A stretch of DNA of 64,000 bases, from contig OY843751.1 in assembly GCA_963693055.1 (NCBI GenBank), forward strand, positions 3,232,001 through 3,296,000. The letters are read 5' to 3'. This DNA is from a bacterium. GTDB lineage: Bacteria; Zhuqueibacterota; Zhuqueibacteria; Residuimicrobiales; Krinioviventaceae. The notes beneath the pieces are model-generated. The model searched no databases, was not told the DNA's origin, and saw nothing but the letters and a program-made list of their open reading frames with translations. Within the stretch, counting starts at the first letter, position 1, and each line of letters begins with the position of its first letter. The position numbers and the translations under genes were made by a program. Shown here piece by piece: positions 1 through 64,000 of this stretch.

Positions 1-1155
1 AGAGGTATTGCATTCAAAACGTATATTCTCACTTATTCCTTTGAACTCGTGAAAATCACCCGCATTTTTAAGAGTAGAAACAAAATGCACCATATACAAA
101 TATCCCAAACCAGAACCTGAAATGTGAGGCACACATTTTTTCCCAACTAATTCTGCCATTCGGGCTACACGTGTACATCGAATCATTCCTCCAAAATAAA
201 ACAAATCCGGTTGTACAATATCCAATGCATTATTAGCAATAAGCCATCTAAAACGATGCATACTGGTTTCCTGCTCTCCTCCGGACACAGGTATAGTCAA
301 CGCGTCTTTGATCATCTTGGTTTCTTCCAGCCAATCAAACGGACAAGGTTCTTCATAAAAACTGTAATTGTATTTTTCCAGCAAATGACCAATTTCAATT
401 CCCTTGTCAACAGTATATGATCCATTAGAATCCGCATACAGAATCATATCATCACCAAATGTTTCACGCACCAGTGGAATCAATTTAACTGTACGATCAG
501 GAGGATAATCTTGATTGTTACTCATGCGGCCACCAATTTTAACTTTTAAAGCCTTGGTTTGGCTTTTTTCAACATTTTCTTTAATTGTTTCGATTGATTT
601 TTCAGCAGATTCTCCGCGATAGTTATTGGCACGATAAACATTAATACTATCCTGATATCGCGTACCAATTAATTCAGTCACGGATTTATTTGAAATATTT
701 CCAAGCATGTCCAGAATTGCAAATTCCATAGATGCCAGCGATATCCATAAAGCTAGCCCCTGCAGTTTATAATTACTATTAGCAATGTAGACTTTGTGCA
801 ACAATGCTTCCAACTCTCTTGCATCTTGTTCCAGGAACAGAGGTTTAATTTTAATCAAAAATAATGGATATAAATATCGCATATGCGCATTATTACAAAC
901 AGCATGCCCTTCTGCCCCATCTTTAGAACGGACCTGTACAATAAAATTCTCATTATAATGTAGTAAAGATACAGACTCAATTATGACCGGTGATGTAAAC
1001 AATTCCTTGTTAAACACAGGTTGCTTTAATATTTCATCAAATTCAGAATAATCAACAGATTTTGATTGTGGTGCAGCACAACCAGTAGTTCCCAAAGAAA
1101 TTGCAGCGCATCCGGTACCCAGTGTCTTGAAAAAAGTTCTTCTTTCTTGTTCCAT
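1..1155 (-). CDS. Mandelate racemase/muconate lactonizing enzyme (enolase superfamily) protein with twin-arginine signal; 3' end runs off the window
   Basis: Not in the ORF track (no stop in window). Manual translation from ATG 1155 (GGAGG upstream): MEQERRTFFKTLGTGCAAISLGTTGC...EFAILDMLG...KVKIGG...LYADSNG...FYEEP...SGGEQE. This has KxK plus the D/E/E Mg ligands of the MR subgroup. Confidence 0.85.
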   Translation of the reverse strand, partial: MEQERRTFFKTLGTGCAAISLGTTGCAAPQSKSVDYSEFDEILKQPVFNKELFTSPVIIESVSLLHYNENFIVQVRSKDGAEGHAVCNNAHMRYLYPLFLIKIKPLFLEQDARELEALLHKVYIANSNYKLQGLALWISLASMEFAILDMLGNISNKSVTELIGTRYQDSINVYRANNYRGESAEKSIETIKENVEKSQTKALKVKIGGRMSNNQDYPPDRTVKLIPLVRETFGDDMILYADSNGSYTVDKGIEIGHLLEKYNYSFYEEPCPFDWLEETKMIKDALTIPVSGGEQETSMHRFRWLIANNALDIVQPDLFYFGGMIRCTRVARMAELVGKKCVPHISGSGLGYLYMVHFVSTLKNAGDFHEFKGISENIRFECNTS

Positions 1156-1175
1156 TATAAACCTCCAAATGGACA

Positions 1176-2189
1176 TTATTTGACAGATAATCTGAACAAT
1201 CGTATTTCATGAGAATGGTTTTTACGGGCAGCTTCGGCATATACCCACAATTCGTTATTAACCCACATCCAATGAGAATAACGCAAAGTATAAAATTTAT
1301 TCGCTGTTGTGCTCATTACCAGGGGTGAATCAATAGTTAAATCCTGAATATTATTCAAGTCAAAAGTAAAACCTAATCCTGTAACAACATTATAAACCGG
1401 GTCATACCAGGTTGAATTTGAACCTTCATATATAAAAAGATAACCTACTCCCAAGGGGAGTACACTAGCCGGGCGGATAAAAAAGTCGTGCCAACCTGTA
1501 AGCTTTAATACCGGATTGTTAGGATGCCCAATAGGCGACCAGCTTTCACCATCCTTACTGGTATAATGATAAATGCGTTCCAATCTGCGTAAATACCCAA
1601 TGACATAACAATGGTACATGCCATCAGCAAAAATTATTACCGGATCTTTATAGCCGTCTATAGTGATATCACGTTCCCAAGTTTTTTCAGGAGGAGAAAT
1701 AACAGCACGGGCTGTTGATGGAATAAATTGCGTGGGATCTTTAGCATCATCAAATTTAATAATCGACCAGATTCCATCTTTGAATGCACCACAAGCATAC
1801 AATTTAAACATTCCGGTTTCAGGATCAATTAATAGTGCAGGTCTCTCAAATCCGGGAATAGGTACATCCGTTCGAAGAATACTTTTTTCTTTTTTAAAAT
1901 GAATTCCGTCTTTACTACTCAAAATACGTAATTCATACCCCCTGTTACCTCTTGGTGCTTCAGGAGATCGCATTCTACATGCCATCCAGAATGTTCCATC
2001 TTTATCAATAACAACAGAAGGAGCTCCTGCCCACCATTCAGCGGCATTTTTATCCGGCTCCAGTACAACATCGTACTGATTAAAACGGTCGGAAATATTT
2101 TGAAAATCAGATGTAATTTGAGGGATTGAATTTTGAGCTAAAGCATAACAAGCAGAAATTAACGTCAATACTATTGTGAGTACTTTCAT
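1176..2189 (-). CDS. Secreted five-bladed beta-propeller glycoside-hydrolase-like protein
   Basis: Signal peptide; blade-like motifs AGAPSV, FERPAL, YKDPVI, IRPASV; S-x-D-G-x-x-W/F Asp boxes. Family not assignable. Confidence 0.6.
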   Translation of the reverse strand: MKVLTIVLTLISACYALAQNSIPQITSDFQNISDRFNQYDVVLEPDKNAAEWWAGAPSVVIDKDGTFWMACRMRSPEAPRGNRGYELRILSSKDGIHFKKEKSILRTDVPIPGFERPALLIDPETGMFKLYACGAFKDGIWSIIKFDDAKDPTQFIPSTARAVISPPEKTWERDITIDGYKDPVIIFADGMYHCYVIGYLRRLERIYHYTSKDGESWSPIGHPNNPVLKLTGWHDFFIRPASVLPLGVGYLFIYEGSNSTWYDPVYNVVTGLGFTFDLNNIQDLTIDSPLVMSTTANKFYTLRYSHWMWVNNELWVYAEAARKNHSHEIRLFRLSVK

Positions 2190-2215
2190 TTAAAGCCTCT
2201 CATATTAAGTAAAAT

Positions 2216-3061
2216 TTAAAATTCATGCCATTTTAAATTGGGTTGCACACCCCCAACAATTTGTTTACTGTCCTGTTTATTTTCATCAGTTAAAAAAAAT
2301 TGATCAACCGGTAAACGATCACGGTAACTGCTCAACTCCTGTATTTCCATATTATATGCATTTTCAACTGCCTCAGAAAATGGAATTCCAGTAATCCATT
2401 CTTGTATATAAAACACCGGTGAGAATAAAGCAAAACTGTTAATTGATACAGCTCCATTCACAGCTTGAATCCCATATTCTTGCCAGTCGTCAACCATACC
2501 GGAACCATTACAGCAGGTTTGATATAATGAACGAATTTGAATATCCCTGTCATTTAAATCTTGAATGAATTTATCAATAAGGCAAAAATTTGAATAGAAT
2601 GAAACACCATTACTACCGCCATGCAGATTAAAAATCATATCGATAGAATATCCCTGCTCTGATAACAATGACAATGAATCGATTAAAACGGAATACATAG
2701 CCATTTCATCAGTCAGTGAAATAAATTTATCATAATATTCGGATGAAATGTTTTGAATCTCTTTTATCTGCCATGCTTCACCATAAACATCAATAATTTG
2801 GTTTAATGTCATGTTTTTCATTGAATCCTTGGGAACAGTAAAAAAATCTGAAAACACAGGTAAAATTGAATTTTTAAAAATTTGAAATGCGGTTTCAATG
2901 CTTTGTCCCCCTACTGAATTGTTATTTTCAATAACACAAACCAATGCCTTGGGAGATTCCAAATTACCGAGTTCATTTTCAGGTTCGTTGGGATTTTTTT
3001 GACAAGCAAGTAATAGTACAAGAATAAAAGTAAAAATGCCAAGTAAGATATTACGCATCAT
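2216..3061 (-). CDS. Hypothetical lipoprotein, possible caspase/clostripain-like His-Cys fold
   Basis: Lipobox LLAC; MIFNLHGG and SLYQTCCNG strand-end motifs. Confidence 0.55.
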   Translation of the reverse strand: MMRNILLGIFTFILVLLLACQKNPNEPENELGNLESPKALVCVIENNNSVGGQSIETAFQIFKNSILPVFSDFFTVPKDSMKNMTLNQIIDVYGEAWQIKEIQNISSEYYDKFISLTDEMAMYSVLIDSLSLLSEQGYSIDMIFNLHGGSNGVSFYSNFCLIDKFIQDLNDRDIQIRSLYQTCCNGSGMVDDWQEYGIQAVNGAVSINSFALFSPVFYIQEWITGIPFSEAVENAYNMEIQELSSYRDRLPVDQFFLTDENKQDSKQIVGGVQPNLKWHEF

Positions 3062-3073
3062 TGATCCTGGTAT

Positions 3074-3727
3074 CTATTTAATCGTGGCTGTGGATGAAAA
3101 AAATAAACGTGAAAGCTTTTTCATTTTATGATTAATATTTAAATTATATTTTTTAAACACAGATTCAAGGAATGGTATAGTAATATTATTAGAACCAATT
3201 TCCCAAAAATGATGATCAGTAGACAGTTTCTTTTTAGGCAAAGAGAGTTTTAATTCACGATTACCTAACTTGGGAATACGGGCTTCTAATCTAAATAATA
3301 CATATTCAGAAATAGGCACGCTGCAAAAAAATGAACCCTTACAAATTTGATTAAATAATGCAAGAAACTTTTCAAATTCAGTGAATGGAATATGTTCAAA
3401 AACTTCAAAAGCTAAAATATGGTCAAATGTATAACCACTCCAGTCAAATGTTACTACATTTGCAACAATATCAGGATTTTTATCTTTATCAATATCAATT
3501 GTTGTTACCTTAACCCCCTTTGATCTAAGATAATTTGCAGTAAAACCACTTCCAACCCCTATTTCTAATATATGTTGTCCTGCATTGATATGGTTTTGCA
3601 TCAACTTTTGCTGCTGCCAGTACAATCGCCAATGGTTTTCAGTTTCCAGACTATGAATCCAATCAGATGAGTAGCGGTATACTATATCGCCTACGGTATC
3701 AGTCTTTTCAGTATCAGAATTTCGCAT
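3074..3727 (-). CDS. Class I SAM-dependent methyltransferase
   Basis: ILEIGVGSG motif I, TIDID, AFEVFEHI. Confidence 0.85.
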   Translation of the reverse strand: MRNSDTEKTDTVGDIVYRYSSDWIHSLETENHWRLYWQQQKLMQNHINAGQHILEIGVGSGFTANYLRSKGVKVTTIDIDKDKNPDIVANVVTFDWSGYTFDHILAFEVFEHIPFTEFEKFLALFNQICKGSFFCSVPISEYVLFRLEARIPKLGNRELKLSLPKKKLSTDHHFWEIGSNNITIPFLESVFKKYNLNINHKMKKLSRLFFSSTATIK

Positions 3728-3807
3728 AATTTATCAGTCCTTGATTAAATTACAGTATAACCATACTAGATAAATAAATCAAGAACAATAAATGTGCTTA
3801 TGGAGAG

Positions 3808-3834
3808 AAAAAAAGGCGGTTTAAAAACCGCCTT
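3808..3834 (-). terminator. Intrinsic terminator of marR-doxX
   Basis: Stem AAGGCGGTTT/AAACCGCCTT followed by a U-run on the minus strand. Confidence 0.75.
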
Positions 3835-3841
3835 AAAGAAA

Positions 3842-4207
3842 TTAACTTTCACTTTTTCCAGAGAAAAATAAAGCAGCCCCAGCCAATGCAAGATCCTTTA
3901 GGAAACTTGGCATAGACATTTGCATTGTTTCCGGATTCAATACACCTGGGAAATGTACGAGAAACGCAAACAGAGCTAGCATAATGCCGAGTAACAAGGC
4001 AGCAAGCTTATCATATTTTTTTGCTATAATACTTATAGCCGCTGCAATTAAAGCTAACCCTGTAAAATATACCCAAAATACCTTAAAAGGCAAAAATGCA
4101 GGTACAATACCACTCATAGCACTACCATTCATTAAATGCAATAAACCAAATACAGCTAATGGTACAGCATATATTAATCGAGCTACAATTCCAGTTACGA
4201 ATTTCAT
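3842..4207 (-). CDS. DoxX family membrane protein
   Basis: Four hydrophobic helices; FGLLHL, VPAFLP, FLKDLALAGAAL; strong SD AAAGGAG. Confidence 0.85.
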   Translation of the reverse strand: MKFVTGIVARLIYAVPLAVFGLLHLMNGSAMSGIVPAFLPFKVFWVYFTGLALIAAAISIIAKKYDKLAALLLGIMLALFAFLVHFPGVLNPETMQMSMPSFLKDLALAGAALFFSGKSES

Positions 4208-4228
4208 GATGTTCTCCTTTATTAAATA

Positions 4229-4681
4229 TTAATCCCTCAAGCTATCTAAAAGCTTATTCATTGTTTTAGCTTCGCTTTCAGAGATGTTTTGAATTTTACT
4301 TTCCCAATTTATTGCAACGTTATCCAATTCAGCTAACAGATCCATTCCTTTATCTGTGATATATACATCAACAGCTCTACGATTATCATCACAAATTTCA
4401 CGTTTTACTAGTCCTTTAATTCTCAAACGTTCTACAATTCTTGAAGCGTCAGACATTTTGTCCAGCATTCTTTCCCGTATCAATTTTACAGTTACTGGAT
4501 CAGGATGCTGCCCTCTTAGAATCCTCAAAACATTATATTGTTTTGGAGTAAGTCCATAGGGTTTTAATCCTTCAACTGTTAGTTCAACAATCCAATTACT
4601 TGTGTACATGATGTTGATCAATAATTTCTGATACTCGGTTCTAAATACCGGTTGACTGATTTCGTTTTCAATTTTAACCAT
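4229..4681 (-). CDS. MarR family transcriptional regulator
   Basis: LTPKQYNVLRIL...SRIVERL...GLV.R...DNRR...ITDKG winged-helix pattern. Confidence 0.92.
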   Translation of the reverse strand: MVKIENEISQPVFRTEYQKLLINIMYTSNWIVELTVEGLKPYGLTPKQYNVLRILRGQHPDPVTVKLIRERMLDKMSDASRIVERLRIKGLVKREICDDNRRAVDVYITDKGMDLLAELDNVAINWESKIQNISESEAKTMNKLLDSLRD

Positions 4682-4714
4682 TTATAACTCCCTCATTTTA
4701 GCCGATACAACAAC

Positions 4715-4730
4715 TAATGTTTAAACATTA
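4715..4730. promoter_or_regulatory. Perfect 16-bp palindrome, candidate MarR auto-operator
   Basis: TAATGTTTAAACATTA, about 33 bp upstream of the marR start. Confidence 0.6.
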
Positions 4731-4761
4731 TTCCTTAAATATAATTATTTTTAGCTATATG

Positions 4762-4800
4762 AAAAAAGATCCTGTCATTGTTTAATAACAGGATCTTTTT
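4762..4800 (-). terminator. Intrinsic terminator
   Basis: AAAAAGATCCTGT...ACAGGATCTTTTT 13-bp stem just after the stop of 4811..5938. Confidence 0.75.
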
Positions 4801-4810
4801 CCTATAGGCA

Positions 4811-5938
4811 TTATTTAATGAATGTCATTTTCTTAACCTTTTTAAAAGCAGTACCCTTTTGATCTTTTGCTTCAAATTGCAGAAAATATAACCCTGATGT
4901 TTGTTTATTTCCGTATAAATCATCACCATACCATGACCAACTGTACTGACCTTCTTGTTGAGTCATAAAATTGAATTGTGTTACCAATTGTCCAAGTTGG
5001 TTAAAAATAGTTATCGTAACATCAGATTGATCGGGTATTGAATATTGGATAACTGTTGAGGGATTAAAGGGATTTGGGTAATTGTCTGACAACTGATAAC
5101 GATCAATATCCTTAATATTATTTCTAACTAGCGTATTAACCTCTACATCCCGGGTTAAAACACCATATTCTTTTGCATTAAATGCTCCGGTCATATGATA
5201 AAATACAATAAATTGATCTAGTCCATAGTTTCCCATCACTTCTGCAGTGATACCAATAGACTCATAAGCTATTGTGCCATTAATTTCTCCATTTGAAACG
5301 ATAACACTCCCCTGCCAGGGATCTGATGCGGCAAATACTACCGAATCCCCTGCATCATTCACACTACCGGTAAGCGTATAACTTACCGGATTCGGATCAC
5401 CAAATATGCCCCAGGCTGTGAGTGTTAAATTTGCAGTTTTATTATTATCCTGCATTTCAACTAGAGCGGTTGCAGAACCATCCACTTCATAAGTAGTATT
5501 ATCCCAAACTCCTTCCCACTCGTCAACAAGATCTAACAACTGTACTACATCAGGGAATTCAATTTCAGTAAAATTTGTATTATGAATAAAATCCAATTGT
5601 ACATCATCCTGAATATTGGTAATCATCATTTCCCAGGCATGGTCGACAGGTGGCAAATCATATGACTTGTTATTATTAAAATCAGCATAAAAACTGATTT
5701 TATAATCATGTGATTGTAATAGTACCCAAAGATCAATCTTAAATTCAGCCCCTGGAATAGCATGCAGTGTTTTTCTTCCAACTTCCAGGCCATTATCCAG
5801 ATCTACAACTCGTAACTGCAGCATCTGCCCGATATGTGGGGACATTGAACTGAAACTAACTGTTAATTTATAATTTGCAAAAGACACAGATGAAAAAAAT
5901 AAAAGCAAATATACAACCAAGTTTTTAATATTAATCAT
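4811..5938 (-). CDS. Secreted protein with T9SS-type/FlgD-Ig C-terminal sorting domain
   Basis: Signal peptide; C-terminal NYPNPFNP...SGLYF...KKMTFIK. Confidence 0.8.
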   Translation of the reverse strand: MINIKNLVVYLLLFFSSVSFANYKLTVSFSSMSPHIGQMLQLRVVDLDNGLEVGRKTLHAIPGAEFKIDLWVLLQSHDYKISFYADFNNNKSYDLPPVDHAWEMMITNIQDDVQLDFIHNTNFTEIEFPDVVQLLDLVDEWEGVWDNTTYEVDGSATALVEMQDNNKTANLTLTAWGIFGDPNPVSYTLTGSVNDAGDSVVFAASDPWQGSVIVSNGEINGTIAYESIGITAEVMGNYGLDQFIVFYHMTGAFNAKEYGVLTRDVEVNTLVRNNIKDIDRYQLSDNYPNPFNPSTVIQYSIPDQSDVTITIFNQLGQLVTQFNFMTQQEGQYSWSWYGDDLYGNKQTSGLYFLQFEAKDQKGTAFKKVKKMTFIK

Positions 5939-6185
5939 TTCTATCTCCTAATGAATTCAATTCATATAACAATTAAAAACAGAGCATAAAAATGTATTAT
6001 TCCTCAAGATGGATGTTGCAACATATATTTTACTAAATAAACATTGTGAATATAATTCATTCTACATATATTATCTTGTCCATTTAATACCAGAAATATG
6101 AATTTAATAATTAGTTAACACTTGCTACATGCAATAATTATTTAATTTTCATAAATTATGAAAAAAGTTAATAAAAGGAGTATGT

Positions 6186-7541
6186 ATGAAATTTGAAAAA
6201 ATGGCAGGACTGTTTCTTAGTGCACTATTCTTTTTCACATTTGCCTGTGAAAAAGATAAAGAACCCACAAAGCCGGAAATAGTCCAAAAATCCGCTTCAA
6301 TTGCGGTACTTTCCGATCTCCATTATTATGATCCTTCGCTGGGAACATCCAGTGATGCTTTTGAGGAGTATCTCGTTCATGATCGAAAGCTCATAAAAGA
6401 GAGTGAAGCAATAATGGAAGCAGTTGTTGATTTGATATCTGATGAGAATGTAGAGATCGTACTCGTTCCGGGTGACTTGACTAAAGATGGCGTTAAGCAA
6501 TGCCATGAAAATGTTGCACAATATCTGGCAATGCTGGAAAGCGCTGGTAAAAAGGTATATGTTGTTCCGGGCAATCATGATATAGGCAACACTGATTCAT
6601 ACAGCTATCCTGATAACAGTGATCCTGTACTGGAATCTTCAATTACAGCAGATGAGTTCAGTAGTATTTATAATGATTTTGGTTTCTCGGAAGCAATTTA
6701 TAAAGATGCTTCCTCCCTTTCCTATATAGCAGAACCGAAAGAGGGTATTTGGATATTAGGTATTGATGGATGTAATTACAATTCAAAATATCCTGAAATT
6801 TCATGGGTTGGTGGTAAACTAGCCACCGAAACATTAACCTGGATTTCAGAAAAAATGCAATATGCAAAAGAAAACGATATTACCGTTTTCGCTTTAGCGC
6901 ATCATGGTGTTGTTGAGCATTTCCCTGAAATGGATATGTTATTTGCCGACTATTTATTTGTAGACTGGGAAAATGTAGCTGCTCAACTGGCTAATATGGG
7001 TGTAAATCTGGTTTTCACAGGACACCATCATGCAACTGATATAAATAGTTTACCCGTTGATGATACATACATAATTGATATCCAAACGGGCTCAACAGTT
7101 ACCTGGCAGTGTCCCTATCGTTTGGTTAACTATGATGGTGAAAACAACCTGGTTACTATTAACACCAAAGTCATTACCAGCATCAATTATGATCTAGGCG
7201 GACAGGATTTCCAGACTTTTGCCAAAGATTATCTGGATAATGGTATGCAGGATCTTATTGTAACGGAACTGGGCAAAATGGGAATTCCTGCGGGTATAGC
7301 AGGACTCTTGGTACCGAATATTGCTCCCACTCTAATGGCCTATTATCATGGGGATGAACCAAACATGCAGAGTGAATATCAGAATGTTATAACCAGCATC
7401 AATCAGATGACAACCAATTCAAATGAAATGATTGCCGGTTTGGGTTCTATTCTGTTGGGTGTTTGGAATGATACTACGCCGGATAATAATGTTATTATTG
7501 ATTTAAATACAGGAACAATCAGCTACAATTCAGGATCCTAA
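6186..7541 (+). CDS. Calcineurin-like metallophosphoesterase lipoprotein
   Basis: Lipobox TFAC; intact SDLH, PGDL, GNHD, AHH and GHHH motifs. Confidence 0.88.
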   Translation: MKFEKMAGLFLSALFFFTFACEKDKEPTKPEIVQKSASIAVLSDLHYYDPSLGTSSDAFEEYLVHDRKLIKESEAIMEAVVDLISDENVEIVLVPGDLTKDGVKQCHENVAQYLAMLESAGKKVYVVPGNHDIGNTDSYSYPDNSDPVLESSITADEFSSIYNDFGFSEAIYKDASSLSYIAEPKEGIWILGIDGCNYNSKYPEISWVGGKLATETLTWISEKMQYAKENDITVFALAHHGVVEHFPEMDMLFADYLFVDWENVAAQLANMGVNLVFTGHHHATDINSLPVDDTYIIDIQTGSTVTWQCPYRLVNYDGENNLVTINTKVITSINYDLGGQDFQTFAKDYLDNGMQDLIVTELGKMGIPAGIAGLLVPNIAPTLMAYYHGDEPNMQSEYQNVITSINQMTTNSNEMIAGLGSILLGVWNDTTPDNNVIIDLNTGTISYNSGS

Positions 7542-7550
7542 TCTTATTTT

Positions 7551-7585
7551 CTTTCCTGCCCTTGAACAAATCAAGGACAGGAAAG
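7551..7585 (+). terminator. Stem-loop, probable terminator
   Basis: CTTTCCTG-C-CCTTGA / TCAAGG-A-CAGGAAAG immediately after stop 7541. Confidence 0.6.
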
Positions 7586-7645
7586 ATTTGAACTTTTTCA
7601 TGATAAAAAAGTAAAATTAGAATACGACAAAAAAAGGGGTTTATC

Positions 7646-8692
7646 ATGAAAAATTCAATTTTGTTTGCTTTTCTTATTTTAATATCCTTTTCAAATTGTG
7701 CAGTAAAAGAGTTAAACTCTGCAAAAGTCTATTATGCAATGGAAATGGACGATAATTTATACAATACAGAGGAATACATCAAAATTGATGAAAGTGGATT
7801 TATAAATGCACTTTCGAATCCTCTATCAACATTTGCGGCAGATGTAGATGCAGCTTCATATTCAAATGCCAGACGTTTTTTCATGCAGGACAAAATACCA
7901 TACAAAGATGTGGTACGTAGTGAAGAATTTATAAACTATTTCAATTATGATTATCCAACGCCCAATGATAATTATCCCCTATCCATTTACATGGAATATT
8001 CAGATTGTCCCTGGACTGCCAATAATAAACTGGTACATATTGGTATTCAGGGAAAACATATGCAAAGCGGAAAAAGACCTGCGAGTAATCTGGTTTTCTT
8101 GCTGGATAAATCAGGCTCAATGAAAGATGCCAAGAAATTACCACTTTTGTAAAAATCATTTCATTTATTGGTTGATCAATTAAATGAAAATGATAAAATT
8201 TCAATTGTAACCTATGCCGGCAATGCAGGAATTATTTTGGGACCCACGCCTGGTAGCGACAAAGAAAAAATAATTAAAACCATAAACAGACTTGATGCCT
8301 GAGGTTCTACAGCAGGTGGTAAAGGAATTCAACTGGCTTATGATGTAGCAAAAAAAAATTATATAGAGGGAGGAAACAATCGTGTAATTCTGGGTACTGA
8401 TGGTGATGGAAAACTTGACCGTCATTATGGCTACCCATCTTATATTGGTTCCGGGGAATGGGAGACAAACCATATGGTTGGAGGAGAAAAATCAGAACAT
8501 TGGACCAATTTTACAAAAATAGTAGCTGCACCTGAAGATGCTATAATGGAAGCAGTGTTTTGGTACACAGCTCATGGTGTCGAAATTGGACCTGTTATTT
8601 GGGGAGAATTTGCTACAATACAAAAAGTTGAAAGTGGTTCTTGTGATTATTACATCAGCCCTACCGGACCTGGTTTTGGGAAATGGAATTAA
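7646..8692 (+). pseudogene. Chimeric pseudogene: YfbK-like VWA protein N-part (two in-frame stops) fused in frame to the 3' end of an unrelated gene
   Basis: One frame from 7646 to 8692: STFAADVDAASY, EEFINYF, NLVFLLDKSGSM, TAA 8150, KISIVTYAG, LDA-TGA(8300)-[16 protein letters not shown], then a switch to [22 protein letters not shown]...GPGFGKWN. Confidence 0.8.
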
Positions 8693-8700
8693 TGGATTAA

Positions 8701-8727
8701 AAAAACCCCGGCAGTGCCGGGGTTTTT
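8701..8727 (+). terminator. Intrinsic terminator
   Basis: AAAAACCCCGGCA-G-TGCCGGGGTTTTT. Confidence 0.8.
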
Positions 8728-8804
8728 CACTTTTGATAAAATTAGGCTTTGAAATTTGCTCTTGTTTCTGTATGTTTAGGATTCAGAAACAGGAGCTTTA
8801 ATTT

Positions 8805-9542
8805 ATGTATCGCAAATTGTTTTACAATATTTGTATCATTCTTGTTATATACAGTTCTATTTTACTTGCTCAAAAACGTTTTGTAGACAATGATCTTTCC
8901 GGGCTTGCATTTGTTTCGCTGGGAACACATAATATAAATCTTGAAGAATTTGATACTGCCCTTGCGTCAAGTTCCCTACCCTATCCCCCGCTTGAAACGT
9001 CCATGTACACATTTGGGGCTGGTGGTGTAATAATTATCAAAGACTGGATCATTTCCGCAGAAGGATCAGGATTACTTGCCAACAGTAAAACTTTTGGAGA
9101 CTATAATTCAAAACTTAGTGGCGGCTATGTTACCCTGAATACTGGCTTTCTTTTAGCTAAAAGCAGATCATTCATGATCTATCCACTTGTAGGTATTGGT
9201 GGTGGATCCATAAATTATAAAATATATCAAGAACCCGATGATATGATTTTTGCAGATGTTCTGGAAAATCCGAGCACAGAAACTTCTTTGAACAATAAAT
9301 CCATATACATGAACCTTGCAATGTCACTACATTATAATATCCACACTTTTCGTGATGACCGGGATAGTGGTAATTTTTTTATTGGTGCTAAAGCCGGTTA
9401 CAAGGCAACTATAAAATCTTTTGATTGGTACATCCAGGGCACAAGTACTAAACTTGCAGAAGGTCCAATTACAGGTCTGGATGGATATTATATAGAATTT
9501 GTTTTTGGCATTGGAGGATTCAATTTCTCTGATGTTGATTGA
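8805..9542 (+). CDS. Hypothetical exported protein, probable outer-membrane beta-barrel
   Basis: Signal peptide; Gly/aromatic alternating strands (IYPLVGIGGG, FFIGAKAGY, YYIEFVFGIG). Confidence 0.6.
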   Translation: MYRKLFYNICIILVIYSSILLAQKRFVDNDLSGLAFVSLGTHNINLEEFDTALASSSLPYPPLETSMYTFGAGGVIIIKDWIISAEGSGLLANSKTFGDYNSKLSGGYVTLNTGFLLAKSRSFMIYPLVGIGGGSINYKIYQEPDDMIFADVLENPSTETSLNNKSIYMNLAMSLHYNIHTFRDDRDSGNFFIGAKAGYKATIKSFDWYIQGTSTKLAEGPITGLDGYYIEFVFGIGGFNFSDVD

Positions 9543-9640
9543 TTCATACCTTAAGTATTTCCATTCATGATTATATCTATATTCCAGTACTAGAAAATAA
9601 TTTTATCCAACGAGTATAACTGACCAACAGGAAGGTATTA

Positions 9641-10528
9641 ATGAAATTATTATTGCTGGTAAATCCATTAGCAGGTAAAAAACAGGGGCAATCTGTAGCT
9701 GAAACTGCATTGGAGAGATTTAAAAACAGTGGTCTGGATGTCGAGTGTATTTTTTCCGAGAAACCTGCACACCTTATTGATGTTGCACGTGAGCAGGTAA
9801 ACGGAGAATGGGATGGCATTGTCGCCGTTGGTGGTGATGGCACATTGTTCGAAGTTATCAATGGAATGATGCAAGGTAATCCGGACCTCCCCACTCCTCT
9901 GGGTGTTATACCGGTTGGTACCGGCAATTCATTTTCCAAGGACCTAAATATCAATTCTTTGGATGATGCAATTAATAAAATAACAAACGGTCATGTAAGA
10001 AATATTGACTTGGGCAAGATTTTAACCAAAAATGATATATATTATTTTATAAATATTGTAGGGTTTGGATTTGTATCTGACGTGGTCAAACGGGCATCCT
10101 TGTATAAAAAATGGGGAGCTCTCAGTTATATCATTGGTGTTATGCAGGTAACGGCTAAACTGAAATCATATGAAATGGAATTTGAAATTGATGGGCAGCA
10201 ATTTAAACGCGATAATATTTTTGTAGAAATTTGCAATTCCACAAAAACCGGTGGTGATATGATAATGGCCCCTGAAGCCCAAATAGATGACGGATTGCTG
10301 GATGTTGTGATCTTGAATAAATTATCAAAACGAAAACTGCTTGAAACCTTTCCCAAAATATTCAAAGGAACTCACATATATATTCCGGAAATTGAAACCT
10401 TTAAAGCAAAAGAAATGACATTTAAGCCCGCAATTTCTAAAATCCTGACTCCCGATGGGGAAATTGTGGGTAACACTCCTATTTCAGTAACAGTTTTACC
10501 AGGTAAAATCAAGGTATTTGATTCATGA
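9641..10528 (+). CDS. Diacylglycerol/lipid kinase family protein (YegS/DgkB-like)
   Basis: VNPLAG, VGGDGT, IPVGTGNSF, GGDM.MAPEA.IDDGLLDV, DGE. Confidence 0.92.
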   Translation: MKLLLLVNPLAGKKQGQSVAETALERFKNSGLDVECIFSEKPAHLIDVAREQVNGEWDGIVAVGGDGTLFEVINGMMQGNPDLPTPLGVIPVGTGNSFSKDLNINSLDDAINKITNGHVRNIDLGKILTKNDIYYFINIVGFGFVSDVVKRASLYKKWGALSYIIGVMQVTAKLKSYEMEFEIDGQQFKRDNIFVEICNSTKTGGDMIMAPEAQIDDGLLDVVILNKLSKRKLLETFPKIFKGTHIYIPEIETFKAKEMTFKPAISKILTPDGEIVGNTPISVTVLPGKIKVFDS

Positions 10529-11244
10529 AAAAAATATTTGAAATTCTGATCTCGGCTCTCTCCTGGACCATTGGCATTGTTCTGTTCACACCTTTTGGAT
10601 TATCAATTATTTTAACCAGTTTTGTGATGAATCCCAAATATATTGATGGATATATCAAGGCTGGATGTCGGTTTATCATGTGGATGATGGGTGTTCACAT
10701 ATCAACTGAAGGAAAATCTCTGATTGATAAAAATAAAACATATATTTTTATGGCCAATCATGTCAATCTTTTTGATGGTTTGGTACTTTATGGTCACATT
10801 CCTAATTATGCCAGAGGTGTTGAACTGGACAAACATTTTAGCTGGCCGTTTTGGGGATACCTGATACGCAGAATGGGGATGATCCCCATAAGTCGTACGC
10901 AGGGTAAAAGCGCTTTAGCAAGTCTTGAAAAAGCGAGAAATAGCATAAAACAGGGAACCTCAATCATCATCCTGCCAGAAGGCACACGTACTCTTGATGG
11001 AAACCTGAAACCTTTTAAAAGAGGACCATTTTATCTGGCATTAAAGGCCCAGGCAGATATTATACCTGTTGCCATGCTGGATGCATATCGCATTAAACGC
11101 AAAGGGAGCTGGCTCATCAAACCCGGTAAAATGAAAATAAAATTTGATGCACCAATTCCATTTGAACAAATCAAAAATATGGAAATAGCAGAGGTTCACT
11201 CTCTTGTGAAGGAAAAAATTTCTCAATTAATTGAATCCAGATAA
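10525..11244 (+). CDS. plsC: 1-acyl-sn-glycerol-3-phosphate acyltransferase family
   Basis: NHVNLFD (HxxxxD), LPEGTRT, FKRG; ATGA overlap with the upstream gene. Confidence 0.85.
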   Translation: MKKIFEILISALSWTIGIVLFTPFGLSIILTSFVMNPKYIDGYIKAGCRFIMWMMGVHISTEGKSLIDKNKTYIFMANHVNLFDGLVLYGHIPNYARGVELDKHFSWPFWGYLIRRMGMIPISRTQGKSALASLEKARNSIKQGTSIIILPEGTRTLDGNLKPFKRGPFYLALKAQADIIPVAMLDAYRIKRKGSWLIKPGKMKIKFDAPIPFEQIKNMEIAEVHSLVKEKISQLIESR

Positions 11245-11277
11245 AAAAAGGCAGTTGAAATAAATCCAACTGCCTTT
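11244..11277. terminator. Bidirectional terminator between plsC and GH28
   Basis: AAAGGCAGTTG...CAACTGCCTTT with A/T runs on both sides. Confidence 0.75.
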
Positions 11278-11304
11278 CAAGCATGGGTAAAGAAAAATAA
11301 CAAA

Positions 11305-12963
11305 TCATTCAATAACCAGAACATTCTTATCGACATTATCTCCATATTGAACAATTGGCTTTTGGGTTTTAAAACCATCTCCATCTACTTTAATATTTTC
11401 ACTTTTTTCGCCATCAACATGAATTTCAATTTTTTCAGGCATTGGTACTTTAAATTGTGTAAAAGAAATATCCTTGCCCTGCATAATTTCTATTACCGGA
11501 TTTTCTTTAATAGTAAAGGTAGTATTTTCAAATTGAACCTTTTCTACAAAAATACATTTCACGCCTTTTTCAGAGCTCATTTCCATATTGCTAAAACGAA
11601 TATCATGAATAAACAACTCGGGTAATCCTCGTATAAAAACCGATGTTTCAGCATTTATACTGCTAATAGTGTCAAAATCAATATTACGGAATATTGGCGT
11701 ACCTTCATCAACTTTTGGTATATCATCAACTAAACCAATGTTTTCATAAAACAAATCAAACAAGATGGCTTCAAAGAGAACATCAATCATTTGAATATTT
11801 CGAAAATACATATTTTCTACAACGCCGCCCCGGCCTCGTATGCTTTTAAATCTCAAACCAACATCCGTACCAATAAAAGTACAATCGGAAACCCAAACAT
11901 TATTTACACCACCAGACATTTCACTGCCCGTGGTTACCCCACCATGCCCATGATAGACGGTACAGTTGTAGATAATTATATTTTCACTGGCTTTGCCACG
12001 TTCCCGCCCAAACGCATCTCTGCCCGATTTTATGCAAATTGCATCATCACCAACGTCAAAGTTGCAATCATAAATCAATACATTTTTTGTGGATTCCAGA
12101 TCCAGTCCATCGCCATTTTGAGAAAACCAGGGATTGCGTACAGTAATATTGCGAATAATAATATTTTCACACAACAAGGGATGAATATTCCATGCAGCAG
12201 AATTTTGAAAAGTAGGCCCATCTAGAAGAATATTTTTACTATTTACCATTCTTACCATTACTGGTCTTAAAAAATCATGGGCTGGTAGATAATCTTCAAT
12301 CTTGACATTAGGTTTATTCTCAAGAGAACGAATATATTCAGCTCCCTGCATGGCACCTGGTGATGGCCACCAAACATCACCATCATCCTGAACTATTCCA
12401 CCAGATTCTTTTAATGCATTCCATTGCTTATTAGTCATTTTAAATCTTTTAACAGGGCGCCAAGCACCACCAGAACCATCAATAATACCGGAACCGGTAA
12501 TGGCTACATTTTCCGCGTCAACAATATTTATAGGGCTTGTACTACGGACTTGTTCAATGCCTTCAAAGGAACTGTGAACCAGGGGATAATCACTCAAATC
12601 TGTGCTGAATAAAAGCACAGCACCTTTTTCTAAATACAATTCCATATTACTTTTTAAATCGATAGGCCCTGTCAACCAGATTCCTTCCGGAATCAATATC
12701 CTGCCCCCTCCTGCTTTTTCACAATCCTGAATAACCTTTTCAAATACGTTAGTATTCTTTTCCAATCCATTTCCGTGTGCATTGTAATCTACAATATTGA
12801 ATACTTTTTTCGGGATGGAAGGCTCATATATATCTCCCATGTCAAACGGCACAGGACCGGTTTCTTTTAATATCCATTGGGTAAGATTTGCAGTACTTGC
12901 TGAAGAAACCAAAAAAATAGAAATCAATACTGCAAATATTATTCTGATATGTTCTTTGCTCAT
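11305..12963 (-). CDS. Glycoside hydrolase family 28 (polygalacturonase-like)
   Basis: NGDGLD, GDDAI, HGHGG and RFKS catalytic motifs; signal peptide. Confidence 0.93.
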   Translation of the reverse strand: MSKEHIRIIFAVLISIFLVSSASTANLTQWILKETGPVPFDMGDIYEPSIPKKVFNIVDYNAHGNGLEKNTNVFEKVIQDCEKAGGGRILIPEGIWLTGPIDLKSNMELYLEKGAVLLFSTDLSDYPLVHSSFEGIEQVRSTSPINIVDAENVAITGSGIIDGSGGAWRPVKRFKMTNKQWNALKESGGIVQDDGDVWWPSPGAMQGAEYIRSLENKPNVKIEDYLPAHDFLRPVMVRMVNSKNILLDGPTFQNSAAWNIHPLLCENIIIRNITVRNPWFSQNGDGLDLESTKNVLIYDCNFDVGDDAICIKSGRDAFGRERGKASENIIIYNCTVYHGHGGVTTGSEMSGGVNNVWVSDCTFIGTDVGLRFKSIRGRGGVVENMYFRNIQMIDVLFEAILFDLFYENIGLVDDIPKVDEGTPIFRNIDFDTISSINAETSVFIRGLPELFIHDIRFSNMEMSSEKGVKCIFVEKVQFENTTFTIKENPVIEIMQGKDISFTQFKVPMPEKIEIHVDGEKSENIKVDGDGFKTQKPIVQYGDNVDKNVLVIE

Positions 12964-12970
12964 AAGTTCC

Positions 12971-14131
12971 TCAATATACGTCCCAATCTAAAACATTGTG
13001 TTTAATCGAATTTTCTATCAACCATTGCGGATAATCATTTTTTAATAATGATACAGGCCAGTAACCCAGCCAACCATATTCATTTCTACGTTCACTTGAA
13101 ATTTCGGACAACTCTGTATATATTTTACCATCTCTGTCACTAAAAAACGGACGGTTATCGTTGATATTATAAAATCGGGCCCAAAGTGGAGGTGCATAAT
13201 CATCATGGATCACAATCCGGTTAAATCCTGTTGGGCTTTCAGAGTCAGGTTGTTCAACAATTCGTTTTTGCTCTATCCTGACTTTGTGTAACCAGGCAAT
13301 ACCTGATTGAATAGAAATGATAATTTCTTTTGAAGGATTCTCAACAGACATTAAAAATCGCAAAATACCGACAGTTGCCTTGCCGCTTATGGAAACAAGT
13401 TCATAACTTCTTGCCTGTCTGGGTTCCAGTGATTTTTCATCATATTGAGCGCACCAACCCGTTAATTCCCCTTCAACCTTGATTTGGCATTTTAATATAC
13501 AATTAATTCCTTTTTCTATAGCCCGTTTAGCCCTATTTTTCCTGTATTGGTCAACAAAAGAAAACTGCTCATTATGAATGATTTCATTTAGTAAAAAAAG
13601 AATACCGGTCATTGCATCATCATTAAATGTAATATGCGAATAATACCCTCTTCTTAATGGAAAATATTGCGGCCATCCCCCGTTTTTATATTGAGCTGCT
13701 AAAATATAATCCAAGCCTTTTAAAAAGGCCAAAACATAACGATGATCACCAGTATAACGATAAATTTGGGCAAGAAAAAAAAGCTCTGTACAAGTTGCAC
13801 CATTATCAAAAGTTGCCAGCATTTCATTGGGAAATTCAGCGAATCGATTCATAACCTCACTGCTCAATTCAACTGAATAATCCACATTCTTGGGCCATCC
13901 CCCCGAATCACGTTGATAAACAAGAACCCGTTCTGCAATTTGTTTTGCAGATTCTGAACGAAACCATGCTGTATCATGGTCCATTAAAAATGCCCATAAA
14001 TTCGATTGAACTGTCTTGTCCGCATAAACAAAACCACTTTTATCATTCGTATCATCAGCAAACGAAAAAATTGGGTAAACCAGAGAAATCAGAATAGATA
14101 TTACAATTATTTTATTGATAAAAGAAAACAT
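12971..14131 (-). CDS. pelA: Pectate lyase, PL10 (PelA/Pel-15E family)
   Basis: GGWPKN, TFDNGAT, GGWPQY, HITFND, WCAQYD, ARSYEL, WARFY, ERRNEYGW. Confidence 0.92.
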   Translation of the reverse strand: MFSFINKIIVISILISLVYPIFSFADDTNDKSGFVYADKTVQSNLWAFLMDHDTAWFRSESAKQIAERVLVYQRDSGGWPKNVDYSVELSSEVMNRFAEFPNEMLATFDNGATCTELFFLAQIYRYTGDHRYVLAFLKGLDYILAAQYKNGGWPQYFPLRRGYYSHITFNDDAMTGILFLLNEIIHNEQFSFVDQYRKNRAKRAIEKGINCILKCQIKVEGELTGWCAQYDEKSLEPRQARSYELVSISGKATVGILRFLMSVENPSKEIIISIQSGIAWLHKVRIEQKRIVEQPDSESPTGFNRIVIHDDYAPPLWARFYNINDNRPFFSDRDGKIYTELSEISSERRNEYGWLGYWPVSLLKNDYPQWLIENSIKHNVLDWDVY

Positions 14132-14170
14132 TTAATAACGGGCCTTGTTTAGAGCATTTCAAAATTAACA

Positions 14171-14200
14171 CAGGGGCAAAAGCACTTACCTTTGCCCCTG
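14171..14200 (-). terminator. Intra-operon stem-loop after the 5-repeat gene
   Basis: CAGGGGCAAA...TTTGCCCCTG 10-bp stem; weak U-tail. Confidence 0.6.
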
Positions 14201-14205
14201 AAATT

Positions 14206-17200
14206 TTATTTCAACAACATCATTTTATTAACTTTGGTAAAGTTATTTACTTCCATCCTGAAAAAGTAAAGACCGGAGGAATAGTTTGCAGCGTTAAAAG
14301 ATACCTGATATCGACCGGCACCATACTGACGATCAGCAAGAACTGCTACTTGCTGTCCCAGTGTGTTATAGATGGTAATCTTGACACGACCAGATTCAGG
14401 CAACTGGAATGGAATCACGGTAACAGGATTAAATGGATTCGGGTAATTCTGTTTCAGATCATAGGTTTGCGGTACGGTAGATTCAGTATCATATGCAATA
14501 GCGGTATTGATCTTGTCCACATACAATTCTTCAGGAATAGGTTCACCTTCATCCGGGCCATAGGCACCAGACAGATCAAGAATGCACCAATCCAAATATC
14601 CACCAATAGCATCTCCGGATCCATCACCAACTTTGATATAATTATCACTGTTAGATTCACCCGATACACCTACCATAAAAGGTACAGGATTTTCATCGAT
14701 ATAGATTGTTGAAGTATCACCACTTATTGCAACACGGATGGTATGCCATTCATACAGACTGAAATCACCTTGAACTTCAACACTGGATTTTTCCAGTTCC
14801 AGGGTGCTGTCTGCGCCCCAGATACGCAACTCGTCACGAGATCCAACATTGGCGTTACGCCATTGCAGATCAAAGATACGGTCATAGGTAGAATCTGCTT
14901 CACCCTTGATTCTGGCGATCATGGTATAGGCTTTTTCGCCATAGCCTTCCGGAAAATTATAGCGATACATACGGGTACCGTTTGGCTGCAAATATTTAAA
15001 TATCTTGTTGCCTTCAATATCCGGATCATCAATAATCTCTTCAACCATTTCCGCACCTGGTGCATCCTGACTCAGATCAGAAAGATCAAGCGTACAGATA
15101 TTGGTATCAGAATCCGTTGGTAATACACTTGCATCATATACCATCCAACCGGGTTCAATAGGTGCAATATAAGGATCCACATAAATTCCTTCAGGAATTG
15201 CAAGACCATCATTGGCACCATGTGCACCATAAAAATCTACCATAATCCAGTCCAGATAACCACCAATGGCATCACCAGAACCATCACCAATTTTAATATA
15301 GGTATCGCTTGAAGTTTCGGTAGATCGACCGGCAACATAAGGTGTTGAACGTTCATCAACAAAGACTGTTGCGGAATCGCCGCGCACTTCAATACGATAA
15401 GAGTGCCAACTGTACAAATTCAGATCCACTTTAACTTGTACATCCGCTTTTTCAAGCTCAAGAGTACTGTCTGCAGGCCAAATACGTAATTCTTCACGGC
15501 TGTTTGCATTACCATTACGCCATTGAATATCAAATACACGGTCATAAGCTACATGGTTTACACCTTTAAGACGTACAAAAATAGTAAAAGAAGAATCGGT
15601 AAAAGTTTCTGCAAAATTGTGACGATACATTTTGGTACCATCGGGCTGCAGATATTTCAATACTTTATTGCCTTCAATTTCTGCATCGTCAGATATTTGT
15701 TCAATAAAGGTTGTACCTGGAGCATCCTGACTGACATCTGACAGATCCAGGGTATCACCATTACTGGTTGTTTCAGATGGCAAAATACTGGCATCATATA
15801 CCAGCCAATGAGGAATTTCAGGTTCAGGACCTGTATCAACAGTTAAATAACCGGGAACCGGTAATCCTTCACCAGGCGCATACGCACCGGAAACATCCAT
15901 AATAAACCAATCAACATAACCACCAATAGCTTCACCAGAACCATCACCAATTTTCACATACTTGTCTGTACTTGCAGATTCTGAGACACCCGAAAGAACA
16001 GGTTGGTCATTTTCATCCAGATAAATATCAGCCTGGTCTCCATTCACTACAATTCTGAATGTATGCCATTCATAAAAATCAACATCCAGTTTAATGCTGA
16101 TATCTGCTTTTTCAAGCTCAATAGTACTGTCAACAGGAGAAACGCGAAGTTCTTCACGAGTACCTGCATTACCGTTTCTCCATTGAACATCAAAGACGCG
16201 GTCATAGGTTTCCGGATTATTTTCGCCCTTCATACGGATTAACATGGTCAAAGTAGAATCTTCATATGCTTCATCCAAATAATGACGATACATGGTTTTA
16301 CCATCAGGATGCAAATATTTCAACAGTTTATTCTCGGCAATTTCAGGATCATCAACAATTTCCTGGATAAAACCGGCACCGGGAGAATTATCACTTACAC
16401 TTGTCAGATCAAGGGTATCTCCGCCACCATCGGTAAACTCGGGAAGTACACTTGCATCATATACCAACCAGCTGGGTACATTATTTTCCTGACCATCTAC
16501 AAAAAGTGTTTCAGGAATCTCCAGTCCTTCACCAGGAGCAAAAGCACCTGCTTTATCAAAAATAACCCAATCAACGTAACCACCAATAGCGTCACCGGAA
16601 CCATCACCAATCTTGATGTAATTATCACCACTGGTTGAACCGGAAACACCAGAAACTACAGTAATGGGATTTTCATCGATATAGACAGTAGCTTCATCAC
16701 CATTTACAGCAATTCGGTAGGTATGCCATTCGTAAAGGTTCATATCCACTTTAATTTCTACTTCAGCTTTTTCCAATTCAATTGTGCTATCAGCAGGCCA
16801 GATACGTAATTCATCACGGCTGTTGGCATTTCCGTTACGCCACTGTAAATCAAATGCTCTGTCATAAACCGAGCCTGTATCCGCTTTAACACGGGCAATT
16901 AATGTAAATGCAGAATCGGTATAGGTTTCTTGAAAATAATGACGATACATGGTTTTACCATCGGGATGTAGATATTTCAGCAATTTGTTACCAGAGATAT
17001 CAACATCGTCAATAATTTCCTGAATAAAACCGGCACCGGGAGAATTATCGCTCACACTGGTAAGATCAAGTACATCTCCACCAACTCCTGTTTCGGAAGG
17101 TAGAACACTGGCATCATAAATCAGCCATTTTTGTACATCGTCCATTAAACCATCTACAAAATAATCATCAGGGAAAGCAGTTCCCTCACCGGGAGCATAA

Positions 17201-17856
17201 GCACCGCTGTTATCAAAAACGACCCAATCTACGTAACCACCAATAGCATCTCCAGATCCATCACCAATCTTGATGTAACTATCACCACTTGTTGATGTAG
17301 AAACACCACTAACAACAGCAACAGGCTCTTCATCAATATAAACAGTAGCTTCATCACCATTTACAGCAATGCGGTAGGTATGCCATTCGTACAGATCCAT
17401 ATCAACTTTGATCTCTACATCGGCTTTTTCCAACTCGATTGTGCTGTCAGCAGGCCAAATCCGCAATTCATCGCGGCTATTAGCATTTGCATTACGCCAT
17501 TGCAGGTCAAACGCGCGATCATAAACTGAACCCGTATCGGCTTTAACACGTGCAACCAGGGTAAAAGCAGAATCCGTATATGCTTCATCAAAATAATGAC
17601 GGTACATGGTCTTACCATCAGGATGAAGATATTTTAGAATTTTGTTGCCGGTGATAGCAGGATCATCAATAATTTCCTGAATGAATCCCTCACCGGGGGA
17701 ATTATCACTGACACTTGTCAGATCTAGCACATCACCGCCTGTTCCCGTTTCAGACGGCAATACACTTGCATCGTAAGTTAACCATTGTGCCTGCAACTGC
17801 GTTACAGCAAACAGCATAAATACGACGGTTAGTAGTACCAACCCTTTACTTTTCAT
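14206..17856 (-). CDS. Secreted protein with five tandem ~220-aa beta-rich repeats and a T9SS-type C-terminal domain
   Basis: Signal peptide; five copies of W..YDAS.LP...MYR...QWRN...ELR...K(I/V)GDGSG(D/E)AIGGY(V/L)DW; C-terminal NYPNPFNP...KMMLLK. Confidence 0.88.
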   Translation of the reverse strand: MKSKGLVLLTVVFMLFAVTQLQAQWLTYDASVLPSETGTGGDVLDLTSVSDNSPGEGFIQEIIDDPAITGNKILKYLHPDGKTMYRHYFDEAYTDSAFTLVARVKADTGSVYDRAFDLQWRNANANSRDELRIWPADSTIELEKADVEIKVDMDLYEWHTYRIAVNGDEATVYIDEEPVAVVSGVSTSTSGDSYIKIGDGSGDAIGGYVDWVVFDNSGAYAPGEGTAFPDDYFVDGLMDDVQKWLIYDASVLPSETGVGGDVLDLTSVSDNSPGAGFIQEIIDDVDISGNKLLKYLHPDGKTMYRHYFQETYTDSAFTLIARVKADTGSVYDRAFDLQWRNGNANSRDELRIWPADSTIELEKAEVEIKVDMNLYEWHTYRIAVNGDEATVYIDENPITVVSGVSGSTSGDNYIKIGDGSGDAIGGYVDWVIFDKAGAFAPGEGLEIPETLFVDGQENNVPSWLVYDASVLPEFTDGGGDTLDLTSVSDNSPGAGFIQEIVDDPEIAENKLLKYLHPDGKTMYRHYLDEAYEDSTLTMLIRMKGENNPETYDRVFDVQWRNGNAGTREELRVSPVDSTIELEKADISIKLDVDFYEWHTFRIVVNGDQADIYLDENDQPVLSGVSESASTDKYVKIGDGSGEAIGGYVDWFIMDVSGAYAPGEGLPVPGYLTVDTGPEPEIPHWLVYDASILPSETTSNGDTLDLSDVSQDAPGTTFIEQISDDAEIEGNKVLKYLQPDGTKMYRHNFAETFTDSSFTIFVRLKGVNHVAYDRVFDIQWRNGNANSREELRIWPADSTLELEKADVQVKVDLNLYSWHSYRIEVRGDSATVFVDERSTPYVAGRSTETSSDTYIKIGDGSGDAIGGYLDWIMVDFYGAHGANDGLAIPEGIYVDPYIAPIEPGWMVYDASVLPTDSDTNICTLDLSDLSQDAPGAEMVEEIIDDPDIEGNKIFKYLQPNGTRMYRYNFPEGYGEKAYTMIARIKGEADSTYDRIFDLQWRNANVGSRDELRIWGADSTLELEKSSVEVQGDFSLYEWHTIRVAISGDTSTIYIDENPVPFMVGVSGESNSDNYIKVGDGSGDAIGGYLDWCILDLSGAYGPDEGEPIPEELYVDKINTAIAYDTESTVPQTYDLKQNYPNPFNPVTVIPFQLPESGRVKITIYNTLGQQVAVLADRQYGAGRYQVSFNAANYSSGLYFFRMEVNNFTKVNKMMLLK
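14510..17784 (-). repeat. Five intragenic tandem repeats of ~660 bp
   Basis: Repeat-initial Trp codons at about 17784, 17127, 16470, 15807 and 15147 (spacing 657-663 bp). Confidence 0.9.
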
Positions 17857-17930
17857 TTCTCCTCCTTTTTAGAAATTAAATTTGTCTACCCAATTTATTT
17901 AATTCTATTATAATCTTTTCCGGCAGGATG

Positions 17931-18950
17931 TCAAAAAGCAACACCTATTGAAAAACGGTTCACATTTTGGAACACCTCAAACTCCGAATAAGAGTAATCA
18001 AATAAAATCTTGTAACCACTAAAACCGGTTGCCAAACCCAAACCACATGACCAAGAAGCAATATCATGGTTGGTCTGATAACCTCCTCGAAACGCAATAC
18101 TTTTCATAAAAACATATTCAAGACCAAAGTTGGCCCGTTCTGTATAGTTGTTGGGATGCAGAAAATCAAATGCAAGCATCAATTCATTTTTATCATTTCT
18201 CAATGCAGGGAATACCTGAAAAACATCCATTGCAGCTCCCATGGTAAATAACAGGGGCAAAGGTTCATATACTTTTTCGCGTTTGAGATTTGAAGAAAAA
18301 TTACGAATAGCCATTCCAAAGCGCAGGCTCTTTAACCCGGTGTAATATTTTACACCGGCATCAAAAACCAGCTTTACCGCTTTATTTTCTATGGTTTCAC
18401 CGGTAGTAAAAGTATTGCTGCCCAGATTATGCTCAACATAACGGAGATTACCACCAATAAGGAAACGATCACTGATAGCGCGTCCATATGTCAAACCTAT
18501 TGCGATAGCGCCAACATCATCCAGGGCTCCATCATCTTTGTACCCCAGGGGATACATGCTGCTTTCTGCCTCTGTAATTAAGCTGGTTCCATTGATTGTT
18601 CCGTAATCTACCCAAAGCACACTCAGACCAAAGGAACCCATGTTTCCCGCATTCCAGACAATGGCATCTGCCATATAATTAATATCCGCAATCCAACGGG
18701 TATCACACATTTTAAAATCAAAGCGGGACGGAGATTCAACAATACCCGCAGGATTAAAAAATATACTTTCCGCACCTTCACCAACTGCAATAAATGTTTC
18801 ACCCAAAGCTGCCGCCCGGGGAGAAACATTGACCAGCAAAAAGTTCATGGTGCTCTGGCCAACCTTTTTCAACCCCACTTGCGCCGTAGCAATTGTACTG
18901 GCTGCAAGAATGATGACCAGGTTTAGCAGGATTATTTTATATAGTTTCAT
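17931..18950 (-). CDS. PorV/PorQ (UPF0164) family outer-membrane beta-barrel
   Basis: NFLLVNVSPRAAALGETF...SIFFNPAG; FDAGV; C-terminal FDYSY...NRFSIGVAF. Confidence 0.85.
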   Translation of the reverse strand: MKLYKIILLNLVIILAASTIATAQVGLKKVGQSTMNFLLVNVSPRAAALGETFIAVGEGAESIFFNPAGIVESPSRFDFKMCDTRWIADINYMADAIVWNAGNMGSFGLSVLWVDYGTINGTSLITEAESSMYPLGYKDDGALDDVGAIAIGLTYGRAISDRFLIGGNLRYVEHNLGSNTFTTGETIENKAVKLVFDAGVKYYTGLKSLRFGMAIRNFSSNLKREKVYEPLPLLFTMGAAMDVFQVFPALRNDKNELMLAFDFLHPNNYTERANFGLEYVFMKSIAFRGGYQTNHDIASWSCGLGLATGFSGYKILFDYSYSEFEVFQNVNRFSIGVAF

Positions 18951-18971
18951 TAAAGTCTCCTTGCTTCCGAA

Positions 18972-21134
18972 TTATCTAACGACAACGAGTTTTTGGTAAG
19001 AAACCTGTCCATCAGGGGTTTCAAAAACCGCGATATAAACGCCACTGTGTATCACCTGCTGGCTTGATGTTAACATGTCCCACTCGGTATGACCCGATTT
19101 AACAGGACTGTCGTGTTCCAATGTTTGCACAAGGTCACCATTTTCAGTAAAAATCTTGATTGTTACTTTGGCAGGCAGATTGAAAAACTGTACTGCGCGT
19201 TGATCGGTAAATCCATATTCAATCAACAAAGGATCGCTGATATTATAGGGATTGGGGACAATCCGGATTTTACTGAGATCATCCTGAGTAAAATGAGGTG
19301 GCTTAACCCATGAGATATTGGGGTCTAAAACGCGCGCACTGTAAATCACATTACCACGTGAAGCGGGATATGCGTTGGCATCATCATTTTCTACAAATGC
19401 CTTGGCTTGTACGTAATAATAGTAATGCGCGCCAATCAATACTTGTTTATCCACATACAAATGCTCAGCAGCAACATCATCAGGACCAGATGAATAGATT
19501 TCCTGGTACAATACTGTATCCATATTGGAAATCCGACGCATGATTCGGTAGCCGGCAAAATTCTCCATTGTTTCCGCTTCTTCATCTACCCACTTGATTT
19601 CTACACCTGTGCCCAGACCGGTAATCTCTACACTTGATGGTGGTGGCGGCGCCAGGGGTACTTTGTATCCATGATCAAAATTCCATTTGGCCCGGCTTGC
19701 GCTCTGCATTACAGAATCAACACCGGTACTAATCCAGCGATTTTTAATTTTGTCGCGTTCAGTTGCACCGGAAGGATATACAAAATTATCGGGGAAATAG
19801 CCAGTAACCGCATTGGGTATACCCGGAGGTTCTTCCAGATTATTTTTTGTCCATTTGTAACCAATTTCTTTGGATTTAGTAATACTCAATCCTGAATAAC
19901 CACTGGCATAAACCACGTGCAACTTTGTTCCGGGTAAAAATGTATAAGGGCCAAAACTGCTCCACATTTTGGAATCATTATTCTGATGCGTTCCCGCGGG
20001 GTGACTTGCAAAGTCGGCGCTACCCTGTTCATCACTGTTACCACCGTGATAAGTATCCGGCCAGGTATTTCCACCCATGGGAAAATATTCCGAATACCCG
20101 CCACGAATGGCCCAAAAATTCTTGCTGCCGAATTCATCACCCTGTTCGTTATAAGGAATCAGGTTATCTTTACCTATATAGGTTACTTTGGGCTGCAGAA
20201 AATCATCCTGATCATTAACATCAAATGTATAGGGTTCTTCTGACGCATGCAAAATAGAATACCAGATAAATTTTGAATTGAGCAGTCGTCCATTCTGTGA
20301 AACAGCAGGTGCACCCATATCATCACCGGTAGTTTCAGGATCATCTGCGCTGTATTCATAAAAAACACGAAGAGAATCACCTACACGGCCGCCATAATAA
20401 TGCTGCCAGGTAATTGAAGGATCAAAACGCTCTCCGGATGCAGGTGCCGGATTATTTCCATAGGAACGCAAAGTATTACTACCATTGAGCTGCATATTGA
20501 TAAAAAAGTCCGTCAATGTGTCATCTGAAACATTGGTAAACGTTACGTCTGTAATGATATAATCATTATGAAAATTCTGAGACCAAGCCATAATCGTTCG
20601 ATCAATCAGAACTCCCAGAATATTTTCAGTCGTCACTTTTATGATTTGATCACAAGTTAATTCTCCAAATTGAGCGGGATCAATCTCGCCGAATGGATCA
20701 ATAGTAGATTCTTCAAAATCCACTACCCTGTCCGCATAAGTATAACGAACATAATTTGTCATGGGCTCAACAACTTTACCCACAGGTTGAAAGTCATTAG
20801 TTGGGCCATATACAGCAACGGTATGAAGTGAATCAATAGGATCCACCCAATCTGTGGTTGCCAGCAGTATTCCACCGCCTACCCAGGCATCGCGATATTG
20901 TCCCCGGGCGCCCAGTATATCAAAATCATTGGGAAAGAATCCTGCCCGAAAATCAAAGCTGCCTTTATCTCCGTTAGCAGTAACACCGCTCCACACAGTT
21001 CCCATACGGATCTGTGCTTTTTCCAGTTCTGCCTGCGTTTGTGAAAAGGCATTCACAAACATGAACAACAGCAGGAACAGGGTTACAGAGATTGTAATAA
21101 TTCTGTTATGATAACAGGGTTTTGGAAAATTCAT
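18972..21134 (-). CDS. Secreted TBDR-partner protein with Fn3-like domain and 'PNPY...VVR' C-terminal sorting-like domain
   Basis: Signal peptide; PLAPPPP...W...FAGYRIMR...YYYYVQA Fn3-like segment; IRIVPNPY...FFNLP...IKIFT.NG.LV...SGVYI...KLVVVR. Confidence 0.75.
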   Translation of the reverse strand: MNFPKPCYHNRIITISVTLFLLLFMFVNAFSQTQAELEKAQIRMGTVWSGVTANGDKGSFDFRAGFFPNDFDILGARGQYRDAWVGGGILLATTDWVDPIDSLHTVAVYGPTNDFQPVGKVVEPMTNYVRYTYADRVVDFEESTIDPFGEIDPAQFGELTCDQIIKVTTENILGVLIDRTIMAWSQNFHNDYIITDVTFTNVSDDTLTDFFINMQLNGSNTLRSYGNNPAPASGERFDPSITWQHYYGGRVGDSLRVFYEYSADDPETTGDDMGAPAVSQNGRLLNSKFIWYSILHASEEPYTFDVNDQDDFLQPKVTYIGKDNLIPYNEQGDEFGSKNFWAIRGGYSEYFPMGGNTWPDTYHGGNSDEQGSADFASHPAGTHQNNDSKMWSSFGPYTFLPGTKLHVVYASGYSGLSITKSKEIGYKWTKNNLEEPPGIPNAVTGYFPDNFVYPSGATERDKIKNRWISTGVDSVMQSASRAKWNFDHGYKVPLAPPPPSSVEITGLGTGVEIKWVDEEAETMENFAGYRIMRRISNMDTVLYQEIYSSGPDDVAAEHLYVDKQVLIGAHYYYYVQAKAFVENDDANAYPASRGNVIYSARVLDPNISWVKPPHFTQDDLSKIRIVPNPYNISDPLLIEYGFTDQRAVQFFNLPAKVTIKIFTENGDLVQTLEHDSPVKSGHTEWDMLTSSQQVIHSGVYIAVFETPDGQVSYQKLVVVR

Positions 21135-21172
21135 ATAAACTCCATCCCATTTTAATATCGAACTCGATTAAA

Positions 21173-24100
21173 TTAAAAATTGAAACGTAAACCAAACCAT
21201 ATATCACGAGGTTGCCCATAAAGCCAATAGGTATTGATGGGATCGTTGATATAGGGTTTATCTTCTGAACGTAGATCACCAATCTTGTCATCACCGGGGA
21301 GATAATACCCTTCATGCTGTTCACGAAGATTATCATATTTCGGTGAATCATATTCGGGTAATTTCAAAGAAGCCATATAGTTTATAAAATCTGAACGTTC
21401 ATCAAGATCCTGACCAGAGACATATTCAAACGCATATCCACGGTGCATGATACTATTCTTTATATTGAAAACGTTACTTACATCCACATAAAAAGTAGTA
21501 TTGATATTGGCAACCTTGAATGTTTTGGCAATTTTCAAATCTACCATATAGAATGAAGGCCAGCGCATATTGTCGTTCACATAGGGTTCGTCTAGTGGAT
21601 TCCAGGTAAAATAATCACCCGCTTCCCACTCGGCAAAAAATGTAATATTCCATCCACCCAATGGACTGCTGCCCATTATTTCAGGACCAAAACTAAGCGG
21701 CGAACGAAAAGTAACATTTGCATTTAGCTGGGGGATTGGTAATGAGCGGGTTTCCTGTCCTTCGTACAAACCTTCCCGATCATCCAAAACATCTTCTTCA
21801 GTATACTCTTCACGTCCCGTCAGACCTGATTTTTTCAGCATATAATTGAAATTTAACCAGCCATTAATCCAACTGTTATCCTGTTTCGAGATATTGAGTT
21901 CAAATCCCTGAATGTCTTCATATTGGTTATTCATCCAGAAATCATAATCAATACCTTCGCTATTCTTGTAATTCACATCTCCATTCTCACCAGTAACATC
22001 TTTGGAGTATCCGGAGAGTTTTACAACATAGCTTTCCATAACATTCAATGCAGCGCCCAACTCGTACGATATAGTTCTTGGTGGCGCCAGGTTGGGGTTC
22101 GCCATATCATATAATCCGTTCTTGGTGTAACGGTAACGATATAAATACATGGTGGAATAAGGAGGATTAGAGCGAAAATGTCCGTAATTGAAATAAAATT
22201 TAGAATTAACTGTAATGGGAAAAGATACACCAATACGCGGACTGACAGTGAAATGGTTTTCAATAGGTTTCAGAAAACCCGGGTGTTCCTTGTCATACGC
22301 TTCCCACAAATCCCAGATATATGATCTGCCCTGTTCCAGGTAATCAAACAATACTGAATCTTCAGCAAAATTCTGCGGTGTAAACATTTCAACATTATAA
22401 GCATCACCAGAGGGCCACTTGCCTCCGCCGCCATAATAATAATCAAAACGTAGACCTACATTGGCAACGATTTGAGAATAACTCATCTGGTCTTGTATAA
22501 AAAAGCCGGTCTGGCTTGGAGTTCGGTGATAATTGAATTCGTATACATTATAATAATTCTCGTTCCATTTCTGCCAATGTTGATGATCAAGATCCATATA
22601 ATTGTATTCAAAACCTGCTTTGGCATAATGGTTTGAACCAAATTGTGAGGTTAGTTCAAATTTTGCACGATACTGGGTTGTGCTGGTATTATCGTACAAG
22701 TCTCCCTCTTTACGTCTAAATCGTCTTGAAAGGCCTGGCAGAGCATCATAACTGGGATACTCGTAACCATCAAGCCTATTGATGCCGTATTGCATTTTCC
22801 CATAGGGCATTTCAGATACGGGGAAAGGTCCAAAATATGTCAGAATAGTATTATCACGGGTATTGCCGGTTGGTGTATCATTCTTTATATTTAAAGCGCT
22901 TAGGGTCAATTCCCAGAACATGGTAGGATTGAGTATATGGTTTACTGTTAAACCACCCATCATTGTCTTTTGCTTCAGGATAGGAAAAAACGGTTGGTCA
23001 TACCAATAATCAGGATTTTTATACACATATTTAACATTATTGATGGGCATAAAACCACCTTCACGACTGGCATCCGGGAAATCACCCCATGCCGGCCGAA
23101 TCGGGCTAATACCTTCCTGATCTTTCATTAACCCGTTAAAAGTTAATGAAAGATTTTCAGAAGGCTGGGCTTTCATTGTTGCCAAGGTGGTGTAGGTTTT
23201 CTCACTGCGACGTGTGACCGGCATTACATAATGCCTTTCACGTGAATTGTTAGAGATATAAAAAGTGGCATTTCCAAGCATTTTACCAACAAGAGGTACC
23301 GGGCCGCCAAAACCACCATCAAAATTCCAATCGCTACCATCTTCCTGCATTTTGTGTTCTGCAAATAGCTTTTTATGCTCATCTGAAACCGTATAGCCCA
23401 ATTCAGCAAGACCTTCATAATCTGGCTCTGCCATGTGCATCCAGGCGGCTAATAGATAATAATCTAATGGAGTCGCCTGGTCTTCCGGCTCTTTGCCCAT
23501 ATTATAGATTTGAGCTGCGGTATTCCATCCCATAAAACTGAGATGCTGTTCACGCAGATAATCATTATCTTTCCATGCTTCTTCTGTCCCTACAAAAGCT
23601 ACATTGGGATCAAGTAACGGACGTAAAGCAGGGCCATTGGGATCATAAAAAGAAGGTCCAAAACGGCGTATATGAGAATTATCCATTGACATCTGAACCG
23701 TTCCATGATAACCGTCATGCGTTCCGCTTTTGGTTGTTACATTGATCAGGCCTGAACGGAAATTGCCATATTCTGCATTATAACCACCGGAAAGTAACGA
23801 CACCTGTTCTACCGCACTGAGTGGAATGCTGGTTTCGGCATTACCCACAGCAGCATTCATATAAGATAATCCATTAACCATCATGCCCGTTTGATCAGCA
23901 GAACCGCCGCGGATGGTCAGGTATCCATTATTTTCTGAAACACCCGGTAATTTTGACAGGAATGAATTAATTTCACGGATACCGGTAGCATCCTGCAATT
24001 GAACATCCGAAACCACCAATTGCGTGTTAGAGACCTCAACATGTAGCTGGTCTTTTTCAGCCAGCACTACAACTTCGGAGCCTTGAAGTACCTGCGAACT

Positions 24101-24424
24101 GAGTGAAAAATTTATCTCGGCTTTACGATTGAGCGAAACCATAAGGTCTTTTTTGACCTGGGTTTCATACCCCATCATGGTTGCTCTGACAGTATACTTA
24201 CCCACCGGAACATTGATTATGATAAAATGCCCATTCAGGTCTGTCGCGGCCCCCAAATTGGTCCCTTCAATCATCACATTGGCACCTGCCAATGGATCAC
24301 CTGTACCCGCTTCTTTTACGGTACCGGCAATTCGACTTCGGGTTTGAGCAAAACCAATGCTGCTTGCAAAAAGTATCAGCAGCAAAATTACAGGGCCCCG
24401 TTTAAAAAAATGATTTTTTAACAT
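21173..24424 (-). CDS. TonB-dependent receptor with N-terminal carboxypeptidase-regulatory-like domain
   Basis: IAGTVKEAGTGDPLAGANV...GAATDLNG; plug IRGG, GGYNAEYGN; SPRIGVSFPI; C-terminal PRDIWFGLRFNF. Confidence 0.92.
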   Translation of the reverse strand: MLKNHFFKRGPVILLLILFASSIGFAQTRSRIAGTVKEAGTGDPLAGANVMIEGTNLGAATDLNGHFIIINVPVGKYTVRATMMGYETQVKKDLMVSLNRKAEINFSLSSQVLQGSEVVVLAEKDQLHVEVSNTQLVVSDVQLQDATGIREINSFLSKLPGVSENNGYLTIRGGSADQTGMMVNGLSYMNAAVGNAETSIPLSAVEQVSLLSGGYNAEYGNFRSGLINVTTKSGTHDGYHGTVQMSMDNSHIRRFGPSFYDPNGPALRPLLDPNVAFVGTEEAWKDNDYLREQHLSFMGWNTAAQIYNMGKEPEDQATPLDYYLLAAWMHMAEPDYEGLAELGYTVSDEHKKLFAEHKMQEDGSDWNFDGGFGGPVPLVGKMLGNATFYISNNSRERHYVMPVTRRSEKTYTTLATMKAQPSENLSLTFNGLMKDQEGISPIRPAWGDFPDASREGGFMPINNVKYVYKNPDYWYDQPFFPILKQKTMMGGLTVNHILNPTMFWELTLSALNIKNDTPTGNTRDNTILTYFGPFPVSEMPYGKMQYGINRLDGYEYPSYDALPGLSRRFRRKEGDLYDNTSTTQYRAKFELTSQFGSNHYAKAGFEYNYMDLDHQHWQKWNENYYNVYEFNYHRTPSQTGFFIQDQMSYSQIVANVGLRFDYYYGGGGKWPSGDAYNVEMFTPQNFAEDSVLFDYLEQGRSYIWDLWEAYDKEHPGFLKPIENHFTVSPRIGVSFPITVNSKFYFNYGHFRSNPPYSTMYLYRYRYTKNGLYDMANPNLAPPRTISYELGAALNVMESYVVKLSGYSKDVTGENGDVNYKNSEGIDYDFWMNNQYEDIQGFELNISKQDNSWINGWLNFNYMLKKSGLTGREEYTEEDVLDDREGLYEGQETRSLPIPQLNANVTFRSPLSFGPEIMGSSPLGGWNITFFAEWEAGDYFTWNPLDEPYVNDNMRWPSFYMVDLKIAKTFKVANINTTFYVDVSNVFNIKNSIMHRGYAFEYVSGQDLDERSDFINYMASLKLPEYDSPKYDNLREQHEGYYLPGDDKIGDLRSEDKPYINDPINTYWLYGQPRDIWFGLRFNF

Positions 24425-24469
24425 TTATCTCTCCCTTGAACAAGTACAACTTACCTGTTCTGACAGCCA

Positions 24470-26140
24470 TCATCGAATTAATTGCATTTTTATAATTTTA
24501 GAGCGGTTGCCGTAACGCAAATATGCAAAATACAATCCTGAACTCACTTGCACATTATATTCATTTGTACCATTCCAATTCAGTTCATATGCACCATTAT
24601 TTTGAAAACCTTCTAAAAGTTTCTTAACCAGTCGTCCTCTCACATCATAGATGCCCAGTGACACATATTCAGGGGTCGGAATACTAAAGGAAATTGTAGT
24701 AGTGGGATTGAACGGATTGGGATAGTTTCTCAACAGTACAAGACTTGCTGGCACAGTTGCTTCTTTTATATCTGTAGTTGAATTGGGAACCAGGCTATTG
24801 ATATAATTTTCCAACATGGTATATCCATTTTCATCTACCACATTGCGGTCGGTATCATCATTCGGATTCAGGTTATGTTCCAACTCCCAATCATCCGGCA
24901 TGCCATCGTGATCTGAATCAACAGGAGCTGCAAGACTGGATAAAACAGGCCATCCACCAACATCATTCTGGCTGTCAATTATACCCCGAATAATGGTTGT
25001 ATCTGACAAATTTTGGATCTCTTCATATCCCGGACCTTCAAAAGTTGCTGTTCCAGATTCAACTTCTGAGATTATTCGGGCATCTATAGGGTCACGAGCC
25101 GGCAAAGTTGCGCCAACATCTGCCAATACACTGAGGAATGCCTCTTCTGCAGTTTGAGTGGTAACTGTTGTAAATGGAAATGGTTCATCAACACCAATAA
25201 TAGATTTAACGGCTGAACTTCCCTGAACTCCTCCAGCCCAATTGTCATTTGTAATATTGGGTGAACCTACAACATAATTATCTTCAATATACCACCTACC
25301 CGCAGTACCTGAAGGTTCACAAATTCTAAATTTAACACTGCTTTTGGTAGCCGGACCGGATTTATAATAATTGGCAATCATGTTAATTGTACCGGCTTCA
25401 CCGCCATAAGCACTGTTAAATCCCCAATTATAGATCACATTGTTTCGATAGTCTACATTTTTACAGGTTGAAGTCTGACCTCCGGCAAATCTCGGATTTC
25501 TGCTGGAATGATGCGCAAACAGATTGTGATGGAAAGAAGCATCTTCACCACCCCAAATACCTCCGTAACCATGTGCACCTTTGGAATGATTCGAGTTGTA
25601 CAAACTTTCAGAGATTAAACACCACTGAACGGTAAGACTGTCAATTCCATAATAAGACAATCCTTCATCCACACTCCAGCTTGCTGAACAATGATCAAGA
25701 ATTACACTCTTGCAATAACGTCCCCATGTTGCATCAGACTCTTCTCCGGATTCATCACCCAATCGAAACCGCATATAACGAATTATCACTTCATTGTGGT
25801 TTACATATAAAGTATGGTCTTTAATGCATATTCCGTCGCCAGGGGCAGTTTGACCGGCAATGGTAATATAGGGACTTTTTATTTTGAGATCAGATTCCAG
25901 AGCAATGGTACCGGATACCCGAAAAACTACAGTTCTAGGGCCGCTGGCTTCAATAGCTTCCCGTAAACTGCCAGGGCCACTGTCATTTAAATTGGTTACT
26001 TCATAGACCTCTCCACCACGGCCGCCTTTTGTATACATGCCTGCTCCTTCAGCGCCCGGGAAAGCAGTTACCCGGGCGTATGTAAAGGAAGAAAAAATCA
26101 ACAAACATGAAATTATATATTTAGTTAAATTGAATTTCAC
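24470..26140 (-). CDS. Pectate lyase PL1 with T9SS-type C-terminal domain
   Basis: AFPGAEGAG..GGRGG, IAGQTAPGDG, ILDHCSASWSVDE, SRNPR, DSDHDGMPDDWE; NYPNPFNP tail. Confidence 0.92.
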   Translation of the reverse strand: MKFNLTKYIISCLLIFSSFTYARVTAFPGAEGAGMYTKGGRGGEVYEVTNLNDSGPGSLREAIEASGPRTVVFRVSGTIALESDLKIKSPYITIAGQTAPGDGICIKDHTLYVNHNEVIIRYMRFRLGDESGEESDATWGRYCKSVILDHCSASWSVDEGLSYYGIDSLTVQWCLISESLYNSNHSKGAHGYGGIWGGEDASFHHNLFAHHSSRNPRFAGGQTSTCKNVDYRNNVIYNWGFNSAYGGEAGTINMIANYYKSGPATKSSVKFRICEPSGTAGRWYIEDNYVVGSPNITNDNWAGGVQGSSAVKSIIGVDEPFPFTTVTTQTAEEAFLSVLADVGATLPARDPIDARIISEVESGTATFEGPGYEEIQNLSDTTIIRGIIDSQNDVGGWPVLSSLAAPVDSDHDGMPDDWELEHNLNPNDDTDRNVVDENGYTMLENYINSLVPNSTTDIKEATVPASLVLLRNYPNPFNPTTTISFSIPTPEYVSLGIYDVRGRLVKKLLEGFQNNGAYELNWNGTNEYNVQVSSGLYFAYLRYGNRSKIIKMQLIR

Positions 26141-26178
26141 AATATTCCTCTCAACATCTCGTAATCCATACCAATCTA

Positions 26179-27546
26179 CTATTCAAGCAGGGTCATTTTC
26201 TTTGTCATTACACCGTTTGGTGTCTCAAGACGATAAAAATAAATACCTGAAGGTAATTCTTTAGCTTCAAAGGTAACTTTATGTTCACCTGCTGACAATC
26301 TACCATCAACCAACTGTGCAACTCGGTGTCCTAGCAAATTATAGACATTCAAAATTGTTTGTCCATCTTGGGCAAGTGAGAATTGAATGCTGGTTTCAGG
26401 ATTAAATGGATTGGGGTAATTTTGTTTTAATGCCATGGATTGAGGATAAGCTGCTGCATTATCATCTTCAATTGCAGTTGCATTGGTTGCCCAACGAGGA
26501 TCACCAATAGCGCCACCGTCTGATGCATATGTCAATAATGCAGAACCGGCAGGTAAAGTAAAATCGCCATTTTCGGGATCAGCAAATTCAGGATCAATAG
26601 CCAAAGTATCAGAAACCGGATGATCACGCCAGTTACGTGCACCTACATCCCACAAACAAATATTATTAATAACTGCCTGTTCAGGAGTTACGGTTTCTTT
26701 GATATTGATTACTACCTTGTCTTTATTGATCTGTTGAACACAAATAGAGTTACTTACCTGCCATTGACCCAAGTGTGGTCCTTTTTCACAAAGAATCACT
26801 TCACGGCCATCTTCAGTACCAATGTTATACCACGTGGTACGATCAATAACAACAGATGGTGTATTCAAGGGGAAATTGCTTTCAACAGGACCCGCAACGC
26901 GAAAACCATAACTATTAATCGTATTAAAAGTTGAATTAGTTAAAGAAATAAAATTTGCACCACAGTATTTATAGTAAATAGAAGTGCCAGTGTTTTCCAT
27001 AATTACATTATCTACAAAAGTAGAATCTACAATAACATTACCGCGCATATCTGAACCACCGGCTGCAATAACGTCACTGACAAAATCATGAATGTAACAA
27101 TTTTCGACTCTGATTTTATTAATAGTAGCTTCGTTTGGAGTTTCACCCATATAAAAGGTAATCAGATAATCTGCACTGGGTGCACTACCGAATGAACCAT
27201 CAATTTCAAGGTTTCTTAAAGTTAAAGAGGCATTATCGCCAACTTCAAAAAAACGAATGGTACTTTCACCATCGGGGGGAGTTTGTATTTTCAAAATTGC
27301 TTTGGCAATCGCGGCATCGCCACCTTCAACATCAATTGTTATATTTTTGTCTACAATGGTACCAAAAATATAACCCGTTGATTCGGTGTATTCACCCTCA
27401 GGTACCAGTTCAAGTATATCTCCATCCTGAGCATCTGTCAGAGCCTGGGTCAAGGTACCCTCACCGGGGTATACAGTAACAATATTTTGTGAAAAACCAA
27501 CTGCAGTTAATGCAACCAAACAAACAATAACTAACCAATTCTTCAT
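26179..27546 (-). CDS. Secreted beta-helix-like (DUF5123-like) protein with T9SS-type C-terminal domain
   Basis: Signal peptide; DGDILEL, repeated I.NS/CY turns, DPEFADPENGDFTL...GAIGDPRW; NYPNPFNP tail. Confidence 0.7.
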   Translation of the reverse strand: MKNWLVIVCLVALTAVGFSQNIVTVYPGEGTLTQALTDAQDGDILELVPEGEYTESTGYIFGTIVDKNITIDVEGGDAAIAKAILKIQTPPDGESTIRFFEVGDNASLTLRNLEIDGSFGSAPSADYLITFYMGETPNEATINKIRVENCYIHDFVSDVIAAGGSDMRGNVIVDSTFVDNVIMENTGTSIYYKYCGANFISLTNSTFNTINSYGFRVAGPVESNFPLNTPSVVIDRTTWYNIGTEDGREVILCEKGPHLGQWQVSNSICVQQINKDKVVINIKETVTPEQAVINNICLWDVGARNWRDHPVSDTLAIDPEFADPENGDFTLPAGSALLTYASDGGAIGDPRWATNATAIEDDNAAAYPQSMALKQNYPNPFNPETSIQFSLAQDGQTILNVYNLLGHRVAQLVDGRLSAGEHKVTFEAKELPSGIYFYRLETPNGVMTKKMTLLE

Positions 27547-27623
27547 TTCTCATTCCTCCGTAATATTTATGATTATTGATATTAAATTCAGGTATCATAA
27601 AATCCTGACGAATATTACAGTGG

Positions 27624-27689
27624 AATATAATATGAAAAGCAGGATTTGTAAATCCTGCTCAGTTCAGAAAAGGTTCAATATTGTTCAGA
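27624..27689 (-). promoter_or_regulatory. Candidate PUL promoter with upstream AraC/HTCS-type direct repeats and an overlapping palindrome
   Basis: Minus strand TTTACA(27652-27647)-17-TATATT(27629-27624); TCTGAAC repeated 21 bp apart (27662-68, 27683-89); palindrome AGCAGGATTT-GT-AAATCCTGCT at 27638-27659. Confidence 0.55.
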
Positions 27690-27727
27690 CGGGGTATAAA
27701 TGCGTATTTTGTGGTATTTTGTGGGTT

Positions 27728-30700
27728 TTATTCCTGAATCTCTGCTTTAGACTCTCTATATTCAGAGGGTGTTTTGCTATATTCCTGTTGAAAACAGGTA
27801 CTAAAATATTTGGGATATTTGAAACCAACCCGATAGGCGATTTCACTAACCGTGAAATCTGTTTTTTGCAGCATTTGAGCAGCTTTTTTAAGACGCACAG
27901 CTTTAATAAATTCCTGCGGAGAATAGCCAATCAATTCCTTTAATTTCATAAACATCATGGTACGACTCACCCCAACATGATAAGCGAGATGGTTTACTCC
28001 CAATTCAGGGTCAGATAAATGTTCTTCAATATAATCTCGTATCTGTACAAGCATTTTTTCATCATGAGAAAACGGAGTAACCTGTGAAGGCTCAATGATG
28101 AGTTCCTTGCGATAACGTTCCTGCAACATTTTTCGGGATTTTAACATATTAGTTACACGGGCATCCAGAAATCGAAAGTGAAAAGGCTTTTCAATATAAT
28201 CATCTGCGCCAAATTCCATACCCTGTATTTTATCCTCAACCTCACTTTTGGCAGACAGCAGAATAATAGGTATGTGACTGGTAGAGATTTCCCCTTTTAA
28301 TCTTTTACATAATTCAATACCATCAATGCCCGGCATTACCACGTCGCTTATAATGAGACTTGGCATACGGGATTCTGCAAGTTCAAGTCCCTTATTGCCA
28401 TCCGGGGCATCAATTACTTTATACTTTTTGGACAACTGTTTTTTTAAATATGCCCGCATTTCAGGATCATCTTCAACTAAGAGCAATAAAGTTCGGTTAT
28501 CATTATCTTTTCCAGTTTCAAATTCTTGTTCCCGTATATCCCATATTTCTTCAATATCAGGAACATTTAAATTTTCCAAATGGTCAGCACCATTTTCATC
28601 ATGAATCATTTCCAGTTCAGTCAAATGGTCTGTTCCCAATGGAAGTTTAACCGTAAATTCACTACCTGACTCTTCCGTGCTTTTGACGAGTAATGTACCG
28701 GAATGCAGCTCGACAAACTTTTTGGATAATGCAAGACCTAATCCTGAACTTGCTTGTCCCTGTCTGTACCCACCTTTGGCATTGTAAAAACGCTCAAAAA
28801 TGTGAGGTAAATCCTCCTCACTAATCCCTTTTCCGGTATCACTCACCTTGATCAAAATAATAGATTTTTCATTCTCTACCAGGTTTTCAATACTTACTTT
28901 GATATTACCATAATCCGGAGTATATTTAAATGCATTATCGATAAGGTTCACCAATACTTCTTCCAATTTAGACCAGTCAAACCAACCCTCAATAGCATCC
29001 TGATCTGTATTCAATTCATAATCTATATTGTGCTTTTTAGCAGTTTCGGAAAACAATTCATAAATACGGCGTACAAATTGAATCAAATCATCCTTTGAGG
29101 TTTCAAGCGGCATTTTGCCATGTTCAACACGTCTGAAACAGAGCAGCTGTTGTACCAGGCGCATGAGATAACGAACATTTCTGTACATTAAACCCATCTC
29201 ATCTTTATACAGATCATTTTTGTTAGTAGCAAGCATCTCTTCCAGGGGAGCCTGTATCAATGTGAGCGGGGTTTTAAACTCGTGTGCAATATCAGTAAAA
29301 AATTGGAGTTTAAACTGGTTCATTTCTTTGGCCTTTTTACGCTCCAGCCTTTCCAACTTTAATTCATGCTTAACGTTGATCAACGCAAAGATATAAGCAT
29401 TCACACCATAAATTAAACCAATACCAACAATACCATAAATCAAATAAGCCCAAACAGTTCTGCTAAAAGGCCGGGGTATGTATATATTTATAGAAGCGCC
29501 GGTTTCGTTCCAAACGCCGTCGCTATTTGAACCTTTAACTTTAAAAGTATAATGCCCGGGATCAAGGTTGGTATAATTGGCAAACCGTCTGGTCCCGGTA
29601 TAATTCCATTCCTGCTCAAAGCCCTCAAGAATGTAGGCAAACTGGTTCTTTTCGGGAGCAATATAATCCAGCGCCGCAAATTCAAGAGATATCTGATTTT
29701 TATCAAAATCGAGTCTTAACGTATCATTTCCTTGAATGTAGGGAAAAACACTTTTGTTCAAAGGTTTGTTTAAAACACTGATATTTGTGATAACTATGGG
29801 TGGAATAAGCGGATTGGCCATTTTCTCTACATAATCCGGGAAAAAGGCATTAAATCCGTTATTACCGCCAAAGAACAGTTCACCGGTCTTGCTCTGAAAG
29901 CAGGAACGGTTCCAAAACTGGTTACCCTGCAAACCATCCTGCATATCATAATTTGTAAATTTTTGTTCATTACTTTCATATTTTGAAATTCCATTGGTTG
30001 TACTCAACCACAAATTACCATTCGTATCCTCTACTATACCTGCAATTACATTACTGGGTAAACCATCTGATTTATCAAAACGTATAAAATCATCATTTTC
30101 AGGATTATATTGATTCAATCCCTTGCGTGTTGCAATCCATAAACGGTCCTGGGAATCCTGAAAGATGTACTGGATAAAGTTACTGCTGAGACTGTTGGAA
30201 AAGTTGGCATCTGCTCGATAATGGGTATAACTATTATCAACAGGATTATAAGCTACGAGCCCGGATCGCAAATATCCGATCCAGAGGATGCCTTTTTTAT
30301 CAAAACAGATGGATACTACAGATTCATCATCAAGCACACCGGTTGAATCAAACTCTACAGGTTTAAAAATACCTGTACTTTTTTCAAAATAAATTACTCC
30401 TCCATTGGTTCCCAGCCATAATCCTTCTTCATCTTGCTGTAAAATAGCATTGATGAAATTATTTCCGGTAATGGGAGTTATTGTAACATAATATCGGTGG
30501 AACATGCCATTATCAATATTGAATTTATTGAGCCCCTCCTTTGTACCTGCCCAGATTGTACCGGTATTATCTTCCAGTATACAGGTAACCTGGTTACTGC
30601 TTATGGTTAAAGTATTGTTAACATTGTAAACATAATGAGAGACATTTTGGGTTGCCCGGGAAAAGCTTACCAATCCTTCACCTTCTGTCCCCAACCAGAG

Positions 30701-31828
30701 CTTACCTTTAGAGTCTTCTGCAATAGACAGTACTGTACTGTTGATAAAATCTGTTCCATCATTTAAATGAGTACCATAAAATTCAAACTTTTTTGTATTA
30801 CGGTAAAAGCTGTCAATACCGCTGCCATCCATACCCAGCCAGATCACTCCACTGCCATCCTGATAAATAATTCTGGCACTGTTGCTGCTAAGGCTGGAAG
30901 GATCATTTGCATCGGCTAAATAGGCATGAAAGCTTTGGGATTTACGGTCATAATAGTTCAAGCCACCATGTATAGTTGCAAACCATAAATTTTCTGACTC
31001 GTCTTCAAAAATATCCTTAATTTCATTACTGGCAATACTGGAGGGATTATTGGGGTCATTTATATAGGGAACAAAGCTCCCGGTATAAGGATTATGGACC
31101 TGAATTCCATCATAACGGCTGCCAATCCAAATATCTCCAAAGCTATCCTGAAAAATAGAGGTTATTCTCTTTTCATCTCCTTCGCTTGCATAATGGGTGA
31201 GCCTGTTACGCAGATTGTTTATCTTGTAAACATCATTAGAAGTGCCCAACCAGAGGTTTCCATCACGGTCTTCAAGAATTTCAGTTATATTTTCATTAAA
31301 AACCGGGCTGTTTGTATCCAATGGATTTGTATGAAAAGCAGTAAAAATTTCTTTTTCTTTATCAAATATTACCAAACCACTTCGAGTACCTACCCAAAAA
31401 GTACCATTATGATCAACTAGTAATGCACGCACAAAATTATCATTGAGACTTTGGGGGTCATCATTATCCTGTAGCCATTGATCAAAAGATTCAGTTTCAT
31501 AATTGAATCGATTCAATCCCCCGCCTTCAGTACCAATCCATAACTGGCCCTCATTATCTTGCATGATGCAACGAATCCAATCGGAAGAGATTGATGTGGA
31601 GTCAAATATATCATGTCCATAAACGGCAAAATTATATCCATCAAACCGATTCAGGCCATCCTGGGTGCCAAACCATAAAAATCCATAACTATCCTGTAGT
31701 ATACAATCCACCCTGCCATCAGACAAGCCGTTATTAATGGTCAGATGATCAAATGTCACTCTTTCATGCTGAGAATGAGCTGCGATATTCAACAATAATA
31801 CTAGTATGAAAATGGAAAATTTATTCAT
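27728..31828 (-). CDS. Hybrid two-component sensor/AraC regulator (beta-propeller sensor-Y_Y_Y-HisKA-HATPase-REC-AraC)
   Basis: Repeated D..G.LW.GT blades, YTNLDPGHYTF, IAHEFKTPLT, NAFKYT, GLGL, VEDD, SDVVMP, IAYRVGF. Start placed at MNKF (track start 31861). Confidence 0.95.
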   Translation of the reverse strand: MNKFSIFILVLLLNIAAHSQHERVTFDHLTINNGLSDGRVDCILQDSYGFLWFGTQDGLNRFDGYNFAVYGHDIFDSTSISSDWIRCIMQDNEGQLWIGTEGGGLNRFNYETESFDQWLQDNDDPQSLNDNFVRALLVDHNGTFWVGTRSGLVIFDKEKEIFTAFHTNPLDTNSPVFNENITEILEDRDGNLWLGTSNDVYKINNLRNRLTHYASEGDEKRITSIFQDSFGDIWIGSRYDGIQVHNPYTGSFVPYINDPNNPSSIASNEIKDIFEDESENLWFATIHGGLNYYDRKSQSFHAYLADANDPSSLSSNSARIIYQDGSGVIWLGMDGSGIDSFYRNTKKFEFYGTHLNDGTDFINSTVLSIAEDSKGKLWLGTEGEGLVSFSRATQNVSHYVYNVNNTLTISSNQVTCILEDNTGTIWAGTKEGLNKFNIDNGMFHRYYVTITPITGNNFINAILQQDEEGLWLGTNGGVIYFEKSTGIFKPVEFDSTGVLDDESVVSICFDKKGILWIGYLRSGLVAYNPVDNSYTHYRADANFSNSLSSNFIQYIFQDSQDRLWIATRKGLNQYNPENDDFIRFDKSDGLPSNVIAGIVEDTNGNLWLSTTNGISKYESNEQKFTNYDMQDGLQGNQFWNRSCFQSKTGELFFGGNNGFNAFFPDYVEKMANPLIPPIVITNISVLNKPLNKSVFPYIQGNDTLRLDFDKNQISLEFAALDYIAPEKNQFAYILEGFEQEWNYTGTRRFANYTNLDPGHYTFKVKGSNSDGVWNETGASINIYIPRPFSRTVWAYLIYGIVGIGLIYGVNAYIFALINVKHELKLERLERKKAKEMNQFKLQFFTDIAHEFKTPLTLIQAPLEEMLATNKNDLYKDEMGLMYRNVRYLMRLVQQLLCFRRVEHGKMPLETSKDDLIQFVRRIYELFSETAKKHNIDYELNTDQDAIEGWFDWSKLEEVLVNLIDNAFKYTPDYGNIKVSIENLVENEKSIILIKVSDTGKGISEEDLPHIFERFYNAKGGYRQGQASSGLGLALSKKFVELHSGTLLVKSTEESGSEFTVKLPLGTDHLTELEMIHDENGADHLENLNVPDIEEIWDIREQEFETGKDNDNRTLLLLVEDDPEMRAYLKKQLSKKYKVIDAPDGNKGLELAESRMPSLIISDVVMPGIDGIELCKRLKGEISTSHIPIILLSAKSEVEDKIQGMEFGADDYIEKPFHFRFLDARVTNMLKSRKMLQERYRKELIIEPSQVTPFSHDEKMLVQIRDYIEEHLSDPELGVNHLAYHVGVSRTMMFMKLKELIGYSPQEFIKAVRLKKAAQMLQKTDFTVSEIAYRVGFKYPKYFSTCFQQEYSKTPSEYRESKAEIQE

Positions 31829-31892
31829 GATAGATAACCAAATATTATCAATATTAAGCATTACATAGGGCTATTTATTCATCTCGTTATAA

Positions 31893-33923
31893 TTATTTTA
31901 CCCATTTGTTATGCAACGGGCCCATTTTTTCTACAGGAATAGTTTCCAGACCATAAATACTCATCACATCCGGTCCACATAACTGTTCAACGGTTTTCCC
32001 ACTTGATGGAAAAACTGTATTATTTTTAATGATATTTACATTATTTTTATTTCTTAAAAATAACTCGTTACAATCCACAATTAAATTATTCTTGACAATA
32101 TTTCGATCGTGGTTTGATCTCAAATCACGTAAAACCGGATATTTTTCCTGATACAAAGAAGATCGTATATCAACATCCTGATAAAGCTTGTTTTTTACTA
32201 CATCCTTTTCCAGAAATTCAAGCCAGCGTTTTTCTCCCCATGCAGAAAAACTGACAGCAGCATGACATTGATAGAAAAGGTTATTTTCTACGACATTCTC
32301 TTTGCCGCCATGTATCTGAACAGCACCAAAAATAACACTGCCACATCGTTCAAAAACATTTCCAAAAATTTGCACTCCAGAAATCATATCATCAAGGCGA
32401 ACACCTGCCGCACCATTATGGCCTGTTTTTCCTGCCATATCAGACCACTGATTATATCTGATTACAACTCCCTGGTATGATGGATTAAACCACATATCCA
32501 ATCCACCCTGATCGTCTGATTCAGTAACGACATGACTGATTTGGTTATACTCAACAATATAATCATTGCCCTCAAGGCGCATGGCGGATGAGGAAGAATA
32601 TCTAAAACGATTATGAGCAATATAATGACCGCATCCCTCGGTATGAATTGCAGGTTGATAAGTACGATTGAGCAGAGAAAAATGTTCAACAATCGTTTCA
32701 GTCACAGAATGCCCGGAAGGAGTTAATGTTTTTCGATCTCCCCCTTCAAGATAGATTCCCATGCCACCCAAATGATGAATATAACATCCAGAAATATGAT
32801 GTTTAAGACCATTTTCAACACGAATTGCATTTACTCCCAAACGCTCAATTCTGCAATCTTTGACAGAACAATTCTTCCCTTCTTTTATTAATATTCCACT
32901 TCCGCGGCTTTCACGAAAAGTTAATCCTTCGAGGATAATATTTTCGCAATTGTCCATTTCCACAATATAGGGTGCATTGAATTCTGTTAAAGTCACAGTT
33001 GCAGAATTGGGTTCAATATCTTTTTGCGGATACCAAAACAACAATCCGCTGTCTTTATCCAAATACCATTCGGTTACAGAATCAATTTCACACAGCATGT
33101 TGTAGCCATAGTAACGTAAACTGTCACGATATCCATAATGATGGTATGGTTGTGATAAAGTCAAAATATTATCAGCGATATTAATATTCTCAACTTTTTG
33201 GTGCTCGTCTTTCCAATCCCAATACCAGTAACCATGCAGCCAGGCATCTTTTTCGTTAATCCACCGGTCCTGATACTCGTTCAGATATTCAAAAACACCT
33301 TGTTCAGTTCCATGTTTTTTGGTATATCTGGGTGGGATTTCGGTGTCACCCAAAGTCAATCCTGCATGTACAAAACCAGAATTGGGCCAACGGGCAAGTG
33401 TTTGCAATTGACCATTACAAATTAAAGAAGGCCGATTATTGGGATTAGTTAAATCGCCATAATCCTGAATTCCATTAGCTTTTAAATCTGCAACATAAAC
33501 AAGGGGTCTTACAAAAGCAGGTAACCGGTGGGTTAAAGTATTATCCTCTATCTTTTTCCAGTGCTTGATTTCTTTACTCCCCGTAAAAATGGGCGCAGCA
33601 TCTTGAAATGCCTTATAGATTACCGGTGCGGATTGGGTACCAGAATCTTTAGTAGAAAAAAGTATGGGGGAATTTAAAAAATAGTTACCTTGCTTGATAA
33701 AAACTGTTACAGCCCCATCAGAATCAGCAATGGATTGTCTGGCTACTTTTTGAGCATGTTCAATTGTAGCAAACGGATGTTCAAAAGAACCGTCATCATT
33801 ATCATTACCATAGGTTGAAACATAAAACGAGTTTTCAGCATACAATAATGCTACGGGTAATAACAAAACTAAAAGATACAATACTAATCTTGAAACTTTA
33901 CGGTATTCTAACAGTAATTTCAT
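31893..33923 (-). CDS. Right-handed beta-helix glycoside-hydrolase-like protein (GH141-like)
   Basis: FYVSTYGND..DGSFEHPFATIEHA, LARWPN, EWYLD, DDQGG, GVRLDD. Start placed at MKLLL (track start 34094). Confidence 0.7.
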   Translation of the reverse strand: MKLLLEYRKVSRLVLYLLVLLLPVALLYAENSFYVSTYGNDNDDGSFEHPFATIEHAQKVARQSIADSDGAVTVFIKQGNYFLNSPILFSTKDSGTQSAPVIYKAFQDAAPIFTGSKEIKHWKKIEDNTLTHRLPAFVRPLVYVADLKANGIQDYGDLTNPNNRPSLICNGQLQTLARWPNSGFVHAGLTLGDTEIPPRYTKKHGTEQGVFEYLNEYQDRWINEKDAWLHGYWYWDWKDEHQKVENINIADNILTLSQPYHHYGYRDSLRYYGYNMLCEIDSVTEWYLDKDSGLLFWYPQKDIEPNSATVTLTEFNAPYIVEMDNCENIILEGLTFRESRGSGILIKEGKNCSVKDCRIERLGVNAIRVENGLKHHISGCYIHHLGGMGIYLEGGDRKTLTPSGHSVTETIVEHFSLLNRTYQPAIHTEGCGHYIAHNRFRYSSSSAMRLEGNDYIVEYNQISHVVTESDDQGGLDMWFNPSYQGVVIRYNQWSDMAGKTGHNGAAGVRLDDMISGVQIFGNVFERCGSVIFGAVQIHGGKENVVENNLFYQCHAAVSFSAWGEKRWLEFLEKDVVKNKLYQDVDIRSSLYQEKYPVLRDLRSNHDRNIVKNNLIVDCNELFLRNKNNVNIIKNNTVFPSSGKTVEQLCGPDVMSIYGLETIPVEKMGPLHNKWVK

Positions 33924-34059
33924 CTTTAGCACCTGAAAAGAATTAATAATATTTTTAGAATTTAACATAATAAATAGAAGGGGAACACGCAACCAGAAAA
34001 TTGAAAGGATTATAAAACAGCCCAATAAAGACTTTGAACAGAAAATAATCAAAATATCA

Positions 34060-34086
34060 ATGCTCCCACCCACCCGATGGGAGCAT
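34060..34086 (-). terminator. Stem-loop after the TPR gene
   Basis: ATGCTCCCA...TGGGAGCAT 9-bp stem; weak U-tail. Confidence 0.45.
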
Positions 34087-34099
34087 GTATACATACTAT

Positions 34100-35545
34100 C
34101 TAGAGTGTAGCTAAAGCAGTAAGTTGAGTTTTAGCCGCTTTTTTATAAAGAACAGAGTAAAAATTCGATGATTTTTGATCAAGAATCTGCTGGTAACACT
34201 TTTGAGCGTGAGTAAAATTGTTCATTTTCTCTACTACTCTTGCTTTCCACATTACAATTTCACAGCTTTGTTCGGCTTGCTCAAAAAGTTCAAGTGCTTT
34301 TGAATATTCATGGTTATGAAAGGCAAGCATACCTCTTAACAACTCGCATGCAGAAAACAGATTTGAATTACTAGTCTGCAATTCGTTGTAATCTTTTAAC
34401 AGAGATTCAACTTTTAGACCATCATCCTGTAACACTGCAATCTGAATTAAATTACAATAGTAATTTGCATACTGTCTGGTTTTGAATTGTTGATTCAAAT
34501 CAGAATTGTTAATAAATTCCATCCAGTCATTATATCCCTGAGCTGCCTTTTCATAATCCTGATGCAGGAAATAAAAATCCGCAATTTTATTATAAACTGT
34601 TGCAGTCATTACCTGGTTATCACGAAGTTTGCATTTATCCAGAAATGCGGATAAGACCAGTGAAGTATTTTCTTTATCACCCATCAATGTATAGCATGTG
34701 GCAATATTCCAATAACACTTCCATCCCAAAGTTTCTTTATCAAGAGATTTCATGATAAATTTAAAATGATCAATTGCTTTTTCTGGTTGATCATTGAACA
34801 AATGATTCTTGCCATAACAGCAATGAAAATTTAAATTATCAGGTTGCTCTTTTAACAGTTTCTCATAAATCGCTACTGATTGAGCATATTGACCAGTATT
34901 GAGATATGCTTGTCCTAGCATATGTTCAAGTGCTACATTGTCAGAGGATTCATTAAGAAACTTTTGAGCATAATCAATGACATGTTTAAAATCACCTTTT
35001 GAATAATAGCTGGATACCAGCCAGTATTTTAGTTCAAAATTGCTTTCTTGATCTGCGCAAGGCAAAAGCAAATCAATAGTCTGAGCGTATTGGTGTTTTG
35101 CGTATTTATTGAGAGCATTAACCAAAATACGTTCATTGTCATCAGGTAATTGATTTTTTAATTCAATATACAACTTTTGTTGAACGGCTAAATTGTTATT
35201 CCATACGGCTTGAACAAATGTTACATAATTTGATTCAATAGTGCCATCTGTTGAGGCATCAACAGCTTTTTGAATCGAATTATCACGTAACTGATCTCGG
35301 CCATTATAAAAATGCAAAACAGCCATGTGATAATTTGCAAAAACATCAAGGGGATGATTTGCAAGCATGCGTTTGGTTAATTTTTCAGCGGTAACAATGT
35401 CACCTTTTTGTAACGACTCTAAAACCATGTTTTTATCAGCATTAGAAGTTGTGGTTTGCCAAAGAGAGGATGCGCTAGAGAAAATCGGAGTCATAAACAC
35501 GGAAAAGAGGACGAGTACGAAAATCGTTTTAAGAAGAGTTTTCAT
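34100..35545 (-). CDS. Exported tetratricopeptide-repeat protein
   Basis: Signal peptide (MKTLLK...); TPR-like units LGQAYLNTGQYAQSVAIYEKLL and RGMLAFHNHEYSKALELFEQA. Confidence 0.8.
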   Translation of the reverse strand: MKTLLKTIFVLVLFSVFMTPIFSSASSLWQTTTSNADKNMVLESLQKGDIVTAEKLTKRMLANHPLDVFANYHMAVLHFYNGRDQLRDNSIQKAVDASTDGTIESNYVTFVQAVWNNNLAVQQKLYIELKNQLPDDNERILVNALNKYAKHQYAQTIDLLLPCADQESNFELKYWLVSSYYSKGDFKHVIDYAQKFLNESSDNVALEHMLGQAYLNTGQYAQSVAIYEKLLKEQPDNLNFHCCYGKNHLFNDQPEKAIDHFKFIMKSLDKETLGWKCYWNIATCYTLMGDKENTSLVLSAFLDKCKLRDNQVMTATVYNKIADFYFLHQDYEKAAQGYNDWMEFINNSDLNQQFKTRQYANYYCNLIQIAVLQDDGLKVESLLKDYNELQTSNSNLFSACELLRGMLAFHNHEYSKALELFEQAEQSCEIVMWKARVVEKMNNFTHAQKCYQQILDQKSSNFYSVLYKKAAKTQLTALATL

Positions 35546-35808
35546 ATTCCAACCTACCTTTACTACTTGTCTTGACATTTTGTCAAGTAAAAAATGAATT
35601 TATTAGCAAAAAAAATGTATTTTGCTACACAATATTACGAAATTTAAACATTCAAGTCAATAGAAAAATTGAACAATCATTCATATTTTAAAACCCAATC
35701 CTGGATGGAATTTACATTAAAAAGTGGGGGTTAATAAAAATATCAATTGAGCCACAATAAACAATTCCCTATATTTAAAAAGAGTTTACAAAGAAAGGAC
35801 ATTAACAA

Positions 35809-36354
35809 ATGTTTGTTTATCTCGTTGCAATACCCGTCTTGATTGCGCTTTGGGGAATTACCATTTACAACCGACTTGTAAAAAATAGAAATCTCGCTGA
35901 AGAAGGTTGGAGCGGTATTGACGTACAGCTAAAAAGGCGAACTGATCTGTTACCCAATCTTTTAGAAACAGTCAAAGGCTATATGACTCATGAAAAAGAA
36001 TTGCTAAGCAAGGTAACTGAACTGCGCAGTCAAAGCATAAAAGAAGCTAATCCTGCTGAAAAAGGGAAATTGGAAAATGCACTTTCAAAATCTCTTGTAA
36101 ACCTGTTCGCTGTTGCAGAAAACTATCCGGATTTAAAGGCTAATCAGAATTTTCTGGACTTGCAAAACCAGCTATCTGAAATTGAGGATCAGATCCAATT
36201 GGCCCGCCGATATTATAATGGTACCGTTCGGAATTTAAACATTATGATAGAAACTTTTCCCAATAATATCATTGCCGGATATTTTAAATTTGAGAAAAAA
36301 GAATATTTTGAAATGGATGAATCCGAAGGCGCTGTACCCAAAGTATCCTTTTAA
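35809..36354 (+). CDS. lemA: LemA family protein
   Basis: YNRLV, WSGIDVQLKRRTDLLPNL, AENYPDLKANQNF, ARRYYN, FPNN. Confidence 0.95.
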   Translation: MFVYLVAIPVLIALWGITIYNRLVKNRNLAEEGWSGIDVQLKRRTDLLPNLLETVKGYMTHEKELLSKVTELRSQSIKEANPAEKGKLENALSKSLVNLFAVAENYPDLKANQNFLDLQNQLSEIEDQIQLARRYYNGTVRNLNIMIETFPNNIIAGYFKFEKKEYFEMDESEGAVPKVSF

Positions 36355-36368
36355 ACACGAGTCGTATT

Positions 36369-38276
36369 ATGAAAAAAATCTCACATATCATTTTATGGAT
36401 ACTGTGCATCCTCTCTCCTCTATTTGCCCGTTCAGAGCTGGAAAGAATCATCAGCTTTGATAGTGAAATCCAAATTCAGTCTGATGGATCCATGACTATA
36501 ACAGAAACGATCAAAGTTTACAGCAATGGAAATCAGATTAAACGAGGCATTTACCGAACATTTTTAACAAAATATAAAGATCGAATAGGCAACACGGTTC
36601 GTATTACTTTTGACATACTTGATGTTATGAAGAATGGACAAACAGAACCCTATCATACCGAAAAAATGTCAGACGGAATTAAGATATATTTTGGCAGCAG
36701 CGATGTCTTTCTTGAACCGGGTGAATATACTTATACACTGGTTTATAAAACCCAAAATCAGCTTGGCTTTTTTAAAGACTATGATGAACTCTATTGGAAT
36801 GTTACCGGTAATGATTGGGGGTTCATGATAGAAAACGCAAATGCCACCATTCACCTTCCCCCAAGAGCAGATATAATTCAAAGTGCAGCTTATACTGGCG
36901 CATATGGCTCAACTGAACAAAGCTTTAAAAGTAAAATCAACACTGATGGCAGCATTAGTTTTACTACTACCCAATACCTGAGTCCCTGGGAAGGGCTTAC
37001 TATTGCTGTTGGTTTTACCAAAGGGATTATTCCCGAGCCAACAATGATGGACAAAGGGCGATTGATTGTTCGCAACAATCCTACAACTCTTGTTGCATTA
37101 GCAGGATTTATTTTACTTTTGATCTATTATTCACTAGCCTGGACAATGGTAGGTAAAGATCCTGAAAAAGAGACAATCATACCACAATTTGTACCCCCGG
37201 ATGGATATTCACCAGCCGCCACTCGATTTGTATCAAAAATGGGCTATAGTGACAAAGTGTTTGCAGCAGCAATTGTCAACATGGCTGTCAAGGGTTATAT
37301 CACTATCAAAGAAAACAAGAAAAAATTCACTCTGGTAAAGACCGGTACAAACGAGTCCAAACTGGAAGCTGGAGAAAAACAGATTGCTAAAAAATTGTTT
37401 TCTTCTTCCAATTCCATTGTTTTAACCCAAAGCAACCATGCACGCATACAATCAGCAATCAAGGCACTTAAAACTAGCTTGAAACTGAATTTTGAAACAT
37501 TAAACTTTAAGACTAACAGCAGGTTCATTACACCTGGTATCATCATAACAATCATTACCTTTGCGTTAATTATTCTAACCGCAGCTGACAAAGCAGTGGC
37601 TGCATTTATGGCATTGTGGTTGTCAGGTTGGACGGCAGGCACATTTTTTCTCATGTCAGGAGTCGTGAAAAGCTGGTATGCGTTGCTGACCGGCAAAACC
37701 AGGGACATCAAGGAAAAAGCAGGTATTCTTGGAATTACCTTGTTTGCGTTGCCATTTTTTATAGGCGAATTGGTAGGGCTGTGTGTTTTCACTTACGCAA
37801 CTTCACCCGGTGCCGCATTGTTTCTACTATTGATCGTGATAGCTCATGTGGTTTTTAAAGACCTTTTGAAAGCACCAACAATTTTGGGTAGACAGGTCAT
37901 GGACCATATTGAAGGGTTTAGAATGTATCTAAAAATTGCCGAAGAAGAACGCTTGCAGTTCATGTCCCCTCCCCAAACGCCTGAACAGTTTGAGAGATAT
38001 TTACCTTATGCCATAGCACTGGACGTTGAAACCGAATGGAGTAAAAAATTTGAACACAGTCTTTCACAATCCAGTCAATACAAGGATTATACTCCAACCT
38101 GGTATTCCGGATATCATTACAGTACCTCAAATATAACAACGCTTACGTCGACGCTGGGCTCTTCATTTTCATCAGCGATTACGTCCTCTTCAAGAGCGCC
38201 AAGTTCAAGCTCGGGAAGCAGCGGTGGCGGTTTCTCCGGAGGTGGCGGCGGAGGAGGCGGCGGTGGCGGCTGGTAA
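36369..38276 (+). CDS. DUF2207 family membrane protein
   Basis: ITETI, GIYR, ELYWNVTGNDW, IEGFRMYL, LPYAIAL, terminal GGGFSGGGGGGGGGGGW; follows lemA. Confidence 0.92.
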   Translation: MKKISHIILWILCILSPLFARSELERIISFDSEIQIQSDGSMTITETIKVYSNGNQIKRGIYRTFLTKYKDRIGNTVRITFDILDVMKNGQTEPYHTEKMSDGIKIYFGSSDVFLEPGEYTYTLVYKTQNQLGFFKDYDELYWNVTGNDWGFMIENANATIHLPPRADIIQSAAYTGAYGSTEQSFKSKINTDGSISFTTTQYLSPWEGLTIAVGFTKGIIPEPTMMDKGRLIVRNNPTTLVALAGFILLLIYYSLAWTMVGKDPEKETIIPQFVPPDGYSPAATRFVSKMGYSDKVFAAAIVNMAVKGYITIKENKKKFTLVKTGTNESKLEAGEKQIAKKLFSSSNSIVLTQSNHARIQSAIKALKTSLKLNFETLNFKTNSRFITPGIIITIITFALIILTAADKAVAAFMALWLSGWTAGTFFLMSGVVKSWYALLTGKTRDIKEKAGILGITLFALPFFIGELVGLCVFTYATSPGAALFLLLIVIAHVVFKDLLKAPTILGRQVMDHIEGFRMYLKIAEEERLQFMSPPQTPEQFERYLPYAIALDVETEWSKKFEHSLSQSSQYKDYTPTWYSGYHYSTSNITTLTSTLGSSFSSAITSSSRAPSSSSGSSGGGFSGGGGGGGGGGGW

Positions 38277-38284
38277 TGCCACAG

Positions 38285-41200
38285 CTATTTGATCAATAAA
38301 CATTTGCAGGTTTGGGTAAACGTACCGGCATTCAAGCGTATCCAATACAATCCGGATGAGTTTGAATGTGCATCCCATGTCAAAGTATGATATCCGGCCT
38401 GCATCTTGCCCTTCTCGTAATGCATCACCCTAACGCCTTGTATGTTATAAACGGATATGGTAACATTTGAGGATTTTGGAAGTGCATATTGAATGGTAGT
38501 AACGGGATTAAAAGGATTGGGATAATTCTGGTATAATTGAAAATCGTCAGGTATGGGATTTTCTGCACCATCAGCAACTGATGTTGGAAAGTTGGTTTTT
38601 ATAAAATTGGGGTAGGTGATGGAATCTTCTCCCCCCGGTCCTTTAACTGTCAGGCTTATATTAAAAGAATCAACACGATCATAAACATGTACCGGATGCT
38701 GCTGCTCACTAAATGTCCCGTCTCCAAAGTTCCAAAGCCAGTGTTCAATAATACCTTTAGAACTGTCAGTAAACATAACCATCAAAGGCACTGAACCGTG
38801 GGTTACATTGCTGCCAAAGTTTGCAACCGGTGGAGTATCCTGAACATGAATAACCTGCTCCTGTTTTAAAGTATCCACACCACCGGGTCCTGTAACAATC
38901 AGTGTAGCATCATAATCTCCAGATAATTCATACACATGTTCAGGGTTTTGAACGTCACTTGTGTCTCCATCCCCAAACATCCATTTCCAGTTTTCAATCT
39001 CACCTGTTGAGCTGTCAGAAAATTGGACTGTGAGTGGCACAAAACCATTGGCAGGCGTGAACCCAAAATTGGCTGCGGGTGGTGCAGACTGGACAGTTAT
39101 CAGGTTCGTCATTAATAAAGAGTCAGCACCAGACGCTCCCAATACCTTTAATGAAACATTATATTGACCCGGTAGAGTGTAAACATGAATGGGATTATTT
39201 TCATTGGATAGACTTCCATCCCCAAAGTCCCAGTTTATAGAATCAAACTCGCCAGTAGACTGGTTCGTAAACTGGACCAACAATGGCGCAATTCCCTGTC
39301 TGGGTTCAGCACTCAGGGCTGCAACCGGCCGGCTATCTCCCACTTTAATAAATTCCAATTTCACCATTTCATCAGCCGCAATTTTATTTTCAACACGCAA
39401 AGAAACTGTATATATGCCTGTCTGCTCATAGGTATGCACAGGATTATAAACGTTGCTTGTTGACCCATCACCAAAATCCCAAATTGAGCTGTTAACCGTT
39501 CCTGTTGACTGGTTTGTAAATTGCACTTTTAGTGGAGCATTACCGCTTTGCATGTCACTCGTAAATGATGCGGATATTTGTTTAATTCTCAAATCACAAG
39601 GCCGCCCCGCTTGATCAAACTTTATCCAAAGATAGCCATCAGCCGCTTGATAAAACCAACCGGATTCAGCATGTAAAAAATTATTATAGGTTGAGATCTG
39701 TGCTAGTTCGGTACCGTTTAACGTTATGGTATTCACATTCTCATCATATTTTATCCTAAAAAGCAGCTTTTCATTTCCAGCTCCTGTATAAATCTGTCTA
39801 CCAAATTCTTTTTTTACAGAAGTAATTGTAAATGATTCATCGGTATCATAATAGTTAAAGAAAGAAGAATCAGAAGGATAATGTATCAAGGTCAAATAAC
39901 CGGAAGAATATTCGCTGCCATGCCCTGTAACATCATCTACAACATTCATAGGAATGATTGCGCCTTCCCTTATATACACCGGGTATTGTTCATAAGGGAA
40001 ATCTTTATCAACCAGTCTTTCTCCCCCTCTATAGATTTTATTATCATCCCAAAAGTCAATCCAGTTTGATTCTGCTGGAAACTCGACAGTTCTTCGTTTG
40101 GAAGAAAACAATCCATATATTATAGATACAAACAATTCATTTCCCAGGGTATATTGTCTGTCACCAATGGATGGCCTTACAATACTGTTACCTGTTATAG
40201 CTCCATCAACTGCGTAAGAGTATATATACGGGACCAATTCACTGTGCAGTTTGGCAAAGTATCGATACACCTCCAGAGTGGGATCTTGAAACATCCAGGG
40301 GCGGTGCTCATCCTGACCGCCATTAATCATTAATGGACAAAGAGCTCCCAATTGCGCCCAACGAATAAACAATTTATAATTTACATCCGTTTCACCCATA
40401 TATCCGCCAATATCAGAACCAACAACATGATACCCACTGTCTGAAGACATGAATATATTATCAACTGCATTGGGCAGCCCCATATCGCTCCAGTCATGCA
40501 GTTGATCACCTACAAAAAAAGTGTGGGCATAATTGTGAGGGACAAAAATTGAATCGCTTTGCTGCTCATCCATAGATTTTGCATAGATCACAAAATCATT
40601 ATCTGTTTTTTCACGAGTATATTCATAAAAATCCATGTAATACAGTTGACTGTATTCTTTATATGTTATGGTATCATTAAAGCAGGACGCTCCATGTGGG
40701 AAAACACGATTCCCGGAATCTGTTTTCCAACCGTCAATGCCCATATCCATAACATTATCCAGTTGACCATGCCACCAATCAAGCGCATAAGGATTAGTAA
40801 AATCTATAAAGCTCCCTTTTCCTTTCCACCAGGTATAGCTTTCTCCTTCTGCCGTAAAAAAGTTATTTTCAAATGCATAATCATAATTCGTGGCTTTGCC
40901 CCAATAAGCAGCATCAACAGACTCTGTGTTGATGAGTGGCGTGATCCACATGATGACCTTGTATTGCTTATCATGCAGCTCATTGATCATCCCCTGGGGA
41001 TTTTCATAGCGGGTACTGTCAAATATCAATGTGTTATATGATGTTTCCCAGGGACTGTCAATAATGACCACACGCGCAGGTATATCATACGTTCTATAAC
41101 TATTGGCAATTGCAAGCGTACGCCGTTGTGTATTATCATTATCTTCCCACACCCAGGGTTCAAACGCCCATTTTGGTGGTAATGGCAAATTTTCACGCTC

Positions 41201-41488
41201 ATGAGCTTGTATTAATGCATTGCGGGTTATTACAACCGTATCTGCACCCATGACAGTCAAGGTAACAGTATAGTATCCGGGTTTGGTATATACATGTTTG
41301 GGGTTTTTCAAATGAGAAGTTACAGTACCATCACCAAAATCCCATTCATATTGCAAACTGTCATCAGCTTGAGCAGTGAATTGTACATTCAAAGGGATAA
41401 ATCCACTATTTGGGTTAGCAGTAAAATCTACCTGAGCAAAAAGAAGGTTAACGCTCATTAAAAGTAATATAAATATTCTGGTCTTCAT
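38285..41488 (-). CDS. GH31 glycoside hydrolase with PKD domains and T9SS-type C-terminal domain
   Basis: LPPKWAF, IIDSPW, IDFTNP, GIDGWKTD, VGDQ, GSDIGGY, RWAQLG; one N-terminal and four C-terminal W(D/M/N)FGDG PKD repeats; NYPNPFNP. Start placed at MKTRIF. Confidence 0.88.
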   Translation of the reverse strand: MKTRIFILLLMSVNLLFAQVDFTANPNSGFIPLNVQFTAQADDSLQYEWDFGDGTVTSHLKNPKHVYTKPGYYTVTLTVMGADTVVITRNALIQAHERENLPLPPKWAFEPWVWEDNDNTQRRTLAIANSYRTYDIPARVVIIDSPWETSYNTLIFDSTRYENPQGMINELHDKQYKVIMWITPLINTESVDAAYWGKATNYDYAFENNFFTAEGESYTWWKGKGSFIDFTNPYALDWWHGQLDNVMDMGIDGWKTDSGNRVFPHGASCFNDTITYKEYSQLYYMDFYEYTREKTDNDFVIYAKSMDEQQSDSIFVPHNYAHTFFVGDQLHDWSDMGLPNAVDNIFMSSDSGYHVVGSDIGGYMGETDVNYKLFIRWAQLGALCPLMINGGQDEHRPWMFQDPTLEVYRYFAKLHSELVPYIYSYAVDGAITGNSIVRPSIGDRQYTLGNELFVSIIYGLFSSKRRTVEFPAESNWIDFWDDNKIYRGGERLVDKDFPYEQYPVYIREGAIIPMNVVDDVTGHGSEYSSGYLTLIHYPSDSSFFNYYDTDESFTITSVKKEFGRQIYTGAGNEKLLFRIKYDENVNTITLNGTELAQISTYNNFLHAESGWFYQAADGYLWIKFDQAGRPCDLRIKQISASFTSDMQSGNAPLKVQFTNQSTGTVNSSIWDFGDGSTSNVYNPVHTYEQTGIYTVSLRVENKIAADEMVKLEFIKVGDSRPVAALSAEPRQGIAPLLVQFTNQSTGEFDSINWDFGDGSLSNENNPIHVYTLPGQYNVSLKVLGASGADSLLMTNLITVQSAPPAANFGFTPANGFVPLTVQFSDSSTGEIENWKWMFGDGDTSDVQNPEHVYELSGDYDATLIVTGPGGVDTLKQEQVIHVQDTPPVANFGSNVTHGSVPLMVMFTDSSKGIIEHWLWNFGDGTFSEQQHPVHVYDRVDSFNISLTVKGPGGEDSITYPNFIKTNFPTSVADGAENPIPDDFQLYQNYPNPFNPVTTIQYALPKSSNVTISVYNIQGVRVMHYEKGKMQAGYHTLTWDAHSNSSGLYWIRLNAGTFTQTCKCLLIK

Positions 41489-41806
41489 CACGTATGCTGT
41501 TTTCATTTTCAGTACCGGTAATTTTTCAAAACAATTTATCAATTTTAAAGCAGTATTACAAAACAATTGACAATAATTATACTTAATAGTTGCTCACCAC
41601 TGATTTTGCAGAACAAATTATGGATTCAAGATAAAGCTCGAAAACTATTATCACTATAAATACGAAATCTTTATATGTGATTAAAACATCAAACAGGATA
41701 ATAAAACAATTATTCAAAAAAACAATTGAATTTAATCATTCCATTATGTAACGTATAATATCATAAATGTGGGGAAAAATGTTACAACCGAATTTAGAGG
41801 TGTAAT

Positions 41807-43063
41807 ATGAAACGGTATACACGCAGAGATTTTCAAAAAAAAGCAATTCTGTCAGCAGGCGCGGCGTTTTTCATGAATTCACTCAGAGGATTTGCAGCCG
41901 ATAGCAATAAAATTGTGGATATGCGCTCTTTTCTTGAATCGATTCTCTACACACAGGATGAAGTAAAACAATGGCTGGCTGGTAAAGCGTTCCCCTTTGC
42001 AAAATATCACAGTGAATTCGGCTGGCTGCTGAACAATGACCGCTATACGGACGGTATTGACGGGGCAGAATGCATTTATACCTATGCGGGCACCGATGGT
42101 GAACGGATCATGATCCAATACAATGATAAACCCTGCCGCATTAACACTTATGGTAACAGCTTTACCCAGTGCCACCAGGTAAGCGATGGCGAAACCTGGC
42201 AGGAAGTGCTGGCCGCGCATTTCCAGGAGCCGGTACGTAATTTTGGTATTGGCGGATGGTCGGTTTATCAGGCCTATTTGCGCATGCTAAAAGAGGAAAA
42301 ACGCACACCTTCAGAATATATCATTTTCAATATATACGATGATGACCACCGCCGCAATCTCGATTCCTGGCGCAACATCAGACGACGCAAACATCCCCGG
42401 TTCATAGAGCCTACACTGCCCTTTGTAACCGTAGACCTGAAATCCGGACAGATCACCGAGCACGCCAACCCCTGTCCTACTCCTGAATCGGTTTACGATC
42501 TATGCGATTTGGATAAAACCTATGCAATATTCCAAAACGATTTTGTAGCCAAGATCATGATTGCACACCTCAATTCGAAACAGGAAAATCCCAACAAGAC
42601 CTATAAAGAAATAACCGATCTGGCAACTACGCATGGTATCAATACCTCGATTGAGGACAATGGCACCCTGGCGACAGTTGCGGAAGAACTGCACCAGAAA
42701 GCGGCGCTTACTGCATCCATGCGGATTGTGGAAAAGGCCGAAGCGTTTGCCAGACAGAATAATAAAAAGATCCTTTGGGTGCTGTCGTTCCCTCCGGGAT
42801 CAGTGGCAAAATACCTGACCGAGGGCAAACGCTGGGACCAGCCTTTTGTGGATTACATGAAATCGAAAAATCTGCCCATGATTGACCTGATGGACGCGCA
42901 TGAACAGGATTATAAACAGTTCAACATCAGCGTAAAGGATTACCTCGCGCGGTATTATATCGGCCATTACAATCCTACCGGCAACATGTTTTGCGCATTC
43001 TCGCTCAAAGACAAACTTGTGGATATGCTTGAGCCCAAACCGCTGCCGTATAAGATGAAATAG
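41807..43063 (+). CDS. Tat-exported hypothetical protein, SGNH/GDSL-hydrolase-like
   Basis: TRRDFQK Tat motif; TYGNSFT, NFGIGG and GHYN blocks. Confidence 0.65.
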   Translation: MKRYTRRDFQKKAILSAGAAFFMNSLRGFAADSNKIVDMRSFLESILYTQDEVKQWLAGKAFPFAKYHSEFGWLLNNDRYTDGIDGAECIYTYAGTDGERIMIQYNDKPCRINTYGNSFTQCHQVSDGETWQEVLAAHFQEPVRNFGIGGWSVYQAYLRMLKEEKRTPSEYIIFNIYDDDHRRNLDSWRNIRRRKHPRFIEPTLPFVTVDLKSGQITEHANPCPTPESVYDLCDLDKTYAIFQNDFVAKIMIAHLNSKQENPNKTYKEITDLATTHGINTSIEDNGTLATVAEELHQKAALTASMRIVEKAEAFARQNNKKILWVLSFPPGSVAKYLTEGKRWDQPFVDYMKSKNLPMIDLMDAHEQDYKQFNISVKDYLARYYIGHYNPTGNMFCAFSLKDKLVDMLEPKPLPYKMK

Positions 43064-43197
43064 TAGTAAGCATTTAAAAGGATAGTATAAATTTGAATTT
43101 TGGCTAATATACATACTGCCAACTTTAAGTTTTTCTAAAATCACAACCAGGATAATTATTCTTGTCAATTTTTTAACATGCTTAATGGAGTTAGTTT

Positions 43198-45735
43198 ATG
43201 AAACCAATGAGAAGAATTATTTCAGCCTTGTTAATTTTGTCTAGTGTGTTAATTATCTTGGAAAAAGCAGAAGCACAAAGCAATATCAAAGTTGGTCCTC
43301 AACCCGACGGGAGTATTTTGGTCCCGACTAATCAATTGCTACGCCCTGCCGGATTTCAGGTAACATTTCCGGGAAGACCTGTTGATATTGCACTGATTCC
43401 AGGGAAGAACCTACTCGCAGTAAAAAACAGAAAATCTCTCGATATCATTCGTATAAAAGATCGGACCATTCTACAATCCTTGAATTATAAAAAAAGCGGG
43501 AGTTCATTTACTGGCTTGTGCGTCTCTACAAATGGCAAAAAAGTATTTGTTACCGAGGCAGAAGATCAAATTCTCATTGCTGAATTGGATAAAGATCTAG
43601 TATTACGATGGGAGAACGCAATCAAATTACCATCTCCCCCTATCGGTGGAAACCCTGTTCCCGGAGGCCTGGTACTAGATGAAGAACAAGACAAAATTTA
43701 TGTTACGCTGAGTCGAAACAATACCCTGGGAGTAGTTGATCTGGCAGACACAACAGTGAAAGAAATTCCGGTGGGTATTGCTCCCTACGAGGTTGTTCTT
43801 GGCTCTGATTCAAAGGCTTATGTGAGCAACTGGGGCGGTCGGGTACCACATGAGGGGGAATCCACCTATAACACATCCGGCAGCCAGGTACTGGTCGATC
43901 CTGAAACCGGTATCGCAAATAATGGTTCTGTATCCGTTATTGATTTAACAAAAAATGTTCAGACAAAAAGTATTGATGTAGGATTGCATCCAAGCGGGAT
44001 GGCATTGAACCCGGATAAAACACGGCTATTTGTGGCCTGCGCGAATAGTGATATTATTTCTGTAATCGATACCCATACAGACAAAGTTATTGAAGAAATC
44101 TCTGTACACATGCAAAAGGATCTGCCTTTCGGCAGTGCTCCTAACGCATTAACAGTTTCTCCTGATGGGAAATATCTTTATATAGCAAACGGAACAGACA
44201 ATGCAATTTGTATAGTGGAAATTGGTACACCTAGTAAAATCACGGGATTCATTCCAACAGGCTGGTACCCCGCTTCTGTAATTCTGGATAAAGAATCAAA
44301 TTTTTTATATGTAGCAAATGTTAAAGGAATCGGCTCGAGAAATCAACGTACGGACAGAGGCGGATTTAATTCCCATGATCACATGGGTAGCGTTTCTATT
44401 ATACCCATACCAGATGAAAAAAAATTATCCGAAATGACCGAAACTGTACATGAGAACAATACTTTTGTTCAAAATCTGGTGGCAGTCAAGTCAGATAATA
44501 AATTAAAAAGCAAAGTACCGGTTCCACAGATACCAACCCAGGTCTCACATTTCAAACATGTTGTATATATCATTAAAGAAAATCGAACCTATGACCAGGT
44601 ATTTGGTGATATGCCACAGGGCAATGGCGATATCAATCTTGTACATTTCGGACGAGATGTAACTCCGAATCATCATAAATTAGCAGAAACCTTTGTTTTG
44701 CTGGATAATTTTTATTGCAGTGGTATTCTAAGTGCAGACGGTCATCAATGGACTGACGAAGCCTATGTAACGGATTATCTTGAAAAGTTTTTCGGGGATT
44801 TTACCCGCAGTTATCCATATGATGGTGATGATGCCCTGGCTTATGCAAGCTCTGGTTTTATATGGGACAATGTTCTTAGCCATGGATTGACATTTCGGGA
44901 TTATGGTGAATTTATGGATACAATAGTGAAACCTAAAGACGCAACCTTTGCAGATATTTATCAGGATTACATGGCTGGGACCGGCAAAATAAAAATCCAT
45001 GCCAAAGCCAATCTTGAACAACTTGAACCGTATATGTGCCCCACATTTATAGGATTCACCAACAATATACCCGATGTGTACCGGGCGGATGAATTCATCA
45101 AAGAATTTAAAACTTTTGAAAAGAACAACAATTTCCCCAATTTCATTATTATGTTATTACCCAATGATCATACATCCGGAACACGGCCCGGACGACCTAC
45201 ACCACGCGCTGCCGTAGCAGATAATGATCTGGCACTTGGACGAATCATTGATGCGATATCCCATAGTAAATTCTGGAACGAAACCTGTATTATGGTAACC
45301 GAAGATGATCCGCAGGCTGGCCTGGACCACGTGGACGGACACCGCACAGTAGGACTGGTGATAAGTCCCTACACAAAACGCGGTGAGGTCATTTCGACCT
45401 ATTACTCTCAAATCAATATGGTCCGCACAATGGAAAATATTCTCGGCATTCCTCCCATGAACCAGTTTGATTTGGCCGCCGAGCCCATGACAGACTGCTT
45501 TACCAACACACCGGATTTCACACCCTATACAGTCATGCCAAGCAACATAAAGCTCGGCGAATTGAATCCGCCTCTGGAAACGTTGAACGGAGATGCACTC
45601 TATTGGGCCCAAAAATCGCTTGAACAGGATCTGGATGAGGTTGATCAGATCGATGAAGATACTTTTAACCGAATCATCTGGCATTCAGTTAAAGGTTATG
45701 ATGTTCAATATCCCGTACTAACACAAAAATACTAG
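43198..45735 (+). CDS. YncE/YVTN beta-propeller + phosphoesterase (alkaline-phosphatase superfamily) protein
   Basis: IPVGIAP, IDVGLHP and IPTGWYP blades; HVVYIIKENRTYDQVFGD, SADGH, NDHT, DHVDGHR. Confidence 0.88.
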   Translation: MKPMRRIISALLILSSVLIILEKAEAQSNIKVGPQPDGSILVPTNQLLRPAGFQVTFPGRPVDIALIPGKNLLAVKNRKSLDIIRIKDRTILQSLNYKKSGSSFTGLCVSTNGKKVFVTEAEDQILIAELDKDLVLRWENAIKLPSPPIGGNPVPGGLVLDEEQDKIYVTLSRNNTLGVVDLADTTVKEIPVGIAPYEVVLGSDSKAYVSNWGGRVPHEGESTYNTSGSQVLVDPETGIANNGSVSVIDLTKNVQTKSIDVGLHPSGMALNPDKTRLFVACANSDIISVIDTHTDKVIEEISVHMQKDLPFGSAPNALTVSPDGKYLYIANGTDNAICIVEIGTPSKITGFIPTGWYPASVILDKESNFLYVANVKGIGSRNQRTDRGGFNSHDHMGSVSIIPIPDEKKLSEMTETVHENNTFVQNLVAVKSDNKLKSKVPVPQIPTQVSHFKHVVYIIKENRTYDQVFGDMPQGNGDINLVHFGRDVTPNHHKLAETFVLLDNFYCSGILSADGHQWTDEAYVTDYLEKFFGDFTRSYPYDGDDALAYASSGFIWDNVLSHGLTFRDYGEFMDTIVKPKDATFADIYQDYMAGTGKIKIHAKANLEQLEPYMCPTFIGFTNNIPDVYRADEFIKEFKTFEKNNNFPNFIIMLLPNDHTSGTRPGRPTPRAAVADNDLALGRIIDAISHSKFWNETCIMVTEDDPQAGLDHVDGHRTVGLVISPYTKRGEVISTYYSQINMVRTMENILGIPPMNQFDLAAEPMTDCFTNTPDFTPYTVMPSNIKLGELNPPLETLNGDALYWAQKSLEQDLDEVDQIDEDTFNRIIWHSVKGYDVQYPVLTQKY

Positions 45736-46157
45736 GTACTTTATAATTAGTAAGCAGTATGAAACAGTCAAAAACCCGCAGGATGCGGTTGCTGATCGTG
45801 AATATTATCTACACTCTTAACTTATTGTATGGCTTTTTTATATATAGTATTTGGCTATTATTAAAGGGAAAAAATAGAAATTCAACTCAGATATAAAACC
45901 GTTTACTGATTTTATATAGATCATATAAAAAGAAGGTATATATTTCATTAAAAAAAAACAATTCGTTAAAATTCTACAAAAACACTTGACAATTTACTGT
46001 ATATTTACTATCTATAATTAACACTGTTTTCAAATATGGGGATATCGGGATAGAAAACAGAAATCTCGAACTATTTTACAATTAAAAGGGTAAATTAAAA
46101 AAAGAATTCAAGCATCAAAAGAGTATTTGCCAGTATGGAGAATTCTTTTAACAATTA

Positions 46158-46916
46158 TTGATGAGGTATATCATGTTTACTTTTGTTAAAAGATTTTGTT
46201 TACAATGCTTTGTAATCATTTTTCATTTCACTTTATGTTTTGCTACATCAAATTCAATTAATTTAGGTACATCTGAAGAAACAGTCTTGTCACAATTGGG
46301 TGAACCAACCAGAACTTCATTTTTATTATCCAAAAATCAAAAGCTATTATATTACAATATTTCTTCAATTACTTTAGACAAAAACGGAAAAGTAATAGCT
46401 TGGTCTAATTTTAACAATCTACCTCTTTTTACAGGGATAAAAGATCCAAACTTTAACAGTCTTGAAATTGGTTATGATAAATCAAGGGTATCAAAGTCAT
46501 TAGGTACACCCACAAGAATTTATTTACTTGGTAACAATGAGGAGAAATGGTGTTATGGACAATCGATAGTATTTTTTAAAAATAATCAAGTATACAATTG
46601 GGAAGATAAAAGTGAAATTGCAAACACATTCGCGCAAAACAGTAAACTGCAAAACAAAACTGACACAATACAAAACATAACTACCCCAATCGTAAAAAAT
46701 TCAACAAATTATAATCCCACTAAACCATTAACAACCTCAACACAAACTTCATCTATATCTAGTGAATCATCTTTTAGTCCCAATGTTGCTGAAAACGGAT
46801 CTTATTATGGAGAAAAAAGCAAAATTACAGGCAGGCCTAAAACTGTCAAAGTTAAAGGGTATTATCGTAAAGATGGAACATATGTAAGAGGACATTATAG
46901 AAGTAAACCACGATAA
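46158..46916 (+). CDS. Hypothetical exported protein with two BamE/SmpA-like units and a basic C-terminal repeat motif
   Basis: LGTSEETVLSQLGEP and IGYDKSRVSKSLGTP; S/T linker; VKGYYRKDGTYVRGHYRS. Confidence 0.6.
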   Translation: MMRYIMFTFVKRFCLQCFVIIFHFTLCFATSNSINLGTSEETVLSQLGEPTRTSFLLSKNQKLLYYNISSITLDKNGKVIAWSNFNNLPLFTGIKDPNFNSLEIGYDKSRVSKSLGTPTRIYLLGNNEEKWCYGQSIVFFKNNQVYNWEDKSEIANTFAQNSKLQNKTDTIQNITTPIVKNSTNYNPTKPLTTSTQTSSISSESSFSPNVAENGSYYGEKSKITGRPKTVKVKGYYRKDGTYVRGHYRSKPR

Positions 46917-47187
46917 ATTCAAATTGCAAAAGCCAGCGAAATATTGTTACCAATAATTAATTGATTTTACCGTTCTGACAATTGGTGCCAAAACCTGAAA
47001 TTCGTACATCCCCAATCATTAAAAACATTACTTATAGCAGTAACTTGCAGTAATATCAAGCCTATTAACTGGTTTTAGCCAGTTTGATCTTGACAATGGC
47101 GTAAATTTTCACCTTTATATTATATAGACTCGTACAATATTTTTTTGAATTCAAAAAGCAGAGAAAATAAACACTTTTAATTAATAA

Positions 47188-49425
<2,238 letters not shown>

Positions 49426-49445
49426 GCATAAATAGTATTCTTTTC

Positions 49446-49483
49446 AAAGCCGTTGGAATTGTGTCTTTCAACGGCTTTTTTTT
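49446..49483 (+). terminator. katG intrinsic terminator (possibly bidirectional)
   Basis: AAAGCCGTTG...CAACGGCTTT plus T-run. Confidence 0.8.
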
Positions 49484-49527
49484 ATTGAAAGAAAATTATT
49501 TCTCCATCTCTTTAATTAGCCTTGTTA

Positions 49528-50157
49528 TTACAATTCCATCCCAAATAGTAATTCAATTCGTGTTAATTTCCAGGGCTCTCTCATATCTTCTTTTGGCAAA
49601 AAGCTATTATCATTGATTCCTTTCAAGAACCTTAAATCCAATCTGTAATTATTGTGAAAAATATCAAATTGTTTTCCTAACCCTACACAGAAGAAATTAT
49701 CATTCTTTCGCATTTGGGATGTAATATTTCCTTTCGCTTTATATTCCGTCTCTGGAAAGAGACTAGCATATTCCATTCCTACAAGATTATAATTCGATTG
49801 TATACCCAATTGTAGATCGAGTTTCTGTATTAAATTCATTTTGAATAAAATGGGTAAAGAAAGATATTGTTTAGTATATGTACTTTGAACATACATTTCA
49901 TCGGTTGAATAATAAACATACTCATTACGAGAATAATTATATGCAAGCTCAAGGTTTAAGGACAAGCGTGATGTAATTTGTTTCTCACCAAACATACCCA
50001 TAATAAAACCTGGCAGATAATGATATTCTTTGGGTTCAAAATTTTTGTAATCCATTTTTTCAACATTCGTCCCTACTAAAATCCCATATTTTGGGAATGC
50101 AAAACTATTATTTGTAAATATGAAAATAATAATAAATAGAAATAGATACTTTTTCAA
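49528..50157 (-). CDS. Outer-membrane beta-barrel (porin/PorT-like family) protein
   Basis: Likely TTG start after GGGAG; LNLELAY, YLSLPILFK, LQLGIQ, LDLRF. Confidence 0.7.
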   Translation of the reverse strand: MKKYLFLFIIIFIFTNNSFAFPKYGILVGTNVEKMDYKNFEPKEYHYLPGFIMGMFGEKQITSRLSLNLELAYNYSRNEYVYYSTDEMYVQSTYTKQYLSLPILFKMNLIQKLDLQLGIQSNYNLVGMEYASLFPETEYKAKGNITSQMRKNDNFFCVGLGKQFDIFHNNYRLDLRFLKGINDNSFLPKEDMREPWKLTRIELLFGMEL

Positions 50158-50344
50158 AACAACTCCCCTTTCAATACTCAATTGCAATTATATAAATATT
50201 CGGTGGTCTTGGTATTTCCCCTATTAAAAATTTGCCCCTTTAGTAACATTAAAATAATGTTATCTATCCAAATTCATAAAAAAAATTAATATAATATTTT
50301 TGGTTGGGAATAGCAAAAAAATTTCAGGTTGTTTGTGCAGCATA

Positions 50345-50378
50345 AAAATAAAACGCCGCGGGACATCACCCCCGCGGC
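50345..50378 (-). terminator. Intrinsic terminator of the tRNA-Ala transcript
   Basis: Minus strand GCCGCGGG-GGTGATGT-CCCGCGGC followed by GTTTTATTTTT. Confidence 0.8.
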
Positions 50379-50412
50379 ACTAACATAAAGGAGAACATCA
50401 TGAAATGGAACG

Positions 50413-50485
50413 TGGAGCTAGGGAGGATCGAACTCCCGACCTTTTGACTGCCAGTCAAACGCTCTCCCAGCTGAGCTATAGCCCC
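50413..50485 (-). tRNA. tRNA-Ala (GGC), CCA not encoded
   Basis: GGGGCTATAGCTCAGCTGGGAGAGCG-TTTGAC-TGGCA-GTCAAA-AGGTCGGGAGTTCGATCCTCCCTAGCTCCA; G3:U70 pair present. Confidence 0.97.
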
Positions 50486-50502
50486 AGAATTTCATGAGCA
50501 AT

Positions 50503-50531
50503 ATAATACTGAATTTTCTAAAAAATGTCAA
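50503..50531 (-). promoter_or_regulatory. Sigma70-type promoter of tRNA-Ala
   Basis: TTGACA(50531-50526)-17 bp-TATTAT(50508-50503). Confidence 0.8.
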
Positions 50532-50605
50532 GGTTTTATTTTTACATTACTTTACATCGCATTGACTCATAAAAAAAGTAACCATGAGAAAATGGGAATA
50601 TAGAC

Positions 50606-52018
50606 GTTGCCTCATAATTTATGTAACTATAGAGTTATTTGGAGACATAAATTATGGGACCCAAATCAAAAAAAGAATATGCAGCCTCAATCAAAATGCG
50701 ATATCAAAAAGCAAGCAAAACAGAGAAACAAAAAATACTGGACGAGTTTTGTGCTGTATGCAAATACAATCGAAAATATGCTATTCGACTCCTCAATGCC
50801 AGGGAGCAATCAACAATCAATGTCACGTATAAAAAACGAGGGCGTAAAGTCAAATACTCTGATCCAGAAATCCTTAAAACACTAGTCTACTTGTGGAAAA
50901 AGACCAACCTTCCCTGTTCTAAAAATTTAAAAGCCATTATACCGATTTGGTTGCCTCATTATCCATTCCCTCTATCCGATAGTGTTAAAATCGATTTGTT
51001 ACAAATATCACCGGCAACCATTGATCGACTTATGAAGCCAAACCGTGCAAAATTTACCAAACAGGGACTGGCCACCACCAAACCAGGTTCAATCCTCAAA
51101 AAGCACATCCCTGTAAAAACCAATCAATGGGATGAGACAACGCCCGGTTATCTCGAAGCGGATACTGTTGCCCATTGCGGCACCTCAGTTGAAGGACAGT
51201 TTGTTTATACTGTCAACACTGTTGATATCGCAACCGGCTGGACCGAACAGCGCGCCATCTGGGGAAAAGGTGAGCGAGGCACATTGCAAGCAATTGATAA
51301 TATTGAGCATACCCTGCCATTTAAACTTCTCGGCTTTGATTGCGACAATGGCTCCGAATTCTTAAACTGGCATCTATACGGGCACTTTGTAAATAGAGAT
51401 AAACCAATCCGCTTTACAAGGTCCCGTGCTTACCAGAAAAATGACAATGCTCATATTGAAGAAAAAAACTGGACACATGTTCGGCAGTATTTAGGCTATG
51501 AGCGTTTTGATAAAATCGAGCTTGTTGATATGATGAACCAACTCTACACCACGGAATGGCGTTTGTATTTTAACTTTTTTATACCATCTGTTAAGCTGCT
51601 CGAAAAAAAACGCGTCGGATCAAAAATTATCAAAAAATATGACAAGCCCAAAACTCCTTACCAGCGGCTTGTTGAATCTGACTTTATTGATCAGAGTACC
51701 AAATCAAAATTAACCAAACAGTTTCACGCACTTGATCCATTCTTTTTGCAAAAAACTATGGTTGAAAAAATTAATCGTATTCAAAGAACAGCTTTACAAA
51801 AATAATTTATATCGTTTGTTTTATTTTACATTCTTCATATTTTATGCAAGGTGGCCTTGGGCTACCCAATTAAAATGGTCTGTAGTTATTAGATATCTTC
51901 GCACTGACAGATAGAAACGGGCGGAGACGTTTTTGGAAGGACAGAGTCTTATGATAGTCTTGTTCATTATTCCTTTTTCCTCTCTAATAACTACGGTTAC
52001 ATTTTATTATGAGGCAAC
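50606..52018 (+). mobile_element. Insertion sequence, ISNCY/IS1202-like
   Basis: Terminal inverted repeats GTTGCCTCATAAT-TT-ATGTAAC (50606-27) and reverse complement GTTGCCTCATAAT-AAA-ATGTAAC (51996-52018); flanks TAGAC/TGGAC (possible degenerate 5-bp duplication). Confidence 0.8.
50654..51805 (+). CDS. DDE (integrase core) transposase
   Basis: YNRKYAIRLL, SPATIDRL, EADTVAHCG (D), DCDNGSEF (D), NDNAHIEEKN (E), TPYQR. Confidence 0.9.
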   Translation: MGPKSKKEYAASIKMRYQKASKTEKQKILDEFCAVCKYNRKYAIRLLNAREQSTINVTYKKRGRKVKYSDPEILKTLVYLWKKTNLPCSKNLKAIIPIWLPHYPFPLSDSVKIDLLQISPATIDRLMKPNRAKFTKQGLATTKPGSILKKHIPVKTNQWDETTPGYLEADTVAHCGTSVEGQFVYTVNTVDIATGWTEQRAIWGKGERGTLQAIDNIEHTLPFKLLGFDCDNGSEFLNWHLYGHFVNRDKPIRFTRSRAYQKNDNAHIEEKNWTHVRQYLGYERFDKIELVDMMNQLYTTEWRLYFNFFIPSVKLLEKKRVGSKIIKKYDKPKTPYQRLVESDFIDQSTKSKLTKQFHALDPFFLQKTMVEKINRIQRTALQK

Positions 52019-52024
52019 TGGACA

Positions 52025-53203
52025 TTAACTCACTTTTAATTGGGATTTTGCAAACTGCAATGCATCGTTTATCTTTGCAGAATCCGGTCCGCCGCCTTGA
52101 ACAAAATCTGCCGGACCTCCCCCCTTGCCGTTGATCATGGCAATGGATTCACGAAAAACCGAACGCAGATCCAGATCTTTTCGGCTGGTAGCAAACACAA
52201 GAGCAGGATTCTCACCTGTTGTTCCCAACAACAGCGTACCCTGAGCTTGTTTGATCACTGCACTGGCTATGCGTCTTAAAACATCAATCCTGACATCCGG
52301 GTAAATATAATCCACTATTGATTGATCATTCAACTTGGCACATAATTCTTGAATAACCGATTCTTCTTTTTCTTTGTCAATCTGCTGAATGCGTTTGAAA
52401 TAGAGTTTGTTCTCGTCTGCAATTTTTTCAATCTTGGCAGGTATATCTGCAAATCCGGTTGTTAACAGCTTGCCGCTTTCAGATAGAATGGTATGATATT
52501 CCTGAAACAGTCGTACTGTCCTGCCGCCGGCTGCAAAAGTAAAACGAAAGGTCCCTCTCACACGCTCTTTGTTCAAAATTTTAATCACACCTACTTCACC
52601 GGTTGATTTTACATGGGTGCCACCGCATGGGTCCAGATCAAAATCCTCAATCTCCACCAGGCGAACATTTTCATGGATGCCGGGGATCTTGCGTAAACCC
52701 GGATTTTCTAAATCCTTTTCAGTGGCAATAAACGCTTTAACAGATCGATTTTGCCAAATGATCTGATTGGCCAACAATTCAACGGCATTAAACTGATCAT
52801 CAGTAATGTCTTGTGCATCGGTTTCGATTGTAGAAAAATCCTCACCCAAATGCGAAGCAAGCGTCTCTACACCCAACTGGTGTTTAAAACTACCGGCAAG
52901 TATGTGGAAGCCCGTGTGCTGCTGCATAAATTCAAATCGTCGTGACCAATCTATCACTCCTGAAACAGTGCCCTCGGACTTTCCCGAGTCCAGAATATGC
53001 CAGATAGTATCATCCTCTATAATTACATCAGAAACTGTCAATTCACCCAATCTACCGGTATCATGCATCTGCCCACCGGAAGTGGGATAAAACAGGGTTT
53101 TGTCCAGTTGTATCGCGCTTTTCCCCTCAATCTCTTTAACATCCAAAACCTGTGCTTGAAATTCTGTTTGATAGCTGTCATGATAATAAAGTTTTTCAGT
53201 CAC
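52025..53203 (-). CDS. alaX: Free-standing alanyl-tRNA editing protein (AlaX-L type, with DHHA1)
   Basis: FYPTSGGQMHD, MQQHTGFH (HxxxH), PCGGTH (CxxxH), GKGGG; GTG start 53203 after AAAGGA, overlapping the upstream stop. Confidence 0.85.
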   Translation of the reverse strand: MTEKLYYHDSYQTEFQAQVLDVKEIEGKSAIQLDKTLFYPTSGGQMHDTGRLGELTVSDVIIEDDTIWHILDSGKSEGTVSGVIDWSRRFEFMQQHTGFHILAGSFKHQLGVETLASHLGEDFSTIETDAQDITDDQFNAVELLANQIIWQNRSVKAFIATEKDLENPGLRKIPGIHENVRLVEIEDFDLDPCGGTHVKSTGEVGVIKILNKERVRGTFRFTFAAGGRTVRLFQEYHTILSESGKLLTTGFADIPAKIEKIADENKLYFKRIQQIDKEKEESVIQELCAKLNDQSIVDYIYPDVRIDVLRRIASAVIKQAQGTLLLGTTGENPALVFATSRKDLDLRSVFRESIAMINGKGGGPADFVQGGGPDSAKINDALQFAKSQLKVS

Positions 53204-54428
53204 GGTCGGTTCCTTTCTCTTTTTTGCCAAGCAATCTCTGCCTGCGGTGTTGCAGCTCTGGTGTGCATTCATGCATCAGTCCACGCAATTCTTCCAGCAC
53301 ACGAACACGTTCCATAGCGCGATCAACAATCTCCAGCGCTTTGATATAATCCTTTATCTGGTGTTCATAATATTTGGCCAATTCAATATAGGCAATGGGC
53401 AAAAATCGCGTTGATCGGGTAATAATCTCCAGCCACAGGGGTTCTGTTTTATCAAAATGCTTTAGACGTTTTAATATAAACGCTTGTTTTATCATCACAT
53501 CTACTGAATTATTTACTCCGGGCAAGGCATTTTGCTCACAAATGGATATTGCAAGGTCAAACAGTTCCAGATCTTCAAACGTTCGCACAACTCCCAATAT
53601 ATCATAACTGTCCACACCTGTGGGGGTCTGAAACGCTTTTGAAATAGCAACGGTAATTGTCACCATGGAGAGTATATCCATCACATTGTGTTTGAATACA
53701 GGAATGAGCGGCTCGTATTCTCCCTGCCGCAGATAATCAAAATAAATCATGGGGATTTCGTAACCCGGCACATCACCGTGGCGTTTGAATCCCAGCAAGT
53801 GTTGTTCAAGGTTTTGCAAGGTACAGGGAACCACCCGGTCCTTCCACAATCGCCGGGATGTGTGTAAAATATCCAGATGCAGATGGTTTTCCCAGGGCAC
53901 CGGTAATCGGTTTAAAATATATCGGGTTGTAAGTGTTGGCAAATCGTACGACTTGCCATTAAAACTGATAATACCATTCCGGCCCCGGAACAGTTGCGCT
54001 AGTCCCTGAAGCATGGCAGGCTCTTCGTGATAATCTCGCATAAAATATTGCTGTACCACATATTCATTGTTGTCAAAAAATCCCGCGCCAATCATAAAGG
54101 GATAGGTGCCAGTCCCTCCTGCGAGTCCTGTGGTTTCGGTATCTAAGAATATAATATTTTCCGGGGACATATCCCGCAAGTCATGGGTTTTGCCAGCATA
54201 TATGAAATCCATTGATCCGAGTTTTAAAAAATCTCCCAAAGCGCTGCCGTGCATGAAATCAAGGGGATAGCGTTTCTCTCTGAGGACAAATTCACCCAAT
54301 TCATTTTGAACAATGCTTGCACTCAACTCGGCAACAAGAGCATCCTTTTTCTCTGAACGGTCCGGTAACGGCGGTGTGACTGACACTGATTTCTGAATAC
54401 CGCGTAATTTATCCTTGATTGAGGCCAC
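53196..54428 (-). CDS. RNase H-like (DEDDh) exonuclease with TPR tail, YprB/MrfB-like
   Basis: FLDTETTGL, SFNGKSYD, HNVMDI; IELAKYYEH...RL C-terminus. Confidence 0.85.
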   Translation of the reverse strand: MASIKDKLRGIQKSVSVTPPLPDRSEKKDALVAELSASIVQNELGEFVLREKRYPLDFMHGSALGDFLKLGSMDFIYAGKTHDLRDMSPENIIFLDTETTGLAGGTGTYPFMIGAGFFDNNEYVVQQYFMRDYHEEPAMLQGLAQLFRGRNGIISFNGKSYDLPTLTTRYILNRLPVPWENHLHLDILHTSRRLWKDRVVPCTLQNLEQHLLGFKRHGDVPGYEIPMIYFDYLRQGEYEPLIPVFKHNVMDILSMVTITVAISKAFQTPTGVDSYDILGVVRTFEDLELFDLAISICEQNALPGVNNSVDVMIKQAFILKRLKHFDKTEPLWLEIITRSTRFLPIAYIELAKYYEHQIKDYIKALEIVDRAMERVRVLEELRGLMHECTPELQHRRQRLLGKKEKGTDRD

Positions 54429-54439
54429 GTTGATCCCGC

Positions 54440-56752
54440 CTATTTCCCGGTTGTGCTCATATATTCAAACAGTTGAATGGACACAGCTTTTCCCTGATCT
54501 CCCACTTCAAGCACCGGCCCAACGCATGCAGGACATCCATTCTCGCATCCGCAATCATTAACCAGACCTATACAAGCTTTGGCAATTTCAGGATAAATGC
54601 TAAACAGCTTTTTGCTGAATCCAACCCCACCGGGATACTGGTCCCAAATAAACAGTGTCGGCTTTTGCCACAACGGCGCTCTGACCATTGGCATGGCGGC
54701 AAAGTCCCGGCGGTCTCCCATTACAAATAACGGCACCACATGGCTCAATACATTAGAAGCCGCTTTTAATCCGTCTCCCAACTGCTGTTTGTCAATTCCC
54801 AGTATTTCATGGACCTCTTCCGGGAAACCATACCAGAAGGCAGTTGTGTGCAGTTCCATTTCCGGTAAATCGATCTTGGCCCAGCCGATATTTTCATGTG
54901 TATTAAACTTGATTTTTTTATACATGGTCACCAGATTGGTTACCACAATCTCACCATAACCCAGCGATCGGGTATCGGTATGGTCTTCATCCGTAATCTC
55001 GATGACTTTGAGATCGCTTTTAAGCTGAGCGTCGGTATAATGATCAACCTTGACCTGATGAACGTATGCTTTGCGCCGTTCCCAATCGAGCTTGTCCACA
55101 TGGAACTGTTGTCCCTCATGGATATAAATGGCTTCGTCATGCACCATCATGGGGGCGGCAAACAGATCAATCTCGCCAATCACTTTTTCCTCGGGAGTGG
55201 TTTTGTCAATAATCACTACATTTTCTTCAGCAGCACTGCGTAGACTGATAGTCTCGGCAGGATACGTTTCTGCCATCCAGTGCCATCTGTCTCCGGCTTT
55301 GTGAATGACCCGTTCTTCTTCAAGGTATTCAAGAATTTCCTGTGTGCTGTCCAGTCCACCATTACCTTTCAGGTCTTCTCCAAATCGCTCGGATGTAGTA
55401 AAAGGCAGTTCAAATGCAGCACATTTGATATGACTGAGCAGAATCACCAGATTATCCGGATCAACAATGCCTGCTTCGGGAGATTTACTGAACAGGTATT
55501 CCGGATGGTTTACAATATACTGGTCCAATGGCGAAGAGGAGGCTATGAGAATCGCCAATGATGATCCACTGCGCCTGCCGGAGCGACCTGCCTGCTGCCA
55601 GGTACTGGCAATGGTGCCAGGGTATCCGGCCATGACGCACACTTGAAGTCTGCCAATATCGATACCCAATTCCAGCGCATTGGTACTCACAACGCCGGTA
55701 ATGCTGCCCGCGCGCAGCCCGCGTTCAATTTCACGTCTTTGCAAAGGAAGGTATCCACCACGATAACCGCGAATAGAGCTGGCAGATTTCTTTTGGTGGC
55801 GCATATGGTCTTTTAAATAAGTGAGCAGCAATTCCACATTCATACGGCTGCGCACAAATACAATGGTCTGCAGCATGTTTTCAATAAATCGCGACGCAAT
55901 ACGCTCGGTTTCCTTGATGTAAGACCGGCGAATACCCAGTTCACGATTAACAACAGGCGGATTATAAAGGATGAAATATTTTTCGCCCTGTGGAGCGCCA
56001 TTGTCATCTACCAGGTTCATAGGTTCGCCGGTGAGTTTTTGTGTCAATTCCACAGGATTTGCAATGGTAGCTGAACAGCAGATAAACACAGGATTGCTGT
56101 TATAAAACCGGCAAATGCGTTTGAGACGTCGCAGCACATTCCCCAAATGACTGCCAAATACTCCACGATAGTGATGGATTTCATCTATTACAATATATTG
56201 CAAATTTTCAAAAAGTTTAACCCAGGTCGTATGATGTGGTAATACACCCGCGTGCATCATATCCGGGTTGGTGACAACAATATGTCCCGAGCTTTTAATC
56301 GCTTTACGTGCAGATACCGGGGTATCTCCATCAAAAGTATAGCTTTTGATATCAAAATCAACAGTTTCACCAAGTAACTCTATAACCGAATGTAATTCCG
56401 AAAGCTGGTCCTGTGCAAGCGCTTTGGTCGGAAACAGATACAACGCCCGTGCCTCACGGGATTTGAGCACGGCATTAAGTACAGGTATATTATAACACAG
56501 GGTTTTGCCTGAAGCAGTAGGCGTAACAATGACCGTATTTTTACCATCCAATGCAGAACCTATAGCCTGTGCCTGGTGTGTATACAATTGCTTGATTCCG
56601 TGCTGCTGTAAAGCCGAAACAATGCGTGGATCCAGTGTATCCGGAAACGGTGCGTACCGTGCTTCCCGTTCTGGCAAATGCTTCCACAAAGTTGCATTGC
56701 TGTTAAATCCGGGATCACGTTTTAGAATATCAATTACCTGGTCAATTGTCAT
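54440..56752 (-). CDS. DEAH helicase with DUF1998 Zn domain, YprA/MrfA-like
   Basis: PTASGKT, PTKALAQDQ, DEIH, SAT, TNALELGIDIG, QQAGRSGR, CGCENGCPAC. Confidence 0.92.
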   Translation of the reverse strand: MTIDQVIDILKRDPGFNSNATLWKHLPEREARYAPFPDTLDPRIVSALQQHGIKQLYTHQAQAIGSALDGKNTVIVTPTASGKTLCYNIPVLNAVLKSREARALYLFPTKALAQDQLSELHSVIELLGETVDFDIKSYTFDGDTPVSARKAIKSSGHIVVTNPDMMHAGVLPHHTTWVKLFENLQYIVIDEIHHYRGVFGSHLGNVLRRLKRICRFYNSNPVFICCSATIANPVELTQKLTGEPMNLVDDNGAPQGEKYFILYNPPVVNRELGIRRSYIKETERIASRFIENMLQTIVFVRSRMNVELLLTYLKDHMRHQKKSASSIRGYRGGYLPLQRREIERGLRAGSITGVVSTNALELGIDIGRLQVCVMAGYPGTIASTWQQAGRSGRRSGSSLAILIASSSPLDQYIVNHPEYLFSKSPEAGIVDPDNLVILLSHIKCAAFELPFTTSERFGEDLKGNGGLDSTQEILEYLEEERVIHKAGDRWHWMAETYPAETISLRSAAEENVVIIDKTTPEEKVIGEIDLFAAPMMVHDEAIYIHEGQQFHVDKLDWERRKAYVHQVKVDHYTDAQLKSDLKVIEITDEDHTDTRSLGYGEIVVTNLVTMYKKIKFNTHENIGWAKIDLPEMELHTTAFWYGFPEEVHEILGIDKQQLGDGLKAASNVLSHVVPLFVMGDRRDFAAMPMVRAPLWQKPTLFIWDQYPGGVGFSKKLFSIYPEIAKACIGLVNDCGCENGCPACVGPVLEVGDQGKAVSIQLFEYMSTTGK

Positions 56753-56763
56753 AATCTATTTTC

Positions 56764-59103
56764 CTAATTACGAATAATCTCAACAGTACCGGTTTCACCG
56801 TTTATTTCAATCAAATCACCATTTTTAATAAGCTGGGTAGCACTGGCAATTCCCGTTACTGTTGCCAGGCCAAATTCTCGCGCAACTATAGATGCATGAG
56901 AAAGTACGCCTCCGGTTTCCAGCACCATTCCCGAGATGTACGAAAACACCGGTGACCATGCAGGATCCGCAGAATGAGCAACCAATATCTCATCATCGCC
57001 AATCTGTCTGGCCTGGTCCAGAGTACGGGCAACAAACGCTCTGCCTCTGCTGATTCCGCGGCTGACGCCAAATCCCTGCAATCGTTCAAAATCATGCGAT
57101 ACATGGGATTCGGGAAGGGTTTGAGATCCTTGCAGCAGGGATTGATACGCCTGCTTTCTGGACAGAATTTGCTCGTAAGGGATTTTAGAATCAATAAAAG
57201 AATGAATCAATTCAATACGATCCATAAAAAAAACATCATCAGCATGAACAAGCTTGCCAGTTTTGTATAAGAGATTACCATATTCAATTACTACATCCCG
57301 CATTCCAGACAAGATTTTGTGCCACTCGTTGCGCTGGTTTTCGCGAAGCAGGGTAAATTCTCGGGCGTATTTTAATAAGAGGAAAAATAAGCCCTTCAAC
57401 AAAGGACGAATAAATAGGGGCAGATTATTAATTTGCTGAATACAGTTCTGTTCTGCCTGGTTACTACGATTCAATAAATCCGTACGATTATTGGCAAACT
57501 TTTCACCGCCATTATTATTCTTGATCAATATCTCTGGCATATCTTTCCAAACCGGTTGAAAAATATCCAGGCTTTCCGAACGGTGTCCATACAAATCATG
57601 AAAGATCTTGATATCAGCATCTGTTACAATGGCAAGCATAGCACGGTTGGCTTTGACGGTCTCATTCTCTTCAAATCCGGTTAACAAATCCGTCAAAGTT
57701 TCATTGATCTGTTTAATTTTACAGATCTGGAGGCATTTCTTTAACAAGGCATAAAATATATCAGCAAAGGTAATACTCCATCGATGGAGTGATAAAAACT
57801 TGTCTGTGAGTCTTTCCGTTTCCTCAAAAACAGAATACAATTTATCCGGTTGAGACAATTGGGTTTTCAATACCGTCAGCTTTTCTTTGTTTAGATTGGA
57901 AAATTGCCTCCATTTCATCAAATTCACACCGGGTATCCAGTTATAGTCACCGGCAAAGATCAATTGAAACAGATAACGGAAACCACGCCAACTGTTTCTC
58001 AACCAGACATTTCGGTGTCCCAATAACAGTGACGCCTGTTTATCAAGCGAGATAAATTGCAGTGGAATAACTGAATATAGACTCTGAAATACGGATATAC
58101 GGGTAAATGGAAAACCTTTAAACAACCGGGTGATATTTTCGGATGCAGCCAACTTACTATAACCCAATCCCTTCAGGGGATCACGATATGCGTTCTTTTC
58201 CATCCATTTCTGTAAAATGGACCAGCCAAGTGGCGACAGCGGTTTTGTAAAACGCTCTGCAAAAAAGTAATCGGTCCAGATACCACCCTCTTTATCAACG
58301 CGTATGCGCTGTCTGCTGACACTGCTGGTAACGGGACGTGACTGCAAAATCCATACTTTATTGTTCTCGATCGCCCATTCAATATCCTGATTGGCTCCCA
58401 ATATAGATTCTATTTCGAGTCCCAGTTCAAGCAGTGATTTCAGCTGATCTGCAAATCTGGATTGTTGTGACAAGGTTTGCCATAATCCGGTATTACCCGT
58501 AACAGATTTTACCGTTAACCCATTTCGGTTAATGGATATCCGGACCGGGTCCTCTTCACCAGACACCAAGCCTTCACCATATCCCTGAACGATTTCAAGT
58601 AACAACGTATCCGGGTCACCGGTAACCGGATGCCGGGTAAAAAAAACTCCCGCAAAATCAGGATTAATCATTTGCTGCAGCATAACAGCCATGACGGCAT
58701 GCTTATCAGAAAATCCAAATTGTTCCAGATAAGTAGATACATGTGGGGATTCCAGAGATTTCCAGCAATCAGATATCGCATTTACCAGATTTTCCACACC
58801 GGAAACATTTAAAAACGTTTCAAACTGACCGGCCATAGAAAAGGAAGCATGGTCTTCAAATGGAGCCGAAGAACGTACAGCATATTTATTATGGGAATTC
58901 AAGTTGGTTAACGAGTCGAGTTGTCTTTGCAGCTTGAGAGGTTTATTTCTGTATTTTTTAAAAGCACAAGTAGTTACAACATAAAATTCAGGAACAGGTA
59001 TACCCATTTCAGAAAGTATAGATAACCTGCCGGCTTTGGCACCGGTCAGGTTAATATTGGATGCACATGCAGCATCCTTATGTAAAATAGCGTTTATCTT
59101 CAT
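56764..59103 (-). CDS. PEP-utilising dikinase with rifamycin-phosphotransferase-like architecture
   Basis: GAKA, AVRSSAPFED, AGQFET, GEGLVSG, DIEWA, ILQSRPVT; helical middle; C-terminal GGVLSHASIVAREFG swivel; no PEP TIM barrel. Confidence 0.8.
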   Translation of the reverse strand: MKINAILHKDAACASNINLTGAKAGRLSILSEMGIPVPEFYVVTTCAFKKYRNKPLKLQRQLDSLTNLNSHNKYAVRSSAPFEDHASFSMAGQFETFLNVSGVENLVNAISDCWKSLESPHVSTYLEQFGFSDKHAVMAVMLQQMINPDFAGVFFTRHPVTGDPDTLLLEIVQGYGEGLVSGEEDPVRISINRNGLTVKSVTGNTGLWQTLSQQSRFADQLKSLLELGLEIESILGANQDIEWAIENNKVWILQSRPVTSSVSRQRIRVDKEGGIWTDYFFAERFTKPLSPLGWSILQKWMEKNAYRDPLKGLGYSKLAASENITRLFKGFPFTRISVFQSLYSVIPLQFISLDKQASLLLGHRNVWLRNSWRGFRYLFQLIFAGDYNWIPGVNLMKWRQFSNLNKEKLTVLKTQLSQPDKLYSVFEETERLTDKFLSLHRWSITFADIFYALLKKCLQICKIKQINETLTDLLTGFEENETVKANRAMLAIVTDADIKIFHDLYGHRSESLDIFQPVWKDMPEILIKNNNGGEKFANNRTDLLNRSNQAEQNCIQQINNLPLFIRPLLKGLFFLLLKYAREFTLLRENQRNEWHKILSGMRDVVIEYGNLLYKTGKLVHADDVFFMDRIELIHSFIDSKIPYEQILSRKQAYQSLLQGSQTLPESHVSHDFERLQGFGVSRGISRGRAFVARTLDQARQIGDDEILVAHSADPAWSPVFSYISGMVLETGGVLSHASIVAREFGLATVTGIASATQLIKNGDLIEINGETGTVEIIRN

Positions 59104-59116
59104 TCATGTGTCTTGA

Positions 59117-60115
59117 TCAATTCCGGCTTTTTAATTTAACGCTGTTTATTTGATCTAGCTGTAATTTTTCTAATTCTTTGTCAAAATTATCCAGTAATTT
59201 CAACATTTCAAGATCATCTACCATATCTTCTTTTAACGGTAGCTTTTCGCTATTATGATCGAGTATATTCTTTTTACTATCCAATGTCACCGTAAGAATG
59301 CTGCCATACTTGCCCATACTTACAGAAGAGGCTACTATTGCGTCAAATTTATCACGCGGGTTAACAAGATAATATTGCCCGCCCATAATCGCGATATCGA
59401 TATCAGGAACCGTTTCCAAAATATCTTTTAATTTTTTATAATTGCCATTATACAACAATACAACCAGATCCGCCTTTTTATTGACCTTGGGCACCAATTC
59501 TTTTGCTACTTCAATCGGATCTTTGCAATACAGCATGGGCTCTTTTAATCGTTTTGAAAAGAGCATACCTCTGTCATCACATAAACCAATTATGCCCAAA
59601 GAAATAGATTTGAATGGCAATCCATTCTCATCCTTTGCCTTGACAATTTGAATTTGAAAAGGCTCGGTAAATGGTTTATCCGTATCCTGATAAAATGTAT
59701 TGGATGCAAGAAAATTGACATCATTTTCTTTTGCAAGTGTTTTCAAGATCTCACCACCGTTTATAAATTCACGGTGGGCCAGATTTATATTCTTGTATCC
59801 AAAGCCGGACATGGCATGGATAAGATAATCCGTATATAACTGGCTAATCTGATTTGCACCACGACTAAAGCCGCCGGCATCCAGAAAAACATTGAAATTG
59901 TTTTCATTTATATGATCGTTGATAAAAGTAGCCCGCCGGGCTACTCCGCCGTAGCGTGCAGTCTTTCACCCACAGGGGCGAACATAACCCATCAGATCAT
60001 TTGTATGAAATATGCTCAGAGTAGCAGTTGCTGTTGAATCTACTGCTTCAGAAGTACGTCCACAACCTAAAACCAGTATTGCAATAGATACAACAAATTT
60101 CATCATAGTTTTCAT
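59117..60115 (-). CDS. UshA/5'-nucleotidase-fold selenolipoprotein with CGU motif (in-frame UGA at codon 50)
   Basis: ATG 60115 is in frame with track ORF 59812. MKTMMKFVVSIAILVLGC...IFHTNDLMGYVRPCG-TGA(59968-59966)-KTARYGGVARRATF...FLDAGGF; hairpin immediately downstream. Confidence 0.85.
59927..59955 (-). promoter_or_regulatory. Candidate bacterial SECIS element
   Basis: After the UGA: GCTAC-GGCGGA-GTAGC (+11 to +26), or alternatively AGTAGCCC-GGC-GGGCTACT (+21 to +39); both have G-led apical loops. Confidence 0.6.
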
Positions 60116-60145
60116 AAATAAACCTGTATTAATTTTGCATCAATA

Positions 60146-60174
60146 ATGTTAAGCATTCATTTGATAAAAAGCAA
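60146..60174 (-). promoter_or_regulatory. Possible sigma70 promoter of the selenoprotein-to-alaX operon
   Basis: TTGCTT(60174-60169)-17-TAACAT(60151-60146). Confidence 0.4.
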
Positions 60175-60198
60175 GAATTCATTAGCAAGAATTATATA

Positions 60199-60226
60199 CA
60201 AGCAGGGTCCCCTGTTACCCTGCTTG
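60199..60226 (-). terminator. Stem-loop after the PorV-OmpA-AMIN gene
   Basis: CAAGCAGGGT...ACCCTGCTTG 10-bp stem. Confidence 0.6.
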
Positions 60227-60238
60227 ATTAATATTCAA

Positions 60239-62059
60239 TTAATTTCGTTTTATAAATATAAAATTTTCCAGAGCTTGAATTTCTACGTTAACGGGACCTG
60301 TTAAATCCAATACTATTCGGGTAAATGGTCCATCGGGATGGAATCCCAACCGGGCACGTATAAAGGGTCCACGATTCAAGGGAATTTCCTTAATGTCTGA
60401 AAGCATATAAACATTGGGTACATCAATAATTAACCGTTCAGGTGAACTAAATGTACGGCTGGTAAATTCTACTTTGCCATTAAAGATTATTTGAATTACC
60501 TGATCGTTAATGGCTTTGACTGTAATCAATGCAGAGCCATTGGGCATTTCGGGTTTTGAATTATTTGTAAACAATTCAAATTCAACACGTCGGTTACGTT
60601 CTCTTCCCTCTTCAGTCGAATTGGGCGCTACGGGTCGCATTTCACCATATCCAATGGGCATGTAGAATTTCTTGTCAGTAAAATGTTTGGTTTCTTTGAG
60701 ATAATTGATCACACTGGTTATACGTTTTTGAGACAGGCGAATATTATACCAATCGGTACCGATACTGTCAGTATGTCCGGAGACATGTACAACTGAATTG
60801 GGATAATTTGCCAGAATGTCTCCCACCTTATTTACAGTGGACTCGTCCGAATCACGAATGTCTGATTTGTCAAAATCAAAGTTGATACGCATACTTACCA
60901 GAATCTTGTTATCTGTTTTTTGCTCGACTTCAATCTTGCCATCACTGTCAGCGGCAATCTGCTGTGCGCGGGCCAAACGACGGGACATTTCATCTTTCAT
61001 TTTATCCAGTTCCATTCGGGACTGACGTGCAGCTTCCAGTTCACGCTGCAGTAATTCATCATAATTATTTTCTTGTTTTTTCCCAACACCAAAATTCAAA
61101 AGAATAGAAAAACGATGGATATCTGCCTCAAGAGCATCTACCGGAGAATAAGCATAATCGATACGTGTTTCTGAATTGGCCAGCCATTCCATAGGAATAT
61201 TTAAACCAAAACCCGCGGATATAGGAGAAGCCGCAACATCATGCAATTGATACCCGGCACGCAAAAATAATAAATCCGACAATATAATTTCACTACCCAT
61301 ATAATAGCGCAGGTTTTCTTTGAGTGTCCAGGCAACATCACCAGCAAAATTTATATTCAAAGACTCTGATTTACCCAGAGTATAACCGGCGCCTAAACGA
61401 AATGTTGTGGGTAAAGGTGAAGACATGTCTCTGAATTTGGCTTTGGTAAGACCAATATTCTGAATGGTTCCACCAAACATAATATCATAAAGTGTAAACT
61501 GGGTGCCCACATCAACTGCAAGAGCCGAGCTCTGTTCACCGGCAAGAGTCTGGCGTAAAAATTTGACATCCGCACCAACACCAAACACATAATCCCACAA
61601 ACCCAGACGAGTACCAAAACCCAGTGAGGCAAGGATATCATCACCTGTTGCGGTTCCACCGGTTTCTCTGAAATTAACATCCATTTCAGTAATAGAACCT
61701 TCATTAAAATAGGTCAAATCCATTCCTATTACACCGTAACGCATGGGAAATGCAAATGCAAAAGAACCCTGCTGTGTATCATCAATCCAGTTATGAAAGT
61801 TCATAGAAAGCATTTCATTAGATAATTGACCCAAGCCACCAATATTGTAACGCATTAGATTCACATCATCTGCAAATGCAGTAAAGGCTTCACCCATAGC
61901 TACTTGTCGGGCAGCCGGGCTGATCTTGAGAAACGGAGCTCCATGATAGCCTATTCCGGAATTAGATGCGCTAATAGCAGTTTGAGCAAGAAATGATATG
62001 AATACACAAATATGAATGAATATGTGTTTTAAATATTTTTTTTGAAATATGGTTTTCAT
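60239..62059 (-). CDS. PorV/PorQ-family barrel fused to coiled coil, OmpA-like and AMIN-like domains
   Basis: PFLKISPAARQVAMGEAF...IDYAY...HRFSILLNFG; INFDFDKS...SGHTDSIG...NIRLSQKR...GYGEMRP...NRRVEF; FSSPERLIIDV...RARLG...TRIVLDL. Confidence 0.85.
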   Translation of the reverse strand: MKTIFQKKYLKHIFIHICVFISFLAQTAISASNSGIGYHGAPFLKISPAARQVAMGEAFTAFADDVNLMRYNIGGLGQLSNEMLSMNFHNWIDDTQQGSFAFAFPMRYGVIGMDLTYFNEGSITEMDVNFRETGGTATGDDILASLGFGTRLGLWDYVFGVGADVKFLRQTLAGEQSSALAVDVGTQFTLYDIMFGGTIQNIGLTKAKFRDMSSPLPTTFRLGAGYTLGKSESLNINFAGDVAWTLKENLRYYMGSEIILSDLLFLRAGYQLHDVAASPISAGFGLNIPMEWLANSETRIDYAYSPVDALEADIHRFSILLNFGVGKKQENNYDELLQRELEAARQSRMELDKMKDEMSRRLARAQQIAADSDGKIEVEQKTDNKILVSMRINFDFDKSDIRDSDESTVNKVGDILANYPNSVVHVSGHTDSIGTDWYNIRLSQKRITSVINYLKETKHFTDKKFYMPIGYGEMRPVAPNSTEEGRERNRRVEFELFTNNSKPEMPNGSALITVKAINDQVIQIIFNGKVEFTSRTFSSPERLIIDVPNVYMLSDIKEIPLNRGPFIRARLGFHPDGPFTRIVLDLTGPVNVEIQALENFIFIKRN

Positions 62060-62104
62060 TTGATCTCCAATACCGTTAAATCTCTATTCGCAATATTCAT
62101 CTAA

Positions 62105-64000
62105 TTATCGAACAACCATGAACTTGCGAAATATAGCGATTTGTTCGGATTGACCGGATTCATCGGTTATCAAGTCTGCGTGTACTTTGAGCCAATACGT
62201 ACCGCTGCTTACTTTGTGACCGCTGTCATTATATAAATCCCACCAGTAATCTACAACACCGTATTTTTCTTTGGGTACAGTACTTCCCGTATCAAAAGAG
62301 AGTGAATTTCCATCAATTTCTTTAACTTTTTCACCGGCAAGTGAATATACCTCTACTTTGCGTACAATCAAAGAACCCGTTGCAGAAGCGACACGCATAC
62401 GAAAATTTGTAGCCGAGTATTCAAAATATGGATTAGGAGCCACTTCAACAACATAAGGCTCTCCACCCAAATCAATCAATACATTGGGTTCGCTCGGCAC
62501 CAGAACTGACCGTGTTAATATCACATTATCAATATATTCTGCCTGTATGCTTCCACCAAAAGAACTTTGCAGTATACCGTCATTAATATCAATACCATTG
62601 GTATTGTCAGTAATAAGAATGCCCTCTCGGTTGATAAAATTACCTGTATTATAGATTCCCTGATTATCCGGAATCTCATACAGGTAAATATCTTCCCGGT
62701 CGAGAGCTGTATTTTTCAACGTAACCTCTAAAGAATCCTGGGTGATGGGATTCAGGTTTTTGTCCATTTCATCGGTAATCCTCACAAAGATAACCTGATC
62801 AAATTCCACCTGACTTAGAGAAACACCCTGATTGTTTTCAATTGTCATATTACCATTTGTTGCCAAAACAACCAATACAGAATCCATCGAGACATCTGTC
62901 ATATCATTAACATCCTGATATATTACCGCAAGTGTATCTCTGTCTACAACCTCGAGTGTATCATTCCCGGGTGTAAATGTTGAAGAAATGATTATAGGAA
63001 TTCCTTCACTGTTTTGAAAAAAAGATTGTTTCAAGTCCAAAGTAACCATTTCCGAATCGCCACTTATACAGGCAGTTACCGGCACATCAAAACTCTGACG
63101 AATGGATTCAAGATTATTATCATCAAGTCTGATAAGTGCCTGATCCATGGTTTGATCATCATCAGGCTCAGTATTTGATGCTAAATAGCCATATGTTTTT
63201 TCGCCTTCAGTGTCAACAAAACGAATAGAAGATGTTGTTGCCTGCACTTCTTCATACACCAGTTTCCACCGAACCAGTGCAGGAGTAATCGCAGAATTCT
63301 TTGTACTGGGATACGCATTCAGATTAATTGAAGTAATCCCCAAAAGCGCGGGTATATTTTCAAGATTTACTGTATTGACACTCTCATCTGTATTCGCAGA
63401 AAACTCGTAAAGTGTGCGGTATGGAGATGTATTTTCAATAATTCTGAACAACAGATCAATAGCACTTCGTTGTACTGCATTATCCGGCAAATCCAGTTCA
63501 CATTCAAAAGTTTTCCAGTTTGGGATCAAAGAGTCGGCATCAGAAACACCAATTGTAGATGCCCAAAAATATGGCTTTGGAGTTACATTCACATTGGTAT
63601 CATAATAATGATATTTCACTGACACACCTTTTAATACAGGTGTATCTTTTGGAGTATCCGTTTGCAGAAAAGCACGGTATTGATATACACTATGTGCTTT
63701 ATGTTTATCTAAAAACAAACGCATACCTGAACTTGTATAAGTTGTAGTGCTGTCTCCACTGGGTCCAATCCAGTCTTGTCTCTGGATATGGTTTACATCC
63801 GTGCCTGATCTGAATTGCATTTCAAGTGAAGTATTGTCACCTGAATTGGTTTCTGCATCCCAAAAGAGTGAGTCAAAATTCACATCTTTATCCAGAACAT
63901 ATAGATCAGATTCTCGCCAGCCGCTTTCAAAACCTATACGAGCAGGAATGATCTTGTTTGCATCATCATCTCGATGCACAATTAAAAGTTTTTCAGAATC
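62105..64000 (-). CDS. Large secreted protein (5' part outside window) ending in a 'PNPY...VVR' sorting-like domain
   Basis: Frame open to the window edge; acidic beta-rich domains; VAPNPY...VYSLAGEKVK...WDLYNDSGHKVSSGTYW...RKFMVVR. Confidence 0.8.
   Translation of the reverse strand, partial: DSEKLLIVHRDDDANKIIPARIGFESGWRESDLYVLDKDVNFDSLFWDAETNSGDNTSLEMQFRSGTDVNHIQRQDWIGPSGDSTTTYTSSGMRLFLDKHKAHSVYQYRAFLQTDTPKDTPVLKGVSVKYHYYDTNVNVTPKPYFWASTIGVSDADSLIPNWKTFECELDLPDNAVQRSAIDLLFRIIENTSPYRTLYEFSANTDESVNTVNLENIPALLGITSINLNAYPSTKNSAITPALVRWKLVYEEVQATTSSIRFVDTEGEKTYGYLASNTEPDDDQTMDQALIRLDDNNLESIRQSFDVPVTACISGDSEMVTLDLKQSFFQNSEGIPIIISSTFTPGNDTLEVVDRDTLAVIYQDVNDMTDVSMDSVLVVLATNGNMTIENNQGVSLSQVEFDQVIFVRITDEMDKNLNPITQDSLEVTLKNTALDREDIYLYEIPDNQGIYNTGNFINREGILITDNTNGIDINDGILQSSFGGSIQAEYIDNVILTRSVLVPSEPNVLIDLGGEPYVVEVAPNPYFEYSATNFRMRVASATGSLIVRKVEVYSLAGEKVKEIDGNSLSFDTGSTVPKEKYGVVDYWWDLYNDSGHKVSSGTYWLKVHADLITDESGQSEQIAIFRKFMVVR

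Follow-up and report, generated by a model that had tools for sequence, protein, structure and literature searches.

Sequence comparisons support the conclusion that the 3′ trailer of a tRNA-Ala(GGC) gene has complementarity, beyond what chance would give, to the starts of several genes of its own genome that are unrelated to one another. The gene lies in the window (the whole stretch of 64,000 nucleotides that was analysed) of a genome of 6.5 Mb, G000, which we compared with G001, a sister species and the only other genome of the genus. We consider it probable that the trailer acts as a young, genus-restricted, Hfq-independent repressor RNA with several targets, pairing over the Shine-Dalgarno (SD) sequence and the start codon. 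A broader proposal, which we hold more tentatively and at somewhat less than an even chance, is that evolution has turned the tRNA gene into the expression cassette of a new master repressor, which would directly silence about 6-12 mRNAs of stress and secreted proteins without the help of Hfq; their start regions would have converged on the trailer in a single genus, and a 5′ leader that co-evolved with it would gate part of the pairing region until processing.

The trailer lies between the 3′ end of the tRNA and its terminator (Table 1). The sequence-only reading of this DNA had claimed a consensus promoter and a strong terminator for the tRNA transcript, and both were confirmed. As in all but 2 of the 44 tRNAs of G000, the CCA of tRNA-Ala(GGC) is not encoded. 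When positions 50000-50700 were compared with Rfam, the tRNA alone reached the gathering threshold and no small-RNA family was found. In the predicted fold of the trailer, a weak hairpin holds the anti-SD stretch in its 9-nt loop. When the precursor is folded with the cloverleaf imposed, its 5′ leader (50496-50489) is predicted to pair with the anti-AUG end, and the anti-SD stays open. The leader octamer was present in none of the 27 tRNA leaders from outside the genus. No variants of the trailer are listed in two contig runs of one sample, possibly the source sample, that cover the locus.

Table 1. Features of the tRNA-Ala(GGC) locus and of the DoxX-like gene, in positions of the window.
Feature	Position	Strand	Basis or remark
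tRNA-Ala(GGC), no encoded CCA	50413..50485	-	tRNA call and Rfam
tRNA promoter, sigma70-type, 11/12 consensus	50503..50531	-	conserved in G001
tRNA-Ala(GGC) 3′ trailer with terminator, ~70 nt, candidate small RNA	50343..50412	-	sequence
Pairing region, 29 nt, antisense to upstream leader, SD, spacer, AUG and next codons of several genes	50379..50407	-	
14-nt core of the pairing region	50389-50402	-	
GC-rich intrinsic terminator and U-tract, stem 50381-50352	50343..50381	-	folds
5′ leader octamer complementary to trailer 50406-50399	50489..50496	-	predicted 8-bp leader-trailer helix in the precursor
15-codon ORF with SD, opposite strand to the tRNA	50400..50447	+	read as mirror image of the pairing region
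DoxX-like start region, exact 22-nt complement of the trailer	4201..4222	-	one of several predicted targets
DoxX-like membrane protein gene, 121 aa	3842..4207	-	weak Pfam, Atlas neighbours
MarR-family regulator gene, directly upstream of the DoxX-like gene	4229..4681	-	domain search

Several features surround the locus. An insertion sequence occupies 50558-52021, 27 bp upstream of the −35 box of the tRNA; its 383-aa ORF has a weak match to the IS481 family (E 5e-4, below the cut-off), and the element is found in 3 full and 1 partial copies in G000 and is missing at the same place in G001. Further upstream, on the strand of the tRNA, 52025-53272 encodes a stand-alone AlaX-like alanyl-tRNA editing protein with a DHHA1 domain. 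The AlaX-like gene is also found upstream of tRNA-Ala(GGC) in 15 of the 28 loci outside the genus, indicating that the tRNA locus is ancestral. The DNA just downstream of the terminator differs between G000 and G001, and the site thus gains and loses genes. In G001, a gene for a 565-aa protein with a T9SS-type C-terminal domain stands between the tRNA terminator and a beta-barrel gene (L032:10186-11883), and G000 is without it.

The 22/22 complementarity that had been reported between the trailer and doxX, over SD, spacer and AUG, is an exact one: 50385-50406 is the reverse complement of 4201-4222, with no extension on either side. Searched across the 6.5 Mb, the 22-mer occurs exactly twice, and among 5,244 genes no exact in-register 22-mer is common to a pair of non-paralogous starts, 20 nt being shared by 4 pairs. 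According to the predicted precursor fold, 8 of the 22 matched bases could be explained by the leader-trailer helix alone. An inversion between the two 22-mers was rejected as an explanation, their relative orientation being the same in G001. The name of the gene is weak in Pfam (E 0.012, below the cut-off); a first search gave no domain at E 0.001, and NCBIfam nothing at E 0.1. The DoxX identity is nonetheless backed by the Atlas neighbours of the protein, which are DoxX-family clusters at 0.95-0.96 with PF07681 in 16-34% of members.

In the other starts that it had checked, the same reading found only the core matched, but there are starts that match the trailer as well as doxX or better. 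Over 29 in-register positions, the best matches of the trailer to real starts are 26, 26, 24, 23 and 23; two starts unrelated to doxX reach 26/29, and doxX itself scores 23/29, as does the gene for a Fe/Mn superoxide dismutase (SOD). By BLAST, two other genes match the trailer at 26 of 27 bases. The 22-mer, searched in G000 with up to 3 mismatches, gave 7 further matches, all of which read SD plus ATG; its near-copies are dispersed, those inspected lying at start codons, and its exact form is not. We computed pairing with ViennaRNA, using duplex on 5,244 starts from a rough in-house ORF caller and cofold on the best 300. By duplex energy doxX came 5th (−33.7 kcal/mol), behind a 612-aa Lcl-domain exported protein (−39.4 kcal/mol), a 131-aa exported protein (−39.3 kcal/mol), a 289-aa lipoprotein-like protein (−38.7 kcal/mol) and the Fe/Mn SOD (−36.2 kcal/mol). 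It was followed by an SDR, Hsp20, a thiol-peroxidase-like protein, NmrA-like proteins and a 196-aa protein whose gene follows those of an ECF sigma factor and its anti-sigma. The cofold, which takes accessibility into account, returned largely the same set, again with doxX 5th, and the five best-matching genes have no mutual similarity. The suggestion that further mRNAs could be targets fits several unrelated starts; the katG start ranks 213 of 5,244. A stress theme among the predicted targets is suggested by the Pfam labels of 17 proteins.

Other observations were made on individual starts. Pairing at −30.3 kcal/mol is predicted, in G000 and G001 alike, between the trailer and the start of a nitrogenase component-1-type protein (L095:1672-3303). 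Judged by eye against the ECF-sigma consensus, the upstream sequences of two predicted targets (L080, L081) resemble ECF-sigma promoters, and a third predicted target lies in an ECF sigma and anti-sigma operon.

The signal goes beyond resemblance to an SD. Our hub score adds up, over 29 positions, the five highest in-register matches of a sequence to starts that are not paralogous. The trailer scored 122 and the real starts (5,128) at most 118, the three top-scoring ones being predicted trailer targets themselves. Shuffled controls, which the sequence-only reading had proposed, came out in favor of the trailer: column shuffling within SD classes reached at most 113 in 1,000 runs. First- and second-order Markov nulls attained 122 in 0 of 300 cases each, with maxima of 113 and 117. 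The trailer also came first among 11,808 unannotated SD+ATG sites, the best of the 11,807 others scoring 113. Because the 29 positions had partly been picked after the matches were known, ten scoring windows were run. The trailer topped both control sets, real starts and SD+ATG sites, in 7 of the 10; it lost its lead in two that enter the terminator stem and linker, and in the shortest (−12..+3) three real starts tied or exceeded it.

After AGGAG, the 6-nt spacer that the trailer predicts is found more often than any other (5 of 190, paralogues removed), and its C-to-T variant is the second commonest (n = 3); under the null, a count of 5 was reached in 0 of 20,000 cases for that hexamer, and in 129 of 20,000 when any hexamer was allowed. 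As a non-circular check, starts were picked on the non-C positions, and C was found at 18 of their 40 C positions against a background of 15% (p 9e-6). Other results speak against a repressor: at these C positions there was no excess of G-U-compatible letters, avoidance of trailer pairing was not detected in a cluster of translation genes (49 ORFs, p 0.72), and signal peptides in the top 30 were not enriched above genes starting with Met-Lys (0.53 vs 0.66). The central idea of the earlier reading, a trailer antisense RNA that would block translation starts, is statistically supported and extended to several targets, but doxX is not its main partner.

We also compared the two genus genomes, which are about 94% alike in protein and are the only ones carrying the trailer. 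It is identical over 62 nt between them, and its identity (60/60) is the highest among trailers that end in a terminator, but only narrowly ahead of Leu(taa) with 59 and of Tyr, Val(gac) and Asn with 58; conservation at the locus ends at the minus-strand U-tract. As the trailer is invariant in two close genomes, covariation is not to be seen. Compensatory change between trailer and doxX leader, which had been put forward as a check, was not found: the doxX site of G001 is down to 19 contiguous pairs through non-compensatory changes. Target starts are only slightly more conserved than the background (4 of 7 identical, vs 31-38%). The core sites were kept in 4 genes of G001 and weakened in 1, and one site drops from 26/29 to 23/29. 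The stretches of G001 examined did not yield orthologues of two candidates (G000 635142 and 6191355), and a third candidate, 1666259, could be aligned with G001 only in part.

Outside the genus the picture is different. The expectation that relatives would conserve the anti-SD content in their tRNA-Ala trailers failed beyond G001, with none of 26 readable tRNA-Ala(GGC) trailers having it (28 loci, 2 of which gave no trailer). Beyond G000, the exact 25-mer was found among genome contigs in G001 only. A 24-mer with up to 3 mismatches has 8 and 9 matches in the genus genomes, the trailer counted in each, and 0-2 in each of the other 41 of 43 genomes. The 14-nt core, with one degenerate position, occurs 8 and 7 times in the two genus genomes; of the 41 others, 19 are without it, 21 have it once or twice and G027 has it 4 times. 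Orthologues there are without the sites. SOD orthologues outside the genus scored 8-18/29 in 15 of 15 scored (one locus was left out, being too near a contig end) vs 23 in both genus genomes. Values were 13-17/29 for the DoxX-like orthologues (6 of 6), 11-17/29 for Hsp20 (5 of 5) and 16-17/29 for the lipoprotein (2 of 2). The 131-aa family ranged from −14.5 to −26.9 kcal/mol (31 rows; best in-register match 21/29) and the 196-aa family from −14.7 to −27.8 kcal/mol (15 rows). Since the compared genes were chosen for matching within the genus, these values show a gain in the lineage and do not amount to an independent test of significance. The 131-aa gene also has a tandem copy, which G001 keeps intact (site 24/29) and which is broken in G000 (site 21/29). 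The broken copy (L229, G000:C1:2499006-2499382) has in-frame stops; the 131-aa family as a whole is found in 32 of the 43 genomes of the order and belongs to no Pfam family.

Wider scans returned few comparable loci. A metagenome scan for the trailer gave 2 matches, neither at a tRNA, and a viral scan one, apparently a start-region look-alike. A tRNA-anchored pattern run across the order hit 10 of 43 genomes, with 11 matches in all; 9 of these lay outside the genus, and none of the 9 had a tRNA. Across the phylum the pattern had 39 matches in 32 of 167 genomes; among the 30 loci inspected, 4 besides the two genus copies were at tRNAs, namely 1 terminator hairpin and 3 structured tRNA-Gly spacers. 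The tRNA-Gly(TCC)/tRNA-Thr(GGT) spacer is long in three genomes of two other families (L121:1523-1759, L123:1523-1681, L124:1523-1683), and these spacers share a pyrimidine-rich stretch with an anti-SD and anti-AUG look. This stretch appears complementary to the 3′ end of the spacer, and a structured spacer RNA is possible there.

The gene content of G000 is consistent with a route from precursor to repressor. In precursors that have no CCA, the cut of RNase Z falls after the discriminator. An RNase Z is found over the cut-off in G000, and it would free an RNA of about 70 nt with its 5′ end at 50412, whose 3′ end would be protected by the terminator. An RNase E/G-family gene is present, and RNase J gave nothing over the cut-off; the trailer RNA may then persist because no 5′ exonuclease would attack it. 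A hypothesis paper, in its accessible part, argues that 3′ fragments persist where RNase J is missing (PMC8406224). Hfq (PF17209) was not found in the complete G000 genome, in a search whose controls were positive in 5 of 14, and duplexes of 17-26 bases could stand in for it. Pairing over SD and AUG would block 30S loading, and, as the leader is predicted to mask only the anti-AUG end, the unprocessed precursor could act too. We picture a steady, constitutive threshold that would silence leaky translation until transcription of the targets is induced, on mRNAs of stress and secreted proteins such as the Fe/Mn SOD, the DoxX-like protein, the NmrA-like protein, Hsp20 and several exported proteins.

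Other readings of the locus have to be weighed against this one. It is unlikely, but deserves to be taken seriously, that the trailer has no function and is a relic, left when recombination copied a start region and hairpin beside the tRNA, and that the shared motif is a genus-level, A/C-rich context for efficient starts. In the accessible part of a study in Salmonella, ACA motifs near the SD enhance translation (PMC3879156), and the motif matching the trailer is ACA-rich. The changing DNA past the terminator and the missing G-U excess would suit such a relic, as would a similar start in G033, a genome of another family, where one start matches the trailer over 34 nt at 91% and no such trailer is present. 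However, a single copied start should not outmatch every real start against the others, and the match stops where the terminator stem begins. An efficient start context also fits poorly with an exact spacer enriched beyond composition and Markov nulls, and with highly expressed translation genes that are without the motif. The lack of G-U excess would equally fit letter-specific recognition by a protein, be it CsrA-like or a DNA-binding regulator, in which case the start motif would be its site and the locus a decoy or an additional site, perhaps one read from the plus strand. G000 does have a CsrA gene, and the motif resembles a CsrA site. We find this improbable: the strand with promoter and terminator bears the antisense and not the sense motif, conservation with G001 ends at the minus-strand U-tract, and a plus-strand promoter was looked for at the locus and none was found. 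Decoy RNAs of the CsrB/RsmZ type carry several GGA motifs in hairpin loops of the transcribed strand; no GGA was found on the trailer strand, and the motif has a single GGA and no array.

The original form of the idea, a dedicated antisense regulator of the doxX-like gene that ties tRNA synthesis to DoxX, now seems very improbable. In its favor, doxX is the sole exact 22-nt match in the genome, 19 contiguous pairs are kept in G001 and the site is absent in the 6 orthologues outside the genus, but four genes pair more strongly with the trailer and the changes in G001 are non-compensatory. The coupling to growth rate proposed along with it found no support: stringent promoters have a GC-rich discriminator after the −10 box, and here the bases in that place are AT-rich. 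We give just as little credence to the plus-strand SD and 15-codon ORF as a real mini-gene, or as the opening part of an integrase gene that integration at the tRNA has split. Integrases split at tRNA att sites are known, and the ORF has a strong SD, an ATG and an upstream hairpin on its strand. Yet no promoter was found on that strand, the ancestral upstream neighbour is kept at the tRNA in the 15 loci mentioned above, and the matching starts of unrelated genes would be left unexplained. An att duplication was itself rejected, the 3′ end of the tRNA being duplicated nowhere in G000.

If the trailer is indeed a repressor of several mRNAs, a tRNA trailer that represses mRNAs directly would extend the class of tRNA-derived RNAs. 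The birth of a small-RNA regulon would become datable, regulator and sites appearing together in one genus, and how small RNAs gain targets would become testable by reporters. In addition, the hub-of-start-regions statistic can find such RNAs from sequence alone in uncultured lineages that are without Hfq.

Among known systems, the 3′ETS-leuZ of E. coli is a tRNA trailer that acts as a sponge of RyhB and RybB, according to the accessible parts of the papers describing it (PMC13501541, PMC8383071, PMC5391140, PMC7154689). Our trailer, too, is part of the 3′ spacer in a tRNA transcript, and the role proposed in those parts, less noise in stress regulation, is similar. In contrast to 3′ETS-leuZ, which binds small RNAs, it is antisense and not sense to mRNA starts, and would thus itself be a repressor and not a sponge; moreover, its host genome gave no Hfq match, and it has no sequence relation to known families. 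Recent reviews, as far as their accessible text goes, consider the intracellular targets of bacterial tRNA-derived RNAs largely unresolved and list one tRNA trailer, as a sponge; tRNAs are also noted among Hfq chimeras in the accessible part of another study (PMC12235514). We found no bacterial tRNA trailer that directly represses mRNAs in the literature searched, whose coverage mostly excludes subscription papers.

The proposed use of one single-stranded region against the A/C-rich leaders or starts of many mRNAs recalls GcvB and RyhB. In the accessible parts of these sources, GcvB pairs with ACA-rich enhancer leaders (PMC3879156), and RyhB also represses an SOD mRNA (review literature). Both have their own promoters and regulators, need Hfq and use short seeds, whereas the trailer would be a tRNA by-product with matches of 17-26 bases in one genus. 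The trailer would also resemble s-SodF and RsaC, terminator-protected 3′ fragments that act in trans, and small RNAs from 3′ UTRs are proposed to arise readily without RNase J, as in G000; s-SodF and RsaC come from mRNAs, while the trailer comes from a tRNA precursor (accessible part of PMC8406224). The nearest functional parallel is the 3′ extension of pre-16S rRNA, which pairs with the 5′ UTRs of stress mRNAs in E. coli (bioRxiv 10.1101/2025.09.11.675593, accessible part). There too, the processing tail of a stable-RNA precursor contacts stress-mRNA leaders, but that extension is short-lived and lies beside the native anti-SD, whereas the trailer ends in a terminator and has long, lineage-specific matches.
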